Assembly: GCA_965218795.1 (NCBI GenBank)
Contig: OZ244653.1
Location: forward strand, 2,624,001 to 2,688,000
Direction: 5' to 3'
Length of the DNA stretch: 64,000 nt
Origin: a bacterium
Lineage (GTDB): Bacteria; UBA8248; JACPRG01; G963555815
Part shown: in pieces, positions 1 to 64,000 of the stretch
Numbering within the stretch: the first letter of the stretch is position 1
Layout: the number at the start of each line of letters is the position of its first letter
Notes under the pieces: model-generated
Told to the model about the DNA's origin: nothing
The model's input: only the letters and a program-made list of their open reading frames with translations
Databases searched by the model: none
Program-made: the position numbers and the translations under genes

Positions 1-75
1 CCGCCGAGAATCTGCTGTTCGTCGGCAGGCTGCTCGGCCACCGTCGGCACCGAGCGCAGTCCATGCACGGCCCCT
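1..75 (+). pseudogene. Tyrosine recombinase/integrase C-terminal remnant
   Basis: Frame from nt 3 reads AENLLFVGRLLGHRRHR, matching the integrase box II tail (GENL..VG.LLGH...T..Y). The catalytic Tyr region is degenerate. Confidence 0.7.
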
Positions 76-164
76 TCAGGGGCTTTTCCTGGGCGATTCA
101 GGGGACCTTTTCGGGGGGGGGGGGGGCCACTTGTCATTCACACGATGCCTGCCCCTGGTCCATC

Positions 165-238
165 AATCACTCCCCCCTTGAGGGGGAGTCGGCAAGGCAA
201 GGGCCCGGCCCGCGGATCTTGCCGGTGGGGGGAGACAA
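165..238. repeat. REP-like palindromic element
   Basis: Two hairpins, CTCCCCC/GGGGGAG and CGGCAAG/CTTGCCG. A near-identical copy lies at about 4846-4920. Confidence 0.7.
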
Positions 239-551
239 CTGCGCGCCTTCACGTGGCGAGGTGGCCTTTGCCGGTAATATATATAGATTCATTCTCAAGA
301 GCCGTGAGATCTCGTTATCATATTGATATTATTGGATAAGTCATGTTTTTCCTGCTCTTCTCTGGAACCCGCATTCCATAGTCCGTAATCAAAATGAAAG
401 CGGATTCGTTAAAACACACGCGCATCCAGAGGTGTTCCTGGCGGACCGTTACACCTTCACCCTAAAATAAAAAGTCCCACTCCGCAACAACTCGCTTATG
501 GTTAAGTCCGGTGCCCGGTAACGCCTATCCACGAACCACCGGTCCGGTCCC

Positions 552-651
552 TTACGCGCCGGAATACAGACGCGTACGGCGGATAAGTTTTTGCCATGGG
601 AACACATCGCTGCATAGTCTGAAGGTGTCCACCAAAGCCGGGGCAACTCCG
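552..651 (-). mobile_element. IS3-family left-end remnant
   Basis: Minus strand GGAGTTGCCCCG..GTGGACACCTTCAGACT..ATGGCAAAAACTTATCCGCCGTACGCG matches the left end and orfA start (MAKT.P.YA) of the IS at 31587. Confidence 0.8.
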
Positions 652-692
652 ATATGGGGACACGGATTCGCCTGTCAAAGGAGGCGCGTTGA

Positions 693-1220
693 ATGAAATT
701 CGTTTTGATTTCCGCATGTATATTCGTCCTTGCAACAATTTGTCATAGCGCCGCGGAACAGCCTTTGACCAAAGGTTACGTCAGGCGGCTTTTATCGAAC
801 CCGCCTCGACATCAGGAAAAACTGAGACCGGGGACGCTCCATGGTTGCGTCCACATACCCGCCAGGGGCTTCTTCCAAAGACTCATGGTGGGTTCTGAAA
901 TCACCGGAGAGAGCTGCTCCATCACCGTGAACCAGGACAACACCGCAAACGTCAGTTTCCTGGGAGATGACGCCATATCCCTGGTGAGCACGAGTACGGA
1001 GAGATACCTTACCGATATTTTTATCGGAGAATTGGGGAACGACCAGGTGCTCATCGTCCAGCATCATCGGGGCGAAGTCGTGTCGGTCACTCAGACTGTC
1101 TATGACAAAAACGGCGATGTGGTGTATGGCCGCTCCGGAGTCGGTGAATTCCTCAGGGAATGCAGTTTCGGAATGACGACGTCCGAAAGACTGGCCGGCA
1201 GAAAGAGGTGCAAAAAATAA
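693..1220 (+). CDS. Hypothetical secreted protein
   Basis: 175 aa with an N-terminal signal peptide (MKFVLISACIFVLATICHSA) and an upstream AGGAGG RBS. No family recognised. Confidence 0.7.
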   Translation: MKFVLISACIFVLATICHSAAEQPLTKGYVRRLLSNPPRHQEKLRPGTLHGCVHIPARGFFQRLMVGSEITGESCSITVNQDNTANVSFLGDDAISLVSTSTERYLTDIFIGELGNDQVLIVQHHRGEVVSVTQTVYDKNGDVVYGRSGVGEFLRECSFGMTTSERLAGRKRCKK

Positions 1221-1341
1221 GGGAACCATATACTCGGCCAGCCGTTCGCCGATGAACGGCGCATCGCTCGCGGCGTGTTCCATCAAGGGCTTGTCGGTCT
1301 CGGCCGCGACCTTCGCGCGGCCTGCCCGATGCGCTCGTCCT

Positions 1342-1785
1342 TCATCCCGGCCCGGGCCTCGTGCCCCGCCTCCCGGATGAAGGACGGTTGAAGATAAAAT
1401 CGAAGCTCAACCAAAGGCTCTTGGAATACCGTAAAAAAAACACTGGAAACAGGACGCAAAAGCCAGCCCACAGCAAAAGTTGCCAGTTGAGCGAGATGCT
1501 TGTGTAGACATCGAGAATGAAATACCCGGCCAACGCAATCAGCGTGGTCAACCCGTAATTGATGTATATCGCCCCAACGCAGTACCCCATTTCCGGCTCA
1601 CAAGGGAGCCCGCATTCGGGACACTCCGGAACCATCGAGAACAGGGTGTGGTAGAGCCTTCCCTTCCCGCATCGGGGGCACACGAGCCGCAGACCCCGCT
1701 TCAGAATCGTCATCGCCCGCGACGGGTCCAATCTTCCCATTGCGTCAACATGCTCCTTCGGCTCGGAAAGCCGACCTCCCGCCAT
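1342..1785 (-). CDS. DUF983-family zinc-ribbon membrane protein
   Basis: CPRCGKGRLY...CPECG followed by two hydrophobic helices. The true start may be an internal Met. Confidence 0.8.
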   Translation of the reverse strand: MAGGRLSEPKEHVDAMGRLDPSRAMTILKRGLRLVCPRCGKGRLYHTLFSMVPECPECGLPCEPEMGYCVGAIYINYGLTTLIALAGYFILDVYTSISLNWQLLLWAGFCVLFPVFFLRYSKSLWLSFDFIFNRPSSGRRGTRPGPG

Positions 1786-2009
1786 TCGAAGGAGGAAGCG
1801 CGCCCTGGAGAAGCGGCGCGACGCCGTCTCCCTACCAGCGGAGCGAGCCGCGAAGGGCTACGCCGTGTTCGGGCTCCTCATCGCCCGCGTCCTCCGCCCG
1901 GTCTCGCGGGCGGTCAGGATTCAGCCGCTGCGCGGGCTCAGGCGCATGGTGGAATAGGCCGGAGGCACGGTTGCGCTGTGCGGGTGGAAGGGGAGCCGGG
2001 ATGGTCCCT

Positions 2010-2240
2010 GGTCCGACACGGACCCGCCGGGATACGCGGGAGTTTTAATGAATCCGCTTTCGTTTTGATTACATGCTGTAACAGGCGGGTTCCGAACGGA
2101 ATTGGAGAAAATGTATATTTATAATCATATCAATATGATATGAGGATCTTACGGCTTATGAAAACGGCTCGATGTATCTGGGTTGAAAGGGCCGTGCATC
2201 GACCGTGCTCGATGCCGCCGGCGCCCGAGGCCTTTTCCTC
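2010..2240 (-). repeat. Integrase-tail repeat, copy B (inverted)
   Basis: Reverse complement has CGGCGGCATCGAGCACGGTCGATGCACGGCCC and the core TAATCAAAACGAAAGCGGATTCATTAAAAC (2042-2071; 28/30 to copy A). Confidence 0.85.
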
Positions 2241-2297
2241 CGCGTTCGAGAACTTTGTCGATATCGCGATTGTTGCGGATTCACAAGGAGAAACCCC

Positions 2298-2699
2298 ATG
2301 ACGCACGATGAGGCCCTGGCCTTCCTGAACGAGCAGCGCCATGGCGTTCTGAGCACATTGTTGGAAGACCGCAGGCCGCACCCCACGCCGATCATGTTCG
2401 ATTACCAGGACGGGGTCGTGGAAACCTCCATGACCTGGGATCGCGTGAAAGCCAGAAACCTCAAGCGAGACCCGAGGGCCACGCTTTGCGTGCTGCCGCA
2501 GGACAGGTTCCACCCCTATCTTTGCGTGGAAGGAGATGCGACGCTCGTCGAAGACCCCGATGGTCTGAAAAACCTCGACCTGTACCGGCGCATCACCGGA
2601 AAAGACCCGGATGATCTCGATGAATATCTACAAGCGATGAAAGATGAGAAACGACTCGTGACACGGCTGAGCGTCAAGCGTATGTATCCCCTCACCTGA
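2298..2699 (+). CDS. PPOX-class (pyridoxamine 5'-phosphate oxidase-like, probably F420-dependent) oxidoreductase
   Basis: GVLSTL..D.RPH.TPI and K.RNL.RDPR.TLCV motifs. RBS AAGGAG precedes ATG 2298. Confidence 0.85.
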   Translation: MTHDEALAFLNEQRHGVLSTLLEDRRPHPTPIMFDYQDGVVETSMTWDRVKARNLKRDPRATLCVLPQDRFHPYLCVEGDATLVEDPDGLKNLDLYRRITGKDPDDLDEYLQAMKDEKRLVTRLSVKRMYPLT

Positions 2700-2816
2700 T
2701 CCGGCGAGCCTGAAGGGGGGGACGGACAACAAACCCCGCCGCTCATCCGCGCTCACCCGGCCCTTGTTCCGTGCTATGGTTCGGAGCCAATTCATCGCGC
2801 AGAGGAGGACGTTTCC

Positions 2817-3134
2817 ATGGCTGTCACTGCAATCGTTCGCTTCACGCTTCCAGAGGGCAAGACCCAGGAGGACATGGCCGCGGCTTATGAGAAATCCGCG
2901 CCGCTCTACCGGGACGTTCCCGGCCTGGTGCGCAAATACTATCTGTTGTCCGAGGACGTGCGGACCGGCGGAGGCGTGTATCTCTTCGAATCGCGCGCCG
3001 ATGCCGAGCGGCTGTACGACGAGGCTTGGCGGGCCGGACTGCGCGAGCGTCTGGGAGTCGAAGCGAGTATCGAATACTTCGACTCGCCCGTCATCGTCGA
3101 CAACGAGGTCGGGGCCATTTCCACCGCATCCTAG
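2817..3134 (+). CDS. YdhR-like putative monooxygenase (dimeric alpha-beta barrel)
   Basis: VPGLVRKYYL..D..TGGGVYLFES motif; GAGGAGG RBS. Confidence 0.8.
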   Translation: MAVTAIVRFTLPEGKTQEDMAAAYEKSAPLYRDVPGLVRKYYLLSEDVRTGGGVYLFESRADAERLYDEAWRAGLRERLGVEASIEYFDSPVIVDNEVGAISTAS

Positions 3135-3159
3135 CGTGGTCGCAGAGCCTGCCGATGGT

Positions 3160-4688
3160 GGGGCTGTTGAAAAAGCCGGTTTCGAGACCGGGCGCATGCA
3201 GGATCACGTGGCGGCGGCCGCCCGCAAGTCTGTTCGGGGTGTGTGGGCGTGATGGACATGCAGCGGCTCTTGTCCGGCAACGCGGGCCGTCCAATTGGCC
3301 AATAGGATGGCAACAAGGGCGGCCCCAAGCCGCTTGAGATTGATCGCCGCGGCCGTCATGTAGGCCTGGACCTTCATGTTGTCGAGACCGCGCCGGACCG
3401 CGCGCCCGAGGCCGTGCCAGAGCTTCGCCTCGCCGTGGAAGCCTTCCGAACGCCAGAGGTGGCGTTGGTACAGGCGCCGGTCGTCCTCGCTCCATCGCGC
3501 ATGCCGGCGCCGCGCCCTGAGCAGCGCCGGATAGTCATGCGGAAGCACCACCTCCTTGTTGATGCGCGTCTTCGGCAGACACTCGCTCCGAAGCGGACAG
3601 CGCGCGCAGTCGCCGGCCCTGGAATGGAAAACCGCCCGCGCCCGGTGACCCGCAGGGGACGCAGGAGCTTTCCCCGCGGGCACTTCACGATGTTGTTCCG
3701 GGCGTCGTAGCGGAAGCGACGCAGGGGAACCCGGCTCCTGGGCGGATCTCTCCGTGCCGGGATGAGCGGATCAATGCCGCGGCGCTCCAGCCCGCCATAG
3801 ACCTGGGCGTAGGCATAACCGGCATCGGCCGTCACCGTCGCGATCTCCCGACCCGCGACCTCCCGAACCTCATCCACCTGAGCCTCGATCATCTCGCGCT
3901 CGTTCACCGCTCCCGTCGTCACAGAAACGTCCAGCACCACGCCTCTCACGTCGTCCACCGCCGTGTGCTGCTTGTAGCACGGCTCGAGCCGCCGGTTGCA
4001 CGCCGAGGTCGCCAGGCTCGGTCCGCATCGGTGCGGCTCACCTTCCTGGACTTGCCGCGCCGACCGCCTCTGTTCTTCTCCCCTTCAACCTCCTCCTCCC
4101 CGCGGTTCTCCGTCATCACCTCATCCACATGCCGCTCCACCAGGCTCTCCCAGCTGACATCGGCGCGGACCAGCGAGGCATCGATGTGCACAACCTCGGC
4201 CGTGGCGACCTTCGCCTCCAGGCAGGCCCTCACCGTGCGCTGGAATATCTCCCGGAACCGCCTCTCGCCCCAGCGCTGGCGGATCCGGGTCAGGCTCGAA
4301 TGGTCGGGCACACGCTCGTGCAAGCCATAGCCGATGAACCACCGGATCGCGATGTTCACCTGCGCTTCCCGCATCAGCCTGCGGTCGTGCACGATGCCCA
4401 GCAGCAGGCCGGCGAGCATCAACCGCACCGCCACCTCCGGATCGATACCGGGCCGACCGTTGTCCGGGCAATAGCAGTCCGCCACTTCCTCACGTAGCCA
4501 GCCCAGGTCGAGAACACGGTCCACACGCGCCAGTATGTGATCCTCGGGCACCAGCTGCTCAAGCGAGCCGGTGATGAATAACGCCATCTGATCCCGCCCC
4601 TTCCGTCCCAACATCTCGTGGCCTCCCTGTCTCAAGCACAAAATATCGATACACGGAATCACAGAACCAGGACTTTTTCAACAGACCC
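3160..4688 (-). mobile_element. IS1182-family IS with frameshifted transposase
   Basis: Terminal IRs GGGGCTGTTGAAAAAG / GGGTCTGTTGAAAAAG. The transposase is split over three frames (GRPGIDPEV, HIDAS, TADAGY, EGFHGEAK..HGL). Confidence 0.9.
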
Positions 4689-4689
4689 C

Positions 4690-4925
4690 TTGTCGGCAGG
4701 TTTTCGCCGGGCATCGGCGGCATCGAGCAAGGTCGATGCACGGCCCTTGCAACCCCGTTGCAAGGGCTTTTCACGGGCGATTCAGGGGTCTTTTTCGGAG
4801 GGATTTTCCACTTGTCATTCCCGTGGATGCCTTCCCCTGTTCCTTCAATCACTCCACCCTTGAGGGGGAGTCGGCAAGACAAGGGCGCAGCCCGCGGATC
4901 TTGCCGGTGGGGGGGAGAGACGGCT
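4690..4925 (+). repeat. Integrase-tail repeat, copy C, with REP-like element
   Basis: Aligns to 20-240 (GGCATCGAGCAAGGTCGATGCACGGCCC...GATTCAGGGG...REP) but lacks the AT-rich core. Confidence 0.8.
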
Positions 4926-4958
4926 GTTCGGCTTGATGCGGCGGGGGGAGGCCCGAGG

Positions 4959-5891
4959 CTACTCCGCGTCTTTGGAATAGGGGCGCCCCAGGGCCTCAGG
5001 ATAGATGGACCGGCCCACCAGACCCGCCAGGGCAATGATGGTCAACACATACGGGATCATCAGGAGGAATTGATAGGGGACCTCAAATCCTTTGACTTGC
5101 AACCTCAACTGTACCGCATCCGCCACGCCAAAAATGAGCACCGCTCCCCAGACCCCGAACGGATTCCACTTACCGAAGATCACAGCCGCCAGGGCGATAA
5201 ACCCTCGACCCCCCGTCATTCCATCTGCAAACATCTTGACCTGCCCCAAGGAGAGAAAGCACCCTCCCATGCCCGCCAAGAGACCGCCCAGGATGGTGCT
5301 GAAGTAGCGGATGAAGGGGACGCTGATCCCCGCGGTGTCTGCCGCTCTGGGTTGCTCTCCGACCGAACGGATATTCAGCCCCAATTTGGTTTTGGCCAGA
5401 ACAAACCATGTCAACGGCACCAAAATCATAGCGATATAGACTAAGCTATTCTGTCGGAACAGGACTTCCCCCAGGAACGGGATAGAACTCAGGACGGGAA
5501 TTTCGATCGTTGGAAAAGACTTCACCAGGACAGGTTTCGGTGAAATTCCGAAGATCGAGCGAAAAAAGAATGTCGTCAGGCCCAGAGCGAGGATGTTGAT
5601 TGCCACACCGCTGACAATCTGGTCGGCCTGAACTGTAATCGACACAACCGCATGGATGAGCGCAAGGAAACCTCCCGCGGCCATCCCCACCAGCAGGCCC
5701 ACCCAAGGATTGCCGCTGTAATGAGCGCCCAGCACCCCTCCCAGCGCGCCCGCCAGCATCATTCCTTCCACACCGATGTTGAGGACTCCTGAGCGTTCGG
5801 CAATGGTCTCGCCCAGCGCCGCCAACAAGACCGGGGTGCTCAACCGGACAGATGCGGCGAACAAGAGAACCAGAAAGGCGAGCCCGTCCAT
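4959..5891 (-). CDS. ABC transporter permease (nucleoside/BMP type, NupC-like)
   Basis: ERSGVLNIGVEGMM, GRGFIALAAVIFGKW and PYVLTI motifs. Confidence 0.92.
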   Translation of the reverse strand: MDGLAFLVLLFAASVRLSTPVLLAALGETIAERSGVLNIGVEGMMLAGALGGVLGAHYSGNPWVGLLVGMAAGGFLALIHAVVSITVQADQIVSGVAINILALGLTTFFFRSIFGISPKPVLVKSFPTIEIPVLSSIPFLGEVLFRQNSLVYIAMILVPLTWFVLAKTKLGLNIRSVGEQPRAADTAGISVPFIRYFSTILGGLLAGMGGCFLSLGQVKMFADGMTGGRGFIALAAVIFGKWNPFGVWGAVLIFGVADAVQLRLQVKGFEVPYQFLLMIPYVLTIIALAGLVGRSIYPEALGRPYSKDAE

Positions 5892-6961
5892 CAGCGGCGA
5901 CGCCTCCCAGCGAGTTGGCTCATGCGGAGAACCAGAAAGTTCGTACAGAGAATAAACAGTATGACCAGTCCCTGGAGACAATAGATGATGGCAACGGGAA
6001 CCCCGATGCTGCGCTGGACCATGTTTCCGCCGACGCGCAGCGCCCCGAAGAAGATGGCCGCCGGGACGACGCCCAGCGGATGCGCCTTGCCCAGTAGGGC
6101 CACGGCAATCGCGTCAAACCCATAGCCCGGGGAGATTCCGTCGAGAAGTCGATGATGGATTCCGCCGATCTCTCCGAATCCGGCCAACCCCGCCAATCCT
6201 CCACTGAGGGTCATGGCCCAAGTCACGTTCCGGGATACGTTGATGCCCCCGAACTCGGCCGCCTGCGGGTTGGACCCGACCATCCTGACCTCATAGCCTA
6301 GGGTCGAGTAATAAAGGAGGATGTATACGCAGATCACTGCGAATACCCCGACCAGAAATCCCGCATGGAGGCGAGTCCCCGAAACCAGGGTCGGAAGGAA
6401 GGCTTGCGAGGCGATTCGATCCGTCTGGGGGAAGAAACCGGAGGCCTCTCGCATGGGCTTGTCCACCATATAGCTCACAAGGTGGATGGCTACGTAATTC
6501 AGCATGATCGTGGTGATGATTTCGTTAGCGCCTGTCTTCGCTTTCAGGAAGCCGGTGACCCCCCCCCAAACGGCGCCGATGAGGGCGGCCGCAATGGCTG
6601 AGAAAAGAATCAGGAACCCCCCGGGCCAGGACGTAAAAGTCAGACCCACCCACGTGGCGGCCAATGCCCCCATATAAATCTGACCCTCGGCGCCAATGTT
6701 GAAGAGTCCGCACTGGAATGCGAGGGCCACACCGAGACCCGCCAGCATGAGAGGACAGGCCTTCGTGAGGGTTTCGGTGATGCCGTGAAGACTGCCGAAA
6801 GACCCGATGAACAGGAACTTGTAAGCCTCGATCGGGTTTTTTCCCACCAAAAGGATCAGTACGGCTTCAATGGCGAGGGCCAGGACGATTGCGATGACGG
6901 TCCCTGCCACCGCCGTAAAAGCCGAAGGGCTTTTTCCCCGAACGACGTCGATGAGCTTCAT
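5891..6961 (-). CDS. ABC transporter permease (NupB-like)
   Basis: GLFNIGAEGQ, NEIITTIMLN and GYGFDAIAVALLG motifs. Confidence 0.92.
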   Translation of the reverse strand: MKLIDVVRGKSPSAFTAVAGTVIAIVLALAIEAVLILLVGKNPIEAYKFLFIGSFGSLHGITETLTKACPLMLAGLGVALAFQCGLFNIGAEGQIYMGALAATWVGLTFTSWPGGFLILFSAIAAALIGAVWGGVTGFLKAKTGANEIITTIMLNYVAIHLVSYMVDKPMREASGFFPQTDRIASQAFLPTLVSGTRLHAGFLVGVFAVICVYILLYYSTLGYEVRMVGSNPQAAEFGGINVSRNVTWAMTLSGGLAGLAGFGEIGGIHHRLLDGISPGYGFDAIAVALLGKAHPLGVVPAAIFFGALRVGGNMVQRSIGVPVAIIYCLQGLVILFILCTNFLVLRMSQLAGRRRR

Positions 6962-6979
6962 GAGCAGCCCCAGGGCGAT

Positions 6980-8500
6980 TTACGCCGGCGCCTGCGACTT
7001 GGCCCCGGCCATCATCAAGCCGAGGTCCTGAACGTCGGCTTCTTGTTGACTCACCTCTCCGACAATCCGTCCTTCGTACAACACGGCAATCCGGTCGGCC
7101 AGGGAGAGAATCTCGTTCAGCTCCGTGGAAATTAACAAAATGGCCGTCCCGCGCCGGCGCTGGCTAAGAATCTCGTTGTGGACGAACTCCGTCGCTCCAA
7201 CATCCAGGCCCTGGGTGGGCTGCACGGCCACCAGAACCTTGGGTTGTCGCGTCAGGGCCCGGGACAGGATCACCTTTTGTAGATTTCCTCCCGACAGGTT
7301 CTTGGCAGACAAGTGGATCGAAGGGGTCCGGACGTCGTATTCCTTCACCAGCCGCCGGGCATGGACCTCCATCGCCCGACGACGCATGAGACCAAACTTG
7401 CTGAACGGAATCTGCCGGTGGGACTCCAGGATGAAATTCTCCAGCAGGGAATGATCCAAGGCCACGCCCCGATTCCTCCGATCGGCGGGAATGTGGGCCA
7501 CTCCCTTCTGGATGATCCGCTTCGGCGGGAGGTTGGTGATTTCCTCCCCTTGCACCAGGACCTGTCCGGACTTGGCCTTTCGCAGGCCGGTCAATACATC
7601 TGCCAACTCCGTCTGTCCGTTGCCGTCGACGCCGGCGATTCCCAGCACCTCTCCCGCTTTGACATTGAGGGAGATATCCCGGACCGCCGGCATGCCTCGC
7701 GCATCCTGGACGTTGAGTCCCTGAACCTGCAGCACCGGATCCCCCACCAGGACCGTCTCGCGATTCAGCCGAAACAGAACTTCCCGTCCCACCATGAGCC
7801 GGGCGAGAGAGCGCTCGTCGGTCTCCCGGGTGGCCAGGGTTGCAACCCGCTTTCCGTCTCGAAGAACGGTCACACGATCGCTTACTTGCATCACCTCATT
7901 CAGTTTGTGTGTGATGAAGATCATCCCATGTCCCTGCTCGGACAGGGATCGAAGCATCGAAAGCAACTCCGTCACTTCCTGGGGAACCAGGACGGAGGTG
8001 GGCTCATCCAGAACCAAGAGTTCCGCACCGCGGTACAGAGCCTTGACAATCTCAACCCGCTGCTGCTGCCCGACCGAGAGTTGCCAAACCCGGGCGCTGG
8101 GGTCAACCTGCAACCCCAGCCTCCGGGACAGTTTCAGGATTTTTCGTTCCGCACGGGCAAGGCCCAGCATGGGGCCACGGGGGGAGTGCGTGCCCAAGAC
8201 AACATTTTCGACCACGGTGTGTCGGGGCACGAGCATGAGGTGTTGATGAACCATCCCGATGCCCAGGGCGATCGCGTCGCTCGGAGACCGGAGCGTAACC
8301 GGTCTCCCCTGGAAGAGGATTCGGCCTTCATCCGGCTGGTGAAGCCCGTAGAGGATGTTCATCAGCGTGGTCTTACCCGCCCCGTTCTCTCCCAAAAGGG
8401 CGTGGACCTCTCCCGGTTTCACCATCAGATCAACGTAATCATTGGCCAAAACACCGGGAAATCGCTTGCAGATTCCTTCCATCCGTAACAGGTCGGCCAT
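6980..8500 (-). CDS. ABC transporter ATP-binding protein, double NBD (NupA-like)
   Basis: GENGAGKT, LSVGQQQRVEI, LDEPT and LSGGNLQK motifs. Confidence 0.95.
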   Translation of the reverse strand: MADLLRMEGICKRFPGVLANDYVDLMVKPGEVHALLGENGAGKTTLMNILYGLHQPDEGRILFQGRPVTLRSPSDAIALGIGMVHQHLMLVPRHTVVENVVLGTHSPRGPMLGLARAERKILKLSRRLGLQVDPSARVWQLSVGQQQRVEIVKALYRGAELLVLDEPTSVLVPQEVTELLSMLRSLSEQGHGMIFITHKLNEVMQVSDRVTVLRDGKRVATLATRETDERSLARLMVGREVLFRLNRETVLVGDPVLQVQGLNVQDARGMPAVRDISLNVKAGEVLGIAGVDGNGQTELADVLTGLRKAKSGQVLVQGEEITNLPPKRIIQKGVAHIPADRRNRGVALDHSLLENFILESHRQIPFSKFGLMRRRAMEVHARRLVKEYDVRTPSIHLSAKNLSGGNLQKVILSRALTRQPKVLVAVQPTQGLDVGATEFVHNEILSQRRRGTAILLISTELNEILSLADRIAVLYEGRIVGEVSQQEADVQDLGLMMAGAKSQAPA

Positions 8501-8885
8501 GCTCTTTCCTCACAAGGAGAGAGACCCGCGTCGGCGAATCTCGCGAATTCGACCTACCTTGTGGCACATGGGGATGAACAGCTCATCGAGAACTCCCGTC
8601 CGGCGCATTCACCGGATGGGGCGGTCATGATAGGGTGGGTGTAGGTTGAGACGGATTTTGACGGTCTATTCGTCATGGTCAGGCCGGAATCGGCGCCGCG
8701 CCCAAGCTACAATCGATCGCTTCGTTTCCAAGCCCCATCCGACGAACTTTCACTTTGGTGCTTCGCGCGCGAAGGGCCTGCCAATTATACACAAAGGAAC
8801 GCAGACCACGATGCGGTAATTCCTTGGAAATCGGTTCCGGGCTCGGACTCGTCCACGGGAGCCGTCGGTTGGAGGAAATGACAGA

Positions 8886-10355
8886 ATGGGAACGTTGCTC
8901 ATCAAGCAAGCGCATGGGATTGATCTAAAGGCGCCATTCGAGTCGAGAGACATCTACATTTCGGGCGGGCGTATCTCCGAGATTGCGCCCGAGGTCCGGC
9001 GCCCTGCAGACCGCACGATTGAAGCGGCCGGAAAATTCGTGATCCCCGGCCTGATCGACGCCCACAAGCACTCTCACCAGGATTTGTTCAAGGGCTTGAC
9101 CGATAACATGCCCCTCGAGCCCTGGTTGGTCTTTGCCGTCCACTCTGGACGCGAGCTCAGCCCCCGTGAACTCTACGTCAGCGCCGCCGTCGGGGCACTG
9201 GAGGAACTCAAGCTGGGGACCACGGCCGTCATGGACAACCCCGGCTTCAACCCCTTTGAGTTCGAGCCCAACGTCGAGGCGGTGATCCAGGCTTATGTTG
9301 ATACGGGGATCCGGGCCGGCGTCGCGCCCATTTATGAGGATCTGGACATCTACGATTCCTTTCCCTTCCAGATACTGGATCCTCTCCCTACGGTTCCCAA
9401 ATTGGAAAGGGAGCGCCCCAAGCCTTCGGACTTGGAGCCGGCCTTGCGGGATTTTCTGTCCCGATGGAACGGATCGGATGATCGAATTCGGCTCTACCTG
9501 AGCCCCTCGGGGCCAGGGAGATGCAGCCGCGAGGTCTTGGAGCTCACCGTGGGGCTCGCCAAGGAGTTTGACGTCGGAATCCATTCGCACCTGCACGAGA
9601 CCAAGGCGGAAGTGATCGCAATGGGAAGCGTCTACGAGGAGACCGTCACGGAATATCTCCGCCATATCGATTTTCTCGGCCCCAACTGCTCATTCGCTCA
9701 CGGCGTCTGGCTGAACGATGCCGAGATCGAGACCCTCGCCGACACCGGGACCAGCGTCATCCATAGTCCCGTCAGCAACGCAAAGCTCGGGAGCGGAGTG
9801 GCGCCCGTGCAAAGGATGCGCCAGCGCGGGCTGAGCGTGGCATTGGGCACCGACGACGTGAGTTGCAACGACAATCACAACATGTTCGAGGTCATGAAGC
9901 TGGCCGGGCTGCTGCACAAGCTATACGGAAACCCGGCCGCCTGGCTGGGGGCGCGAGACGTACTGGACATGTGCTGGACGGGGGGTGCAAGAATTCTCGG
10001 GCAGCCTATCGGGGCTCTGGAAGAAGGCGCGCTGGCGGACTTGGTGATTCTGGGCGGATCGAACCTGTATCCCATGCCCAAGGAGAATTTCCTCACCCAA
10101 CTGGTTTTCAGCGAGTTGGGTTCATCGGTCGAGACCGTGATCGTTGGAGGGGAGATCGTTGTTGAGGGCGGAAAGGTTCTCACGGTCAATGAAGAGGATC
10201 TGTACCGCGAAGCACGAGAGATCGTTCAAAGAACGTACGAGGACCTTCCCAATCGGTCGAAGGCCCTGGAGCCTCACGCCGCCCTGCTTGAACGGATGGA
10301 TGAAGCCGTTCGGGGAGTTTCCCTGCCCTTTTCGAGAACCGTGGGCGGGGCATGA
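8886..10355 (+). CDS. Amidohydrolase (MTA/SAH deaminase / AtzA-like)
   Basis: PGLIDAHKH, HSHLHE, AHGVW, SNAKLGSG and LGTD motifs. Confidence 0.9.
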   Translation: MGTLLIKQAHGIDLKAPFESRDIYISGGRISEIAPEVRRPADRTIEAAGKFVIPGLIDAHKHSHQDLFKGLTDNMPLEPWLVFAVHSGRELSPRELYVSAAVGALEELKLGTTAVMDNPGFNPFEFEPNVEAVIQAYVDTGIRAGVAPIYEDLDIYDSFPFQILDPLPTVPKLERERPKPSDLEPALRDFLSRWNGSDDRIRLYLSPSGPGRCSREVLELTVGLAKEFDVGIHSHLHETKAEVIAMGSVYEETVTEYLRHIDFLGPNCSFAHGVWLNDAEIETLADTGTSVIHSPVSNAKLGSGVAPVQRMRQRGLSVALGTDDVSCNDNHNMFEVMKLAGLLHKLYGNPAAWLGARDVLDMCWTGGARILGQPIGALEEGALADLVILGGSNLYPMPKENFLTQLVFSELGSSVETVIVGGEIVVEGGKVLTVNEEDLYREAREIVQRTYEDLPNRSKALEPHAALLERMDEAVRGVSLPFSRTVGGA

Positions 10356-10552
10356 AGCCTGAACAACACGGCGCGCGGTCCGGGTGAAACGTAGGTCCGC
10401 GATCATCCTGGGGTCCCGGGTCCCGAGAGGTCAGTCCATACCTCCCGCTGCACCCGCCTCTACCCGGCTTTCATGGAGACCCCGCATACCGGAGCGGCCA
10501 CCCCGGATTCCCCGGCAGCGACGGGCTTGGACGTTTCCGAATGCCGCTGGCG

Positions 10553-11551
10553 CTACTTTTTCTTCGGCTTGTAGGGATACGGGATTTTCCCGGCTTTCAG
10601 CTCCTTGATGACTTCCACCACGGTGTCCTTGACCTTTTGCGGAACGGAGGCGTGGTAATTCGACAGCCCCCACATCCCTTCCTTGAAGCCATAGGACTCC
10701 ATCCCCGCTTTCAGGGTTCCCGCCTGATATCTCTCCACCACGTTCTTGAAGAAGCTGCCGAACTGGAAGAGGACGCTTTGCATAACGGCATCGGGTCCGA
10801 TCGAGCTCTGGTCTGTCATGTTGCCAACGGCCCTCACCCCCGCTTCCTGTGCGGCCTGTGCCGTGCCGATACAGGCCTCATTTGCGACGCAGTAAAGAAC
10901 ATCGATCCCCGCCTCGACCATGGCCCTGCTTTGTTCCTTGCCCTTGACCACGTCATCCCATGAGTTGAGGTAAATGGATCGGACCTGAGCTTTTGGATTG
11001 AATCGCTTAGCGCCGGCTTCATACCCGGCCAGCGTCTCCGCAATAATGGGATACGGAAAACCGCCCAGTGAGCCGATTTTGTTGGACTTGGTCATCATGC
11101 CGGCGATCACGCCCGCCACATAGCCGGCTTCCCATTCGCGTAGGGCAATGGACCCGAAATTTGGCTGTTTCGCCTTGAATCCAGCCACGATCCAGTATTG
11201 GGTCTTGGGGAACTGAGGCGAGATCTTTTCGGCAGCGTCTGTGAACTGCGTACCGTGACAGATGACGATGCTATAGCCCTTGACGCCGAGATCCCTCAAG
11301 ACCTCCTCGAAATCCGCCTGCTTAACGCTCTCCAGATAATCCATCTTCACGCCCGTCGCCTTCTCGGTCGCCTGGAGGCCCCGATAGGCCGCGGCATTCC
11401 AGGCCTGGTCCCCGATCACGCCGGGAAGGAGAAGCATGACCCTGGCTTTCTCCGCCGCCTCCGTCGGACCGGGGCTCCAGGCGGCCAATCCGCCCCAAGC
11501 CGTTAGCGCCAAAACGAGCAGCGTGGCGAGGAAACGCTTCCATCCCCTCAT
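10553..11551 (-). CDS. BMP/PnrA-family ABC substrate-binding protein
   Basis: Signal peptide plus GDQAWN..AY.G and EAGYVAGVIAGMMTKSNKIG motifs. Confidence 0.9.
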   Translation of the reverse strand: MRGWKRFLATLLVLALTAWGGLAAWSPGPTEAAEKARVMLLLPGVIGDQAWNAAAYRGLQATEKATGVKMDYLESVKQADFEEVLRDLGVKGYSIVICHGTQFTDAAEKISPQFPKTQYWIVAGFKAKQPNFGSIALREWEAGYVAGVIAGMMTKSNKIGSLGGFPYPIIAETLAGYEAGAKRFNPKAQVRSIYLNSWDDVVKGKEQSRAMVEAGIDVLYCVANEACIGTAQAAQEAGVRAVGNMTDQSSIGPDAVMQSVLFQFGSFFKNVVERYQAGTLKAGMESYGFKEGMWGLSNYHASVPQKVKDTVVEVIKELKAGKIPYPYKPKKK

Positions 11552-12074
11552 TGTATGCCCTCCTCAAGGTCCACAGGGTCGACCGTGCATTCCCACCAAA
11601 TTTCAATCTTCAGGCAATTCTCAAAGACGGAATCCAAGGCTAGCCGGCGATGAAAAGAACGTTCTTCCCTCTCACCAAGCGCGGCCACCGGGCAGTTTTT
11701 GAGGTACAGGTTTGTGGAAAAATCTATTCAAATCTAAGATTAGACCGAGGCGATGAATTCTGTCAACTGAAGACGTGCGTGATCGATCCGATTGTCATAA
11801 ATGTTCAAGGGTTTGATTCTAGCGGTTGAGTGGTTCAGACTCGTAAATGGGCTTGTCCCTCGGGACCATGGGTCTGCGGCCGACCGGAGGCCAAAGAAAC
11901 CTTGTGCGGACTCAGTTGAGATAGAGAGATTTGACGAATACCCTGGGGTCGAACCCTGTAAACCCATGGCATCTATCGGAGGGAATGAAGGTTCGCCCCA
12001 TTTGTGGATGCCAAGGGGCAGCAGTCAAGCCGGGCCGTCCCTGTTCTTGGCCCGCGGTCTTGGGAGATTGGCGA

Positions 12075-14255
12075 ATGACCGTCGATCCGTTCACCTTTGA
12101 GATCGTCCGTCACAAGTTCATGCGCGTGATCGACGAGGCGGTCATTACGTTGAAGCACATCTCCGGATCCTCGGCCACGACGGAAGGTCATGACCTTCTG
12201 GTTGCTCTCTACCGTGCGGACGGGGGTCTTCTGATGGGCGTCTTTGGCTACCTGCACGCCCTGCCTGGTGCGGGCCAGGCCTGTCGACACGTCATAGCCG
12301 AGTACGCGGAAAATCCCGGTATCTACGAGGGCGACGTGTTCCTGTTGAACGACCCCTACGTCGCGGCGCTTCACAGTTCGGACACATATGTCATCTCTCC
12401 GATCTTCTACCAGGGGATGCTGGTCGCCTGGAGCGCGAATTTTATCCACGTGCGGGATATCGGCGCGATCAACCCTGGCGGGTTCGCTCCCGACTCCAGG
12501 GAGATATTTCATGAGGGCTTCATGTCCCCAGGGATCAAGCTGTTGGAGAGAGGGGTTCGCAGAAAAGATGTCTGGGAGACCATTCTCAACATGGTCAGGA
12601 CGCCGGAGGTGGTCGCTCTGGACCTGCATTCACAAATCGCCGCCAGTATTACCGCCCGAGAACGCATGGAGGAGCTGCTGGATAAATACGGTTGGGAAAT
12701 GGTGGACGCCGTGGCGCAGGGGCTGATCGACCAGTCCGAGTCGCTTCTTCGACAAAGACTCAGGGAACTCCCCGATGGGACATGGAGAACCAGACAGTAT
12801 CTGGAGACAGAAGAAAGGGTTTTCACCGTCAACTTGGCCATGACCAAGACGGCCGACGCCCTCCATTACGACTTTGCAGGCACGAGCGAACAGGCGTCTG
12901 TCGGATTCAACGCCACCTACTGGGGGACCTTCGGAGCCCTCTTCGCCCCTCTCTTCCCCTTGCTGGGTTACGACATGACCTGGAACGAAGGAATCCTCAA
13001 GCCAGTCACGATGGACGCGCCGGAAGGAAGCCTCGTGAACTGCATCCGCCCTGCCCCGAACTGTTTGGCGACCATCTCGGGAATCGAGATCGTGAACAAC
13101 GTGTCTCTCGAGGCGATATCGAAAATGCTGGTTGGCAGCGACATGTATCGCAAGGAGGCGACCGCGGTCTGGCTGGGGGCGCACTCGCCCATTACCGTCA
13201 GCGGCTACAAGGAGAACCGATACGTAATCGAGCAGGTGAGCGATGAGTTCGGGGGGTCGGGAGGGGCTCGGACCTTCAAGGACGGGATCGATTTCGGCGG
13301 GGAGATTCCAAATCCTCTCTCGAGAACCCCGAATATTGAAAGCGAGGAGGCCGGACTTCCCATTCTCTTTCTGTTCAGACGCATGCTGAGCGACTCAGCC
13401 GGTCCAGGCCGCTTTCGGGGCGGGATGACCGGCGAGTACGCTTTCACGGCCCATCGGGCCGAGGGCGGAAAAGTCGATGCGGTGCTCTATGGAAGGGGGA
13501 CCGAGTTCACTCAATGCCAGGGGTTCTCCGGCGGATACCCAGGGTCCAATTGTGGATACGTCATCATCAAAGGAAGCAATGCGAAGCAACGCCTGGAGGC
13601 GGAAGACCTCCCGGAAAGTCTGGAGGAATGGGGGGGCGCCCGGGAGTTCGTTTCATGGGGGACGTACGCACTGAAGGAAGGGGAGGTGCTCCATGCGTGG
13701 ATCATGGGAGGTGGCGGCTACGGCGACCCTCTGGAGCGGGAGCCCGCTCAAGTCAGAGACGACGTCCTTCAAGGGTTGGTCTCCCCCGACTGGGCGCAAG
13801 ATGTCTACGGGGTGGTCCTGACCAAGAACGGGGAGGTAGACCCGGAAGGAACCGAGAGGCTGCGGAAGGAGATGACCCGCCTGAGGCTCACGGGTTGGGG
13901 CAAGGCTTCATGGGTCAGGTCTCCGCAAACGGGATCGATTCCCGTGGTCGAGGGTACGCGGGATGTCAAGGACCACAACATCAGTGAAAACCTGAAGGCC
14001 GTTCAGAGTGAACTTGGGACCTCCATCCATTGTCGAAAATGTGGCCATGGAATATCCCGCATCGGAGACCCTTGGAAGGACTGTACCTTCGTGGTCCGGT
14101 CGTCCTTGGCGCGATCGGGCCCCTTCCGGTCAACATCCGGCCGATTCGAGATGAGACTCTATCTGTGTCCCGGGTGTGGACGTTCCCTGGATGTGGAAGT
14201 TTCCCTTCCGGAGGACGCGCCCCTCTACGATGTAGTGGTACCGACCTTTGAGTGA
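12075..14255 (+). CDS. Hydantoinase B/oxoprolinase-family protein with C-terminal acetone-carboxylase-gamma-like Zn domain
   Basis: DPFTFEI, GDVFLLNDPY, D..GPGRFRGG and GGGGYGDP motifs. The tail has CRKCGH...CPGCG..LDVE. Confidence 0.88.
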   Translation: MTVDPFTFEIVRHKFMRVIDEAVITLKHISGSSATTEGHDLLVALYRADGGLLMGVFGYLHALPGAGQACRHVIAEYAENPGIYEGDVFLLNDPYVAALHSSDTYVISPIFYQGMLVAWSANFIHVRDIGAINPGGFAPDSREIFHEGFMSPGIKLLERGVRRKDVWETILNMVRTPEVVALDLHSQIAASITARERMEELLDKYGWEMVDAVAQGLIDQSESLLRQRLRELPDGTWRTRQYLETEERVFTVNLAMTKTADALHYDFAGTSEQASVGFNATYWGTFGALFAPLFPLLGYDMTWNEGILKPVTMDAPEGSLVNCIRPAPNCLATISGIEIVNNVSLEAISKMLVGSDMYRKEATAVWLGAHSPITVSGYKENRYVIEQVSDEFGGSGGARTFKDGIDFGGEIPNPLSRTPNIESEEAGLPILFLFRRMLSDSAGPGRFRGGMTGEYAFTAHRAEGGKVDAVLYGRGTEFTQCQGFSGGYPGSNCGYVIIKGSNAKQRLEAEDLPESLEEWGGAREFVSWGTYALKEGEVLHAWIMGGGGYGDPLEREPAQVRDDVLQGLVSPDWAQDVYGVVLTKNGEVDPEGTERLRKEMTRLRLTGWGKASWVRSPQTGSIPVVEGTRDVKDHNISENLKAVQSELGTSIHCRKCGHGISRIGDPWKDCTFVVRSSLARSGPFRSTSGRFEMRLYLCPGCGRSLDVEVSLPEDAPLYDVVVPTFE

Positions 14256-14585
14256 CCCGGCCGCTTGAGACGGGGGCCTGCCCCTGCTCAGGTCAGGGAA
14301 TGGATTCCTGTTTGCGCGAGAATCCACAAGAAAAGCTTGGCTCGTCAAGCGTATCATTCCGTTTTTTTTACGTCATCCCGAGGCGGCCGCTACCGCCCGT
14401 GCTGCGCCAACCCTGACCCGAGGGCGAAGGGAAACGCGGCGTCTTCGAAGTTCCACTCAAGCGCTCGGACCGCCCATCGTCACGCCGCCCTCCAAATTTC
14501 TCAAGAACACGCACCGTTGATGCTTTTCCCGCCAGCGTCCGCTATCGCATGAAACGGCGGAAACGCCCGTAGATACAGAGCGTTA

Positions 14586-14800
14586 CGGCCCTGACCGGTT
14601 GCCAGCGGGGCGCGAGGCGCTCCATCTTCGCCGGCGGACGGTTTGCACGGACGCGAAGCTCGGCAGGCTGCGGCTTCACGATCGCGCCACACCCTGGCCA
14701 GTCACGCGGTCATGTCCGGCGAGAACCTGCTGCCCATCGGCAGGTTGCATGGCCACCGGCGGCATCGAGCAAGGTCGATGCACGGCCCTTGCAACCCCCT
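14586..14800 (+). pseudogene. Tyrosine integrase remnant (box I fused to box II by deletion)
   Basis: ALTGCQRG/EALHLR then AKLGRLRLHD / SHAVMSGENLLPIGRLHGHRRHR, read across frameshifts. Confidence 0.8.
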
Positions 14801-14969
14801 TATGTGAGTAAGGACGATCTTTCCAGCCGTGAAATCCTACTATCCTATTGATATTATTGGATAATATACAATCTTCCTGCTCTCGCTCAGAACTCGACTT
14901 CTATATTCCGTAATCAAAATGAAAGCGGATTCGTTAAAACTCCTGCGCATCCCGGCGCGTTCCTGTCGG

Positions 14970-15926
14970 GCCGAGTAGGCGGGGGCATTGCTGCGCCCCG
15001 CCCCTCACAGAGCCGAGCGTGCGCGATTGACGCACTCGGTTCCTCACCTGACAGGTTCGCTCAAGAAGGTTGTCCTTGATCCGCAGGTCGAGGAGTGTCC
15101 GGAGGTGGGAACCGTTCCGGATGTCTCCTCGCCTGTTCGGCTATCCACTGCTGTTTCGTGTACGTGTTGGTGGAACTCAGCGTTTCCTCCAGCGTTTCCC
15201 ATCAGTGGGTCTGTACAGGTGACGCCCCGCTTTCCTCCAGCGGGTCCCGATGGCCTCGGTTCCCCGCCTTCAGCGGTACTATCAGGGCGCTACGACTTCC
15301 TGCCCTTGCTTGTCCTTCGGCTTATTGTTTTCGCCAGCCGGCTCCGCGGGCGCCTGCCGGGGTTCGTGTCCGCCCTGGGGCGCTCCCGCCGCCGTGCAGG
15401 CCCGACGACGGGCCGGGGTCTTTGTTGTTCACGCTGGCCGTCCCCTTTCCAGCGTTCTTGCCCACGGGCAAGGGCAGGATCTCCCAGGTTCCCTGGCGAT
15501 CCATCCCGTGACTTTGCGCCGGTCCACGACCCCGGACGACCCGTCGCGCCTCGCCGTTAGCGGCGCTTCCGGTGCTGCCCCCGGCCGATTAACACCGAAG
15601 GCGTCGTCATTCAGACCGATTTCGAGGCTGCGCGACGCTTCATCACCTGCTGTCTACGCTTCACGACGGGCGTTGCCGCACGCCATGCAAGACTCGCTTC
15701 CGGCTGGCGGGTGCGCCTTTGCCGGGCGGGAGTCGAACCCGCTGGGTCGCTTCGAGAGGTTTCAGGTCATCTCATCCTCCTCTCCAGGGCTTCGCCTGGC
15801 GCAATAACCATTCAGTCGTGGGGTGAGATGGTCGCTGGGGCCGGAGGCAGTTGTTGATATTCCGCGGCGTAGTCGGTTTGGGCCGGTACTTTCCTGACCG
15901 CCATCAGCGCGTGACTGAATGCTTAC
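14970..15926. mobile_element. IS66-like MITE (~123 bp) carrying a group II intron in its left IR
   Basis: G|TAACCATTCAGTC ... GACTGAATGCTTAC inverted ends, flanked by the 8-bp direct repeat CCTGTCGG (14962-14969 and 15927-15934). Confidence 0.8.
14971..15804 (-). ncRNA. Group II intron ribozyme with RT ORF deleted
   Basis: 5' TTGCG; domain V GAACCGAGTGCG..CGCACGCTCGGCTC; domain VI ending CCTACTCGG(C). Only a short IEP N-terminal relic (TKQQWIAEQARRHPER) remains. Confidence 0.88.
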
Positions 15927-16069
15927 CCTGTCGGACCGTTGCACCTCCGTCCTGCAAAGTCTGACCGCGCAACAACTCGCTCACGGTTATGCTCCGGCGC
16001 CCCGCAACGTTCTTTCAGGAACCACCCGCCCACGCCCCATGACGGCGCCCGATTGGCACCCGCAGCTTA

Positions 16070-16722
16070 GTCTGGAGTGAGCTTCATCGTCACGAACCTG
16101 ACCGTTTGCCCTGAGGACGTGGTCCACTTCTACAATCAGCGAGGCACGGCGGAGCAGTGGATCAAGGAGGGCAAGCACGCGTTGAACTGGACGCGGCTGT
16201 CCTGTCACGGCTTTGAAGAAAACCAGGTTCGCTTGCAACTGTTTGCCTTGGCGTACAACCTGGCCAACTTCCTGCGGCGGCTGGCATTGCCGAGAGCGGT
16301 GAAGCACTGGTCGCTGACGACACTTCGGGAGAAGCTGATCAAGATTGGGGCCAAGGTGGTTGCCCACGCCCGGTACACCACCTTCCAGTTGGCTGAGGTG
16401 GCGGTGTCGCGGCAACTGTTCAGGGCAATTCTTGAGCGAATCCGACGGTTGTGGTTGCCGCCTCCGGTTCCGGACACCGGATAACGGAGCCGCTAGCCAG
16501 GAAGCTAAGTGACGTGGTGGAGACGGGGGATCAGTCTGTGCTGACCCGTAGTCGGGGCGCGTTAAGGGCAAGAATTCCAAGGAGTTTTGACCCGTGATGA
16601 CCCTCAGGCATACAAACGAACTGAAGCTCCCCGAAAAAGTCTTGACATTGTGCTCAAAGTCTGACCCGATAGAAATACGTCTTGTCAGAAGTATGATTTG
16701 GCAGGTCATCTGGGAAATCCCG
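16070..16722 (+). mobile_element. IS1380-family 3' remnant
   Basis: FIVTNL...FYNQRGTAEQWIKEGK...TLREKLIKIGAKV; IS1380-like end GGGAAATCCCG near 16712-16722. Confidence 0.85.
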
Positions 16723-17284
16723 ATTTATAGGAGTTAAAAGTTAGTCCCATTTCGGGGGCTGAGGTGTTTGGAGAATACTTCAAATTTTATTAGGATGATC
16801 CTAGGATGCAGCATGTTGGAATGTGAGACCTGACCTCTGTCTGATGCCGCTTAGAGCGGGTTAGCCGCCTGTGCCCAGTACCTGATTAGCCGTTGATGGG
16901 GCAATTCGGAAGGTTAGGGCCAAAGGTCGGCTTGCGGGGATTCGAAAGTTTGTTGACTGCTCTGGAGGAAGGAGTTGAAATTCCCTAAAAGGTCGATGGG
17001 GCTGGGCATGCTCTTCATCAAGGGTTGAAGTAGGAAATCCTGGTTAATGTTGACAAATCTATCGTGACAGAAGTCCGGAACCGCGGTATGATGGCAATGT
17101 TTTTTCAAACCTAAAAAGGAAACTTCATGAATTGCGACTCAGGAGCGGACCATAAGTGCCGTTCAAAATGACCCAAGCATGGTTCACCAATATCCCATTG
17201 GCGGCTACAGGATTCACCTAGAAAAGGGGGCGCTTCATTGCTCTTTTGCCTCAGCGGATGGAGGAATGAAGGGAGGGAAACAAA

Positions 17285-18331
17285 ATGAGATTTTGTGGGA
17301 ACTCAATTTTTCGGACGGCCATCTTGTTGGGGGTACTCTTGCTGTTCGGTGCTCTCCCAGCGCGTGCGGAGATGACCGAGCTTCACTATACGGAGAACTG
17401 GGTCCTGGGGGCCGAACACATCGGCGATTTTACGGCGCTGGCCAAGGGCTTCTACGAAGCGGAAGGGCTGAAGGTCAAGATCACCCGGGGCTATGGATCG
17501 GCGGACGCAGTGAAGCGTGTTGCTGCAGGGGCGACTAAGATCTCCCGCTCGGCGGCAGAATCGGTAATCTCCGGCCGGGCGGCGGGTGCCAAGATCAAGA
17601 TCATTTTTGTCACCTTTCACAAGGGACCCTACGCAACTGTTTACTTGAAAGGGAAAGGGATCTTACGGCCAAAGGACCTGGAAGGACGCAAGATCGCCCA
17701 AACAGCGGGGGCCTCCAGCACGAAGTTGTGGCCGGCCTACGGCAAGGTCGCTGGATTCGATGCATCGAAAATCGTCAACATCTACATGGGAGGGGCCGCC
17801 TACGTCCCGAGCTTGATCGCCGGAAAAGTGGACGCCACATCGGCATGGCTGGTGAACCTCCCCGCCTACGAAAAAGCGGCAGCGCAGGCGGGATTGACGG
17901 GTAAGTTGGGAACCTTCCTGTGGGCGGATTATGGCCTGCAACTCTATGGGTCGGTGGTCATTGCCTCCGACCAGGTCATCGAATCTGAATCCGATCTGGT
18001 CCGTCGCTACACACGCGCCGCCATGCGAGGATACACATACGCCATCAATCACCCCCAGGAGGGAATTGACGCCTGGATGAAGCACAACGTGGGACGAGCG
18101 CGGGAGGTCATCGAGGGCGAGTTTCGGTTGGTGTTGAAGCTGACCTTCGACGAACGGTTTGAGAAGAACGGGTTGGGCTACGCAGACCCGGGCAAAATGA
18201 AGAACGCGGTCGCCTTGGTCGATAAGTACCTTGGATTGAAGGAACCCTTGAATCCGCGGGACACCTATACCCACGATTTCATCAAGGCAACCCCTCGGAA
18301 GTGGCGTTTTCCAAAGCGCCCGAAGATGTGA
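17285..18331 (+). CDS. NMT1/THI5-like ABC substrate-binding protein
   Basis: Signal peptide plus KGFY..EGL.V.I..G.GS, PKDLEGRKI and GKVDA motifs. No adjacent permease. Confidence 0.85.
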   Translation: MRFCGNSIFRTAILLGVLLLFGALPARAEMTELHYTENWVLGAEHIGDFTALAKGFYEAEGLKVKITRGYGSADAVKRVAAGATKISRSAAESVISGRAAGAKIKIIFVTFHKGPYATVYLKGKGILRPKDLEGRKIAQTAGASSTKLWPAYGKVAGFDASKIVNIYMGGAAYVPSLIAGKVDATSAWLVNLPAYEKAAAQAGLTGKLGTFLWADYGLQLYGSVVIASDQVIESESDLVRRYTRAAMRGYTYAINHPQEGIDAWMKHNVGRAREVIEGEFRLVLKLTFDERFEKNGLGYADPGKMKNAVALVDKYLGLKEPLNPRDTYTHDFIKATPRKWRFPKRPKM

Positions 18332-18667
18332 CCTTTTGGGCAGTGCCTAATTCCTTAAGAATCAATTTTTTCAAGGGGGATGCGTATTTCAACCTGCCGT
18401 TCCTGCGTCTTGAAGTCCGCGACATCCGCCTCATCTGGTGCCAAACCTCTTACAATCGTTTTGTATAAAACGTCTTGATAGTGTGCGAGCCCGCGCAGGC
18501 CACATTCATCCTTCGTTCACCTTTTCAGTTAAGACTACGGTCTGGCCCTACCTTCCGCAGACTCACTTTCCAACAATATCCTCGCCGCCGCATTTCGTTG
18601 GATCGAAGTGCACGCCTTCTACGCGGATATCCCTGAGGGACAGCCTCCCCATCGGAGGAATCCAGCC

Positions 18668-18822
18668 AGAAAGGTGCTTTTTCCCGATCCGGACGCACCC
18701 AGCAGTGAGATCACGTCGCCTTCGCGGGCATCCAGGGTCACGCCCTTGAGCACTTCTTCGCTACCGAAGCGCTTGTGCAGGTCGGATACAACCAGGGCAG
18801 AGGTGTTCGTTGCGTCATTCAT
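18668..18822 (-). pseudogene. HisP-like amino-acid ABC ATPase N-terminal fragment
   Basis: [35 protein letters not shown], then abrupt loss of homology. Confidence 0.8.
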
Positions 18823-18874
18823 TTTGATGAGAGGCGTCAGTCCGGAACGTCATGCCGAATGACCCCTTTCTTTC

Positions 18875-19185
18875 GGAGATACCAAAGTCTTCTCCCTATG
18901 CGGTAGATGGGGTCCCCCGGAGGGTATGTCTTTTCCTCCGGCTCGCCGCTCCGGGAAGCACCGGGGACGGCTCAAGCCGGCCGATGAGCGTTGCGCGCCG
19001 CACGCGGCGTTGCCTTCGGGGCGGACCGCTCGAACTCGCGGGCCAGTTCCGCGGGCGTGCGGCCCGAGCGGACCAGCTCGACTATCTGACGCCGCTACTC
19101 CGGCGCGTAAGGGGAATGAGTTTTCGACATCGGAACACCTCCTGCCCACAGTCTGAAAGTGTCCACCATATCGGGGCCAAATCCA
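18875..19185 (-). mobile_element. IS3 internal-deletion derivative
   Basis: Left IR and orfA start are joined at TTCGA to the 3' subterminal region of the intact IS (about 32770-32920). Confidence 0.8.
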
Positions 19186-19420
19186 GCCGTGCCGCAATCG
19201 AGGCAGGCCGTGCATGGCATCGGCCGCACGCGACATCGCCGGTGCGGCGGAAGGCGCCGCGCTCGGCGTCTGACGATGGTATGAGCCCTATGACCCCGGT
19301 CAAGGTCAGGCAGACTCTTGGGACTAATTGGAAAGAAATGGACGCGATATCAGCCGCTTGGTCGCGTGGAACTTCGGAGCCCAAAGGGGTAAAATATATT
19401 CTTAAGGAGGAAATATCATT

Positions 19421-19900
19421 ATGGGAGCCGAACTTGACCCGGCAGAAATCCAGCGGATGAAGGACGAAGCACACGAAGCATGGAAGAAGGCGCTTGATGA
19501 GCTCCGCCGCAGCCACTCAAAGGTGGCCGCGGCGGCGGCTGCCGCAGTGGGCAGCACCCTGGGTGGCGCGGCATCGTTCACCGCCCTCTACTTCGGGGGG
19601 GCGGTCGTAGGCCTGTCGGCCGCCGGGCTGACCTCCGGGTTGGCGGTAGCAGGCGCTTTGGTCGGTGGCGGAATGGCTGCCGCAGTGTCCGTCCTGGCAG
19701 CGCCGGTGGCCATCTTTGGGGTTGCTGGCTATGCCATCGCCAAGAAACGGAGGAACGCAAAACTGGCGGCGGCGCTGGGCAGAGCGATTGCGAAGCTCTA
19801 CAAAATCCAAAAGCGACTCATTGGGAACGCCGAGCACTTCCGCGAGGAGTTGGCCGAGATCAAAGCTTACATCGACCAACTTACCCTCCAAATGCCGTAA
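19421..19900 (+). CDS. Hypothetical Gly/Ala-rich membrane protein
   Basis: Strong RBS AAGGAGG; central Gly-zipper-like hydrophobic hairpin flanked by charged helices. Confidence 0.75.
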   Translation: MGAELDPAEIQRMKDEAHEAWKKALDELRRSHSKVAAAAAAAVGSTLGGAASFTALYFGGAVVGLSAAGLTSGLAVAGALVGGGMAAAVSVLAAPVAIFGVAGYAIAKKRRNAKLAAALGRAIAKLYKIQKRLIGNAEHFREELAEIKAYIDQLTLQMP

Positions 19901-19917
19901 GACGGACGCAAGACGAT

Positions 19918-20846
19918 TGGACTTGACCCGTTTTTGTGGACACCTTCAGACTGTGCGCAGGAGGTGTTCAGATGGCAAAGACTCATCCGCCTTACGCGCT
20001 GGCGTACCGGCGCCAGATGGTCGAACTGGTTCGCTCGGGCCGCACGCCCGGGGAGCTGGCTCGCGAGTTCGAGTGTTCCGCTTCGGCGATTCGCAACTGG
20101 GTACGCCAGGCCGATCGGGACGAAGGCCGTCGTGAGGACGGTCTGAGGAGCACGGAGCTCGAGGAACTGCGACGGCTTCGTCGGGAGAATCGCCAGCTTC
20201 GCGAGGAACGGGAGAGCCTACAAAAAAGCTACGGCTTGGTTCGCACGGGAGACCGGCTCGGTACGGGCAAAGTGTTCGAGCTCGTGAGGGCGAATCAGGC
20301 CCATCATCGGGTAGCCACGATGTGCCGGGTGCTGGGTGTCTCTCCCAGCGGGTACTACGCGTGGCGAAGCCGTGGGCGTTCGAATCGTGCGAAGCGCGAC
20401 GAGGAGTTGCGGGGCACGATACGGACCATCCACGATGCCTCTGGAGGCGCCTACGGGGCGCCTCGGGTGCATGCCGAGCTGGTGGCCCAGGGATGCCAAG
20501 TGAGTCGCAAACGGGTAGCTCGCCTGATGCGCGAGGCGGGATTGGCCGGGGTGAGCTGACGCCGAGGCACGGGCACCACGCGCGTGGACCCGAGCCATCG
20601 TGCGATCCCGGACCGGGTCGAACGCCAGTTCCAGGCCGATGGGCCGGACCGGCTTTGGGTGGCCGACATCACCTACGTGTCGACCTGGACGGAGTTCGTG
20701 TAGCTGGCGGTCGTGCTCGACGTGTTCAGCCGCCGGGTGGTGGGATGGTCGATGGCCTCCCATCTTCGTACCGAACTGGTGCTCGGGGCGCTGAACATGG
20801 CGTTGGGACAGCGCCGCCCCCAAGGGGTCGTGCATCATTCCGACAG
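19918..20846 (+). mobile_element. IS3-family copy, degenerate and truncated at the HSD codons
   Basis: Left IR TGGACTTGACCCG; colinear with 31587-32513; stops at 20557 and 20701; homology ends after CATTCCGACAG. Confidence 0.9.
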
Positions 20847-20914
20847 TGAGTATGTGAGGGCCGGTTACCTGAGGTGGTCTGACCCGTACCGCGAGTAACG
20901 CATTTAGGCTTGTA

Positions 20915-21100
20915 GGGCCGGCCGCCCCTGGGTGGCTTGACCCACACTCTGATTGACCGTGGTGTCGTTCCCTGGACTTGTCGGCCACCCAGGGGCAACC
21001 GGTTGAGGTTCCGACCTCGACCGACATCGTGACCTGATGAGAGCCTGGCCCAAGGCGTCCCTTCCCTGTCGTGTCCAAGATCGGCTGAGTTCGGTTCCAT
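20915..21100 (+). ncRNA. Putative IS110 bridge RNA
   Basis: Two consecutive stem-loops with internal loops upstream of the IS110 ORF: GCCCCTGGGTGGC/GCCACCCAGGGGC, and a CCGA..GAC/GTC..TCGG stem with an apical GCCT/AGGC hairpin. Confidence 0.7.
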
Positions 21101-21132
21101 CCCCTTCACTCACCATAGACGAGGAGGCGGAG

Positions 21133-21522
21133 ATGGCGAACGCGATCGCTGAGGGCACCCAGATCATCGGGGGCGTCGATACCCACCAGGACCTGCACAC
21201 CGCTGCCGTCGTGGACCTCGATGGAGCGGTACTCGGCACCGAATCGTTCTCCACCACCCGGGCCGGCTACCGGGCGATGCTTCGCTGGTTCCGGTCTCAC
21301 GGGGAGTTGCTTCGCGTAGGGGTCGAATCCACGGGGACTTACGGGGCTGGCATTACCCGGCATTTGGCCTTGTCCGGCGTGCCCGTGCTCGAGGTGACCG
21401 GTCCGGACCGGGCCGGGCGAAGAGCCAAGGGCAAGAGCGATGCCCTGGACTCGATCGCGGCGGCTGAGGCGGCTCGAACGAAAATCCGGGTCCAGGTGGC
21501 CAAAGACCGTTCCGGTGCCGTG
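21133..21522 (+). pseudogene. IS110 recombinase N-terminal domain, truncated
   Basis: GGVDTHQD.H, GVESTGTYG and GKSD.LD motifs; GAGGAGG RBS; cut by a mini-IS3. Confidence 0.88.
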
Positions 21523-21594
21523 TGGATTTGACCCGCTTCGGTGGACACTTTCAGACTTTTATCAGGAGGTGTTCACCAGAACGGGGCAACTCCA
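21523..21594. mobile_element. 72-bp IS3-derived miniature element
   Basis: TGGATTTGACCCG..GTGGACAC left IR and GTGTTCACCAGAACGGGGCAACTCCA right IR with only about 20 bp between. Confidence 0.8.
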
Positions 21595-21771
21595 TGCACC
21601 GGGGATTTCCCGGCCGCAACGACGATGCGCCTCAAATGAATTCCGATCGCGCCGGAAGCCTCCGACGGAGCGGAGGAATGTAAGGCAATGATTGACAGCC
21701 CCGCCTTCTCCCGCTACCTTTGGACCGGGCGGTGATGACGCGCTCGATTCCGATCTGGAGGACCGTGACCG

Positions 21772-22110
21772 ATGAGCGAAAGGAACCCGGCCGTGGGCCC
21801 GGTGCATCCGGGAAAACTCCTGCGCGATGATATTCTGCCCGGACTTGCGATGAGCAAGACGGCGGTGGCGGATGCCCTGATGATATCCCGGCAGACGCTT
21901 TACGACATCCTCAACGAGAAGCAGCCGGTCACCGCCGGAATGGCCGTGCGCTTCGGCAAGCTGTTCGGCAACGGCGGCGCCTTCTGGGTCAATCTGCAAC
22001 GCAACCATGATCTGGCGCGCGCCGAGCGGACGGTGGACGTTTCCGGGATACCGACACTGAAGCGTGTCCGGCTTCGCGGTTCCAGTGCGCGCAAGGCGGA
22101 CCGGTCATGA
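21772..22110 (+). CDS. higA: HigA-family antitoxin
   Basis: PVHPGKLLRDDIL...A.AL.ISRQTL..I.NEK..VT..MAVR.GKLFG....FW.NLQ. Confidence 0.9.
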   Translation: MSERNPAVGPVHPGKLLRDDILPGLAMSKTAVADALMISRQTLYDILNEKQPVTAGMAVRFGKLFGNGGAFWVNLQRNHDLARAERTVDVSGIPTLKRVRLRGSSARKADRS

Positions 22111-22345
22111 TGCCGCCGGAGAACCGCGCGCTTCAGGCCATCCTGTTTCATCTCACGTTCCGGCATTCGGACCTCGCCCCGTTCGGGCTGGTCGAGTACC
22201 GCGGCGAGGACGAGGGCACGGACGCCGGGACGGGCATGTCCCATGCCTGGCGCAAGAGCGCGTTGTTCGACCGCTTCCTGGGTTTCGAGGTCCGGCTCGA
22301 AGGCGCCGGCGCGGCGCGGTACTGATGGGCGCGCTCGGGGGACCG

Positions 22346-24163
22346 ATGACAGCCGCGCGCCGGGTGCTCGGGGATGTGTTCGGGTTCGAGGGGTTCCGCC
22401 CCGGCCAGGAAGCGGCCATCGAGGCGCTGCTGGCGGGGCGCAACGTGCTCACGGTGATGCCGACGGGATCGGGCAAGTCGCTGTGCTTTCAGATCCCGGC
22501 CCTGATCATGGAGGGGCTCGCTGTCGTGGTGTCGCCGCTGATCGCGCTGATGCGGGACCAGGTCGCCGCCCTGCGGCTCGCGGGCGTCGCGGCGGACAGC
22601 ATCAACTCCGCCAACGACCGCGGCGACAACATCGCCGTCTGGCGCCGGGCCGCGGCGGGAGAGACCCGTCTTCTCTACATGGCGCCGGAACGGCTGATGA
22701 CCGAGCCGATGCTGGCGGCGCTGGCCCGGCTGCCGGTGACGCTGTTCGTCATCGACGAGGCGCATTGCATCTCCCAGTGGGGGCCGGCCTTCCGGCCGGA
22801 ATACGAGGACCTGTGCCGGTTGCGGGACCTCTTCCCCGAGGTTCCGATCGCCGCGCTGACGGCGACCGCCGATGAAGTGACCCGCGAGGACATCGCCGAT
22901 CGGCTGTTCGGGGGCCGGGTGGAACCCTTCATCCTCGGCTTCGACCGTCCGAACATCAAGCTGTCGGTGGAGATGAAACGCGAGTGGAAGCGGCAGTTGC
23001 TGAGCTTCATCGCGCGCCATGAAGGCGAGAGCGGCATCGTCTACTGCCTGTCGCGCAAGAAGACGGAGGAGACCGCCGCCCTGCTGGCGGCGGACGGAGT
23101 GCGGGCGTTTCCCTATCACGCGGGCATGGAGAAGGAGGACCGGGAGGCGCACCAGAACGTCTTCATGACCGATCCGGGCGTCGTCATCGTCGCCACCATC
23201 GCTTTCGGCATGGGGATCGACAAGGCGGACGTGCGCTACGTCTTCCACACCGATCTGCCGGGCAGCATCGAGGCCTATTACCAGGAGATCGGCCGGGCCG
23301 GACGCGACGGCGCGCCCGCCGAGGCCCACATGCTCTATGGGCTGGCCGATATCCGCATGCGGCGGCAGTTCATCGAGGATGAGGATGCCGGCGCTGAGCG
23401 CAAGCGGCGCGAGCACAAGCGGCTCGACGCCTTGCTCGGCTATTGCGAGGCGCCGTCCTGCCGCCGGGTGGCTCTGCTCGATTACTTCGGCGAGCGGATC
23501 GAGCCTTGCGGCAATTGCGATGCCTGCCTCGACCCGGCCGAGCGCGTCGACGGGACCGAGGATGCGCAGAAGATCCTGTCGGCGGTCTACCACTCGGGCG
23601 AACGGTTCGGCGCGGCGCATGTGATCGATATCCTGCGCGGGACCGAGGCCGAGAAGATCGTGCGCGCCGGTCATCACCGGCTGCCGCCCTTCGGAGTCGG
23701 CGCGGCGCGCGGCAAGAACGAATGGCGCTCGCTGATCCGCCAGATGGTGGCGACCGGGTTTCTGCGGCTCGACATCGCGGGCTATGGCGGGCTCGCGTTC
23801 ACCGGCAAGGGCCGCGCCCTGCTGGGGGGCGAGGGCGAGTTCCACTACCGCGAGGACACGGTGGTTGCACGGCCGTCCGCGGCGCCGCGCGAGACGCGCG
23901 GGAAAGAACCCGAACATCCGCTCAGCGACGATCAGGCGACGCTGCTGGCCGTGCTCAAGGCGTTGCGACTGCAACTTGCCAAGGAGCGCGGCGTACCGGC
24001 CTATATCGTGTTTCCCGACCGCTCGCTGATCGACATGGCGCGCCGGCGCCCGCGCACCGAAGAGGAGTTCGCCGAGGTCAACGGCGTCGGAGCGGCCAAG
24101 CTCGAGGCGTTCGCGGCGCCGTTTCTGGCCGCCATCGACGGCGCGCTGTCCGATGCGGGCTGA
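22346..24163 (+). CDS. recQ: ATP-dependent DNA helicase RecQ
   Basis: MPTGSGKSLCFQ, DEAHCISQWG, ATIAFGMGIDK and YYQEIGRAGRDG; RQC cysteines; C-terminal HRDC domain. Confidence 0.95.
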   Translation: MTAARRVLGDVFGFEGFRPGQEAAIEALLAGRNVLTVMPTGSGKSLCFQIPALIMEGLAVVVSPLIALMRDQVAALRLAGVAADSINSANDRGDNIAVWRRAAAGETRLLYMAPERLMTEPMLAALARLPVTLFVIDEAHCISQWGPAFRPEYEDLCRLRDLFPEVPIAALTATADEVTREDIADRLFGGRVEPFILGFDRPNIKLSVEMKREWKRQLLSFIARHEGESGIVYCLSRKKTEETAALLAADGVRAFPYHAGMEKEDREAHQNVFMTDPGVVIVATIAFGMGIDKADVRYVFHTDLPGSIEAYYQEIGRAGRDGAPAEAHMLYGLADIRMRRQFIEDEDAGAERKRREHKRLDALLGYCEAPSCRRVALLDYFGERIEPCGNCDACLDPAERVDGTEDAQKILSAVYHSGERFGAAHVIDILRGTEAEKIVRAGHHRLPPFGVGAARGKNEWRSLIRQMVATGFLRLDIAGYGGLAFTGKGRALLGGEGEFHYREDTVVARPSAAPRETRGKEPEHPLSDDQATLLAVLKALRLQLAKERGVPAYIVFPDRSLIDMARRRPRTEEEFAEVNGVGAAKLEAFAAPFLAAIDGALSDAG

Positions 24164-24214
24164 GCGCCGGCTCCCTGGAACGGGGCCGGTATTGACGGTG
24201 AAGACCGGCTTGCC

Positions 24215-25077
24215 ATGACCGATCAGATCGTCATCACCGAAAAATCCAGCCAGGCGAAGGATGTCCGCGCCGCCGTCGGGTCCCGTTACGGCGCCGTTCT
24301 CCCGGCCGAGGGCCATCTGCTCGACTTGGTCGAGCCGGAGGATGTGAACCCGGCCTGGAAGCGCTGGTCGGCGGTGATGCTGAGGCCCGAAGGGGCTCTA
24401 CGGCACCAAGCCGGCTTCGGGCGGCTACAAGGCGGCGCCAAGCGGGTTTGGCTCGCCACCGATTGCGACCGTGAGGGGCAGCTCATCAGCCAGGAAATCC
24501 TGGAGCATTGCGGCTATCGCGGCGAGGTCCTGAGGGTGCTGTTCACCACGCAGGACGCGCAGACCATCCGCGAGGCGTTCGGTCGCGCCCGACCCAACAG
24601 CGAACACGCCCGCCCCGGCTCCACGACCTGCCCTCGCCGCAGAAGCTTTGCAGCGCCCTGTTCGGCTGGTCGGCTTCCAAGACCCTGGAGGTCACCCAGG
24701 AGCTCTATGACGGCGCGGGTAAGAAGATCCTGACCTATCCGCGCGCCGAGGTGCGCTGCCTGCCGGAGAGCGCGATCGCAGACGCACCGAAGATCGTCGC
24801 CGGGCTGCAAGCCGGGAAATCCTATGGCGCCATCTCCGGGCCGTCGCCGCCGGCGACCCGCAAGGGACAGAACGGCAGCTTCCACGACAAGGGGCTCGAA
24901 GGCGCGAGCCATCACGCGGTCATTCCCAACGTCAACACGATCGTGGATCTAGGCGATATCTGGCCGCGCCTGTCGGGCGACGCGAAGAAGCTGTTCGACG
25001 CCGTCGCGCGTCCGGTTGTTTCAGGAAGACGCGCGGGTCATCGACTGCGGCAAGGGCCGCGCATTTGCCCAAATTAA
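24215..25077 (+). pseudogene. topB: DNA topoisomerase III pseudogene
   Basis: ITEKSSQA, GHL, ATDCDREG, TYPR and HHAVIP present, with large internal deletions and frameshifts. Confidence 0.85.
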
Positions 25078-25182
25078 AATGGTCCATGGCCCCAAAGAAT
25101 TGCGTTTCACAACTCGTGTGAAGTACGCTTATCCTTGCAGGCGATCAAATGGACAACGATTCCTGTTCGAAGCTCCGAGACC

Positions 25183-26073
25183 ATGACGCCCCTTCCACCG
25201 CTTGAATGCCTGCGCTTTTTCGAAGTCGCGGCCCGCCGCGAGAGCTTCGCCAAGGCGGCTGAGGAGCTCAACGTCTCCTCGTCGGCCGTTGCGCACCGCA
25301 TCAAGGTACTCGAAGAGCATCTCGGTGGCGCGCTGTTCGAGCGCGGTTATCGCGGCGTCCGCCTGAACGGGCGCGGCAAGGCGTATCTGAAGGATGTCCA
25401 GCGCATTCTGGCCGAGGTCCGGGTCGCCACGGAACGCCGCCGCGGCGATACCGGGACACAGCGGCTGAAACTGGTTTCGGTCGAGGCCGTGGCCGAGAAG
25501 TGGCTCATGCCGAGGCTCGCGAATTTCAAGCTGTCCCACCCCGGCGTCGTCATCGAGTTGGAGACCAACCATCGCGGCGTCGACCCGGCCAGGCGCGATT
25601 TCGATTTGTGGATCGCCTATGTGGGCGAGACCGCTGCGCCGCGCCCGGAGGGGCTGTTCGAGGAGACGCTGTACGAGGAGGACCTGCTTCCGGTCTGCAG
25701 TCCGGCCCTTATCGAGGCGCGCAGAAGGCCCGTCGCCCCGGCCGACCTGCACGGCTGGCCCCTGCTGTACGATCTCGGATGGGACACCGACTGGCCGTAC
25801 TGGTTCGCGCGCCAGGGCGCACCGTCGCCGGACCTGTCGCGGGCGTCGGGCTTCCGCCTCTACAGCATGGTGGTCGCCGCCGCCGTGGAGGGCATCGGCA
25901 CGGCTATCGGACACTCGCGGGTGATCGAGCAGGAGATGGAACGGGGCGCGCTGGTCCCTGTGTTCGACCGGCAGGTCGAAGCACCCGCGCGGTGCTGCCT
26001 CATCACGACAGCCGACTCGAGGCGCAATCCGGGAGTCCAGGCATTCCGGGACTGGATACTGAAGGAGGCTTGA
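25183..26073 (+). CDS. LysR-family regulator (GcvA-like)
   Basis: LPPL..LR.FE.AAR..SF..AAEELNV...AV...IK.LE..LG..LF.R; WLMPRL..F. Confidence 0.92.
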   Translation: MTPLPPLECLRFFEVAARRESFAKAAEELNVSSSAVAHRIKVLEEHLGGALFERGYRGVRLNGRGKAYLKDVQRILAEVRVATERRRGDTGTQRLKLVSVEAVAEKWLMPRLANFKLSHPGVVIELETNHRGVDPARRDFDLWIAYVGETAAPRPEGLFEETLYEEDLLPVCSPALIEARRRPVAPADLHGWPLLYDLGWDTDWPYWFARQGAPSPDLSRASGFRLYSMVVAAAVEGIGTAIGHSRVIEQEMERGALVPVFDRQVEAPARCCLITTADSRRNPGVQAFRDWILKEA

Positions 26074-26354
26074 ACCGGCCGCCGGGGAACAGGACGACGG
26101 GCTTCGTTTCAGGCTGGACGGGGTCGTGAAGCGCCACTCCGCGCCGCCCCGGCGGCACCTCCCCGTCGACGCTCGTGTGAGACATGCTGATACTGGCAGC
26201 TGAATACGATAGCCTTCTGTCCAGTTCAGGGTAGCTCCATAAGCTTGGTGAATAAGCGGGGACTTCTCTTATTCCACGAGACGTTCGCAATGGCCCGGCA
26301 TGTGTGTGTCGGGAAATGGTGTCAACACGTTGATTTGAAAAGAGGCACTTTCTA

Positions 26355-27689
26355 ATGGGGATCGGAAAAATTCATGTTAAGGCCGCGCTGATCGGTGTGG
26401 GCACTGCGATCATCCTGGGCGTTGCGTCGGTCAACGCCGCAGAGATCGACGAGTTGAAGGCGCAGATTGAAGCTCTTCGTGAACGGCTGGCTCGGCTCGA
26501 GGCCTCGCAGAAGCAGGCAGAACTGAAGATGAAATCAGCCGCCTCGGCGAAGGCTGTGGTCGCCGGGAACCGCCCCGGTTCCTGGAAGGTACCGGGGTCC
26601 GACACCTCGCTCTCTTTTGGTGGCTTTGTCAAAGGCGATACGATCTACGACACCCGCAACAATCTCGGCCCCGCCTTTGCTGTCGGTAAAATTGAGCTTG
26701 ATGGCGCCAAATCCGACAGCAAGGACGGGAGTTTCACTTTCCACGCCAGGCAGTCGCGCCTCCGGTTCGACAGCCATACGGCCACGACATGGGGGCCTCT
26801 GACCACGCGGATCGAAACCGATTTCTTCGGTGGCGGCAATGTCCTCAGGCTGCGCCACGCCTATGGCGCGGTCGGCGGAGTGCTCGCGGGGCAGACCTGG
26901 TCGATTCTCATGGAAGAAGACACGTTTGCCTCGACGGTGGATTCCGAGGGACCGGTAGGAATGATCATCTCCCGCAAGCCCCAGTTCCGGTATACCCAAA
27001 ACTTGGGGAAGAATCTCACCGGCCAGATCGCGGTCGAGATACCCAGCGGTACGATCCTGCAGGCGAAATTGAAAGTCGATGACGATGATGACGATAGTGT
27101 TCAAACGTCGGACTCGGGTGACCGGATGCCGAATTTCCTGGCGGCTTTGCGTTACCGGCCTGGCTGGGGCGCTGTCAATTTGAGCGGTGTGCTGCGCGAG
27201 GTCAGTACCGCGGACGACAGCCTGGTCGTCTACGGATTCCATGCAGGCGCGCATGTCAACGTAGCCGAAGGCACCAGGCTGATGGCGACGGTCAACATAG
27301 GCAGCGGCATAGCGGGCTACCTGGTCGGTGGCGGAGCCATCGCGACCTTGAAGGACAGCGGGCTCGAGGGCCAGGCCATGATGGGCGGGTTCGTCGGCAT
27401 CACGCATAGGTGGACCGACAGCTTGCGCTCGGGCCTCCATTACGGATGGGTCAACCACGACACCAATAACGGGTTGGCCGCCAAGGCTGCGGCAACGGAG
27501 AACGCCGAGTTGCGGTCGTTGCACGCCAACGTCTTCTGGAACCCGGTACCGCGGCTCACCGTCGGACTGGAGTTCATGCACGGCTGGCGCGAGGCCAACC
27601 CCCAGGTCGACGGCAAGGTGGTCGACCCGACCAAGACGACGGACGGCCAAGCCTCGCGCATCCAACTCGGCATGAAGTATGACTTCTAG
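26355..27689 (+). CDS. DcaP-family outer-membrane porin
   Basis: Signal peptide, coiled coil, ARQSRL, IETDF, RLRHAY and GQTWS motifs; terminal KYDF. Confidence 0.85.
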   Translation: MGIGKIHVKAALIGVGTAIILGVASVNAAEIDELKAQIEALRERLARLEASQKQAELKMKSAASAKAVVAGNRPGSWKVPGSDTSLSFGGFVKGDTIYDTRNNLGPAFAVGKIELDGAKSDSKDGSFTFHARQSRLRFDSHTATTWGPLTTRIETDFFGGGNVLRLRHAYGAVGGVLAGQTWSILMEEDTFASTVDSEGPVGMIISRKPQFRYTQNLGKNLTGQIAVEIPSGTILQAKLKVDDDDDDSVQTSDSGDRMPNFLAALRYRPGWGAVNLSGVLREVSTADDSLVVYGFHAGAHVNVAEGTRLMATVNIGSGIAGYLVGGGAIATLKDSGLEGQAMMGGFVGITHRWTDSLRSGLHYGWVNHDTNNGLAAKAAATENAELRSLHANVFWNPVPRLTVGLEFMHGWREANPQVDGKVVDPTKTTDGQASRIQLGMKYDF

Positions 27690-27913
27690 ACGGCCGCCAG
27701 GCGAGTACCTCAATTTCTTTGAAAAAGCTGGCCCTCTGTCCGAGAACCTCCCTCGCGATTCTGATTCTGGAATCGCTGGACGGAGCAAGGTTTCTCCCCG
27801 TGTGGGTGACGTACCCGGAGTGGGCGGTTTTTATTCCGCTGCGGGCGATAATGCAGGGCTTGCAGTGTCCGGTAAATTGCCGTACATTGAAAGGAGGCAA
27901 AGGAGATAAGACC

Positions 27914-28225
27914 ATGCTGAACTTCCATGACTGTGCGGCTGCCATCGACGAGCCGAAGACGGCACGCATGGAACAGCGCACCAAACCGCACGTCAAAGCA
28001 CAGATCCAACAGGCGGCGGCCCTGCTCGGTGTCGACGAGACGACTTTCGTGACCAGCGTCGCGCTGGAGCGTGCCCGGATCACGATTGCCGATCATGAGC
28101 GTACGGTTCTCTCAGCCGAAGACCGTGATGTGATCCTTGCCGCCCTCGATGCACCTGCGGAGCCAACCGATGCGTTGCGTGAGGCAATGGCCTTGCACGG
28201 AGCACGGGTGGCGCATGGCGGCTGA
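27914..28225 (+). CDS. DUF1778 (TacA/AtaR-like) antitoxin
   Basis: ARMEQRT....K..IQQAA.L.G.....F; overlaps the GNAT gene. Confidence 0.88.
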   Translation: MLNFHDCAAAIDEPKTARMEQRTKPHVKAQIQQAAALLGVDETTFVTSVALERARITIADHERTVLSAEDRDVILAALDAPAEPTDALREAMALHGARVAHGG

Positions 28226-28769
28226 GACCGCTCTCAATCCGCAAGGGGTATCCATTGAGCCGCTCGACCCGCAAAAACACGATCGAGCGGCCTTCTCCTG
28301 TGGGACCGACAGGCTCGACAACTTTCTCAAACGCACCGCCAGGAAACACCAGGCGGGAGACTTCACGCGGGTCTGGGTTGCTACGGAAGGGGGGAAAGCC
28401 GCAATTCTCGGTTATTACGCGCTGAACGCTCATTCGCTCGAAGGCGACGACCTCCCGGCTAATCTGATAAGGAACGCGCCCCGGTTTGGCGGTATCCCGG
28501 CCGTCTATCTCTCGATGATCGCAGTCGACCGTCGCCATCAGGGCCAAGGCTTCGGACGCATTCTTCTCGCGGACGCATTGAACCGCGCGGCAGCCGCTGC
28601 TGATCAGATCGGGTTGAAGGCCGTGATACTCGATGTGATTGAGGATGGTGGCCCCGAGATCACGGAAAAACGCCGTGCGTTCTACGCCGCCATGGGGTTT
28701 CAGTCGTTACCGGCGCGTCCGCTGAGAATGTTTATCAGTATCGAGACGGCGCGCCGGGCTCGGACCTGA
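28215..28769 (+). CDS. GNAT toxin (TacT/AtaT-like)
   Basis: HDRAAFSCG...LD.FL, GYYAL, AVD..HQGQG.G and FY..GF motifs. Confidence 0.88.
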   Translation: MAAETALNPQGVSIEPLDPQKHDRAAFSCGTDRLDNFLKRTARKHQAGDFTRVWVATEGGKAAILGYYALNAHSLEGDDLPANLIRNAPRFGGIPAVYLSMIAVDRRHQGQGFGRILLADALNRAAAAADQIGLKAVILDVIEDGGPEITEKRRAFYAAMGFQSLPARPLRMFISIETARRART

Positions 28770-28814
28770 TGACATGTCCAGCACTGTCAGCGCTACTTTT
28801 GGCATTCGTCGAGA

Positions 28815-28960
28815 AGGTGTCTGGACCCCGCAATAGCCCGGATGCTCGCTCTCGAAGGCACCGTGGGCCTCCTTGTTCGCCTTCAGGCGCTTGTTCATGT
28901 TCTCCAGGTCGTGGCGCTGCCACACGTAGCGCACGCTTGCCAGCGATTCGTCCGCCACGA
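28815..28960 (-). mobile_element. IS481-family transposase remnant
   Basis: VRYVWQRHDLE...KRLKA / EAHG.FESEHPGY, internally deleted. Confidence 0.7.
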
Positions 28961-29145
28961 ATTTTTTCCAGAGGAACAACTCATTGGTCATCTTATCGTT
29001 CCACCGATGAGCTTTCCCTCGTCTGCCTGCGGACAAACGTACCCCTCCTCCCGGCTAAGCGGTTGACATTCGAGTGGAACCAACAAGATGAAACTTCCCG
29101 CCAGATTGTAAAAAGCTCTGAAAATGGAGGCTCACGATGCTCTTT

Positions 29146-29697
29146 TTAAGACTCCTTCTGGGCGGTGGCTTCGCTGACGGGGGATTTCTGGGACGGCTCC
29201 CCTTCCTTTCGCTTCGGAGAGGAGGTTGCAGCGGGTGAATTTCTCAAGGTCGATCCGCTTTCACTGCTCATGTCCACTGAGCCTTTGAGCTTGGCTCCAT
29301 CGGCCACGACGATTCGAGGGGCCATGATATCTCCCGTCATAGAACCCGATTCTGTAATTTCGACCTTCTCTTTGGCGATTAAGTTTCCTTCCATCCGGCC
29401 TATGATCGTCATGGTCTTTGTTATGACTTCGGCGGATATATTGCCGGTTTCTCCTACTGTCAGGTGGTGCTCCTTCAAACTGATTTTTCCTTCGACCCTG
29501 CCTTCGATGGTCAGATCTTCACTCCCCGCGAGTTCTCCCCGGACGACGAAGGTCTTTCCGATTTTAGCCTGAGGACCCCTCGCAGGCACGGAAGTCATGG
29601 CCGGTGGAGATTCCGTGGACTCACCGTCGGTGACGGACAACACGGAAGGCTGATCCGGCGCCTCATCCGGGCTTGATGATTTTGACCACATTTCCAT
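29146..29697 (-). CDS. Bactofilin (polymer-forming cytoskeletal protein)
   Basis: IGKT..V.GEL.G.EDL.IEGRVEG.I...G.ISA...GDI.APRI...DGA...G. Confidence 0.9.
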   Translation of the reverse strand: MEMWSKSSSPDEAPDQPSVLSVTDGESTESPPAMTSVPARGPQAKIGKTFVVRGELAGSEDLTIEGRVEGKISLKEHHLTVGETGNISAEVITKTMTIIGRMEGNLIAKEKVEITESGSMTGDIMAPRIVVADGAKLKGSVDMSSESGSTLRNSPAATSSPKRKEGEPSQKSPVSEATAQKES

Positions 29698-29709
29698 AGG
29701 CTCCCTTGA

Positions 29710-29800
29710 ATTCGACGGTGAGGGCGCTCGATGTTGTAGAACTTCAGGTACTTGTCCAGATTCTTCTGGAGCATCTCCACCGAACCATACAGCTTTATAT
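29710..29800 (-). mobile_element. IS481-like transposase C-terminal remnant
   Basis: LQKNLD.YL.FYN.ERPH. Confidence 0.6.
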
Positions 29801-29859
29801 CGACGCCTCTCGGTGGTAAGGGTCGATTCGGCGTGTCTGGCTCGCAGGTTGCAGCTTTC

Positions 29860-30090
29860 TATCCGGTCTGTTGGTGCAGGACTTTTGCCTGCTGGCCCTC
29901 GCTCTTGATCGCGACCGTCCTGACGCCAGGCTGCTGCACCGCCGTCCAGAGCGCACGCGCGTCATGTACATCGCTCTTGTTGCCACCCACGAAGGGTCTG
30001 ACCCTCTTTGCCGGCAGGAGCTTGACATCGTGGACCCAACTCCCGTAGTCGGCGCACCCAGTGCTGCGAGCCGCCGCACACCTCCATCGC
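29860..30090 (-). mobile_element. IS110 (IS1111-like) transposase fragment
   Basis: Minus frame HDVKLLPAKRVRPFVGGNKSDVHDARALWTAVQQPGVRTVAIKSEGQQA. Confidence 0.75.
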
Positions 30091-30284
30091 GAACCCGGTC
30101 GCCAGCACCGGCGGAACCGTCCACGGGAGTCACTATTTTATCGAATCCGTGTAAGTGTTAAAAATCAAAAGATTTTGTGCAATGGCCAAATTAAACTTGG
30201 TCATTGCTCCGCCTGCAGAGACGTCCCGCAAACCGCATCGACGCACCCTTCCGGTATCCGTCCGCTCCCCCCGAACCATGCAGA

Positions 30285-30780
30285 CCCTCCTGCCCACAGT
30301 CTGAAAGTGTTCAGTTGTCGAAGACTCATTCCCCTTGCGTGTCGGAGTACCGGCGCCAGATGGTCGAACGGGTCCGCTCGAACCGTCCCCGGTCCTTCCC
30401 GGATCGGCGAGCCGAAGGTCCAGAAATACCCTCACTCAGACGTGGGGGCAGGTCCACCGCGCGTTCCATCCCGCATCGCCGTCGAGAGCCCCCGCAACGA
30501 CCTCAGCACGGGCTGCCCATTGGCCCAAATTGAATTGTCCCATGGCCCAAAATCTTTCCATTTCACAACCCGTGTGAGACACGCTTACCCTACCAAGGTG
30601 CTCAAACTCTGGTTGGACACGCTTGAAGCTCCGGTGCTTGCCGGAGCGGCGAGCCGGAGGGAAAGACACCTGACCCTATGGACCGGTCTTGGGGAAGGCT
30701 TTACGTCCACCGGCTATCGTCGACCTCCGGGGCGGGGGACGACAGCCATCTACTGTCTACTGATTCTCTAAGTAACTCCA
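30285..30780 (+). mobile_element. Mosaic of IS3 end remnants
   Basis: Pieces matching the orfA start and, twice, the 3' subterminal region of IS 31587-32997; ends ..AACTCCA at 30780. Confidence 0.7.
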
Positions 30781-31640
30781 GGAGAATAGCGATGCTGCTT
30801 GTTGCAAGAGCAGTGGGGCGCGTTTCATATGTTACGGCACTTACAATGCTTCTCGCGTTCGGAGTCCTGCCTGCTGAAGCCGACGAATCGAGACTCTGGC
30901 CCGCCTTTGATCGCCCCGGTGTTTCGCTGCTGTCCGGAGTGCAGAGGTGTGGACCTGCCCTCAACGACGGCTTGTCGGAGGGCTCGCAATGCCTGACCGG
31001 CTGGGCGGTGAATCAGCTCCTGCTCGATGCAGCGGTCCGTTTTGCGACCGAGCAGGGCCGAGCAATGTTCGGCGAGCATTTCCGTATCGTCAATAGCCTG
31101 AGCTACTCGCCGGACGGGAGCGGGCTGGGCGGAGGGCTTGACGTCGTCTTTCCATTTGCGTCGTCGACATTTCTCGGCGCCGCGCCGTCTGAGTTTAGCG
31201 CCTTCTTCCTGCAACAGGGTATGACGCGCTGGGTCGACGACCGCGGGACCGACCGAAACGACCTTCGCTTCGGCGCTGTTCGCCGTTTCGGCCTGTCCGA
31301 AGAAGGCGCGGCGCCCGGCATTCTTGGCTTATCCACCTTCGTCCAGCAGAGCCTTGAGTTCGAACACACGCGACTCGTAGCCGGCGCCGACTATGCCGGC
31401 AAGTGGGGACGGGGGTCGCTCAACCTGCTTTGTCCCCACGACGGGCTGGCGACCTGATCATATCGGGTACGAAGAGCGCGCACTTGCCGGAATCGAGCTT
31501 GGTTTAAAGCTGAACCTCACCACCACCTTGTCCATGAGCACGGCGATCGGCCAATGGGAAGACGATGACGGTCTCGGCGGCTGGTCTGGAGTTGACCTGT
31601 TTCAGTGGACACCTTCAGACTGTGCGGAGGAGGTGTTCCG

Positions 31641-31955
31641 ATGGCGAAAACTCATTCACCCTACGCGCCGGAGTACCGGCGCCAGATGGTCGAGCTGGTT
31701 CGCTCGGGCCGTACGCCCGGGGAGCTGGCCCGGGAGTTCGAGTGTTCCGCTTCGGCGATTCGCAACTGGGTGCGTCAGGCCGACCGGGACGAAGGCCGTC
31801 GTGAGGATGGTCTGACAAGCGCCGAGCTTGAGGAGCTGCGACGGCTTCGTCGAGAGGTTCGTCAGCTTCGCGAAGAACGCGAGATACTGGCAAAAGCTAC
31901 GGCTTGGTTCGCTCGGGAGACCGGCTCGGTCCGGGCGAAGTCCTCGAGCTCGTGA
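31641..31955 (+). CDS. IS3 transposase OrfA
   Basis: HTH plus leucine zipper; AAAAG slippery motif near 31891. Confidence 0.9.
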   Translation: MAKTHSPYAPEYRRQMVELVRSGRTPGELAREFECSASAIRNWVRQADRDEGRREDGLTSAELEELRRLRREVRQLREEREILAKATAWFARETGSVRAKSSSS

Positions 31956-32992
31956 AGGCGAATCAGGCCCATCATCGGGTGGCCACGATGTGCCGGGTGC
32001 TGGGCGTCTCCCCCAGCGGGTACTACGCGTGGCGAGGCCGTGGGCGTTCTCCTCGTGCGAAGCGCGACGAGGTGTTGGGGGGCACGATACGGGCCATCCA
32101 CGAGGCATCTGGTGGCACCTACGGGGCGCCTCGGGTCCATGCCGAGCTGATGGCCGGCGGCTGCCGGGTGAGCCGCAAACGGGTGGCTCGTCTGATGCGC
32201 GAGGCAGGGTTGGCCGGGGTGAGCCGACGCCGAGGTATGCGCACTACGCGCGTGGACCAGAGCCATTGTGTGGTCCCGGACCGGGTCGAACGCCAGTTCC
32301 AGGCCGATGGGCCGGATCGGCTTTGGGTGGCCGACGTGACCTACGTGCCGACCTGGACGGGGTTCGTGTACCTGGCCATCGTGCTCGACGTGTTCAGCCG
32401 CCGGGCGGTGGGCTGGTCCATGACCCACCATCTTCGCACCGAACTGGTGCTCGGGGCGCTGAACATGGCGTTGGGACAGCGCCGCCCCGACGGGGTCGTG
32501 CATCACTCCGACAGGGGATCGCAGTACACTTCGCTCGCCTTCGGCAAGCGGTGCCGCCAGATGGGGGTGGTTCCCTCGACCGGGTCGGCCGGGGATTGCT
32601 TCGACAACGCCATGGCCGAGAGCTTCTTTGCCACGCTGGAGTGCGAGCTCATCGACCGGCGCTCGTTCCGTACCCAGGCCGAAGCGCGCATGGCGATCTT
32701 CCAATTCATCGAAGGCTGGTACAACCCACGCCGTCGTCATTCGGCCCTGGGTTACCTCAGCCCCAACGACTTCGAACGCGCCGCGGCGAAGGAAACGCCA
32801 CGTGCAGTGCGCAACGCTCATCGTCCGGCTCGAGCCGTCCCCGGCGCTTCCCAGAGCGGCGAGCCAAAGGTCAAGACATACCCCCCGGGGGCACCCTATC
32901 TATCGGATAGGGAGAAGACTTTACGTCCACCGGCTGTCGCCCACCTCAGGGCTGGGGACGACAGCCATAAACTGTCCACTGAAACGGGGTAA
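31904..32992 (+). CDS. IS3 transposase OrfB (-1 frameshift fusion)
   Basis: WVADVTY, HSDRGSQY and DNAMAESFF DDE triad. Confidence 0.92.
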   Translation: MVRSGDRLGPGEVLELVKANQAHHRVATMCRVLGVSPSGYYAWRGRGRSPRAKRDEVLGGTIRAIHEASGGTYGAPRVHAELMAGGCRVSRKRVARLMREAGLAGVSRRRGMRTTRVDQSHCVVPDRVERQFQADGPDRLWVADVTYVPTWTGFVYLAIVLDVFSRRAVGWSMTHHLRTELVLGALNMALGQRRPDGVVHHSDRGSQYTSLAFGKRCRQMGVVPSTGSAGDCFDNAMAESFFATLECELIDRRSFRTQAEARMAIFQFIEGWYNPRRRHSALGYLSPNDFERAAAKETPRAVRNAHRPARAVPGASQSGEPKVKTYPPGAPYLSDREKTLRPPAVAHLRAGDDSHKLSTETG

Positions 32993-33590
32993 ATCCAGGT
33001 CGACGAACGGTCGAGTGGCTGTGGGTTGGCGTCCGCATCCCTGGTTCAACATCAACGTTGCGTGGAACGGGCTCGGCACACACAGCAATACAGAGCAGTT
33101 TCGTCTGGCATTCTCACTGCCCTTGAGGAAACGCGCAAAACGGCCGCGGTGGGCGGGCCTGGGCCTTGTGGGCGGCGGTTCGAAGCCGTCCGCCGTCGAC
33201 TCCTGGAGTCCGGTCGAGAATATCGACGTCATCCATGTGGCGCGACGTGAGATCGCGAGCGATCCTCTCGTCTCCTCGGCGACGGTCCGTTTTCTTCAGG
33301 AAAGCGCGAGCAGTGGTGACGAAATCGGCATCGAAGTCAGCCTCACTGCCGTAACATCCCGCGATCTGGATCTGGTTTTGACGCTCGCGCCCGGCACGGG
33401 CGACAACCCTGCCGTGCCGGGAGTGGACTTTGTGGACGAACCCGTCTCGGTCACGATTCGCGCGGGAACGTCCAGCGCCGTTGTCACCATTCAACTCCCG
33501 CTGAATTCCGAACTGAACGAATCCCGGTCTCTGAGTGTCACAGTAAGATCGGCGTCCTGACCAAATGGCGCCCTCTGACATCGCGAGGCG

Positions 33591-36476
33591 ATGGAGCCCA
33601 TCGAAATGACTACTCGTTCACACAGCTTGAAGTTGATCGCGTCCATGGCGCTTGTCGTGATGACATGCATTGGACTTGCGGGTTGCGGTGGCGGAGGCGG
33701 TGGTGGTTCCAGGCCGGCCAGCGGCGGCGGGGACCAGATGACGATCGAGCCGCGGCCGTCACAGGACCGTCCGGACTTGGCGGTGGGTTCGCCATCGGTG
33801 AGCGTCAGCAACCCGGCCGCCGGGGCGACGTTCACCCTGTCGGCGTCGGTGCGGAACGGCGGCGCCGGAGCCTCGCCGGCCACGACGCTGCGCTACTACC
33901 GGTCCACGGACGCAACCATCACGACATCGGACACATCGGTGGGGACGGAAGCGGTGCAGGGGCTTGCCGCTTCGGGGAGCGTCGGCGCGTCGCTGGACCT
34001 GACCGCGCCGTCGAGCCCGGGGACATACTACTACGGCGCGTGCGTGGACACGGTGGCGGGAGAGTCCGACACGACGAACGACTGCTCGAGTTCCGTAACT
34101 GTCGTAGTGGCTGGGCCGGACCTGGTAGTGGTATCGCCATCGGTGAGCGACAGCAGCCTGGCCGCCGGGGCGGGTTTCACCCTGTCGGCGACGGTGCGGA
34201 ACGACGGGGACGGGGACTCGTCGGCCAGCACGCTGCGCTACTACCGGTCGACGGACGCGACGATCACGACGTCCGATACATCAGTGGGCACGGATGAGGT
34301 GGCGGAGCTGTCCGCGTCGGCAACCAGCAACGAGTCGGTGGACCTGACGGCGCCTTCGAGCCCCGGCACGTACTACTACGGCGCGTGCGTGGATACGGTG
34401 GCGGTAGAGTCCGACACCACCAACAACTGCTCGAGTTCCGTAGCTGTCAATGTACTGGATCCACAATTGCAGGTGGTGAATGAGCCGGATCTAGTGGTGG
34501 CGTCGCCTTCGGTGAGCGACAACGACCCGGCCGCCGGGGCGGGTTTCACGCTGTCGGCGACGGTGCGGAACGACGGGGACGGGGACGCGCCGGCCACGAC
34601 GCTGCGCTACTACCGGTCCACGGACGCAACCATCACGACGTCCGACACGGCGGAGGGCACGGATGCGGTGGGCGCGTTGTCGGTGTCGGGAACCAGCGCG
34701 GAGTCAATCTCGGTGACGGCGCCCTTGAGCCCCGGCACGTACTACTACGGCGCGTGCGTGGACACGGTGACTGACGAGTCCGACACCACCAACAACTGCT
34801 CGTCCTCCGTGCAGGTCACGGTGCCGCAGCCGGTTTATCCCGACCTTGAGGTGGGATCACCCTCGGTGAGCGACAGCAACCCGGGGCCGGGAGGGTCGTT
34901 CACCCTGTCGGCGACGGTGAGCAACACGGGCGACGGTGAGTCGCCGGCGACGACGCTGCGCTACTACCGGTCCACGGACGCAACCATCACGACGTCCGAC
35001 ACATCGGTGGGGACGGACGCAGTGGGTTCGCTCTCGGCGTCGGGGCGCAGCGCGGAGTCGATCTCGCTGACGGCGCCGTCGAGCCCTGGGACGTACTATT
35101 ACGGCGCGTGCGTGGACGCGGTGACGGACGAATCGGACACGTCGAACAACTGCTCGTCGTCCGTGCAGGTGACCGTCCGGGAACCTGAACCGGCCGAAGT
35201 GGAAGTTACCCCGGACGAGGTGACGTTGACGGCGTTGGGCAATACTGCCACGTTGACGGCACGCGTCCTGGACGCGCAGGGCAACGAAATTTCCGGGGAG
35301 ACGGTGTCGTGGTCCTCCGTCTCCCCCGAAGTGGCGACCGTGGATGCGGCGGGCAGGGTGACGGCCGTCGCGAATGGCCGGGCGACGATGACGGCGTCCG
35401 CGTCCGGCGTCTCCGACACGGCAACCGTGATCGTGTACCAGCGGGCGGACTCCGTGGATATCGATCCCGCCGAGGTGGAGCTGACTTCGGTGGGCGAGAC
35501 TGTCTTGCTGACGCTGAGCGCCATTGACGCCAACGGTCACGAAGCCCCTAACGGAGGGGACCTCACCTCCTGGCGCTGGCGATCGGCCGACCCGGATGTG
35601 GCAACGGTAAGTCCTGTTCCGGTCATCACTCTGGAGGCGGAGGTGCAGGCAGTCGCGTCCGGGACGACCACGGTGACAGTGACTGCAGTGACGGAGGACG
35701 GCGGGAGCCTGAGCGCGACGGCACAGGTGACGGTGACGGTGCCGGAGGAGGGCAAACCGGACCTGGATATCCGGTCCCTCGGGGCCGTTACAGTTGTCGG
35801 AAACACATACCCGTTGGAGACCTTCCAACTGGGGGCGACGGTGTCGAATGACGGGGACGGGCCCTCGGAAGCGACGACGCTGCGGATTTACCGGTCGGTG
35901 GACACGACGGTCGATACGTCCGACACGCCGGTGGGCACGGCGTCGGTGGCGGGGCTGGCTGCTTCGGAGAACGCCAGCACGACAATAAGTGTGAGGTCGC
36001 CGTTGAGCCCGGGGACGTACTACTACGGCGCGTGTGTGGACGCGGTGGCGGGGGAGTCCGATACGACCAACAACTGCGGAGGATCCCTCCCGGTCCCTGT
36101 GGTACCGCGAGGGAGACCGGATCTGGTGGTGCAAACGCCTAGCCTCGCCCCCCCCTTCCCGACCACCGGGGCGACGTTCACCCTGACGGCGACGGTGTGG
36201 AACTTTGCGCAGGTGGTCGACGGAACCTCGGAGGCCACGACGCTGCGGTACTACTGGTCAGCGGACGGGACGGTTACGACATCCGACACGCAGGTAGGCA
36301 CGGATGTGGTTCCGGCGCTGGGCCCTCGTGGCAGGAGCACTCAGTCGGTGGAACTGACCGCACCGTCGACGCCGGGAACGTACTACTATGCCGCGTGCGT
36401 GGACGCGGTGCCGAACGAGTCCGATACGACCAACAACTGTTCGACCGGGAAGTCGGTCCATGTACGGGAGCCGTAG
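33591..36476 (+). CDS. Surface lipoprotein with six CARDB-like repeats and two Big_2-like Ig domains
   Basis: Lipobox LAGC plus poly-Gly; six PDL.V...TTLRYYRS.D...PGTYYYGACVD...ESDT.N.C-type units; W.S..P.VATV motifs. Confidence 0.85.
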   Translation: MEPIEMTTRSHSLKLIASMALVVMTCIGLAGCGGGGGGGSRPASGGGDQMTIEPRPSQDRPDLAVGSPSVSVSNPAAGATFTLSASVRNGGAGASPATTLRYYRSTDATITTSDTSVGTEAVQGLAASGSVGASLDLTAPSSPGTYYYGACVDTVAGESDTTNDCSSSVTVVVAGPDLVVVSPSVSDSSLAAGAGFTLSATVRNDGDGDSSASTLRYYRSTDATITTSDTSVGTDEVAELSASATSNESVDLTAPSSPGTYYYGACVDTVAVESDTTNNCSSSVAVNVLDPQLQVVNEPDLVVASPSVSDNDPAAGAGFTLSATVRNDGDGDAPATTLRYYRSTDATITTSDTAEGTDAVGALSVSGTSAESISVTAPLSPGTYYYGACVDTVTDESDTTNNCSSSVQVTVPQPVYPDLEVGSPSVSDSNPGPGGSFTLSATVSNTGDGESPATTLRYYRSTDATITTSDTSVGTDAVGSLSASGRSAESISLTAPSSPGTYYYGACVDAVTDESDTSNNCSSSVQVTVREPEPAEVEVTPDEVTLTALGNTATLTARVLDAQGNEISGETVSWSSVSPEVATVDAAGRVTAVANGRATMTASASGVSDTATVIVYQRADSVDIDPAEVELTSVGETVLLTLSAIDANGHEAPNGGDLTSWRWRSADPDVATVSPVPVITLEAEVQAVASGTTTVTVTAVTEDGGSLSATAQVTVTVPEEGKPDLDIRSLGAVTVVGNTYPLETFQLGATVSNDGDGPSEATTLRIYRSVDTTVDTSDTPVGTASVAGLAASENASTTISVRSPLSPGTYYYGACVDAVAGESDTTNNCGGSLPVPVVPRGRPDLVVQTPSLAPPFPTTGATFTLTATVWNFAQVVDGTSEATTLRYYWSADGTVTTSDTQVGTDVVPALGPRGRSTQSVELTAPSTPGTYYYAACVDAVPNESDTTNNCSTGKSVHVREP

Positions 36477-36671
36477 GGCCATCCGTACCCGCCGCGATCC
36501 GCAGGGTCTCGGTCGCTACCGAGGTTGCGCCGACGAGTCGATCCTCGCTGCCGTCCAGCGGCGATTCTGGACCCTCGTTGCGGGAATCCCCGTCGTTCCG
36601 GTCATGTACCCGCCCATGGATCGATGAGGGCGTCGTCAAGACTACGGATCGTGATACTCGCCATCCAGGCA

Positions 36672-36955
36672 TCCAGGTGACTGCGACGGTGTTGCATGAC
36701 GGGGACGGACCCTCGGAAGCGACGACGCTGCGGATTTACCGGTCGGCGGACACGACGGTCGATACATCCGACACGCAGGTGGGCACGGCCGTGGTGGCGG
36801 GGCTGGCCGCTTCGGAGGATGCCGGCACGGCGATGCCAGTGAACTCGCCGTCGACCCCGGGGACGTCCTACTACGGCGAGTGCGTGGACGCAGTGATGGG
36901 CGAGTTCGACACCACCAACAACTGCTCGGCATCCGTGCAGGTCGGTGTCAATTGA
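36672..36955 (+). repeat. Orphan seventh CARDB-like repeat
   Basis: Closest to repeat 5 (35835-36080) but out of frame, after the stop codon. Confidence 0.8.
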
Positions 36956-37109
36956 ATTTTCTTTCTCCGCGCTCTGATGCGGTGCCTAGTGATCGTAGGC
37001 AAGAACTGACGGCCAGAGGCGGGAGATGGGCCGCGACCGTTGAGGTGCGCGCGCTCCTCAAGCCTCCGCCCGTGCGCGTGCAGCGTCCCCCAGGGGGCGG
37101 GTCGAACCG

Positions 37110-37280
37110 TCCGGCTGGGGCGCTTTCGCCTCCATCTCCGGGGCCGTGATCGCCGTCGGCAAGGTCGGCGTCGAGACCCGCGATCAGGTGGTGGAGCACA
37201 TCGACGGGGGTGCGGTGCGGGAGATCCTCGTCTGCGAGGGCGGCCGGGTCAAGGCGGGCGACGTGCTCGTCCGCTTCGAC
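37110..37280 (+). pseudogene. HlyD-type T1SS adaptor N-terminal fragment
   Basis: GAVIA.GKV.VE...QVVEH.DGG.V.EILV.EG..V.AGDVL.RFD. Confidence 0.75.
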
Positions 37281-37428
37281 TTCCGGTTCGCTCGGAACGC
37301 GGCACGAGAGCGTCGGGGTCCGTCCCGAGCAGGGGCTGATACTGCGCTCGCGTTGCGCTGGTAGGTCCGGGCCGATGACTGTGTGCGGTGCAAGCGTCCC
37401 ATCGGAGTCCCTGTGGAGGCTTTTTCTC

Positions 37429-38172
37429 TCACACCTTCCTGACCACCCACAACACCTTGCCGAGGACGTGGACGTCCTGGGCGAGGCATGTGTAAGGGGC
37501 GTAGTCCGGATTGGCGGAGAGCAGCCTGAGCCGGGGCGGCTCGTCCTCGCCCGCCCCATCGCCGCGCACCGGCTCGACCTGCTTGACCACCAGCCCGTTG
37601 CCGTCCCACAGCACGAACGTCTCGCCCGTTGCCGGCAACCGCCGCGAGACGTCCACCACGATCCGGTCGCCCTCGCGCATCTCCGGCTCCATCGAGTTGC
37701 CCCGCACCCTGAGGATGCGCACGTTCTCGGGCGCCGCGCCGCCCTCGTAGCGGATCATGTTCTCCGGCCAGTGCCAGCGCGCCGTCTCGGAGACGAACTC
37801 CTCGGCGAGCGCTCCCGCCCCGGCCCCGGCCTCCACCGCGATCTCCGGGATGGCCGCGACCGGGGCGCCGGGAAGCCCGGCCGGCGGCCGGGACCGTCTG
37901 CGCTTCATGGGCCTGCGTTTCGGAACGGTCTCGTGGCGCAGCTCCCCGCCGGCGCAGCCGAGCAGGTCGGCCAGGGCCTCGCTGTCCCGATACCCGAGGA
38001 CCGCGGGCACCCCGCGGTCCACGTACTGCTGCAGATAGGTCTTGTTACGGCCGATGGCCAGCGAGGCGGCAGCGAGCGTGAGGTCGCTGCGCCTGAGCAG
38101 GTCCCTCAGCCTGAGCCGGACCGGGTCCCGCCTGATCGCCTCTCTCTCATCCGTCTCCCCGTCCGGGTTCAT
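37429..38172 (-). CDS. CI-like repressor with S24 peptidase domain
   Basis: N-terminal HTH (SLAIGRNKTYLQQY), AG cleavage site, VRGNSMEP and VKQV. Confidence 0.9.
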   Translation of the reverse strand: MNPDGETDEREAIRRDPVRLRLRDLLRRSDLTLAAASLAIGRNKTYLQQYVDRGVPAVLGYRDSEALADLLGCAGGELRHETVPKRRPMKRRRSRPPAGLPGAPVAAIPEIAVEAGAGAGALAEEFVSETARWHWPENMIRYEGGAAPENVRILRVRGNSMEPEMREGDRIVVDVSRRLPATGETFVLWDGNGLVVKQVEPVRGDGAGEDEPPRLRLLSANPDYAPYTCLAQDVHVLGKVLWVVRKV

Positions 38173-38321
38173 CCCCTTTCCTTCCACCTGCCGTCTCCCC
38201 GATTTTTTGCCGCATTGCTGCGCAGCCCGCCGCAGACGTGGGCAGGCATGTAATGTATCTGTAGGTTATACACTATTAAAACCTATTGTCAAGCGCGAAT
38301 CTCCCCTTTATTTTCATGCAC
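38173..38321. promoter_or_regulatory. Divergent CI/Cro control region
   Basis: AT-rich island with TTGACA on the minus strand (38287-38292) and an inverted repeat TAGGTT-N12-AACCTA. Confidence 0.55.
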
Positions 38322-39086
38322 ATGACAACGCCCGGCACCCCCTCCGATATGCCTCTGGATGAGCGCCTGCGCCGGACCGTTGCGGCCTGGCGCGTACGCC
38401 ACGGCATGAGCGCCCGGCGCTTCGGAATGGAGGCATTGGGAGATCCGGGTTTCGTGGGCTCCCAGATGCGGGGGCGTTCGGTGCGGCTGGCCACGGCGGA
38501 CCGGGTCCTGGCCTTCATGGGGCATCCGCCCCTGGGTCCCGTGTTCCGGCGCGAGGTCGAAACGTTCCTGGCCGTGACCGGGACCAAGCTCTCGGTATTG
38601 GGCCTGGAGGCTGCCGGCAATCCGTCCTTCGTGGGAAGGCTGCGCCGGGGGGCCTCGCCGCAGCTGACCACGGTCGATCGGGTGCGCGCCTGGATGGCGG
38701 CCCAGGCCAGCGCGGAAGAGGCCCGGGCCATCCGCGCCGGGGTGACGGACGCAGCGAACCCATCCGCCGGGGCGATCCCGCCCGGTCCATCCACCGCTCC
38801 GGTCCCGCCTGCCGGGTCCGGGGCCGACCTCGAACGAGAAGGAGACACGCGCATGAACGACAACAACGGCAGGCATTACCTGAGCACGCGGGAGGCGGCC
38901 GCATGGCTGGGCCTGTCGCCCAGGACCCTGGACCGGTACCGGGTGAGCGGCGAGGGACCGGTGTTCCACCGGTTCGGGTCCCGGGTGCGCTACCTGCTCG
39001 CCGACCTGGAGACCTGGGCCTCGGCCCGGCGGCGGGTCTCGACCTCGGACGACGGCGAGGCCGGACGAAGGAGGGAGGCGCGATGA
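38322..39086 (+). CDS. Tandem Cro-like domains fused to an HTH_17 excisionase-like domain
   Basis: Two FG..A.GDP.FV..R.G-type units; C-terminal YLSTREAAAWLGLSPRTLDRYR..G.GP.F...G.RVRY. Confidence 0.75.
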   Translation: MTTPGTPSDMPLDERLRRTVAAWRVRHGMSARRFGMEALGDPGFVGSQMRGRSVRLATADRVLAFMGHPPLGPVFRREVETFLAVTGTKLSVLGLEAAGNPSFVGRLRRGASPQLTTVDRVRAWMAAQASAEEARAIRAGVTDAANPSAGAIPPGPSTAPVPPAGSGADLEREGDTRMNDNNGRHYLSTREAAAWLGLSPRTLDRYRVSGEGPVFHRFGSRVRYLLADLETWASARRRVSTSDDGEAGRRREAR

Positions 39087-39379
39087 GAACGCTTGTTCTG
39101 ACAAAACGGATGGTCCCGGCGCTCGTGTTGACGCTGGGGAGCCTGGAGGCGGCCTGGGCCTCGACGGACACGACCTTCTCGAGTCCGCTCGGCACGGTGA
39201 CCGACATCGTCTCGGGCACGGGCGGGCAGCTCGCGGCCGCGCTGGCGGTGGGCGCCGCTCTGGTCGGCTCGGTCCTGCGCTTCAACGCCACGCAGTTGAT
39301 GGGCGCGGTCGGCGTGGGCATCGCGGCCGGGGCCGGCACGGGCATCGTCACCGGCCTTGTCGGCACGGCGATCGTATGA
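39083..39379 (+). CDS. traA: Conjugative pilin
   Basis: Leader plus two hydrophobic helices; first gene before traL. Confidence 0.7.
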   Translation: MRTLVLTKRMVPALVLTLGSLEAAWASTDTTFSSPLGTVTDIVSGTGGQLAAALAVGAALVGSVLRFNATQLMGAVGVGIAAGAGTGIVTGLVGTAIV

Positions 39380-39391
39380 GGAGAGCGGACG

Positions 39392-40110
39392 ATGAGCGAT
39401 CCGGCCCGGCACACGATCCCCTCGCGTCTGGACGATCCCGAGCGTTGGCTGTTCTGGACCCTGGACGAGGCGGCGGCGCTCCTGGGGCCTGCGGTCCTGG
39501 GGCTGGCCGCCAACGCCTTCGTGACCGGGCTGGTGGCCGGTCTCGGGGCCTGGGCCTTGCTGCGCCGGGCCAAGCGGAGCGGCGGCGGGTGCGCGACGGG
39601 CGCGCGGCCCTGGCCGGGCTCCTGGGCCTCTCGCTCCTGGCCAATCTGGGCCTGAGCGTCGGTCTGGCCTCGGTGGATCGCATGGCGGTGCTGATCCCGG
39701 CGGTCACGGGGCCTGCCTGGGAGGTCGGAAGCAGCCGGGCCGGGCTTCGCTATCTGGAGGACATGGGGCGGACCGTGGCGGTGACCCTTCTGACGCTGAC
39801 GCCGGAGAGCGCGGAACACGTGCGCGAAGCAGTGGCGCGGCTGAGCCATGCCTCGGCCCGGGGCGCGATCGGGGCCTGGGTAGCGGCCGAGGCCGGGCGC
39901 ATGGCGCGGCGGGACCTGGCGACCGCCTTCTATCCCGAGCGCATCGAGGCGGACCCGGAGAGGTTGACGGTCCTGGTGACCGGAGAGCTCGCGACCTGGC
40001 TCGGGCGCGAGCCGGTCTCGCGCGAGCGCAAGCAATACCGGCTGGCCTTCCGCGTGGATGCCGGCCGGATCGGCCTGGTGCGTTTCGAAGAACTGGAGGA
40101 CCGAGAATGA
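39392..40110 (+). pseudogene. traL N-terminus / traE body joined by deletion
   Basis: IPSRLDDPER..FWT.DE (TraL) breaks near 39585; a TraE-like frame without its own start follows (YLEDM....LTLTP). Confidence 0.7.
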
Positions 40111-40892
40111 AGCAAGTGACGAAAACCAGGGGTGCAAAAGGCCGAGCCCCGGCCCCGGCCGGGGGAGCCTTCACCCGTGTGTCCATGGGAGCGCTTCTTC
40201 TTGGAACGCTCTTTCACTGCATGCCGGCGTCGGCGATGCAGATCCTGGCGGCCGTGGACCACGCGGAGCTGAAAGCGGAGGTCTCGGACCGGGCGGTGAG
40301 CCGCATCGCGCTGGCGGGCGACCGGATCGCGCGGGTGATCCGCGGACCGGACGGTTTCCATGTCGAGCACGACGCGGCGCGCGGCGACATCTACCTGCGG
40401 CCCGCAAGCGTCACCAGAGCCCCCCGGGAGCCGGTGACGCTCTTCATCGGCACGGCCGCGGGCTTCACCTACCGGATGGCGTTGACCGTGGCCGCTCGCG
40501 GCTCGGCCCAGATCCTGATCCGCAACGCGGACGCCGCACCCGAACCGGACGTCCAAGGGCCGGGCGATGAACGCGTGGGTGCGCTGGTGGAGCTGGTCCG
40601 GGCGGTGGCGAGGCGCGAGACCCTGCCCGGCTACGCGATCGAGACGCCTTCGGGAACAGACTACAAGGAAAACCTTTCCACCATCGAGATCTGGCGGGGG
40701 CCCCGGTTCATTGCGCGCGTGCTGGAAACAGGCGTCAGCCCGGGATCCGATGCCGAGGCCCTGGCCGGCCGGCTCGGGCCGGGCGCGGCCGCGATCTGGC
40801 TGGCGGGGCCGGGGACCGGCCCATCGGGCGGACGGCTCGCGGTGGCCGTGCATGACGCCTTCCGGACCCATTTCACGGAGGGGGCGCCATGA
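40107..40892 (+). CDS. traK: F-type T4SS secretin-like TraK
   Basis: S....SRIAL.GDRI, GDIYLRP and TLF..T..G..Y motifs; gene order. Confidence 0.85.
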   Translation: MKQVTKTRGAKGRAPAPAGGAFTRVSMGALLLGTLFHCMPASAMQILAAVDHAELKAEVSDRAVSRIALAGDRIARVIRGPDGFHVEHDAARGDIYLRPASVTRAPREPVTLFIGTAAGFTYRMALTVAARGSAQILIRNADAAPEPDVQGPGDERVGALVELVRAVARRETLPGYAIETPSGTDYKENLSTIEIWRGPRFIARVLETGVSPGSDAEALAGRLGPGAAAIWLAGPGTGPSGGRLAVAVHDAFRTHFTEGAP

Positions 40893-42127
40893 GCGGTTCG
40901 GATAAAGCCCCCATGGATCCGGAGGCCCGGCGCACCCGTCAGCAACAGGTGCTCCTGTTCTCGGGCGTGGCCGCGGCAGTGCTGATCGTGTTCGCGGTGT
41001 GGATCTCGGCGGGCGGAGGCGGAGGCTCGCCGCCGCCGACCGGGATCGAGGCGAAGCTGGCCGGGCCGGAGACGGCGGAGGTGAGCTGGGTGCGCCGCTC
41101 GGAGGCGCGGATCGGCGAACTGGAGACGCGGCTCAGGGACATGGAGACGCGGGGCCGGCGGGTCGAGCAGGAGAACGCGCGGCTCCGGGAGCGTCTCACG
41201 CGCAACGCCGAGGATGGCCGGGCGGTGATCGACCGGCAGGCGGCAACGATCGAGAAGATGCGCGGCCGGCTCGGAGCCCGGGCGGCCGTGCCGGGTCCGG
41301 CGGGCACGGATGATTTTACCCGTGCGGGTTCAAGCAGGCCCGCTTCCGGCAAGAGAGCCCCCGCGGCCTCGGATGCCGCACCGGCCGCACCGATGATCCA
41401 GGAGTTCGAGAATGATGCGGATCCGGCGGGGGACAAGAACGCCGCTGATCCGGGATCCCGTTCGCTGGGGTCCTGGCTGCCGGCGGGGTCCTATGCGGAC
41501 GCCGTGGTGCTGGCCGGCGTGGACGCCTCGGCGGGCGTCGCCTCCCAGGGCGAGCCGCGCCCGGTGCTGCTGCGGCTGACCGGTCCGGCCCGGAGCGCGG
41601 CCGAGGGCGGCGAAGCGCTCGAAGTGGACGTGACGGGGTGCACCCTGACCGGCGCCGGCTACGGGGACCTCTCCTCGGAGAAGGTCTACGTCCGTCTGAG
41701 GACCCTGACGTGCGCCGGGCCGGATCCGGAAACCGTGATCGAGACCCAGGTCGCGGGCTTCGTGGCCGGCAGCGGCAAGGTCGGCGTGCGGGGTCCGGTG
41801 GTGAGCCGCGAGGGGGCCCTGGTCGAGAAGGCGTTCCTCGCGGGCCTCATCTCGGGCGTGGGCGAAACCGCCGCCAACCTGCTTCAGGCACCGGCCAGGA
41901 CAACCTCGGACGGAGCCTTGAACGCGGCGAGTCTCGCCGATCTCGGCCGGGCCGGTCTTGGCGCCGGCGCGGGCTCGGCCGGCCGCAGGGTGGCCGACTA
42001 CCTGATCCGCCGGGCCGAGCAGTACCAACCGGTGATCCAGCTCCAGACGGGCACGCGGGTGACGGTGGTGTTCATCGAGGGTGCCCGGATCGACGGGCGC
42101 GCGGACAAACAGAGAGGAAGCAAATGA
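40889..42127 (+). CDS. traB: TraB (VirB10-like)
   Basis: LPAGS, GVDA, GDLSSEKVY.R, G..GVRG.VV.R and AEQYQPVI motifs. Confidence 0.92.
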   Translation: MSGSDKAPMDPEARRTRQQQVLLFSGVAAAVLIVFAVWISAGGGGGSPPPTGIEAKLAGPETAEVSWVRRSEARIGELETRLRDMETRGRRVEQENARLRERLTRNAEDGRAVIDRQAATIEKMRGRLGARAAVPGPAGTDDFTRAGSSRPASGKRAPAASDAAPAAPMIQEFENDADPAGDKNAADPGSRSLGSWLPAGSYADAVVLAGVDASAGVASQGEPRPVLLRLTGPARSAAEGGEALEVDVTGCTLTGAGYGDLSSEKVYVRLRTLTCAGPDPETVIETQVAGFVAGSGKVGVRGPVVSREGALVEKAFLAGLISGVGETAANLLQAPARTTSDGALNAASLADLGRAGLGAGAGSAGRRVADYLIRRAEQYQPVIQLQTGTRVTVVFIEGARIDGRADKQRGSK

Positions 42128-42669
42128 GAGCGCAATCGACGAACCATCCACGAACCAGACGAGGCCGGGCAGTCCCGCCCTTCCTGCCGGTCATCCCTGC
42201 GATCCTCGCGGTGGCCATGGCACTGGGCGGCTGCGCGGCGACCCACGTGGGCGACGCCTGGCAATGCCCTTTGGCCCAAGGCGCGGCCTGCACGAGCGTC
42301 GCGGAGGCCGATCCGGCGGTCGCGGCCACCGGAAAGGCGCAAGGGTTCGCGACCCGGACACCCCTCTACCGGCCGGAAACCGGCGATGCCGGAGGGTCCG
42401 ACGCCCCCTGGGTTGGAGGCTGCGATCCCCTGGCCTGGCTCGCGAAATGGTTCGGGACCGGTCAGGACCGCGACGACGGCGCGACCCCTGCCGAACCGGA
42501 ACCCGTTTCGCCGGACGAAGGATCCCCGGATGCGGCCAATGACAGCCTGCGCACCCAAGAGAGCATCGCGCGGATCTGGATCGCGCCCTTCGTGGACGCC
42601 GACGGGGTCTACCGCGAGGCCCACTGGGTGCGCACGGTCCTGGAGCCGGCGCGCCGGAGGCTGCCGTGA
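42124..42669 (+). CDS. traV: TraV lipoprotein
   Basis: LGGC lipobox, C.....C.S and RIWIAPFVD.DG. Confidence 0.85.
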   Translation: MRAQSTNHPRTRRGRAVPPFLPVIPAILAVAMALGGCAATHVGDAWQCPLAQGAACTSVAEADPAVAATGKAQGFATRTPLYRPETGDAGGSDAPWVGGCDPLAWLAKWFGTGQDRDDGATPAEPEPVSPDEGSPDAANDSLRTQESIARIWIAPFVDADGVYREAHWVRTVLEPARRRLP

Positions 42670-44902
42670 TCGAGCGCCTCAAGGACCTGCTCAGGGGACC
42701 GGACGCCCTGCAGCCCTGGACCCTTCCGGCCCTGCCGGCGCCCCTCGCCGGCCTCCTGCCCTGGCGGGCCTGGGACGAAGGGAGCGAGCTCTATATCAAC
42801 GCCGCGAGCTGCGGCTTCCTGTTGGAGCTGCCGCCCTTCGTGGGCATCGACGAGGAGACGCTGGGCGCGCTGGCCGGCACGCTCGCCGACGCCGCGCCCG
42901 AGCGCGCGGTGGTGCAGATCATCCATTGGACGAGCCCCCGGTACGGGGCCGCGATCGGGAGCTGGGCCGAGCCCCGGCGCCTGACGGGCGGGGTGCAGGC
43001 CGGGATGGCAAAACGGCGCGGGGCCCTGTTCGCCCATGCCGGCTGGCGCCCGCTCCACGCGGGCGGACCGCCCTTTACCCTGAACGACTGCCGGGTGTTC
43101 CTCGCGGCCTGCCTGGCGGGCCCGGCCGGACCGGCCGCCGAGACCGCCCTCGGGGGGTTCCGGCGGGCCTTGGAGGGCACCCTGGCCTCGGCCGGGGCCG
43201 CGGCGCGGCGGGTCGAGCCGGACGTTCTGCTGTCCCTCGCCGCGGAACTAGCGGCCCCCGACCTGGCGGGAGAGCATGACGGCGGGCTCGACCGGCCGCT
43301 AAGGCGCTGGTCGCCCAGGGACCCCATTCATCTTCAGTGCGCGACCCCGGGCCGGGCACTCACCGTCGCGCCCACGGGCCTGGTCTTCCTTCACCCGGAC
43401 GGGACGGACGTGGCGGTGCGCGTGCTCTCTGCCCGGGCCTTCCCCGAGGTCTGGCCCGGATGGCGCGGCAACGCCCTGATCGGCGACTTCCACCGGGACT
43501 TTTTGCAGCCGGGCGCCCCGGTCCTGACCACGCTTACCGTCGCGATGGGCGACGCGGCCGACGGCGAGCGCGCCTTCCTCAAGTCCGCCCGGGCCACGCA
43601 GCAGGCGGGCACGGGGATCGCGCGCTACCTGCCGGGCCTGCCCGAGAAGGCCCAGGACTGGCGCTTCGTCACCGAGCGGCTCAAGGACGGCGAGCGGCTG
43701 GTCAAGGCCTGCTACATGATCGCGGTCTACGCGCCCCTGGACGCCATCGACGAGGCCGAGCAGGCGGTGCGCGCCATCTATCACGGCCAGGGCTGGCGCC
43801 TGGGCGCCGAGCGTTACGCCCACCTGCCGGCCTGGCTCGCCTGTTTGCCCATGGTCCCGGCCGGCGGGCTCGACGCCGATCTCGCCCGCATGGGCCGGAT
43901 GAAGACCCTGCTCACCTCCTCGGCCGTCAATCTCGCACCGGTGCACGGTGAGTGGCGCGGCCAGGGGGCGTCGCCGGACGCGCCGCCGGCGCTGCTCCTG
44001 ATCGGAAGGCGGGGCCAGCCCGCGTGCTGGTCCCCCTTCGCCAACGAGGCCGGCAACTACAACGTGGCCGTGACCGGCAAGTCCGGGTCGGGCAAGTCGG
44101 TCCTGATGCAGGAGCTGGTCTCGGGGATCGCGGGCTCGGGCGGCGAGGCCGTGGTGATCGATGACGGGCGTTCCTTCCAGCACACGGCCGAAGCCCTCGG
44201 CGGCGCCTTCATCGCGTTCGGCAAGGACCCGGCGAGACTCAACCCCTTCGCCATGATCGACGCGGAGGTCGCGGCCCGGGACGGGGACTACCGCGAGGAA
44301 TGCTTTTCCATGCTGGCCGCCGTGGTCGGGCGCATGTGCCGGCGGCGCGGACGCATCGACGACATCGAGGCGGCGCTCATCGACGAGGCCATCGCGCGCG
44401 CCTGGGAGGAGGCCGGCAACGGCGCCGACCTCGGGACCGTGCAGAGAAAACTCGAGGAAGCGGGCGACCGAAGGGCGTCCGACATGGCTCTCGCCCTCGG
44501 ACCGTGGCGGCCGGGCGTGGTGCTCATGCTGGTGGTCTTCCTCGCCACCCAGCGCATGTATCACGGCCCCAGAACCTGGCCCAGAAGGACGAGTCGGTGG
44601 AGCTCCTCAAGCAGGAAAAGCGCATCCACTGCGATCCCGGCATGGAGCGGGCCCTCAAGAGCCTGGCCACCGTGGACGGCCGCCATGCGGAGCTGGTGCT
44701 GCACGGCCCGGACGGCTGGCGCGTGGCGCGGCTCGCCCTGGACCCCTGGTCCGTGGCCCTCTACTCCTCGCGCGGGCCGGCCTTCGCCGCGGTCGAGCGG
44801 CTGAAGGCCGATGGCCTCACCACGGAACAGGCCATCGACCGCATCGCAGAGGGCGACGGTCCGGAGGCCACGGCGGCCGGCCCTGCGGGCAGCACGCCGT
44901 GA
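42666..44902 (+). pseudogene. traC: TraC (VirB4) ATPase with internal deletions and frameshift
   Basis: NYN.AV.G.SGSGKS and IDDGRS present; Walker B (DEAW) region missing near 44510-44580; C-terminus (LDP.S..LYSS) in another frame. Confidence 0.85.
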
Positions 44903-44935
44903 TGCCCTCCATAGCTTAAACAGAAGGCGACGCAC

Positions 44936-45697
44936 ATGAGCAAGGACAGGAACAGGCGGGCTCCATCAAGCGCCGCGACCCGGTCGGAGGAGTCCGGACA
45001 CGGGGACCGGCCCCTTGCCTGGCCGGGGGATCCGGAAGGGCTGACGGCGGACGCCGTCGACTTCGAGGCCCTGGCCCACGTGCTGGCCAACACCTGCCGC
45101 AGGGGCGGCCGGCTCAGGCGGTTCCACTCGCTGGCGGCCCATGCGGTGTTGATGAGCGAGGAGATCGAGGCCTTGGGCGAACCCGGGACCGGTGATGGCC
45201 GGGCAGTGGCGCTCCATGCGCTTCTCGTGGACGCGAGCGTTGCGTGGCTGGGGCCCGAGGCCGCTTCCTCACAGCGCGGGGCGGAGCGGCTGAAGCGGCT
45301 CAACGGGATCGTCGACCGGGCCGTGCGCGAGTCGGCCGGGCTCGATGCGGAGCCCTCCCCGGAGCAGGCGGAGCTGCTGCGTTTCGTGGCCCGCATGGCC
45401 GAGGCCGCGGAGGACCGGGACCTGCCGGGAGCGCGGGACGGCGCGGCTTCCGCGGTGGCCTTCCCACCCCTCAAGCGCCGCATCCGGACCGTGGATCCGG
45501 ATCGGGCGGCCAGGCTCTGGCTGGACCGCTTTCAGGCCCTGAAGGGGCCGAAGGGCGCCAAACAGGGTCACATCGCACCCGGCCTGGAGAAGTCTCTTCA
45601 AGAGAACGATCAAGCCCATCAGGAAGAAACGCATGTCGCGCGCATGCGACGCATGCGAACACAGACCGAGGCCGGAGGGACGAGCGATGAGGATTGA
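44936..45697 (+). CDS. YfdR/YfbR-like HD-fold protein with degenerate active site
   Basis: D.EALAH.LAN.CR.GG...FHSLAAH and ALLVDA in place of ALLHDA. Confidence 0.65.
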   Translation: MSKDRNRRAPSSAATRSEESGHGDRPLAWPGDPEGLTADAVDFEALAHVLANTCRRGGRLRRFHSLAAHAVLMSEEIEALGEPGTGDGRAVALHALLVDASVAWLGPEAASSQRGAERLKRLNGIVDRAVRESAGLDAEPSPEQAELLRFVARMAEAAEDRDLPGARDGAASAVAFPPLKRRIRTVDPDRAARLWLDRFQALKGPKGAKQGHIAPGLEKSLQENDQAHQEETHVARMRRMRTQTEAGGTSDED

Positions 45698-45727
45698 GAG
45701 GAGGCAACAAGCGTCAGGGGCCCGATC

Positions 45728-46096
45728 ATGAGCGGACCCACGACGTTGGTCGCCGCACTCCTGCTGTCCGCCGGCGTGGCCGCGGCGGTCTCGGCCGTCA
45801 CGGCGCGCATCGCCCTGGAGAGGGTCCCGCGCATCGCGAGCGTCCGGCTGGCCGAGCTCACGGCGGACTACATGGCAAAGGCCGCCCGGGACCACGGGGA
45901 CCAAGAGGAGGCCGTAAAAGCCGTGCGCGGCTGGGCGCATCGGCTCGAAGAGGCGCTCGTCCGGACGGCGGCGCGCCACCGCGCGGTGCTGCTGCCGGCA
46001 AGGGCGGTCGCCGGCGGCGCGCCGGACCTCACCGCCGAGGTCGAGGCGGCCCTGTCCAAAACCCATCCCCCGAAGAACCCGGAGGAAAAACAGTGA
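45728..46096 (+). CDS. trbI: TrbI-F type protein
   Basis: TM segment plus VLL...AVAGGAPDLT. Confidence 0.75.
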   Translation: MSGPTTLVAALLLSAGVAAAVSAVTARIALERVPRIASVRLAELTADYMAKAARDHGDQEEAVKAVRGWAHRLEEALVRTAARHRAVLLPARAVAGGAPDLTAEVEAALSKTHPPKNPEEKQ

Positions 46097-46668
46097 GGGA
46101 GAACCTGCACGCCTTGCCGCGAGCGCCCGGACGGCGAGCGTCTGAACGAACCGGGCGTGGCCGCAAGATCCTGCTCTGGGCGGCCGTGCTGGTCGCGCTG
46201 TGGCTCGTCGCGGCCTCGCGCGTCTACGTCAATGCGAGCTGGTCCGACGGGGCCTGGGGGTATTTCGTGCTGCCCCTCCTGGGAGAGCCCCAACGGGGCG
46301 ATGCGGTCCTGTTCGACCCGCCCGAGGCGACGGGTTCGGCGGTCCCCTACCTCAAGACCGTGCGCGGCCTGCCCGGAGACCGGGTGGAGGTGGACAGGGA
46401 CCGCCGGGTCTCGGTGAACGGCGCGGCCCTCGGGATCGCCAAGACCCATGCAATGGACGGCCGTGTTCTGGACGCGGTCCGGACGGGCGTGATTCCGCCG
46501 GGCCGCTACTACGTCCACGCCGATCACGTGGACAGCCACGACAGCCGCTATGAGGAGATCGGGCTCATCCCGCAGGAGCGCATCCGGGGCCGGGCCTGGG
46601 CCCTGCCCGACGTTCCCTGGCTCGGGCTCAAGGGACCGCTCGCAAAACCCGAGGAGGCGCGGCCATGA
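46093..46668 (+). CDS. S26 conjugative signal peptidase (TrhF-like)
   Basis: VNASWS, YLK.V.GLPGD and DS.DSRY...G motifs. Confidence 0.85.
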   Translation: MRENLHALPRAPGRRASERTGRGRKILLWAAVLVALWLVAASRVYVNASWSDGAWGYFVLPLLGEPQRGDAVLFDPPEATGSAVPYLKTVRGLPGDRVEVDRDRRVSVNGAALGIAKTHAMDGRVLDAVRTGVIPPGRYYVHADHVDSHDSRYEEIGLIPQERIRGRAWALPDVPWLGLKGPLAKPEEARP

Positions 46669-47336
46669 CGCGGCGTCTTCCCCTGCCCCGCTTCCGGCTG
46701 GCCATCATCTGCTGCGCGCTGATGCTTACGGTGCGGGCCGCTCCTGCAAAAGACCTCGGCGTGCGCGGCACGGTGTGGAAGGTCGCCGAGCCCGACCTGC
46801 TCGCTCAGATCGAGGCCCGGCTTGAAGCGCTGAAGGCCTCGGGTGACCTCACCCGCATGCGCCGCGAGGCCCTGGGCCGGGGCCGGGAGCGCATCGAGGC
46901 ACCTGGGCGCGTCGAGGGCATCGGGCCCGCGCGTGTTCGCCGCACCCGGTTGCTCGATCCTTCCATCACGGTCGAGCAAGACATCCTCGCGCACGACGGA
47001 ACCCTGATTGCGGCCCAAGGCGCACGGATCAACCCCCTGGAGGTGTACCCGCTGACCCGGGACCTGCTGTTCATCGACGGCTCGCGGCCGGCCGAGGTCG
47101 CCTGGGCCCTCGGCCACGACCGGCCCGCGAGGATCGTGCTCCTGGCGGGCCGTCCGATCGACCTGATGCGCGCCCACGGACGGCCGTTCTTCTTCGACCA
47201 GAACGGCCGGCTCTCCAAACGGTTCGGGCTCCGCGCCACCCCGTCCCTGGTCGCGGCCGAGGGATCGATGCTCCGGATCACGGAAGTGCCGCTCGACGAC
47301 GAAACAGACCTCACGACCGCCGGAGGCCGGCCATGA
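46665..47336 (+). CDS. traW: TraW
   Basis: DLG..G.VW..AEPDLL, INPL and FFDQ.G.L..RFG..A.P. Confidence 0.92.
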   Translation: MTRRLPLPRFRLAIICCALMLTVRAAPAKDLGVRGTVWKVAEPDLLAQIEARLEALKASGDLTRMRREALGRGRERIEAPGRVEGIGPARVRRTRLLDPSITVEQDILAHDGTLIAAQGARINPLEVYPLTRDLLFIDGSRPAEVAWALGHDRPARIVLLAGRPIDLMRAHGRPFFFDQNGRLSKRFGLRATPSLVAAEGSMLRITEVPLDDETDLTTAGGRP

Positions 47337-48334
47337 AGCCCTGGAAGACCTTAGGAATAGCGCTGGTCCTTGCCGGCGCCCTGTCCACGGGGACCGCGTC
47401 CGCACAGTCCTGCACCGGGCGTTTCGTGAACCCCGTCACGGACGTGTGCTGGGAGTGTTTGTTCCCGATTTCGATCGGTCCGATCCGCATGGGCGGCGCC
47501 GCGGGCGCGCCGGACACGCCCAACCCGGGATCGCCGATCTGCCTCTGCGGCTCTCCGATCCCCAGGATCGGGCTCTCCCTGGGCTTGTGGGAACCGGCGC
47601 GGCTGATCGACGTCAGCCGCGCTCCCTGGTGCTTCCCCAACCTCGGGGGCATGACCATCGACCCGGGCCTGCCCGCGGGACGCGGACGCACGGGCTCATC
47701 GAGCGGCGACGGCGCCTCGGGATCGGTGTGGCACGTCCATGACTACGCCTATCCCCTCCTCTCCTGGATCGGGGCGCTTCTCGACATGGGCTGCCTCGAA
47801 AGCGGCGGGCTCGACATCGCCTGGGTCTCCGAGCTCGACCCGGCCTGGCTCGACGACGAGCTGTCCTTCCTGCTGAACCCGGAAGCCGCGCTGTTCGCGG
47901 ACCTGCCGGCCCAGGCGGCCTGCGCCGCCGATTGCGCCGCCGCCTCGGCGGGCCTGCCGCTGGATCCGCTGTTCTGGTGCGCGGGCTGCCAGGGCGGGAT
48001 GTACCCCCTGACCGGGAACGTGGCCGCCCACGTGGGCGGGGTCCAGGCCTCGCTCCTCGCGGCCGGACGGCTCGTGTTCCGCCTTCACCAGCTCCTGCTC
48101 GCCTGGGGCACGTCGGGGACGGCGGCGCTCTGCGGGCGCTACCCCATGCCCATCATGAAGAAGTCCCAGTACCGCTGGCAGATGACCCAGCCGGTCCCGG
48201 CCACTTCGCCCCTCACGGGCTGCAACCCCACGGGCCGGTCCTCGGTGATCTGGGAAGCGCTGCGCGAGCTGCCGGTCTCGGGCGAGAGCTTCGGCTACCT
48301 GCTCTGGCGCAAGCGCAACTGCTGTCTGCTCTGA
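47333..48334 (+). CDS. traU: TraU
   Basis: C.GRFVNPVTDVCWECLFPISIG; terminal WRKRNCC. Confidence 0.95.
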   Translation: MKPWKTLGIALVLAGALSTGTASAQSCTGRFVNPVTDVCWECLFPISIGPIRMGGAAGAPDTPNPGSPICLCGSPIPRIGLSLGLWEPARLIDVSRAPWCFPNLGGMTIDPGLPAGRGRTGSSSGDGASGSVWHVHDYAYPLLSWIGALLDMGCLESGGLDIAWVSELDPAWLDDELSFLLNPEAALFADLPAQAACAADCAAASAGLPLDPLFWCAGCQGGMYPLTGNVAAHVGGVQASLLAAGRLVFRLHQLLLAWGTSGTAALCGRYPMPIMKKSQYRWQMTQPVPATSPLTGCNPTGRSSVIWEALRELPVSGESFGYLLWRKRNCCLL

Positions 48335-48344
48335 GGAGGTCGAC

Positions 48345-48851
48345 ATGAACGATAACCCGATTCGCAAGACCATCCCGGCTCTCGCCTGCGCGCTCCTGCT
48401 GGCGGCCTGGTGCGGCCCGGCCCGGGCCCAGGAAACAGCCAAGGACCTGGCGCGCGATATGGTCGATCAGGTCCTGCGGCAACCGGGAAAAGCCCGTGGC
48501 GGGGACCTGGACGCCTGGTCGCGCTCGGTGATCCAGCGCGCGCTGGAACGCGCGGGCAAAAACGCCCCCGGGACCTCCGGCCCGGTCCTGGGCCGCAAGT
48601 CCGGCGCCACGATCGATCCCCGGCTGTTCCGGATCTTCGGCATCGAGGCGATCCCGGCCGTGGCCGTGGTTCCTGGCGGGATCCCGCCTTGCACGAGCCG
48701 GGGCTGCGCAACGGACCCCACGCCGCCCCACGACCGCATATCAGGAAACATCGGCCTGGAAGCGGCTCTCGAGGCCATCGCCGAAGAGGGAGGGCCGGGC
48801 CGGACAGCCGCCCGCCGCCATCTCGCGAGCCTGAGAGGAAACCGTCCATGA
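48345..48851 (+). CDS. trbC: TrbC-F type, apparently internally deleted
   Basis: IDPRLF..FGI.A.PA and D.ISGN..L..AL present; the usual F.S.SMP/LRG block is absent. Confidence 0.7.
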   Translation: MNDNPIRKTIPALACALLLAAWCGPARAQETAKDLARDMVDQVLRQPGKARGGDLDAWSRSVIQRALERAGKNAPGTSGPVLGRKSGATIDPRLFRIFGIEAIPAVAVVPGGIPPCTSRGCATDPTPPHDRISGNIGLEAALEAIAEEGGPGRTAARRHLASLRGNRP

Positions 48852-49900
48852 GCCGCAAGAACGGAATAAAGGCCTTCGTCTTGGCCCTGCTGGTCCTGAC
48901 GCACCTCGTCACCGGCAAAGTCCGGGCCGAAGACCCGGGGGCGGGCGCCATCGCGAAGAACCCGGCATCCGCCGCTGACGTGCCGGGCTACGCAGGAACG
49001 AACCTGCCCGAGAGGAGCCTGGGTCCCGACGATCTGGGGGACGCCGCAAACCGGGTGATAAACGATCCCGCCGATCCCGGGGGCCAAGCCGGCCGCGCGG
49101 TGATCGAGGGTACGGTCAAGCGCCCGGACGCGCCGGTCGGGACGGACGATCCGATCGCGCGGCGCGGGCACGGGATCCAAGGCGACGCCCATTCCCCCCT
49201 CTGGGGCGCGGACGGGATCGCGTCCGGATCGGCGACGGGCTGCGACGCCGTGATCGAGCGCGCCGAGGCCGGGGGCCATTGCGGCTCGGTCTCCTGGTGC
49301 GTGGGCGCGGACTGTGGGACCGCGGCGGTCCGGGCCAACGCCGGGTTCGTGGATTCGGCGGCCCGGCTCAACATGGCCATCGAGCTGGGCAGCGAGGAAT
49401 TCGACCGCCAATCCCTCCGGTTCTTCCGGGGCGAGCGCCGGTCCTGCCGGATCCAGTGGGGCGGGCTCGCCGATTGCTGCAAGAACTCGGGCGCGCTCAT
49501 CGGCCTGGCCGACTGCACCGAGGGAGAGCGCCTTCTGGCCGAGGAGCGCCATGCCGGGAACACGCATTACCTGGGCAAGGGATGCGCGAAGCGGATCTTC
49601 GGCGTGTGCATCCGCTGGAAACGGTCCTGGTGCGTGTTCGGCTCGAAGCTCGGGCGCATCCTGCAGGAAGCGACACGCAGCCAGCTCGGGATCGGCTGGG
49701 GCAGCTGCCGCGGCTTCACGGTCGACGAGATGGAACGCATCGACTTCGAGGCCGTGGACCTCTCCGAGTTCACCGAGAACCTGCTCGACGGGTCGCATGA
49801 GCCCTCGATCGAGCTTCCGGAAGCCGGCCGAACCGGCGCGGTGATGCGTGAGCGCATCCGCGGCTTCTACACCCGAAGCGAGGGAGGGAGGCGGCCATGA
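48848..49900 (+). CDS. traN: TraN (short, Cys-rich C-terminal part)
   Basis: F.G....C......DCC, C.F.SKL.RI.QE..R.QL and CRGFT..E...IDF..VDLSEF. Confidence 0.85.
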   Translation: MSRKNGIKAFVLALLVLTHLVTGKVRAEDPGAGAIAKNPASAADVPGYAGTNLPERSLGPDDLGDAANRVINDPADPGGQAGRAVIEGTVKRPDAPVGTDDPIARRGHGIQGDAHSPLWGADGIASGSATGCDAVIERAEAGGHCGSVSWCVGADCGTAAVRANAGFVDSAARLNMAIELGSEEFDRQSLRFFRGERRSCRIQWGGLADCCKNSGALIGLADCTEGERLLAEERHAGNTHYLGKGCAKRIFGVCIRWKRSWCVFGSKLGRILQEATRSQLGIGWGSCRGFTVDEMERIDFEAVDLSEFTENLLDGSHEPSIELPEAGRTGAVMRERIRGFYTRSEGGRRP

Positions 49901-50724
49901 CCATCCCGTACGCCCTCGCGCTCGCCTGCCTCCTCGCCGTCCCCGCGGCGCTACCCGCGGATGCGCGGGAATGGCGGCCTTGGTGCGGTCCCCGATCGGG
50001 CACGGATCGGGACGCGGCACCCTCGCTCGGCTGGCACTTCTATTGCGACCGGAACAAGGAAGACGCGGAAGAGGACACGCCAACGGCGCCGCCTCCTGCC
50101 GGGTCCTCGCGGCCCGAGACCGCAGCGGAACGAGTCCTGAAGATACGCCGAGCCCTGGAGGAAGCCCGGGCCCGGGCCATCCTGGAACCGAGCGCGGAGA
50201 ACGTCACGGCCTACCTGCATCTCCAGCAGGAGGCCCTGCATAAGGCCGCCTTCTTCTCGGACGCCTTCCGCCGCACGGTCTGGGCGAGCCCCGCTCTCGA
50301 TTACACCCTGAAGCGTCCGGTGGGCGCGCTCGCCAAGCAGGTCTGGTCGGAGCAGCGCCGGGCCGAGCGGGACGCGGTCCTGGCCCGGCTCGGCGAGCGT
50401 TACGGGCTCATCTATCTCGGCCATGCGCAATGCCCGGGATGCCGCGTGTTCGGCCCCCTGCTGCGCGCCTTCGCGCTGCGCCACGGCCTCGACGTGCTCG
50501 CGGTCTCCATGACGGGCGAGCCCCTCGAGGGGTGGCCCGAGGCGGTTCCGGACCAGGGCCGGGCCGAGCGTCTCGGTCTCGAGGCCCCGGTCTTCCCCGC
50601 CGTGGTCCTCTACGACACGCGAACCGGGCGGGCCCTGCCGGTCTCCTTCGGCGTGGTCGCCGAGGACCAGCTCGCCGAGCGCATCTTCGCCCTCACCGCA
50701 CGGGAGATCGGACATGACTATTAA
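49897..50724 (+). CDS. traF: TraF (thioredoxin-like)
   Basis: GWHFYCD, AILEPS.ENV..Y and CPGC motifs. Confidence 0.9.
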   Translation: MTIPYALALACLLAVPAALPADAREWRPWCGPRSGTDRDAAPSLGWHFYCDRNKEDAEEDTPTAPPPAGSSRPETAAERVLKIRRALEEARARAILEPSAENVTAYLHLQQEALHKAAFFSDAFRRTVWASPALDYTLKRPVGALAKQVWSEQRRAERDAVLARLGERYGLIYLGHAQCPGCRVFGPLLRAFALRHGLDVLAVSMTGEPLEGWPEAVPDQGRAERLGLEAPVFPAVVLYDTRTGRALPVSFGVVAEDQLAERIFALTAREIGHDY

Positions 50725-52153
50725 GCAAAGGATTGCGGGCATGACCATGGCTGCCCACGCATTCGTGCTCGTGTGGGCCGCCTCGCTCTGTCTGGCTCCG
50801 CCCGCGGGCGCGGACGTCCTCTCGGAGATGGAGAGCTTCTGGAGGGGTGCGGCCGTGAACACCACCGGGCCGACCGCCTTCGACGGCCAGGCCTCGGGCC
50901 ACTGGACCCTGGGCAACCTCTACCTGCGAGCCCCGGTGCGCTCCGAGCCCATCGCCACGGTGAGCCTGCCCTCCTTCCGGGCCGGCTGCGGCGGCATCGA
51001 CGCGTTCGCCGGCGCCTTCTCCTTCATCGATTCCGACCAGCTGATCGCCTTCGGCCGCGCCGTGGCCCAGAACGCCGCCGGCTTCGCCTTCGAGCTGGCC
51101 CTGGAGACCATCTCGCCCGTGATCGCCGAGACCCTGTCCAAGCTCCGGGCCCTGGCCCAGTGGGTGAACAGCCAGAACCTCAACTCCTGCGAGACCGCCC
51201 AGGCCCTGGTCGGGGCGGTCTGGTCCAAAAACGACCGGGCGAGCGCTGCGATCTGCGCGGCCATCGGCACGAGACAGGGGATCTTCTCCGACTACGCGGC
51301 CGCGCGCCACGGCTGCGGCGCGGACGGCAAGCGCCACTCGACCCTGGCCGCCGCCTCGGGACCGCTCAAGGACCAGGCCCCGGTCAACGTCAACTACGCC
51401 TGGCGCGCGGTGAGGGCGTCGGGCTTCCTGGCGTCCGACCGCGACCTCGGCGAGTTCGCCATGTCGATCTCGGGCACCGCGATCGTCACCGCCCCGGTCT
51501 CGGACAGCGACGATTCCGGCCCCAGGATACGCATCCTGGAGCCCCTGGCCCTTGACCGCCGGGTGACCGAGATCCTGATGGAGGGGGGAGGCGACCTCCC
51601 GGTCTACCGCTGCGACACCTCCGTGGACTGCCTCAACCCCGTCCTCGGACGGCTCACCGTGCCGGCGGCCCGGGGATTCCGGGACCGGGTCGCCGGCCTG
51701 CTCCGCCGGCTGGTCGAGGCGGTGCGCGCCGACACGGCGCCCCCGGCGGACGCATTGGGGCTCGTCAATCTCACCACCCTGCCGGTCTACCGGGTCATCA
51801 ACACCGCCGCCGCCTATCGCGGCGCGGTGGTGGACCAGGAGGTGGACGCCCTGGCCGAGGCCGTGGCCCTGGACGTGCTCCAGGTCTGGATCTCGGACCT
51901 GCACAGGACAATCGAGGAACGCGCCGGCACCCTCGACATCGCCGACCACGACCAGCTGGAGCGCTGGCGCGAGGGGCTGCGCCGGAACCGGACCGCCCTC
52001 GCCAGACACCGTCATGAGGGGCTGGAGCGGTTCAACACCGCCCTCGCCGTGGTGGAGAAGCTCAGGCTGATCGAGACCGAGCTCGCGGGCGCGCTCTCGG
52101 CCGAACTCAGGGCGGCGCTGGCCTTCTCACGGGGCGGCGCAGGGGCCCGATAA
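50714..52153 (+). CDS. traH: TraH
   Basis: PS..AGCGGID.F.G.FSFI and NSCE.AQ.LV. Confidence 0.92.
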   Translation: MTIKQRIAGMTMAAHAFVLVWAASLCLAPPAGADVLSEMESFWRGAAVNTTGPTAFDGQASGHWTLGNLYLRAPVRSEPIATVSLPSFRAGCGGIDAFAGAFSFIDSDQLIAFGRAVAQNAAGFAFELALETISPVIAETLSKLRALAQWVNSQNLNSCETAQALVGAVWSKNDRASAAICAAIGTRQGIFSDYAAARHGCGADGKRHSTLAAASGPLKDQAPVNVNYAWRAVRASGFLASDRDLGEFAMSISGTAIVTAPVSDSDDSGPRIRILEPLALDRRVTEILMEGGGDLPVYRCDTSVDCLNPVLGRLTVPAARGFRDRVAGLLRRLVEAVRADTAPPADALGLVNLTTLPVYRVINTAAAYRGAVVDQEVDALAEAVALDVLQVWISDLHRTIEERAGTLDIADHDQLERWREGLRRNRTALARHRHEGLERFNTALAVVEKLRLIETELAGALSAELRAALAFSRGGAGAR

Positions 52154-52175
52154 ACAATATCGGGAGAACGCGACC

Positions 52176-55097
52176 ATGTACGAGCTCTTCACCCTGGGCG
52201 GCGGGACCTATCTGGTCGACCTCCTGAACGCGGTCGCTGCGATCACCGGCGGCGGGGCCTTCGTGACCCTGGCCCGGATCGCGGGCATCGCCGGGCTCGC
52301 CTGGGCCCTGTTCCGCACCGCCTTCGGCGGCTCGTGGAAGGACAACGCCAAGTGGATCCTCCTCTTCGTCGCCGTCTGGGGCGCGATGATCGTGCCCAAG
52401 GCGACCGTCCGGGTGGTGGATCGACTCGACCCGGCGCTGGCGCCCGCGGTCATCGACAACGTCCCGCTCGGCCTGGCCCTCTTCGCCTCCCTGACGAGCC
52501 AGGTGGGTGACGGCCTGACACGGCTGACCGAACAGGCCTTCTCCCTTCCGGACGACCTGACCTACCGCCGCCACGGCCTGATCTTCGGCGCGAGGCTCGC
52601 GGCCGCCGCGACCCGCATGGAGGTGACCGACACGGTGTTCGCGCGGAACCTCCGGGCCTATGCGAGGCAATGCGTGTTCCACGCCCTGCTCCTGGGCCAC
52701 GTCTCGGCCGACGACCTGCGGGAGAGCACGGATATCTGGCGGCTCGTCACGTCCACGGGCACGCCCTCGGCCGGGGCTTCGCCCGCGCGCATGGTCGAAT
52801 ACGCGACCCGGGGGGCGCCGTCCGGAACGGGAGCCACGCCCATCGATCGCGAGATCGTCACCTGCGCCGACGCGGCCTCGCGGCTCGACGCGCTCTGGGG
52901 GGCCGAGATCGCGAGGGCGTCCGGCATCTTCGGACAAAGGATCTTCCCCGGTGCGGCGACCGAGGCCCTGGCCCGGGCCGAGCTCATGGCCGCGCTGCCC
53001 GTGGCCCACGACTACCTGATCGGCGCCTCCAGGACCGCGGCCGAGATCCTGCGCCAGCAGATGGTCCTCAACGCCCTCCACGGCGCGGGCGAGCAATGGG
53101 CCGCGGAGGCCGGGAACGCCGCCGCCCTCAGGGCCTATACCGAGGCCCGGGCCGAGGCCCAGACCGTCTCGGCCTACCGGGCCATCGGAAGGCAGGCCGA
53201 GACCTGGGTCCCCATGCTGCGCATCGTCTTCGAGTGCCTCTACGTGGGCGCCTTCCCCATGGCCGCGCTGCTCATGCTCACCCCCGCGGGCCACGGGATC
53301 TTCCGGTCCTACTTCGCCGGGATCGTCTGGATCCAGAGCTGGGGGCCGCTCTACGCGATCCTCCACCGCATCTCCATGGGCGAGGCCGCCGAGCGCATGA
53401 GCGCGGGCGCGCTGATGCCGGGCGGCGAGAGCGGCGTGTCGCTCGTGGCCCAGGCCGGGATCCGGGCCGTGGCCTCCGACGTGGCCGTGATGTCGGGCTA
53501 CCTCTCGATGTCGGTGCCCTTCCTCGCCGCCGCCCTGGCCTACGGGGTGGGCAAGGCGACCATGCTCGCCACCTCGGTGCTCGCGGTCGGCCAGGACGCG
53601 GCCTCCTCGGCGGCTCACGAGGGCACGACGGGCAACATCTCCCTCGCCAACACCCAGGCCGACGTCCACCGCTTCGCAACGCTCGAGGGCCGGCAGCTCC
53701 GCACCTCCATGCACGTCGATACGGACCGCTATACCGGGTTCGCTCCCGAGGGCGCGGCCTTCACCGTGACCGGAGACGGAAGCGCGGTCATGGACGCCGG
53801 CTCCGCCACCAGCCGGATCCCGGCGGCGGGCGTCCGGCTCTCCGAATCCCTTGCGGTCAGCCACGAGTCCCGGGCAGGCGCGGCCCGGGAGCAGGCCCGG
53901 CACTGGTCGGCCGAGGCCGGCTTGGCCCGGACGGCGGCCGCAACCGATTCGGCGGCCATGGTCGAGCGGCTCTCCCGGGACGTGAGTACGGGCCTCGCGC
54001 ATTCGAGGGGCGTGACGGAAAGCGAGAGCACGCAGGTCCAGGCGCTGGAGAGCCACATGAAACGCCTCTCCGAGGCGGGCGGGATCTCGAAGGAGGAGGC
54101 GGCCGTTCTCACGGGCGAGGCCAGGGTCGGCGGGGGCTTCGACTTCATCGTGAAGTTCGGCGCCGACGGTTCGGCGAGCTGGCGGGGCCAGACCTTCGAA
54201 CGGAAAGCCTGGAACCGGATGACCGACTATGCCGAGCAGAACCAGATGCTCGATCTCTGGTCCCGGGTCGCCGATGCCTCCAGACGCTACTCCGCTTCCT
54301 CGGGCGAGAGCGAGCTCAAGAGCCTGGAGGAGAGCCTTGGCGCCAACCTGACGCGGATGCGCCGCTTCGGCGAGCAGGAGACGCTGAGCCACCGGGAAGC
54401 CGAGAGCTGGAGCTCTCAGGCGGCCGAGGTGCGAAGCCAATCCCAGGCCGTCGACCGGGAGCTGGGCCAGCCCTTCTTCGCCTGGCTGACCGCCCGGCCT
54501 GGCGCCGACGGGCGCGAGATCGGCGTGGCCGGCGCCATGCGCCTCGCCTCGCCCCAGACCCCGGAGGACGCCGAAGAGCTGCGCGCGCACGCCGCGGCCT
54601 TCATCGCGGAGCGCTTCCCCACGCCAGAGGGACCTGACCCGGCCTCGGTCCCGGGGCTGGCGGATTACGAGCGGACGCGCGACGGGCTGCGGGAGTCGCA
54701 CGCGGGCGAGACCGAGGCGGCCTGGGGCGGCTGGTCGGACGCGGTGCGCGACCGGGGACGCAGGGCCGGGACGCCCGGGTCGGGCAAGGTCGAGACCCGG
54801 GCAAGGCGCGGGCGCGCCGAGACCGAGACCGCCCTGAGGGCCCGGGAGAAGGGACGTGAGGAGCGGACCAAGGGCGTGAAGGAAGAGTTGGCACAGGGCC
54901 GTGAGGGCGTACAGGCCGAGCTCGCCAAACCTTTTCAGGAGCACGCCGCGAAGGAGGCGCCGTTCATCGGCGAGTGGCTCGCGGGAAAACTCTACGGAAC
55001 GGCCAGGAACGCGGCGCCGGACCGGGGGAAGAAGGGTGAGAAGGACGACCGCGGACGCGACGGTCCCTTCTACGGGGACCAGGTGCTGGGGCCATGA
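52176..55097 (+). CDS. traG: TraG (F-type mating-pair stabilisation)
   Basis: GGG..L...LNAVA, DNVP.GLA and W.QSW.PLYAIL; long hydrophilic tail. Confidence 0.92.
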   Translation: MYELFTLGGGTYLVDLLNAVAAITGGGAFVTLARIAGIAGLAWALFRTAFGGSWKDNAKWILLFVAVWGAMIVPKATVRVVDRLDPALAPAVIDNVPLGLALFASLTSQVGDGLTRLTEQAFSLPDDLTYRRHGLIFGARLAAAATRMEVTDTVFARNLRAYARQCVFHALLLGHVSADDLRESTDIWRLVTSTGTPSAGASPARMVEYATRGAPSGTGATPIDREIVTCADAASRLDALWGAEIARASGIFGQRIFPGAATEALARAELMAALPVAHDYLIGASRTAAEILRQQMVLNALHGAGEQWAAEAGNAAALRAYTEARAEAQTVSAYRAIGRQAETWVPMLRIVFECLYVGAFPMAALLMLTPAGHGIFRSYFAGIVWIQSWGPLYAILHRISMGEAAERMSAGALMPGGESGVSLVAQAGIRAVASDVAVMSGYLSMSVPFLAAALAYGVGKATMLATSVLAVGQDAASSAAHEGTTGNISLANTQADVHRFATLEGRQLRTSMHVDTDRYTGFAPEGAAFTVTGDGSAVMDAGSATSRIPAAGVRLSESLAVSHESRAGAAREQARHWSAEAGLARTAAATDSAAMVERLSRDVSTGLAHSRGVTESESTQVQALESHMKRLSEAGGISKEEAAVLTGEARVGGGFDFIVKFGADGSASWRGQTFERKAWNRMTDYAEQNQMLDLWSRVADASRRYSASSGESELKSLEESLGANLTRMRRFGEQETLSHREAESWSSQAAEVRSQSQAVDRELGQPFFAWLTARPGADGREIGVAGAMRLASPQTPEDAEELRAHAAAFIAERFPTPEGPDPASVPGLADYERTRDGLRESHAGETEAAWGGWSDAVRDRGRRAGTPGSGKVETRARRGRAETETALRAREKGREERTKGVKEELAQGREGVQAELAKPFQEHAAKEAPFIGEWLAGKLYGTARNAAPDRGKKGEKDDRGRDGPFYGDQVLGP

Positions 55098-55438
55098 CCG
55101 CGAAGGGGATCGTGGTCGTGGAGATGTGGATCCTCGAGATCGCGGAGCCAGGCATAGCGGCCGGTCCGGGTCGACCAGTCGAACCGGTCACCGCCCTCTT
55201 CCGGGAGCCCGCAGCGGCCGAAGGCGGACCAGTCCCCATGGCGGAACCCCCGCCACAGGGTGCACGTGAGTCCGGCCAGAACGGTCCAGATCGCCGCCCA
55301 GAACCAGATGCCCCCCAGGAAGCGGACACCGGTCCCGGCGGCCACGGAAACGACGGTGACGGCAAGGGCGAGTGCGATCCCGCCGAGGACGAAGGCCCGG
55401 GCGCGCCAGCCGTTGGATGGGTCGGGTGGATTGGACAT
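55070..55438 (-). CDS. Small two-TM protein, candidate entry-exclusion factor
   Basis: 122 aa, GGAGG RBS, convergent with and overlapping the traG 3' end. Confidence 0.5.
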   Translation of the reverse strand: MSNPPDPSNGWRARAFVLGGIALALAVTVVSVAAGTGVRFLGGIWFWAAIWTVLAGLTCTLWRGFRHGDWSAFGRCGLPEEGGDRFDWSTRTGRYAWLRDLEDPHLHDHDPLRGHGPSTWSP

Positions 55439-55604
55439 GGGTGGTTCCTCCGGGGTTGCGGTTCAAGACATCGCGGGCGCCAGCCTCTCCGGCCCCGGCG
55501 TCCCGCGCCCTTGACCCCGCCTTCCTCGGCCTCCCGCCCGGCGCATCGCAACACAACGGCGCCAAGACCGCCGCTATCCACATAACCTCGAACGGGAGGA
55601 CCCG

Positions 55605-57674
55605 ATGATGTTCGGCAACGCAACGCTCAGGGGCGGCCAGACCCTGGTCCACGACGTCCACATGTGGGGCCAGCTGGTCCGCTGGGGGCTTTTCGGCATC
55701 GTCCTGACGGTGGTCCTGGTCCCCGCCGTGGCCCTGTTCCGCACCACAACCGCCCATGAATGGCGCCTCGTCGGAACGGGCACCCTCGCCCAGGTCAAGC
55801 TCGCCCTCGGGTATCCCCGCCATTCCCTCCAGACGTACGAGTGGCGGGAGGGCCAAAAAACGGCCCTGAGAATCGTGGATATCGCCCAGGACCCCAGGAT
55901 CGAAAGGATCCGGAAACGCATGCTCCATACGGTCTACGCCAAGGCGTGGCTCGGCCTCTGGATCGGAGTGGGGGGCATGGTCCTGTGTACGGTCCTGTTC
56001 TCTGTCCTGGGAAGACGCCTGGACCGCGCACAACGGGTCCGCGGCGCGGAGATGGCCACGGCCCGGGAGTTGAGAAGGCGCGTGCAGCCCGTGTCCGCGC
56101 GCCTGGCCGAGGCCCTGTTCCCCGCCGCGCGCCGGGCCTCGTGCCGCATCGCCGGGATCCCCTGGCCCAGGCGCGCCGAGACCCAGCACACCATCGTCTC
56201 CGGCACCACCGGCTCGGGCAAGACCGTGCTGATCTCCGACCTCGTCGCCCGGCTCCGCGCCCGGGGCGAGCGCTGCATCCTCTACGACAAGATGGGGAGC
56301 TATACCCGCTCCTTTTTCGATCCCGCCCGCGACGTGCTGATGAACCCCCTCGATGCCCGGGCCCCCCGCTGGTCGCCCTTCTTCGAGGCCAGGACCCCCC
56401 GGGACTTCGACATGATGGCGGCAGCCCTCATCCCCCAGCAGAAGGACACGGTGGACCCCTTCTGGGTCACGGCCGCCAGGCAGCTGTTCTCAAACGGCGC
56501 GGGCGTGCTCTGGAAGCAGGGGGTCACCGAGAACCGGGTGCTGGTCGACCACCTCCTCAAGACCGACCTGACGGCCCTGGCCCAGGCCATGGAGGGCACG
56601 GTGGCCCAGTCCATCGTGGACCCCGAAAACCCCAAGACCGCCCTTTCGGTGCGGGCCATGCTCACCGCGCACCTGGGAGCGCTCGAGTTCCTGCCCGATA
56701 CGGGAGAGCCCTTCTCGATCCGGGACTGGGTGGGCCAAGAGGACGGGACCGGGTTCCTGTTCCTGACCTCCAGGGGCGACCAGCACGCGAGCCTGAGAGG
56801 GCTCATCTCCACCTGGCTCGAGATCGCGGTGAACGCGCTCCTTTCCCTCCATCAGGATGATGCGCGCAGAGTCTGGGTGGTCCTGGACGAGCTGCCCACC
56901 CTCCACCAGGTGCCGAGCCTCCAGCCCGGGCTGGCCGAGTCCCGCCAGTTCGGCGGGTGCTTCGTGCTCGGGATCCAGGTGATCTCGGCCCTGCGCGACC
57001 TGTACGGAAAGAACGGGGCGGAGACCATCTCCGGGCTGTGCGGCACCCGGGTGGTCCTGGCCACGCCCGACCAGGAGACGGCCCGATGGTCGGCCGAGAG
57101 CCTGGGGCGGGGCGAGGTCGAGGAATACTCTCACGGCATGAGCTACGGGGCCAGCGTGCTGCGGGACGGGGTCTCGCTGACCCAGCGCCGGGAGATGCGC
57201 CCCCTGGCCCTGCCGTCGGAGATCATGCGGCTCGAGAACCTGCAGGGGTATCTGAAGTTCCCCGGACCCTGGCCCGTTGCCCGGATCGGGCTGGACTACG
57301 TCAAGAGGCCCAAGGCGGCCGAACGGTTCATGCCCAGGGAGGAGGGCCAAGGCACTGCAGCCCCGCCGCCGGAAACTGCCATCGAATCCCGGCAAGGGAA
57401 CCTCGAGCTCAAGCATCCCCAGGGTTCCAGATCGGGGACGCGGGAACGGGTCGAGGCGACGGAATCCGGGCAGGCCGCAGCGACCCTCAGTGAAGAATCC
57501 GCGAGGCAGCCTCACAAGCGATCCGAAAAGGACGAAACGGGTGCGGCCGACGGCGATGGGACCGACACCGAAGGCGGCTTGGCCCTTTCGCTTCCGGACA
57601 AGAGCGGGAACAGTACACCCAAGTGCGTTGAGCGAGACCGGAAGCCGCATCAGGGCCAATTGAGGCGCATCTGA
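55605..57674 (+). CDS. traD: Type IV coupling protein TraD
   Basis: RGGQ, GTTGSGKT, NPLDAR...W, DPFW...A, LDELP.L and ESRQFGG motifs. Confidence 0.95.
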   Translation: MMFGNATLRGGQTLVHDVHMWGQLVRWGLFGIVLTVVLVPAVALFRTTTAHEWRLVGTGTLAQVKLALGYPRHSLQTYEWREGQKTALRIVDIAQDPRIERIRKRMLHTVYAKAWLGLWIGVGGMVLCTVLFSVLGRRLDRAQRVRGAEMATARELRRRVQPVSARLAEALFPAARRASCRIAGIPWPRRAETQHTIVSGTTGSGKTVLISDLVARLRARGERCILYDKMGSYTRSFFDPARDVLMNPLDARAPRWSPFFEARTPRDFDMMAAALIPQQKDTVDPFWVTAARQLFSNGAGVLWKQGVTENRVLVDHLLKTDLTALAQAMEGTVAQSIVDPENPKTALSVRAMLTAHLGALEFLPDTGEPFSIRDWVGQEDGTGFLFLTSRGDQHASLRGLISTWLEIAVNALLSLHQDDARRVWVVLDELPTLHQVPSLQPGLAESRQFGGCFVLGIQVISALRDLYGKNGAETISGLCGTRVVLATPDQETARWSAESLGRGEVEEYSHGMSYGASVLRDGVSLTQRREMRPLALPSEIMRLENLQGYLKFPGPWPVARIGLDYVKRPKAAERFMPREEGQGTAAPPPETAIESRQGNLELKHPQGSRSGTRERVEATESGQAAATLSEESARQPHKRSEKDETGAADGDGTDTEGGLALSLPDKSGNSTPKCVERDRKPHQGQLRRI

Positions 57675-57675
57675 C

Positions 57676-60600
57676 ATGGTCGTCTCGATCGGGGCCGTCG
57701 CCTCGGCCTCCCAGGGCGTCTTCTATTACGAAAGGGACGGCTACTACGCGAAGGACGATCCGGCCCACAGGGAAGCGAGCGCCTGGGCGGGCAAGGGCGC
57801 GGAGGACCTCGGCCTCTCCGGCCCGGTCGATCCGGACCTCTTCAAGGCGGTGCTGGAAGGCAAGGTACTCGACGGGACCGGACGGCAACTCGGACGCGGG
57901 GGACCCGATGGGGCCCTGCAGCACCGGCCCGGGCGCGACCTGACCTTCTCGGCCCCCAAATCCGTCTCGCTGGCGGCGCTGATCGGCGGCGACGGGCGCG
58001 TGGTCGACGCCCACGACCGGGCGGTCAAGCGCTCGCTGGCCTGGATCGAGGGCAACGCCGCCGAGACCCGGTTGAAGGACCCGGAGACCAGCCGCATGGT
58101 CCGGGCCGGGGACCAGAAGACGGTGGCCGCGACCTTCCGGCACGACGCCTCGCGCAATCTCGATCCCCAGCTCCACACCCACGCGGTCCTCGCCAACATG
58201 GTCCAGGGCGGGGACGGCAAGTGGCGGACCATGGCCAACGAGGCGCTCTACCGCCGCCAGAAGCTGATCGGCATGGTCTACCGGAGCGAGCTCGCGCGGG
58301 AGTTGGGCAAGCTCGGTTACGGGATCGAGAAGACCCATGCCGACGGGCGCTTCGAGATCGCCGGGGTCCCGAGGAAGGTCATCGAGGCGTTCTCGACCCG
58401 GCGGGCGGAGATCGAGGCGGCGGTGGCGGAGCGCGGGGCCGAGGGCACGGCCGACAACCAGCGCCTCGCCGAGCGCGCGGCGCTGATGACACGGGCCCAC
58501 AAGCGCGAGGTCGACAAGGCGGCGCTCAGGGCAAGCTGGGAGAAGCAGACCGCCGGGCTGGGGTTCGACGCGCGAACGCTCGCCGCCGAGGCCGCGGCGA
58601 GGGAAGCCGGCAGGGACGCGGCCAGGGACTCCGGCCGGGAGAACGCTCCCGCGCGGGATGTCGATCCCGCTTCGGCGGATGCCGTCGGGTCTCCCGCCGC
58701 CATCGCGGAAACCGACCCGGCGCGGCGGGAACCGGCAACGAAGGAGCCGGCGGCCGAGGCCGCGGAATGGGCGGTGGCGCATCTCGCCGAGCGCGAGGCC
58801 GTGTTCTCGCGCGCCGATCTGCTCGCCGCCGCGCTGGCCTGGATGCCCGGCGCGGTATCCGTTGAGGCCGCGGAAAAAGCCGTCGGCGCCCTCGAAGGCC
58901 AGGGACGGCTCCATTGCGCCCCGGCGCTCATGGGCGGCGACGGCATGACCACCGATAAGGCGCTCACCCGCGAGCGCGAGACCATCGCCCTGATGCGGGG
59001 CGAACAGGACAGAAGCCCGGTGGTGATGCGAAGCTGGATGGCGAGCGCGCGGCTGCACAAGGGACCGCTCACCGAGGGGCAGAAGCAGGCCGTCAAGCTG
59101 ATCCTGTCTTCGAAGGACCGCGTCGTCGGCGTGCAGGGCTATGCCGGCACCGGCAAGACCACCATGCTGCGGCGCGCCAACGCCCTTGCCGGCAAGAACG
59201 GCTACCGCATGATGGGACTGGCCCCCTCGGCCTCGGCGGTCAAGACGCTGGCGACCGAAGCCGGGATCGAAAGCGAGACGTTGCAATTGTTCCTCGCGCG
59301 GAACGCCGGCATCGCCGAGGGCCGTCTTACGGCCAGGAGCGCGCGGGAGATGCGCGCCGCCTGGCGGAATACCGTGCTGGTGGTGGACGAGGGCTCACTC
59401 GCCTCCACCGTCCAGGCCCGCGACCTCCTGAGGATCGCTAACGTATTGCGCCTTCCCCGCGTGGTCCTGGTCGGCGACGAGAAGCAGCTCGACGCGGTCG
59501 ACGCCGGTAAACCCTTTGCGCAGTTGCAGCGGGCAGGGATGAAGACGGCGGTGATGGACGAGATCCTGCGCCAGCGCGACCCCGAGCTGAAGGCGGCCGT
59601 GGAGGCGAGCCTCGCCGGCGAGATCGGCAGGGCCTTCGAGAAGCTCGGCCCCAACGTGGCCGAGGTCCAGGCCGACAACATCGCGGGCGCGGTGGCGGCG
59701 CGCTGGCTCAAGCTGTCCCCCGAGGCGAGAGAGAACACCGGCGTCATGGCGCCGAGCCATGAGCTTCGCCGGGAGATCAACGGCCATATCCGGGAGCGCC
59801 TCGCGCGCGACGGCAGGATCCACGGCCCCGCCTTCACGGGCGAGCGGCTGGTCTCCCACGGCTACACGAACGCCGAGAAATCGCTCGCGGCCAACTACGC
59901 CGAGGGCGATATCGTCGCCTTCCATCGCCCCTACAAGACCCTGGGGGTCGACAAGGGCGACGAGCGCCGGGTTGCCGGCGTGGATCACAAGAGCCATACG
60001 GTGATACTCGAAGGCGGGGACGGCGCTACCGTTCCCTGGAAGCCGGGCCGGATCGCCGGGCGGTCCGGCGGCGTCGAGGTTTACCGCGCCGAGGGCATCG
60101 AGCTTCGCGCCGGGGAGCGCATCCGCTGGACCCGCAACGACAAGGGCCTCGGCCTCGTCAACAGCCGCACCGCCGAGGTCGCGAGCGTGAAGGACGGCCG
60201 TGTGACCTTCCGTCTGGAGGACGGGCGCATGCTCGACATGAAGGCGGGCGATCCCCAATTGCGCCATCTCGACCACGCCTGGGCCTCGACCGTGCATGCC
60301 TTTCAGGGGCGGACGGTGGACAACGTGATCGCGGCGATGGAGGCCAATCACCCCCACCTCACCACGCAGAAGAGCTTCTATGTGGAGATCAGCCGCGCCC
60401 GCGACCGGGCCGAGTTGGTGACGGACGATGCGGCGCGACTGCGCGAGCAACTCGAAACCGCGACGGGCGAGCGGGTCTCGGCGCTGGAGGGGATCGGAGA
60501 GGCGGCGCGGGACGAGCGGACAAAGGGCATGGAAGCCGATGCGAAAGCGGGACGGACGGCGGCGCGGGAGACAGAAGCCACCCGGGATACGGACCGAGGC

Positions 60601-60702
60601 GGGAGCGAGGCGGCCGGGAAAGAGACCGAGCCGGTCGTGAGGAACCGGGAGCCGGCTGCGCCGGACCGTGGGAAACGGGTCGAGATGGACTTGGGCCTTT
60701 GA
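57676..60702 (+). CDS. traI: MOBF (TrwC/TraI) relaxase-helicase
   Basis: YY..DGYY, DLTFSAPKSVS, HD.SR..DPQLHTH, QGYAGTGKT, VDEGS and YVEISRAR. Confidence 0.95.
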   Translation: MVVSIGAVASASQGVFYYERDGYYAKDDPAHREASAWAGKGAEDLGLSGPVDPDLFKAVLEGKVLDGTGRQLGRGGPDGALQHRPGRDLTFSAPKSVSLAALIGGDGRVVDAHDRAVKRSLAWIEGNAAETRLKDPETSRMVRAGDQKTVAATFRHDASRNLDPQLHTHAVLANMVQGGDGKWRTMANEALYRRQKLIGMVYRSELARELGKLGYGIEKTHADGRFEIAGVPRKVIEAFSTRRAEIEAAVAERGAEGTADNQRLAERAALMTRAHKREVDKAALRASWEKQTAGLGFDARTLAAEAAAREAGRDAARDSGRENAPARDVDPASADAVGSPAAIAETDPARREPATKEPAAEAAEWAVAHLAEREAVFSRADLLAAALAWMPGAVSVEAAEKAVGALEGQGRLHCAPALMGGDGMTTDKALTRERETIALMRGEQDRSPVVMRSWMASARLHKGPLTEGQKQAVKLILSSKDRVVGVQGYAGTGKTTMLRRANALAGKNGYRMMGLAPSASAVKTLATEAGIESETLQLFLARNAGIAEGRLTARSAREMRAAWRNTVLVVDEGSLASTVQARDLLRIANVLRLPRVVLVGDEKQLDAVDAGKPFAQLQRAGMKTAVMDEILRQRDPELKAAVEASLAGEIGRAFEKLGPNVAEVQADNIAGAVAARWLKLSPEARENTGVMAPSHELRREINGHIRERLARDGRIHGPAFTGERLVSHGYTNAEKSLAANYAEGDIVAFHRPYKTLGVDKGDERRVAGVDHKSHTVILEGGDGATVPWKPGRIAGRSGGVEVYRAEGIELRAGERIRWTRNDKGLGLVNSRTAEVASVKDGRVTFRLEDGRMLDMKAGDPQLRHLDHAWASTVHAFQGRTVDNVIAAMEANHPHLTTQKSFYVEISRARDRAELVTDDAARLREQLETATGERVSALEGIGEAARDERTKGMEADAKAGRTAARETEATRDTDRGGSEAAGKETEPVVRNREPAAPDRGKRVEMDLGL

Positions 60703-60992
60703 GAGCGAGGTCTGCGCTCGCTGAAGCCAGGATCAATCCAAAGGACGACAAGCTCGTCGAGGCCTTCGGCGCCATACACAACCGGCTGGGGACCGGGCTC
60801 CATCCGCCTCAGCCGCGCCGCAAAGGAGGCCGGGTGGCGGCCAGTCGGCTCGTTCTGCTCGCCAATCCATACGATCCGGGGGGCGGATGTGCTGGTGGTC
60901 GGGGCCTGAACACTGCGCTGGTGTGCGGGAAAGCCATGATGCCTGCGTTCGCGCTGATGGACAGATGCACCCCCACGTAGAACACGATACCG

Positions 60993-61053
60993 TTGTCAAC
61001 GAAATGGTTGACAAATATTCCGATGCGTGATTAGTTTCAACAGTATTGTTGAA
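60993..61053 (+). promoter_or_regulatory. Promoter with two palindromic operator-like sites
   Basis: TTGTCAAC-N6-GTTGACAA (contains the -35 TTGACA at 61008) and TTCAACA-N4-TGTTGAA just before the RBS. Confidence 0.6.
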
Positions 61054-61066
61054 TAAAGGACAAGCC

Positions 61067-62314
61067 ATGAGATCATCCACCGGCCGCTGGGTGAGCGGCA
61101 ACGACTTTTTCGATCGCAAATCCGAACTGCGAATACTGGAAACACGGGTTCACGACCGCAACCACGTGTTGCTGACCGGACAGCGGCGCATGGGAAAGAC
61201 CAGCCTCGTCCGGGAGCTCGGGCGACGGCTCGAGGCCGAGGGCTGGATCTTCCTCTTCACGGATGTCGAGGGAGCGACCTGCCCGGAGGATGCGATCGCG
61301 GATATCGCGCAGGCCGTGCACCCGGTTCGCTCGATCGCGGCGCGTTTCGCCAGCGGGATGAAGCGGTGGTTGAACGACAACGTCGAGGAGGTCAGCGCAC
61401 TCGATTTTCGCGTGAAGATACGCGCCGGACTGAATGCCGGAAGCTGGCGGCGTCACGGGGAAAAGTTGCTCCGCGACTGCGCCGAGCATGACGAGCCGGT
61501 TCTCCTCGTCATCGACGAGCTTCCGATCTTCCTCAAGCGGATGCTTCGCCATGACGACGGCGACGCGCGACGGGTGGACGAGTTCCTGAGCTGGTTGCGC
61601 GGTGTTCTTCAGGCGCTCGGCGACGGCTCCCTAGTCCTCATCGTATCCGGCAGCATCGGGCTCGAACCCCTCGTGCGCAGGCTCGGCATACCCGACCGCA
61701 TCAACCATCTCTACTCCTATCGCCTGGGGCCGTGGAGCCGCGACGCCAGCGTCGCGTGTTTCACTCGTCTGGCGGAGAGTCATGGATTGCGGGTGGAGGA
61801 CGGTGTGGCGAACGCGGTGTACGAAGCGCTGGGCATCGGCATCCCCCATCACGTTCAGTCCTTCTTCGCGCGTCTGCGGGATTTCACCGCGATGCAGGGG
61901 CGGGACCGGGTAACGGTGGAGGATGTCGGCGAGGTCTATCGCAACGCGCTTCTGGGGCCTTCGGGACAGAACGACCTTGTTCACTATGAGACGCGCCTCA
62001 AGGAGGGTCTGGAAGACGAGAGCTACACCATTGCCATGGAGATCCTCGCCGAGGCGGCCACGCAGGAGACGTTCACGCCGGGTGCGAGGCGCTGTCTCGA
62101 ACGGTTGTATTCGGTTTTGGTGGACAATGCGCCCGGGTGCATCGCGGATGTGCTCGAAGTGCTGGTGCACGACGGCTATCTGGAAGCCGGCGAGGATGGC
62201 CATCGCTTCCCGTCGCGTTTGCTCAAGGACTGGTGGTCGGCGCGCTTCCGCGACCATCACACACCCCTCGAAAGCCGCCGTCTGGACGATGAATCGCCGG
62301 AGCGCATGGAATGA
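61067..62314 (+). CDS. P-loop ATPase (archaeal-ATPase/STAND-like)
   Basis: FFDR..E, GQRRMGKTS, LLVIDE, SGS.GL and GIP..VQ motifs. Confidence 0.85.
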   Translation: MRSSTGRWVSGNDFFDRKSELRILETRVHDRNHVLLTGQRRMGKTSLVRELGRRLEAEGWIFLFTDVEGATCPEDAIADIAQAVHPVRSIAARFASGMKRWLNDNVEEVSALDFRVKIRAGLNAGSWRRHGEKLLRDCAEHDEPVLLVIDELPIFLKRMLRHDDGDARRVDEFLSWLRGVLQALGDGSLVLIVSGSIGLEPLVRRLGIPDRINHLYSYRLGPWSRDASVACFTRLAESHGLRVEDGVANAVYEALGIGIPHHVQSFFARLRDFTAMQGRDRVTVEDVGEVYRNALLGPSGQNDLVHYETRLKEGLEDESYTIAMEILAEAATQETFTPGARRCLERLYSVLVDNAPGCIADVLEVLVHDGYLEAGEDGHRFPSRLLKDWWSARFRDHHTPLESRRLDDESPERME

Positions 62315-64000
62315 ACGAATTACGCAATCGGCCGATCCGCAAGTTCAATCCGGGGACATTCCAGTCCGACGATGAGGTGACCAAGCAGTTTGTGGTCCGG
62401 AACCGCGAGCTCGAGATCGTGCTTGAGGTCCTCCGCGGGAACATGGATTCGCCTTCGTGCCAGCACGTCCTGGTTGTCGCCCCTCGCGGCCGAGGGAAAA
62501 CCATGCTGCTGGCCCGCACCGCCGCGGAACTGCGCACTGACAACGAACTCTCCGGGCACCTGTTGCCGGTCCGGTTCATGGAAGAGAACCAGGAGATCTT
62601 CGATCTGGCCGACTTCTGGCTGGAGACGCTCTTCCACCTCGCCAGGGATAGCGCCGCGCATGATCCGGAGTTCGCGCGGGAGCTGCGGGAGACGCATGCC
62701 GCCCTGGCCGTCCGCTGGCGCGAGCAGGCCCTCGGAGAGCACGCCCGGACCGTGGTCCTGGAAGCGGCGGACCGGCTCGGCAAGAAGCTCGTGCTCATGG
62801 TCGAAAACCTTCAGGCCCTTTGTGAGAACGTGGATGAGGATTTCGGCTGGAATCTTCGCAGGGTGCTCCAGTCGGAACCCCAGATCATGCTGCTCGCCTC
62901 CGCTACCAGTCGTTTCGCGGGGCTGGACGATGCGAAGCAGCCGTTTTTCGAGCTGTTTCGAACTGTCGATCTGCAACCCCTGGCTACCGAAGAGTGCCGT
63001 CGCCTGTGGCGGGTCGTCAGCGGCGACGCGGTGAGCGGGCGCGAGATCAGACCGCTTCAGATCCTGACCGGCGGCAGCCCCCGCCTCCTGGTCATCGTCG
63101 CCGGGTTCGCGCGGCACCGGTCCCTGCGCCGGTTGATGGAAGAGCTGGTCACGCTGATCGACGAGCACACCGAGTATTTCCGTGGTCATCTGGAGGTCCT
63201 GCCCAAGAGCGAACGCCGAGTCTATCTCGCGGTGATCGACCTCTGGCAACCGTCGAGCACCAGCGAGATCGCGGCGCGGGCCCGCATGGGCGTTCGAACC
63301 GTCTCGACCATGATCGGACGACTGATCGACCGGGGGGCGGTGATCCTGGACCCGGCAAACAGTGGTAAGAGGCGGTTGTATGCCGCCACGGAACCTCTCT
63401 ACAGCATCTATTACAAGCTGCGGCGTGAACGCAACGAGGCGGCGGTGGTGCGAAACCTGATCCACTTTATGGCGGTGTTCTACAGCGAAGGCGAACTGGC
63501 CGGGATGTACGGCCAGATGATCGTGGAGGCGGCGGGATCGCCGGCCATTCGCGAGGGAATCGAGCGGGCACTGGTCGAACTACCACAAATCGGCAGCGCC
63601 TTGTTCGGCGCGGTATGGCAGGGCATCGGACAAATACCCAACCAGTCCGAAGCGGTCGACAAGAGAAGGGCCGAGCACTTCACCGAAACGATCACGAAGG
63701 CGTTCGACGAAAGAGATTTTGAGAGGGTCATCGAGATTGTGGACAAGGCTTCCACCTTCCCGAGCACAGAGTGGTCTGGAGTTCCGGAGTCGCTCATTGC
63801 TTGGGGGGGTACTCGGAAAGCGTTTGCTCTTGACGAATTGGGCGACACCAAAGCGGCAATTGCGACCTATGACGAGGTCATTGAACGCTTCGACGCCAGC
63901 GAGTCGCAACAGTGTCAGCTTCAGGTCGTGATCTCGGTGGTGTGTAAACGAGTGGTGCAAGAGGAAATCACTGAATCCCAAGCCGACATGATGATTTATG
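62311..64000 (+). CDS. STAND-like ATPase with winged helix and TPR-like repeats (runs off the window; absent from the ORF track)
   Basis: Hand translation from ATG 62311: KFNPG, APRGRGKT, LVLMVENL, TGGSPR, wHTH (SEIAARARM....VST.IGRL), then LGD...AIATYDEVIERF. Confidence 0.85.
   Translation, partial: MNELRNRPIRKFNPGTFQSDDEVTKQFVVRNRELEIVLEVLRGNMDSPSCQHVLVVAPRGRGKTMLLARTAAELRTDNELSGHLLPVRFMEENQEIFDLADFWLETLFHLARDSAAHDPEFARELRETHAALAVRWREQALGEHARTVVLEAADRLGKKLVLMVENLQALCENVDEDFGWNLRRVLQSEPQIMLLASATSRFAGLDDAKQPFFELFRTVDLQPLATEECRRLWRVVSGDAVSGREIRPLQILTGGSPRLLVIVAGFARHRSLRRLMEELVTLIDEHTEYFRGHLEVLPKSERRVYLAVIDLWQPSSTSEIAARARMGVRTVSTMIGRLIDRGAVILDPANSGKRRLYAATEPLYSIYYKLRRERNEAAVVRNLIHFMAVFYSEGELAGMYGQMIVEAAGSPAIREGIERALVELPQIGSALFGAVWQGIGQIPNQSEAVDKRRAEHFTETITKAFDERDFERVIEIVDKASTFPSTEWSGVPESLIAWGGTRKAFALDELGDTKAAIATYDEVIERFDASESQQCQLQVVISVVCKRVVQEEITESQADMMIY

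Follow-up and report, generated by a model that had tools for sequence, protein, structure and literature searches.

How an ORF-less group II intron came to lie within the last bases of a transposable element that itself interrupts a multi-copy repeat is the question raised by a locus at 14962..15934 of a 64,000-nucleotide stretch of bacterial DNA (the window; GenBank assembly GCA_965218795.1, contig OZ244653.1, positions 2,624,001 to 2,688,000). The initial annotation, made from the sequence letters alone, had read this locus as three levels of nesting: the intron in the terminal GTAA of an IS66-like MITE, and the MITE within an integrase-tail repeat. We find that the three levels are borne out, with the intron inside the MITE and the MITE inside the repeat.

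Anatomy of the nested locus

The sequence CCTGTCGG is found at 14962-14969 and is repeated at 15927-15934. Deletion of 14971-15804 leaves G plus TAACCATTCAGTC...GACTGAATGCTTAC, which restores the element described before as about 123 bp long; its length is exactly 123 bp and it has terminal inverted repeats (IRs) of 14 bp with one mismatch. The features of the locus are the following, with a caret here and below marking an insertion point.

14626..14800, + strand: remnant like the 3′ coding end of phage-type integrase paralogs (78-82% nucleotide identity), upstream of repeat B
14825..14969, + strand: host repeat B, left half, stopping at the insertion hot spot ...CCCTGTCG^G
14962..14969: left target duplication, CCTGTCGG (8 bp), if the intron end is 14971
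14962-14968: alternative left target duplication, CCTGTCG (7 bp), for an intron end at 14970, which leaves the G at 14969 as the MITE tip
14970..15804, - strand: ORF-less group II intron of 835 nt, or 834 with the last C assigned to the MITE; 5′ UUGCG, 3′ GGC
14970..15008, - strand: domain 6, by Rfam alignment; candidate bulged branch-site A at 14976, six nt before the intron end
15009..15043, - strand: domain 5, by Rfam alignment; AAC at the triad position instead of AGC or CGC
15112..15192, - strand: remnant of the intron-encoded reverse transcriptase/maturase (first 27 codons, by match to the L005 protein), marking the domain 4 deletion
15520..15735, - strand: domain 1 core, Rfam RF02005 (group-II-D1D4-6)
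15586..15591, - strand: best EBS1 candidate, 5′-UAAUCG-3′, in terminal loop UGUUAAUCGG; pairs with the 5′ exon end UGGUUA
15805..15926: rest of the MITE (122 of 123 bp), TAACCATTCAGTC...GACTGAATGCTTAC
15927..15934: right target duplication, CCTGTCGG
15927..16060, + strand: host repeat B, right half, 90% identical to G000:C1:2603788-2603933
16077..16484, + strand: C-terminal fragment of an unrelated DDE transposase adjoining the repeat (PF13701 DDE_Tnp_1_4, 144 bits, profile 307-433 of 435)

The outermost level, repeat B, has about 19 true copies in the source genome (G000). Uninterrupted copies exist (for example G000:C1:2603623-2604109), and the segment at G000:C1:2603788-2603933 that matches the right half is contiguous there with the left half. 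The name integrase-tail repeat is justified in part. The stretch at 14626-14800 resembles integrase 3′ ends, matching those at G000:C1:1887262-1887397 and 1907072-1906937, both within tblastn matches of the integrase at L052, and an intact 390-aa integrase stands directly ahead of one repeat B copy; that was found for this 1 of the about 19 copies only, and the L052 integrase gave no tblastn match in the window. An uninterrupted copy of repeat B had no Rfam match at E values up to 1. Considered as a structured RNA, the repeat gave a weak six-copy consensus fold (-25 and -41 kcal/mol for the two strands), and we make no claim of structure.

The second level is the MITE, whose terminal IRs, GTAACCATTCAGTC and GTAAGCATTCAGTC, agree at 13 of 14 positions and start 5′-GTAA. 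Ends of GTAA and 8-bp target duplications are hallmarks of IS66. The 123-bp MITE is not a chance pattern, because two further copies of 123 bp, both intron-free and with perfect 8-bp duplications, are present in the same genome, one 96% identical over 122 bp (G000:C1:1973682-1973804) and the other 85% identical (G000:C1:166701-166823). Together with the GTAA termini and an IR related to that of a full-length IS66-family element, the duplications of these copies uphold the IS66-like assignment, and the MITE appears to belong to the IS66 family as an ISBst12-type element. The duplication around the window MITE is 8 or 7 bp, set by the intron end chosen. We also observe that MITE insertion at one hot spot is repeated, in both orientations, and that other genomes show the same distance of 122 nt between the intron and the IR upstream of it. 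Outside an IR of about 26 bp, in which 18 of 26 positions are common by eye, the interior of the MITE is unlike the full-length IS.

A parent IS66 element with these IRs was found in relatives (L035 and further cases) and not in the source genome. The full-length IS at L035 is 3.3 kb long, with IRs that match perfectly at 26 of 26 positions and start GTAACC, and it encodes a 770-aa transposase (PF03050 DDE_Tnp_IS66, 181.9 bits; NF033517, 270 bits) and a second ORF with a DruA match. The same intron occupies the corresponding tip position, at GGTTA^C of its transposase-proximal end, with a second intron copy at the tip of a neighbouring element. Target duplications bracket the IS plus intron as a whole at L035 and at L039. 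An IS66 element with 13 copies in G036 was tried as a control for empty sites; its ends are unlike this IR pattern and it was uninformative.

The intron, its relatives and its target

The innermost level is a group II intron by an Rfam search of the kind proposed in the initial annotation: RF02005 matches the minus strand of the insert at 15520-15735 over the full model (1-225) with 114.8 bits (gathering score, 49). RF00029, the model for D5/D6, is matched over its whole length (1-77) at 14970-15044 with 35.2 bits, below its gathering score of 40; relatives score 35.7 and 38.1 bits, including copies in genomes with an intact reverse-transcriptase intron. No ORF of more than 60 aa was found on the intron strand. 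Where an intron-encoded reverse transcriptase/maturase would be expected in domain 4, the window copy has only the 27-codon remnant at 15112-15192, which is 93% identical to residues 1-27 of the 446-aa L005 protein and is the sole match to it in the genome.

Folded to a consensus, seven ORF-less copies share 237 pairs, of which 41 show compensatory changes and 235 are retained in the window copy. The D5/D6 helices are preserved with compensatory changes, one D6 pair (alignment columns 826/857) being kept in the window copy by a double change of G to A and C to U. As modelled, the intron RNA fold is still intact in the window copy. Every copy starts UUGCG and ends GC (or G on the other reading) instead of following the boundary consensus 5′-GUGYG...AY-3′, and the domain 5 triad, AGC or CGC by consensus, is AAC in the window and in all aligned family members; its partner base, G in most relatives, is C in the window copy. 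The 1-nt ambiguity of the 3′ splice site pointed out earlier (GG or GGC) is real, and GGC is the more likely end. The presence of several near-identical copies at different sites of one genome (G033) argues that the AAC-triad family is nevertheless active. Public RNA-library contigs (X18 and X20) match the intron at 90-99%, end at the intron ends and run on into other sequence, and thus derive from other copies; no joint across the intron was found in public RNA-library contigs, which is not evidence on splicing either way.

Full-length ORF-less relatives of the intron are 86-89% identical in G033 and G036 and 72% identical in G037 and G020. The autonomous form, about 2.03 kb long, codes for a reverse transcriptase/maturase of 446 aa that has no endonuclease domain: the ORF at L005 scores 355.2 bits with TIGR04416 (cut-off 300), and Pfam finds RVT_1 only and no HNH. 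The PDB matches of the intron protein, LtrA at 3e-47 and GsI-IIC at 3.8e-44, do not discriminate intron class. Judged by sequence, the lineage consists of an autonomous form and several ORF-less forms that were apparently deleted independently.

Examination of the flanks of homologous introns supports the earlier proposal that the intron targets the tips of IS66 IRs. Among relatives of the source genome, the IR forms the 5′ exon at about 20 of 23 distinct junctions, as recognised by eye. A wide scan of genome contigs places it there at 24 of 43 evaluable junctions, with an IR called at a match of at least 15 of 23 positions (the 99.9th percentile of the background is 13), and IR-tip targeting is therefore supported. 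Of the two outcomes named earlier as refuting the reading, neither was observed, since homologous introns associate with IS66-type IR tips and the MITE has intron-free copies. The IR-bearing junctions include records titled Alphaproteobacteria, Rhodospirillaceae, Gammaproteobacteria, Nitrospinota and Nitrospinaceae. The other 19 of the 43 junctions have no IR, and some plainly belong to different target types, with the ends ...GTCTGA or ...GGACC. In 6 loci the intron junction has a homologous IS66 transposase next to it, and the lineage is found at both kinds of IS end, at both MITE ends, in MITEs whose interiors are unrelated and in IS copies belonging to different subtypes; at L090, tandem introns share one IR tip. 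These placements support a lineage that homes to transposon tips and appears to occupy the same spot in several bacterial phyla.

From group II intron biology, the target would be chosen by pairing of EBS1 (UAAUCG) with the IR over its final six or seven bases. The initial annotation had put EBS1 elsewhere, in a TAAC loop at 15556-15559, and this we reject: the 4-bp match is peculiar to the window copy, and at 16 other junctions the loop reads TATC, CAAT, CATC, TACG or TATT without tracking the exon. Our candidate loop pairs at 6 of 7 positions in the window and at 4 to 7 of 7 across 17 junctions, five of which are perfect; position -4 is mismatched in 6 of the 17. Covariation of loop and exon is modest: for positions 4-7, 485 of 10,000 shuffles gave at least as many paired positions as observed, and for position 4 by itself 672 of 10,000 did. 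The junctions are drawn from related genomes and are not independent. Insertion sites outside IS elements end CGATTA, the exact complement of UAAUCG, and three empty IR tips in the source genome end CGATTA^C. For EBS2, the loop at 15556-15559 was compared in every register with exon positions -1 to -19, and nothing rose above shuffles; a blind comparison of intron columns with the exon was dominated by invariant G columns and yielded no usable signal.

Origin of the nesting

It is very probable, in our judgement, that a non-autonomous group II intron retrohomed into the outer IR tip of a 123-bp ISBst12-type MITE that itself lay at a hot spot of the repeat. The MITE would first have inserted at the hot spot of the multi-copy repeat and the intron then into the MITE tip, with the reverse-transcriptase/maturase gene lost from domain 4 of the window intron. 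The intron splits G^TAAC, one base inside the tip, and would read outward from the element, with the IR, ...CACGACTGAATGGTTA, as its 5′ exon and a 3′ exon that starts with the last IR base (C) and continues into arbitrary flank. Splicing would be expected to join the exons as ...GAATGGTTA^C.... Recognition of the conserved inner IR by the intron protein probably contributes as well. Such a site is present at both ends of each IS or MITE copy and would provide many neutral, horizontally travelling landing places, while ORF-less forms would be moved in trans.

A further idea, which we regard as unlikely, is that the intron exploits the IS66 transposase, with homing coupled to transposase activity and the intron capping an active end. 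The intron protein has no endonuclease and the insertion would always fall one base inside the IS tip, where the IS66 transposase would nick DNA during transposition. An opposite-strand nick at the boundary of tip and flank could leave a 3′-OH beside the 3′ end of the reverse-spliced intron and prime reverse transcription.

In the source genome a search for a group II reverse transcriptase gave 0 matches to TIGR04416, and IS66 transposases were found as C-terminal fragments only, none intact; the assembly consists of a single contig, 98.9% complete as judged by marker genes, and plasmids carrying a reverse transcriptase may be missing. Because neither gene was found, the intron and the MITE appear to be stranded relics there, and the earlier suggestion that the intron would immobilise the element is moot in this genome. 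By eye, the source genome has at least 12 recognisable IR tips, and those occupied are the window tip and one with a truncated intron copy at C1:1997738-1997909. In this second locus, 172 nt are 100% identical to the window intron and the junction is the same, while the repeat copy is only 83% identical. With an identical intron end in so diverged a repeat copy, independent homing is no simple explanation; gene conversion or movement of the composite may account for it. We discarded the idea that another IS cut this copy off, as the DNA past the break is unique in the genome.

The second locus would also suit a history in which the intron is cargo at an IS or MITE end, moved with it as one unit by the IS66 transposase. 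The true terminus would then be the base after the intron, and the association with IR tips would come from transposition and not from homing. The duplications that bracket IS plus intron at L035 and L039 agree with this, and fit either order of events. We hold such a history to be very unlikely, as the lineage occupies either kind of IS end, MITEs that differ in their interiors and different IS subtypes, and also IR-free sites whose last six bases complement the intron loop. The same MITE moreover exists intron-free, the introns at L090 are in tandem at one tip, and the outer end of a composite would be without an IR.

Even less probable is that the 123-bp unit is a conserved exon cassette or another element part that merely ends GTAA...TTAC. 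The MITE interior differs from the full-length IS beyond the roughly 26-bp IR, of which 18 of 26 positions are shared by eye, and the source genome has yielded no intact IS66 transposase. Against this reading, the two further copies are exactly 123 bp with perfect 8-bp duplications, insertions occur in both orientations, the 122-nt spacing from IR to intron recurs in other genomes, and IRs of the same type bound the 3.3-kb element with its IS66-family transposase; a published member of the ISBst12 group is described with terminal repeats that start GTAACTGCTCAGCA and an 8-bp duplication (PMC12898284). Least probable of all is an assembly artefact in which collapsed repeats produced the nesting: no public contig spans the intron-MITE or MITE-repeat junction and the region is covered only piecewise, but an IR tip with an intron recurs in many independent assemblies, difference-free pieces cover 15526-15642 and 15809-16172 (run X1) and 15038-15142 (run X2), and the duplication, the MITE length of 123 bp and the intron ends agree to the nucleotide. 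Contigs from X1 and X2 that join 14969 or 14968 to 15805 were considered as an intron-free allele and rejected; their short side is 22 letters and fits paralogous intron-free MITEs.

Related introns and significance

Group II introns that home to IRs are already known. RmInt2 of Sinorhizobium meliloti GR4 is described as a bacterial class D intron that homes into the IRs of ISRm17; as in the lineage studied here, its natural target is an IS inverted repeat, giving two opposite-strand sites per IS copy, and its protein has no endonuclease domain (PMC4615759; PMC5894124). The lineage's 446-aa protein resembles class D in having neither DNA-binding nor endonuclease domains (RVT_1 only in Pfam). 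In contrast, the class D C-terminal motif as given in PMC4615759, LX3AX3PXLF[V/A]HW, is absent from it; on inspection the L005 protein ends ...NALLMRYPLPYVSYARSRQSFLSEPVR without LF[V/A]HW. The MITE hosts and the frequent ORF-less forms are further differences from RmInt2, and the site one base from the IR tip may be another.

Introns have also been found in IS66 transposase genes. One on Bradyrhizobium plasmids (ltrA, for example NZ_CP066352.1) encodes a protein 71% identical to that of the lineage; its RNA is 73% identical over 1.86 kb, starts TTGCG and has AAC at the domain 5 triad, and its host is likewise of the IS66 family. It differs in splitting the transposase ORF, on the opposite strand and not at an IR tip, with an unrelated 5′ exon. 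Sr.md.I1 of S. medicae is likewise described as lying inside an IS66 transposase gene (PMC4615759). UHB.I2, a IIB1 intron of class CL1 from a soda-lake metagenome, is similar by its description in its non-consensus boundaries (5′-UUGCG...GU-3′) and a protein without an endonuclease domain; its neighbour is an integron attC site, and that account reports no conserved exons (PMC7923331).

For the orphan state of the window intron the parallel is C.te.I1 of Clostridium tetani, an ORF-less intron in a genome without intron protein that a 2015 review names as the sole known exception (PMC4424553); in both, no reverse transcriptase/maturase gene was found in the genome. C.te.I1 self-splices and has a shifted 5′ splice site according to that review, whereas the window intron has close autonomous relatives in other genomes, known from sequence. 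On the transposon side, the ISDge4/ISBst12 group is described with a single transposase ORF, terminal repeats from GTAAC or GTGAC...TCAGC and an 8-bp duplication (PMC12898284); compared with ISDge4 as described there, the parent IS has a transposase of 770 aa instead of 449 aa and a second ORF with the DruA match. Our literature searches found no account of an intron with an AAC triad, or of one sited in a MITE or at an IS66 IR tip, though an earlier account may exist.

The locus has consequences for annotation, as IS and MITE ends split by such introns would escape tools that look for paired IRs. The intron family departs from the group II consensus in three ways (5′ U and not G, 3′ GC and not AY, and an AAC triad), yet appears active, and so may serve as a natural variant for ribozyme work. 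The window copy itself is a rare orphan, apparently intact in structure and ORF-less in a genome that yielded no intron protein, a state that the 2015 review gives as very rare in bacteria. The lineage offers a test case for how introns that lack an endonuclease obtain a primer, and for whether introns can restrain insertion sequences at the DNA level, where splicing cannot mend a transposon end; if homing were indeed coupled to the transposase, the intron would be a built-in brake on this IS66 group. With an IR-tip address that appears conserved across records titled Nitrospinota, Alphaproteobacteria and Gammaproteobacteria, these introns would be parasites on parasites, a retroelement lineage addressed to the last bases of a DNA transposon's inverted repeat.

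Anatomy of the nested insertion

The insert is bracketed by an 8-bp duplication, as the initial annotation had read it, with CCTGTCGG present at both 14962-14969 and 15927-15934. On the plus strand, positions 14960-14979 are ...TTCCTGTCGG G CCGAGTAGG... and positions 15913-15938 are ...GACTGAATGCTTAC CCTGTCGG ACCG...; between the duplications the order on the minus strand is GTAAGCATTCAGTC...CACGACTGAATGGTTA, then TTGCGCCAGG...CCTACTCGGC, then C (or CC), then GACAGG. The intron strand has no ORF >60 aa, and the group II assignment was upheld by Rfam.

Features of the intron and intron-free copies of the MITE
15520-15735, minus strand: group-II-D1D4-6 (RF02005), Rfam, 114.8 bits (gathering score 49)
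14970-15044, minus strand: D5/D6 model RF00029, 35.2 bits, below the gathering score of 40
C1:1973682-1973804: intron-free MITE copy, 96% identical, duplication CCCTGGCG
C1:166701-166823: intron-free MITE copy, 85% identical, duplication CCCTGTCG

Using BLAST of the parts of the element against the window's own genome (G000, one 5.17-Mb contig, C1), we found the 122-bp remainder of the MITE two more times. Both copies are exactly 123 bp long with no intron and perfect 8-bp duplications, and both lie inside other copies of the host repeat, oriented opposite to the window's MITE and ≤1 base from where it sits. The proposed MITE is thus a real element, and the nested intron is confirmed.

No intact IS66 transposase was found in G000: PF03050 gave one fragment, and a 770-aa relative gave three, covering residues 572-770. 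That relative is encoded at L035, a locus of the related genome G033, by a 3.3-kb element bounded by 26/26 perfect IRs, GTAACCGTTCGGCGACAGGGTGATGG (DDE_Tnp_IS66, 181.9 bits; NF033517, 270 bits). A 275-aa passenger ORF matching the Druantia protein DruA (PF14236, 129.7 bits) lies between the transposase gene and the far IR (L035:1989-2816, minus strand). With one transposase ORF, termini of GTAAC and duplications of 8 bp, the element fits the ISBst12 group of the IS66 family as set out for ISDge4 in PMC12898284. The MITE and the full-length IS have only the IR in common, with 18 of 26 IR positions agreeing by eye.

Association of the intron with IS66 inverted-repeat tips

Intron matches were found in 15 of the 61 genomes searched, the window's own included; a single genus of a sister family, represented by 23 genomes, accounts for 12 of them. 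The intron exists in two forms, an ORF-less form of 789 to 835 nt and a ~2.03-kb form with a 446-aa ORF (TIGR04416, 355.2 bits). Pfam finds only RVT_1 in this ORF, indicating that it has no endonuclease domain. The end points of the domain 4 deletion vary, with at least four variants among seven ORF-less sequences.

Every intron at 23 distinct 5′ junctions in relatives of G000 starts TTGCG, and at ~20 of these junctions (by eye) the 5′ exon is ...ATCACCC(CACGAC or TGTCGC)CGAAYGNTTA, which is the IR read outward. Three kinds of interior lie behind the IR: the MITE, which may present either of its ends, and the full-length IS, which may do likewise. At L035, one intron occupies the transposase-proximal IS tip and a second, ORF-containing intron occupies the tip of a neighbouring element, with 8 bases between the two elements. 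A wider scan of one genome per species, using the first 22 bases of the intron as query, yielded 44 junctions in 43 loci, of which 43 junctions were evaluable. Of these, 24 score ≥15 of 23 against the IR, where the 99.9th percentile of the background is 13; their record titles include Alphaproteobacteria (5), Rhodospirillaceae, Gammaproteobacteria, Nitrospinota and Nitrospinaceae. Six loci have a homologous IS66 transposase (54 to 100% identical) next to the junction. The other 19 junctions have other exons, including clearly different targets (...GTCTGA, ...GGACC) and non-IS sites ending CGATTA. The association of the intron with IR tips is therefore strong and extends across phyla, supporting the original proposal that the intron targets them.

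Several loci show further arrangements. L090, a record titled Alphaproteobacteria, has one intron directly following another in tandem around position 2534 (...CCTACCCGGC|TTGCG...). Around L025:3444-3480, only CTACCCGGC, the final nine intron bases, stands between an IR tip GGTTAC and the flank, which may be the footprint of an almost wholly deleted intron. An IS66-type end is inserted 3-4 bases before the intron 3′ end near position 3300 of L026 and near position 8221 of L049, both being one place in genome G037, so that IS and intron interrupt each other both ways. In two public sequencing runs (X1, X2), summed contig depth, which is not copy number, was ~170 to 3800 for the intron (window 14948-15843) and ~15 to 45 on unique flanks, indicating that the intron family is far commoner in those communities than the G000 genome.

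Intron boundaries, exon binding and state of the ribozyme

The 1-nt ambiguity of the 3′ splice site noted initially persists. The window's own duplication argues for ...CGG, as it is 8 bp only with this end and otherwise 7 bp. Five other observations argue for ...CGGC (14970), which we favour from these sequence comparisons as the probable end, making the IS tip C the first base of the 3′ exon. The Rfam alignment ends at 14970; an end there leaves the bulged A (14976) six bases away, matching the Rfam consensus; and the tandem introns of L090 abut as ...CGGC|TTGCG. At L039, a locus from another genome, ...CGGC makes TAACCATG a perfect 8-bp duplication that adjoins the element at each end, whereas ...CGG leaves an extra C between tip and duplication. 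The L035 duplication agrees with ...CGGC but is non-discriminating, being 8 bp (AATGCTCC) or, with ...CGG, 9 bp (CAATGCTCC).

The EBS1 first proposed, TAAC in the loop GCUAACGGCGA (15559-15556), did not hold up, as its match to GUUA is peculiar to the window copy; the loop reads TATC, CAAT, CATC, TACG or TATT at 16 other junctions. The neighbouring hairpin loop UGUUAAUCGG (15594-15583) is a better candidate. In the window, six of seven possible pairs, including two G-U, form between its UAAUCG(G) and exon positions -1 to -7; across 17 junctions 4 to 7 of the seven positions are paired, five junctions perfectly. Loop and exon also change together (TAAACGT with ACGTTTA; TAAGCGT with ACGCTTA). 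The observed pairing was reached in 485 of 10,000 shuffles, a modest result given conserved exons and related copies. The non-IS sites end in CGATTA, the exact complement of UAAUCG, which lends independent support to this pairing. Group IIB introns usually have EBS2 as the more 5′ of their exon-binding sites, so the loop is named an EBS1 equivalent by function; no EBS2 pairing with the exon could be demonstrated in the junctions compared.

Relatives also score low on RF00029 (35.7 and 38.1 bits), which makes the window's score a family trait rather than decay of this copy. Of the 237 pairs in a consensus fold of seven ORF-less copies, 41 show compensatory changes; 235 are kept in the window copy and 217 to 234 in the six others. 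One domain 6 pair is altered on both sides in the window copy only. In domain 5 (window 15009-15043, minus strand), the triad position is AAC where AGC (or CGC) is normal, with C or G as the opposite base, in every family copy compared (L003-L051, L065). The family also departs from the consensus at its termini, with a 5′ U (not G) and a 3′ GC (not AY). That G033 has three ORF-less copies with the same score, each at a separate site, suggests that the family is active despite these features.

The window copy retains the first 27 codons of the intron ORF. No group II reverse transcriptase was found in G000, where TIGR04416 had no matches and an intron-protein search returned only this intron-internal remnant, so the intron appears stranded in this one-contig assembly, from which plasmids may be missing. 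According to a 2015 review (PMC4424553), bacterial introns lacking an ORF almost always have a related intron protein encoded in the same genome, and a single exception is known. Searching G000 with RF00029 recovered only the two intron loci. Only the window's tip is occupied among at least 12 IR tips recognised by eye in G000, and three empty tips end CGATTA|C, a perfect match to the candidate EBS1 loop.

The host repeat, mobility and known systems

The host repeat, whose halves lie at 14825-14969 and 15927-16060 in the window, has ~19 true copies in G000, conserved over roughly 270 to 480 bp and containing a promoter-like TTGATATTATTGGATAATA; uninterrupted copies read ...TTCCTATCGGACCGTTGCACC... 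(C1:2603652-2603933). No Rfam family matches it, and it shows no distinct fold. One copy directly follows an intact 390-aa P4-type integrase (PF00589, 85.2 bits, plus an Arm-DNA-bind_3 domain), window 14626-14800, upstream of the repeat, resembles the 3′ ends of integrases, and similar sequence flanks the IS in the sister family. A ~50-nt motif with the hairpin CATCGAgcaaggTCGATG (window 14751-14801) occurs at >30 places in G000. Directly 3′ of the repeat lies a C-terminal fragment of a DDE_Tnp_1_4 transposase (16077-16484, 144 bits). The region is a pile-up of mobile-element remnants, upstream of which is a hydantoinase B / acetone carboxylase-like gene (11931-14255).

Seven of the ~19 copies have an IS66-type IR, or an intron end, inserted at the same spot, ...CCCTGTC(G)|G, marking a hot spot for this IS group. 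IS66-type ends also abut across 7- to 9-bp spacers equal to the target duplication (C1:1926331-1926342, L035:1898-1910, and the 3′ flanks of L039 and L017), which looks like repeated insertion into the duplicated hot-spot target. The second intron locus, C1:1997738-1997909, is the last 172 nt of the intron, 100% identical to the window's, and adjoins another repeat copy (flank 83% identical) at the same junction. The DNA past the break is unique in G000, so the rest of this copy was removed by deletion. An identical intron in diverged repeat copies points to either a recent second insertion or gene conversion.

At this conserved site, with a loop complementary to the exon end, the intron would reverse-splice into the DNA and then be reverse-transcribed, as established group II intron biology predicts; ORF-less copies would be mobilised in trans by the protein of autonomous copies, and the site would be neutral for the host. 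Whether the intron immobilises the element is finely balanced. Immobilisation is plausible because insertion moves the tip base 0.8 to 2 kb away and changes the base after ...GGTTA from C to T, and splicing cannot mend the DNA. Alternatively, the transposase might go on cutting where it did before, so that the intron stays behind.

The closest precedent in the literature consulted is RmInt2, for which both IRs of ISRm17 serve as homing sites (PMC4615759 and PMC5894124); the C-terminal motif that PMC4615759 gives for class D is absent from the present lineage. The nearest named relatives, introns on Bradyrhizobium plasmids with 71% protein identity, split an IS66 transposase gene on the antisense strand, whereas the present lineage sits at the IR tip. 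From these positions, the wider clade seems tied to IS66-family elements at different addresses within them. The UUGCG...GC boundaries have one published parallel, UUGCG...GU (PMC7923331). Literature searches covering main texts turned up no account of an intron placed at an IS66 IR tip, lying within a MITE or having AAC at the triad position. Homing of introns to IS IRs is known behaviour, here well documented in a further form, and the unusual ribozyme features and orphan state in G000 merit specialist attention.

Follow-up and report, generated by a model that had tools for sequence, protein, structure and literature searches.

A decayed IS110 element of the ISEc21 clade and the leader RNA that probably guided its kind behind the second catalytic Asp codon of IS3-type transposases

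A bacterial contig holds the relic of an insertion sequence that probably used its own leader RNA to land inside the transposase gene of another mobile element. In the 64,000-nt stretch of DNA analyzed here (the window), positions 20845-21522 are best explained as the dead 5′ fragment of an IS110 element of the ISEc21 clade whose leader guides insertion directly after the Asp codon of rve transposases, a reading to which we assign a probability of roughly 0.9. A homing element is well served by such a site, which occurs in multiple copies, is itself mobile, and is kept in place by the demands of catalysis. A preliminary description of the window had proposed that an IS110 leader RNA directs insertion to the second catalytic Asp codon of IS3-type transposases, and the proposal is now supported by a census of insertion sites, by covariation between guides and targets, and by a conserved RNA structure.

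The window locus and its relatives in the same genome

The features of the locus are as follows.

19918-20844, + strand: left part of a decayed IS3, running from the left inverted repeat via orfA into orfB, as far as the Asp codon of HHSD (by sequence comparison)
20842-20844, + strand: GAC, the Asp codon of HSD(R/Q)G, with the insertion point at 20844/20845 (corresponding to position 73 of the rve profile in four homologous contexts)
20845-21522, + strand: 5′ fragment of an ISEc21-clade IS110, with a 288-nt leader and transposase codons 1-130; the right end is missing
20845-20854, + strand: left terminus AGTGAGTATG, the right-donor half-site
21133-21522, + strand: truncated transposase gene encoding the N-terminal DEDD domain only (PF01548, E 7.7e-17)
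21523-21594, + strand: mini-IS3 of 72 nt, consisting of 52 nt of left end and ~20 nt of right end (right-end likeness judged by eye against 32975-32998)
31587-32998, + strand: intact IS3, one of seven copies that are 99.8-100% identical over their full length, with the site CACTCCGAC / AGGGGATCG at 32504-32521

The IS3 remnant is 89.3% identical to positions 1-928 of the intact IS3, contains in-frame stops, and reads CAT-CAT-TCC-GAC at its 3′ edge, the codons for H-H-S-D in the catalytic core of rve. What follows is 90.6% identical at the nucleotide level to a full-length IS110 copy elsewhere in the genome (G000:C1:2704317-2705678), whose transposase of 351 aa carries both PF01548 (E 2.7e-22) and PF02371 (E 1.5e-15). 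The window copy lacks the latter domain, Transposase_20, because it is cut at 21522; a ribosome-binding site is still present between the 288-nt leader and the ORF start at 21133. The leader of 288 nt lies upstream of tnp, the right end follows the stop codon by about 20 nt in the full-length copy, and the IS110-group traits of no terminal inverted repeats and no target duplication are both observed. The mini-IS3, beyond which lies unrelated DNA, marks the break that removed the 3′ rest of the window IS110. The window copy is thus a dead relic whose carrier IS3 has decayed and whose 3′ part was lost later, at the mini-IS3.

The preliminary description was right that IS3 homology gives way abruptly to an IS110 leader, but it had placed the boundary two bases too far to the right, at 20846/20847 instead of 20844/20845. 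All homologues begin AGTGAG, AGGGAG, AGTAAG, or AGTCAG, and the AG at 20845-46 is therefore assigned to the IS110; its identity with the start of the AGG codon in the intact IS3 is coincidental.

Only one of the four IS110 copies of this lineage in the genome is full length, the others being the window copy, an internally deleted copy (G000:C1:3132445), and a broken remnant near 1864275. In all three copies for which the left junction can be mapped, it falls after the GAC of HHSD, and the three lie in three IS3 subtypes. Uninterrupted IS3 elements of the same subtypes read GAC/CAGGGC, GAC/CGGGGA, or GAC/AAGGGC, and the full-length copy is flanked by GAC on the left and CAGGGCTCGCAG on the right. 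From the empty sites and these flanks it follows that insertion was exact, with no bases duplicated or lost.

A second IS110 lineage (454 aa) was noticed in the same genome at the A6G frameshift site of IS3. It was found in this genome only, among the 7 genomes of the order and 51 of the class that were searched, and its four copies have identical flanks, so that independent insertion is not demonstrated for it.

Insertion sites across the clade

A homologue scan with one genome per species yielded 59 loci with transposases 44-89% identical. The hosts are mostly metagenome-assembled genomes (MAGs) labelled Alphaproteobacteria, Gammaproteobacteria, Palauibacter, Longimicrobiales, Thermoleophilia, Coriobacteriaceae, Acidimicrobiia, and Dehalococcoidia, with a few isolates. 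Nucleotide identity is 83-91% across MAGs labelled Alpha- and Gammaproteobacteria, Longimicrobiales/Palauibacter, and one Dehalococcoidia, and more distant copies occur in Actinomycetota MAGs. The left junction could be mapped at 48 of the 59 loci, the remainder being truncated or at contig ends. When left flanks were compared by phmmer with IS3 OrfB (E < 1e-3), 36 of the 48 mapped insertions had an rve-type transposase on the left, representing 23 distinct 15-residue contexts. Every one of these 36 flanks ends in the catalytic motif (H-S-D in 28, N-T-D in 7, and H-G-D in 1), and four flanks from different families stop at position 73 of the rve profile, which has 102 positions. Both flanks are transposase-like at 19 loci, where the right flank reads R/Q-G-S-Q-Y/F. 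The collection of homologues that the preliminary description had called for shows flanks that rebuild the codons of the transposase motif and, as described below, co-vary with the guides.

Twelve of the 48 insertions are without a transposase match, and seven of them (L010, L011, L013, L015, L018, L021, and L043) keep the junction CAY-WSN-GAY. L053 (CACACGGAT) and L059 (ATCACGGAC), likewise without a transposase match, fit their own guides exactly. L054 has been retargeted to TATCCGTAT, and L006 and L007 adjoin a relic resembling the right end of the element. The guide fit is poor, at 5-6 of 9, at two loci (L027 and L034). The preliminary description had also named three findings that would speak against guidance, namely homologues with the same loop sequences at unrelated sites, base pairing between the two loop segments in the fold, and a true left end well downstream of 20847, and none of them was encountered. 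The non-IS insertion sites found here still carry the 9-nt motif, and the left end lies where the homologues place it. At several loci (L004, L008, L024, L025, L026, L032, and the remnant near 1864275), the right flank starts with AGT and does not continue the transposase of the left flank; these may be one-ended rearrangements.

Guides in the leader RNA

The leader of the window copy contains the following features.

20873-20899, + strand: module A, GGUGGUCUGACCC + G + UACCGCGAG + UAAC, paralogous to the 5′ half of the target loop; in homologues, a candidate second left-target guide
20919-21002, + strand: target-binding loop, with an outer stem (20919-20942 with 20980-21002), an inner hairpin GAC..GUC (20955-20966), and the guides in the internal loop
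20945-20953, + strand: left target guide CACUCUGAU, in the sense of CAY-TCN-GAY, pairing with the bottom strand
20968-20975, + strand: right target guide UUCCCUGG, able to pair with top-strand bases -1 to +6 (Y/CAGGGA), the R/Q-G codons
21003-21020, + strand: linker hairpin UUGAGG/CCUCGA
21021-21084, + strand: donor-binding loop, with an inner hairpin at 21047-21059 and an outer stem that has decayed in the window copy
21037-21044, + strand: left donor guide AUGAGAGC, repeating right-end bases -11 to -4
21062-21068, + strand: right donor guide UUCCCUG, complementary to C/AGGGA of the element junction

Alignment A1 comprised 28 non-redundant leaders (the window row begins two bases late), and RNAalifold recovered from it a long outer stem, an invariant GAC/GUC inner hairpin, the linker hairpin, and a second two-stem unit. 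The consensus structure was then scored with the guide strands left unpaired on 24 homologues, leaving out the window lineage, L052, and ISEc21. In this set, 95.7% of the cells were paired and 18 of the 42 pairs had changed on both sides, a result reached by 0 of 500 shuffles, and controls in which the structure was slid along the alignment gave 26-46% paired. A covariance model built from 24 homologues with the window excluded (R1) matched window positions 20918-21084 at 184 bits (E 1.6e-40). The fold of the single window sequence has a z score of -1.47 and is uninformative taken alone. An Rfam scan of 20700-21700 returned no family at the gathering threshold, only sub-threshold chance matches of microRNA type that fall mostly on the mini-IS3 hairpin.

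The loop strings of the preliminary description are where it had put them, with CACTCTGA at 20945-20952, TTCCCTG at 20968-20974, and the uninterrupted site CACTCCGACAGGGGA of the intact IS3 at 32504-32518, and both strands are unpaired in the consensus structure. Several details changed. The target loop was thought to be the first structure of the leader, a place that belongs to module A (20873-20899). The left strand does match the site but is one base longer than proposed, CACUCUGAU, and corresponds to the codons for His-Ser-Asp. The right strand is indeed complementary to the target, in a register one base away from the one claimed. Across the family, a 9-mer that follows UGACCC(N) forms the 5′ strand of the target loop, and (U)UCCCYG, preceding GAC, forms the 3′ strand. 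A C at +1 pairs with the G that precedes GAC; in L002 and L032, with an IS3 type carrying A there (AGG), a U takes the place of this G. The IS3 copies of the window subtype read GAC/CAGGGC, which fits the G of the window leader at this position of its right guide.

In the window, the left guide CACUCUGAU matches its own flank CATTCCGAC at 8 of 9 positions and the intact paralogue CACTCCGAC at 9 of 9 with two G-U pairs; the right flank has been lost. Four 9-mers of the window leader reach 8/9 under wobble rules. Matches at that level are too common to carry weight, and we therefore rely on 9/9 matches and on covariation only. A set of 40 non-redundant insertions yielded 17 perfect 9/9 windows, of which 16 are located at two fixed positions in the leader. 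With G-U allowed, the left guide agrees with the left flank at 9 of 9 positions in L015 (CACUCAGAU with CACTCAGAT), L028 (AAUACUGAC with AATACCGAC), L029, L032, and L043 (CACUCUGAU with CACTCCGAC), L033 (AACACCGAU with AACACCGAT), and L048 (CAUUCUGAC with CATTCCGAC). The right guide agrees with +1 to +7 at 7 of 7 positions in L012, and in L042 with one G-U. Guides and targets co-vary, those for H-S-D sites differing from those for N-T-D sites.

The donor loop, which the preliminary description could not map for want of an IS110 right end in the window, is now mapped through the full-length copy elsewhere in the genome, although the window itself still lacks that end. The reference for the left donor guide is the right end of this copy, ATGAGAGC/GTC. 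UUCNCUG, on the 3′ side, is complementary across the joined ends (the final right-end base and the five bases that open the left end), and donor guide and left end co-vary in four states (UCACUG with AGTGAG, UUACUG with AGTAAG, UGACUG with AGTCAG, and UCCCUG with AGGGAG). In the donor loop, RNAalifold proposes pairing between AUGAGAG and CUGUCGU; these strands were left unpaired by choice, in analogy with the target loop. GGCGUC (21054-21059) was considered as the left donor guide and rejected, being the 3′ strand of the inner hairpin of the donor loop, with covariation, and failing to track the right end in L004 and L033. The left donor guide matches -11 to -4 and not the last 9 bases, so that the geometry of strand exchange is only partly explained. 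The donor reads GTC/AG and the targets GAY/CG, CA, AG, or AA, with no identical dinucleotide in register. A model with a shared TC or GG core was rejected, since it predicts junctions one base off the observed ones. Left junctions always carry the donor AG and right junctions mostly carry target bases; in L022 the right junction has AG versus CG in sister loci. The core at +1/+2 may thus differ between the partners and be fixed mostly from one strand.

Module A has the general form GGUGGYCUGACYC, one base, a 9-mer, and then RGAC. It lies upstream of the target loop in most members of the clade, is missing from ISEc21, L052, L037, and L040, and is a plain tandem duplicate in L053. In the window lineage, its 9-mer UACCGCGAG has no match among the known sites. 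In other lineages, the two modules spell different versions of the same codons. An alphaproteobacterial element has CACAGCGAU (Ser as AGC) in module A and CACUCAGAU (Ser as UCA) in the normal guide, B, and the element of Longimicrobiales/Palauibacter has AACACUGAU or AAUACUGAC (N-T-D) in A and CAUUCUGAC or CACUCCGAC (H-S-D) in B. The observed insertion sites split into the two classes read by modules A and B (Ser AGC versus UCN, and N-T-D versus H-S-D). Sites that fit the normal guide at only 5-6 of 9 positions but module A at 8-9 of 9 include CATAGCGAT (L004 type), CACAGTGAT (L013), AACACCGAT (L026), and AATACCGAC (L025, L035, and L042). At the non-IS sites of L010 and L018 (CACAGCGAT), module A is exact versus 5-6/9 for the normal guide, and at L030 (CACAGCGAC) the fits are 9/9 and 7/9. 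Module A of L035 and L042, AAUACUGAC, tracks their own flank AATACCGAC; that of L053 is also exact, and the unique variant of L059, AUCACGGAU, fits the flank ATCACGGAC at 9/9. In all, 7 of the 17 perfect windows lie at module A. The stem strand of module A can replace the usual 5′ strand as the partner of the target-loop 3′ strand, with 87.3% of cells paired and 5 pairs changed on both sides, a result reached by 10 of 500 shuffles; part of this signal is inherited because module A is a paralogue. Several lineages give an energy for the fold constrained to use module A that is similar to or lower than the canonical value, with L042 at -79.9 versus -68.6 kcal/mol as an example. On balance, we lean slightly toward a leader with two alternative left-target guides that share one right guide, an RNA that may switch between two specificities.

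Not all explanations of the matches require a guiding RNA. The transposase protein might read the DNA directly, with the leader matches being leftover similarity or chance, and the ease with which 8/9 wobble matches arise, four of them in the window leader, together with the poor z score of the single-sequence fold, would sit comfortably with that idea. It does not account for guide 9-mers that vary by lineage together with their flanks (H-S-D, N-T-D, ATCACGGAC in L059, and TATCCGTAT in L054) while the transposases stay 64-89% identical, nor for the confinement of 16 of 17 perfect matches to two fixed leader positions. ISEc21, moreover, has been reprogrammed through its RNA according to Siddiquee et al. 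(PMC11187229). We therefore consider protein-only targeting very unlikely. There would be no homing at all if a single old IS3::IS110 composite had simply been copied around. The IS3 elements that carry the window copy and the 3132445 copy are 96% alike, and these two copies could indeed stem from one event. The carrier of the full-length copy, however, is 96% like uninterrupted IS3 copies and only 87-88% like the other two carriers, which means at least two independent insertion events in this genome, and the 23 distinct transposase contexts in other genomes, N-T-D families among them, leave a copied composite with almost no probability.

A different question is whether the element serves as a silencer of IS3 transposition, for the host or for itself, and is more than a user of safe landing pads. 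The preliminary description had gone in this direction in describing the element as one that inactivates another transposon family. Insertions do split the catalytic domain at the second D, and the second IS110 lineage of this genome splits IS3 at its frameshift site. Nevertheless, no evidence of selection for silencing was found. The youngest IS3 family, IS3-A, remains untouched, with seven nearly identical intact copies that all retain the same empty and perfect site (CACTCCGAC / AGGGGATCG). Of the IS110 copies themselves, one of four is at full length, the window copy is truncated and dead, one is internally deleted, and the fourth is a broken remnant. Inactivation as a function is thus not supported, and we judge a silencing role very unlikely.

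Relation to known systems and wider meaning

RNA-guided homing behind the second Asp codon is already known in kind from ISEc21 of E. coli. Siddiquee et al. (2024, Nat Commun; PMC11187229) describe insertion of ISEc21 after the second-D codon of IS3 members without duplication, a circular form carrying a promoter at its junction, an upstream non-coding region that proved essential, and a transposase-bound RNA of 74 nt in which a bottom-strand match lies 5′ of a top-strand match; a relative, ISMch6, is naturally redirected. Using the ISEc21 sequence taken from the coordinates in that article, we found its transposase to be 55% identical to that of the full-length copy (E 2e-143), and model R1 matches its non-coding region (L063:375-541) at 73 bits (E 3e-15). 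The two elements share an upstream non-coding region, a short right end ..GCGTC, and a left end AGTNAN.AT. According to the junctions read here, ISEc21, too, sits straight behind the second-D codon in IS3-family transposases and duplicated nothing on insertion, and its bottom-strand match likewise precedes its top-strand match within one loop. Its left donor guide AGAAGGGC also repeats the right end (-11 to -4), and GUUACUG pairs with C/AGTAA. The differences are a protein divergence of about 45%, a host range of Enterobacteria for ISEc21 and of environmental MAGs of several phyla for the present clade, a single left guide that reads Ser AGC in ISEc21 where the window guide reads UCU, and the extra upstream module A, which ISEc21 and L052 do not have.

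Taken together with the behavior of ISEc21 and IS621, the mapped leader allows a cycle to be proposed. An active element would leave as a circle, and the joined ends would create a promoter (TTGACA in the right end, a 17-nt spacer, and GAGTAT of the left terminus as the -10, all picked out by eye) from which the long leader would be transcribed. The leader would then act as a bridge or seek RNA with two internal loops in a complex with the transposase. Within the donor loop, AUGAGAGC and UUCNCUG would engage the right and the left end of the element itself. Strand exchange by the DEDD/Ser recombinase would finally insert the circle exactly at the codon boundary behind the Asp codon of an rve (DDE) transposase gene, without duplication.

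IS621, as presented by Durrant et al. (2024, PMC11208160) and Hiraizumi et al. (2024), resembles the present element in having two internal loops, target then donor, in a long left end. It differs in targeting REP elements and in a CT core that is identical between donor and target, whereas here the two share no identical dinucleotide in register. The main text of Durrant et al. (PMC11208160) does not mention IS3. Rfam contains no family for the IS621 bridge RNA or for the present leader. Homing of DEDD elements into another transposon is also known from IS4321 and IS5075 of the IS1111 group. The guide RNA of these elements lies downstream of the transposase gene, unlike the upstream leader described here. 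What is added by the present analysis is a clade-wide census, a mapped donor loop, and a candidate second guide; the supplements of PMC11187229 and PMC11208160 may already show relatives, targets, or the long RNA fold. No description of an RNA with two target guides was found in the literature searched, and a 2026 preprint, in the part of it available to us, mentions multiple donor-binding loops only.

The census suggests that homing to the second D is an ancestral habit of the whole clade, with guides retuned to different transposase families. If the leader truly carries two guides, the element could follow both synonymous and family-level variation in its coding target. The second module, if real, would represent a natural bridge RNA encoding two target specificities and would be relevant to the engineering of bridge recombinases. 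Both IS110 lineages of this genome suggest that RNA-guided elements repeatedly pick functionally frozen sequences of other transposons as their landing pads.

A second IS110 lineage at the IS3 frameshift site

The genome from which the window derives also carries an IS110-family element that is not related to the ISEc21-clade IS110 of the window. Its 454-residue transposase contains PF01548 and PF02371, and its copies lie at the following positions on contig C1:

1740135-1741745 (locus L064, 436-2046), second IS110-family element
near 2706301-2707914, further copy
near 4907805-4909418, further copy
near 5050717-5052329, further copy

The four elements each interrupt an IS3 copy at its A-AAA-AAG programmed-frameshift site, with junctions (slash) of ..ATCCTAAAAAA/CGGGAC on the left and TTAGGAAA/GCCGCGG on the right. 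All four sets of flanks are identical, so the copies may be duplicates of a single composite. The leader of this lineage contains UUAGGAAA, which equals the right end, and GUCCCG, which is complementary to the left end. Metagenomes supplied 80 loci with transposases 65-71% identical, and right flanks were classified for the 70 with a right-end motif and sufficient flanking sequence. The IS3-type (K)AAAYFAKE region was found in 42 of these, the NFxxL class in 10, the VAELLG class in 7, and other sequence in 11. YTRAAAAA(A) ends the left junction at 54 metagenome loci (a motif-defined count), and an IS3 OrfB-like frame lies close downstream at 32. A literature search found no paper on the IS3 frameshift site as the target of this lineage.

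Irregular ends and a deleted IS3

Several right ends of ISEc21-clade homologues are followed by AGT.. or AGC.. rather than by the transposase gene of the left side:

L004, L008, L009, L024, L025, L026, L032, homologous loci with AGT../AGC.. right junctions
1864275 on contig C1 of the window's genome, the same type of junction

At L032, IS3 does resume, with a single additional base (AGTGGGATCG). Such flanks start like the element's own left end and may represent one-ended rearrangements or joined-end relics. The left flank of L006 and L007, TTCATGAGAGCGAAT/AGTGAG, is similar to the element's own right end, ACATGAGAGCGTC, and looks like what remains of a tandem or circle junction.

An IS3 deletion derivative is present in two copies on contig C1:

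224474-225489, first copy
2857450-2858464, second copy

Position about 930 is fused to position 1317. Because the junction reads TCGGAC/AGGGAGAAGAC, the break coincides with the insertion site of the ISEc21-clade IS110. The joined sequence starts AGGGAG, like the left end of that IS110, and around window 32908-32924 the intact IS3 reads CGGAT/AGGGAGAAGAC. The derivative could have a recombinase-mediated origin or else be a microhomology deletion.

ISEc21 (L063) and its Xenorhabdus relative (L052) are without module A, the upstream paralogue of the 5′ half of the target-binding loop. Upstream of the target loop they carry 9-mers, CACUCUGUU and UCUUCUGAU, that resemble the other serine-codon version. 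Such matches are common by chance. The 9-mers lie at:

L063, 331-339 (ISEc21 bases 31-39), serine-codon-like 9-mer
L052, at about nt 50-58 of the element, serine-codon-like 9-mer

IS3 remnants and possible spread across phyla

Further IS3 fragments lie in the window:

19021-19175, IS3 fragment
30286-30771, IS3 fragment
21523-21594, IS3 fragment

Inverted left ends and partial ones occur among the window's fragments, together with a mini-IS3 of 72 nt, and the region is littered with the remains of insertion sequences nested in one another. The window's own class comprises only 51 species genomes. Elements L004-L062 are 80-91% identical in DNA (most 82-85%) across metagenome-assembled genomes labeled Alphaproteobacteria, Gammaproteobacteria, Longimicrobiales/Palauibacter, and Dehalococcoidia, and such identity across differently labeled hosts implies either recent transfer between phyla or mis-binning of mobile DNA.
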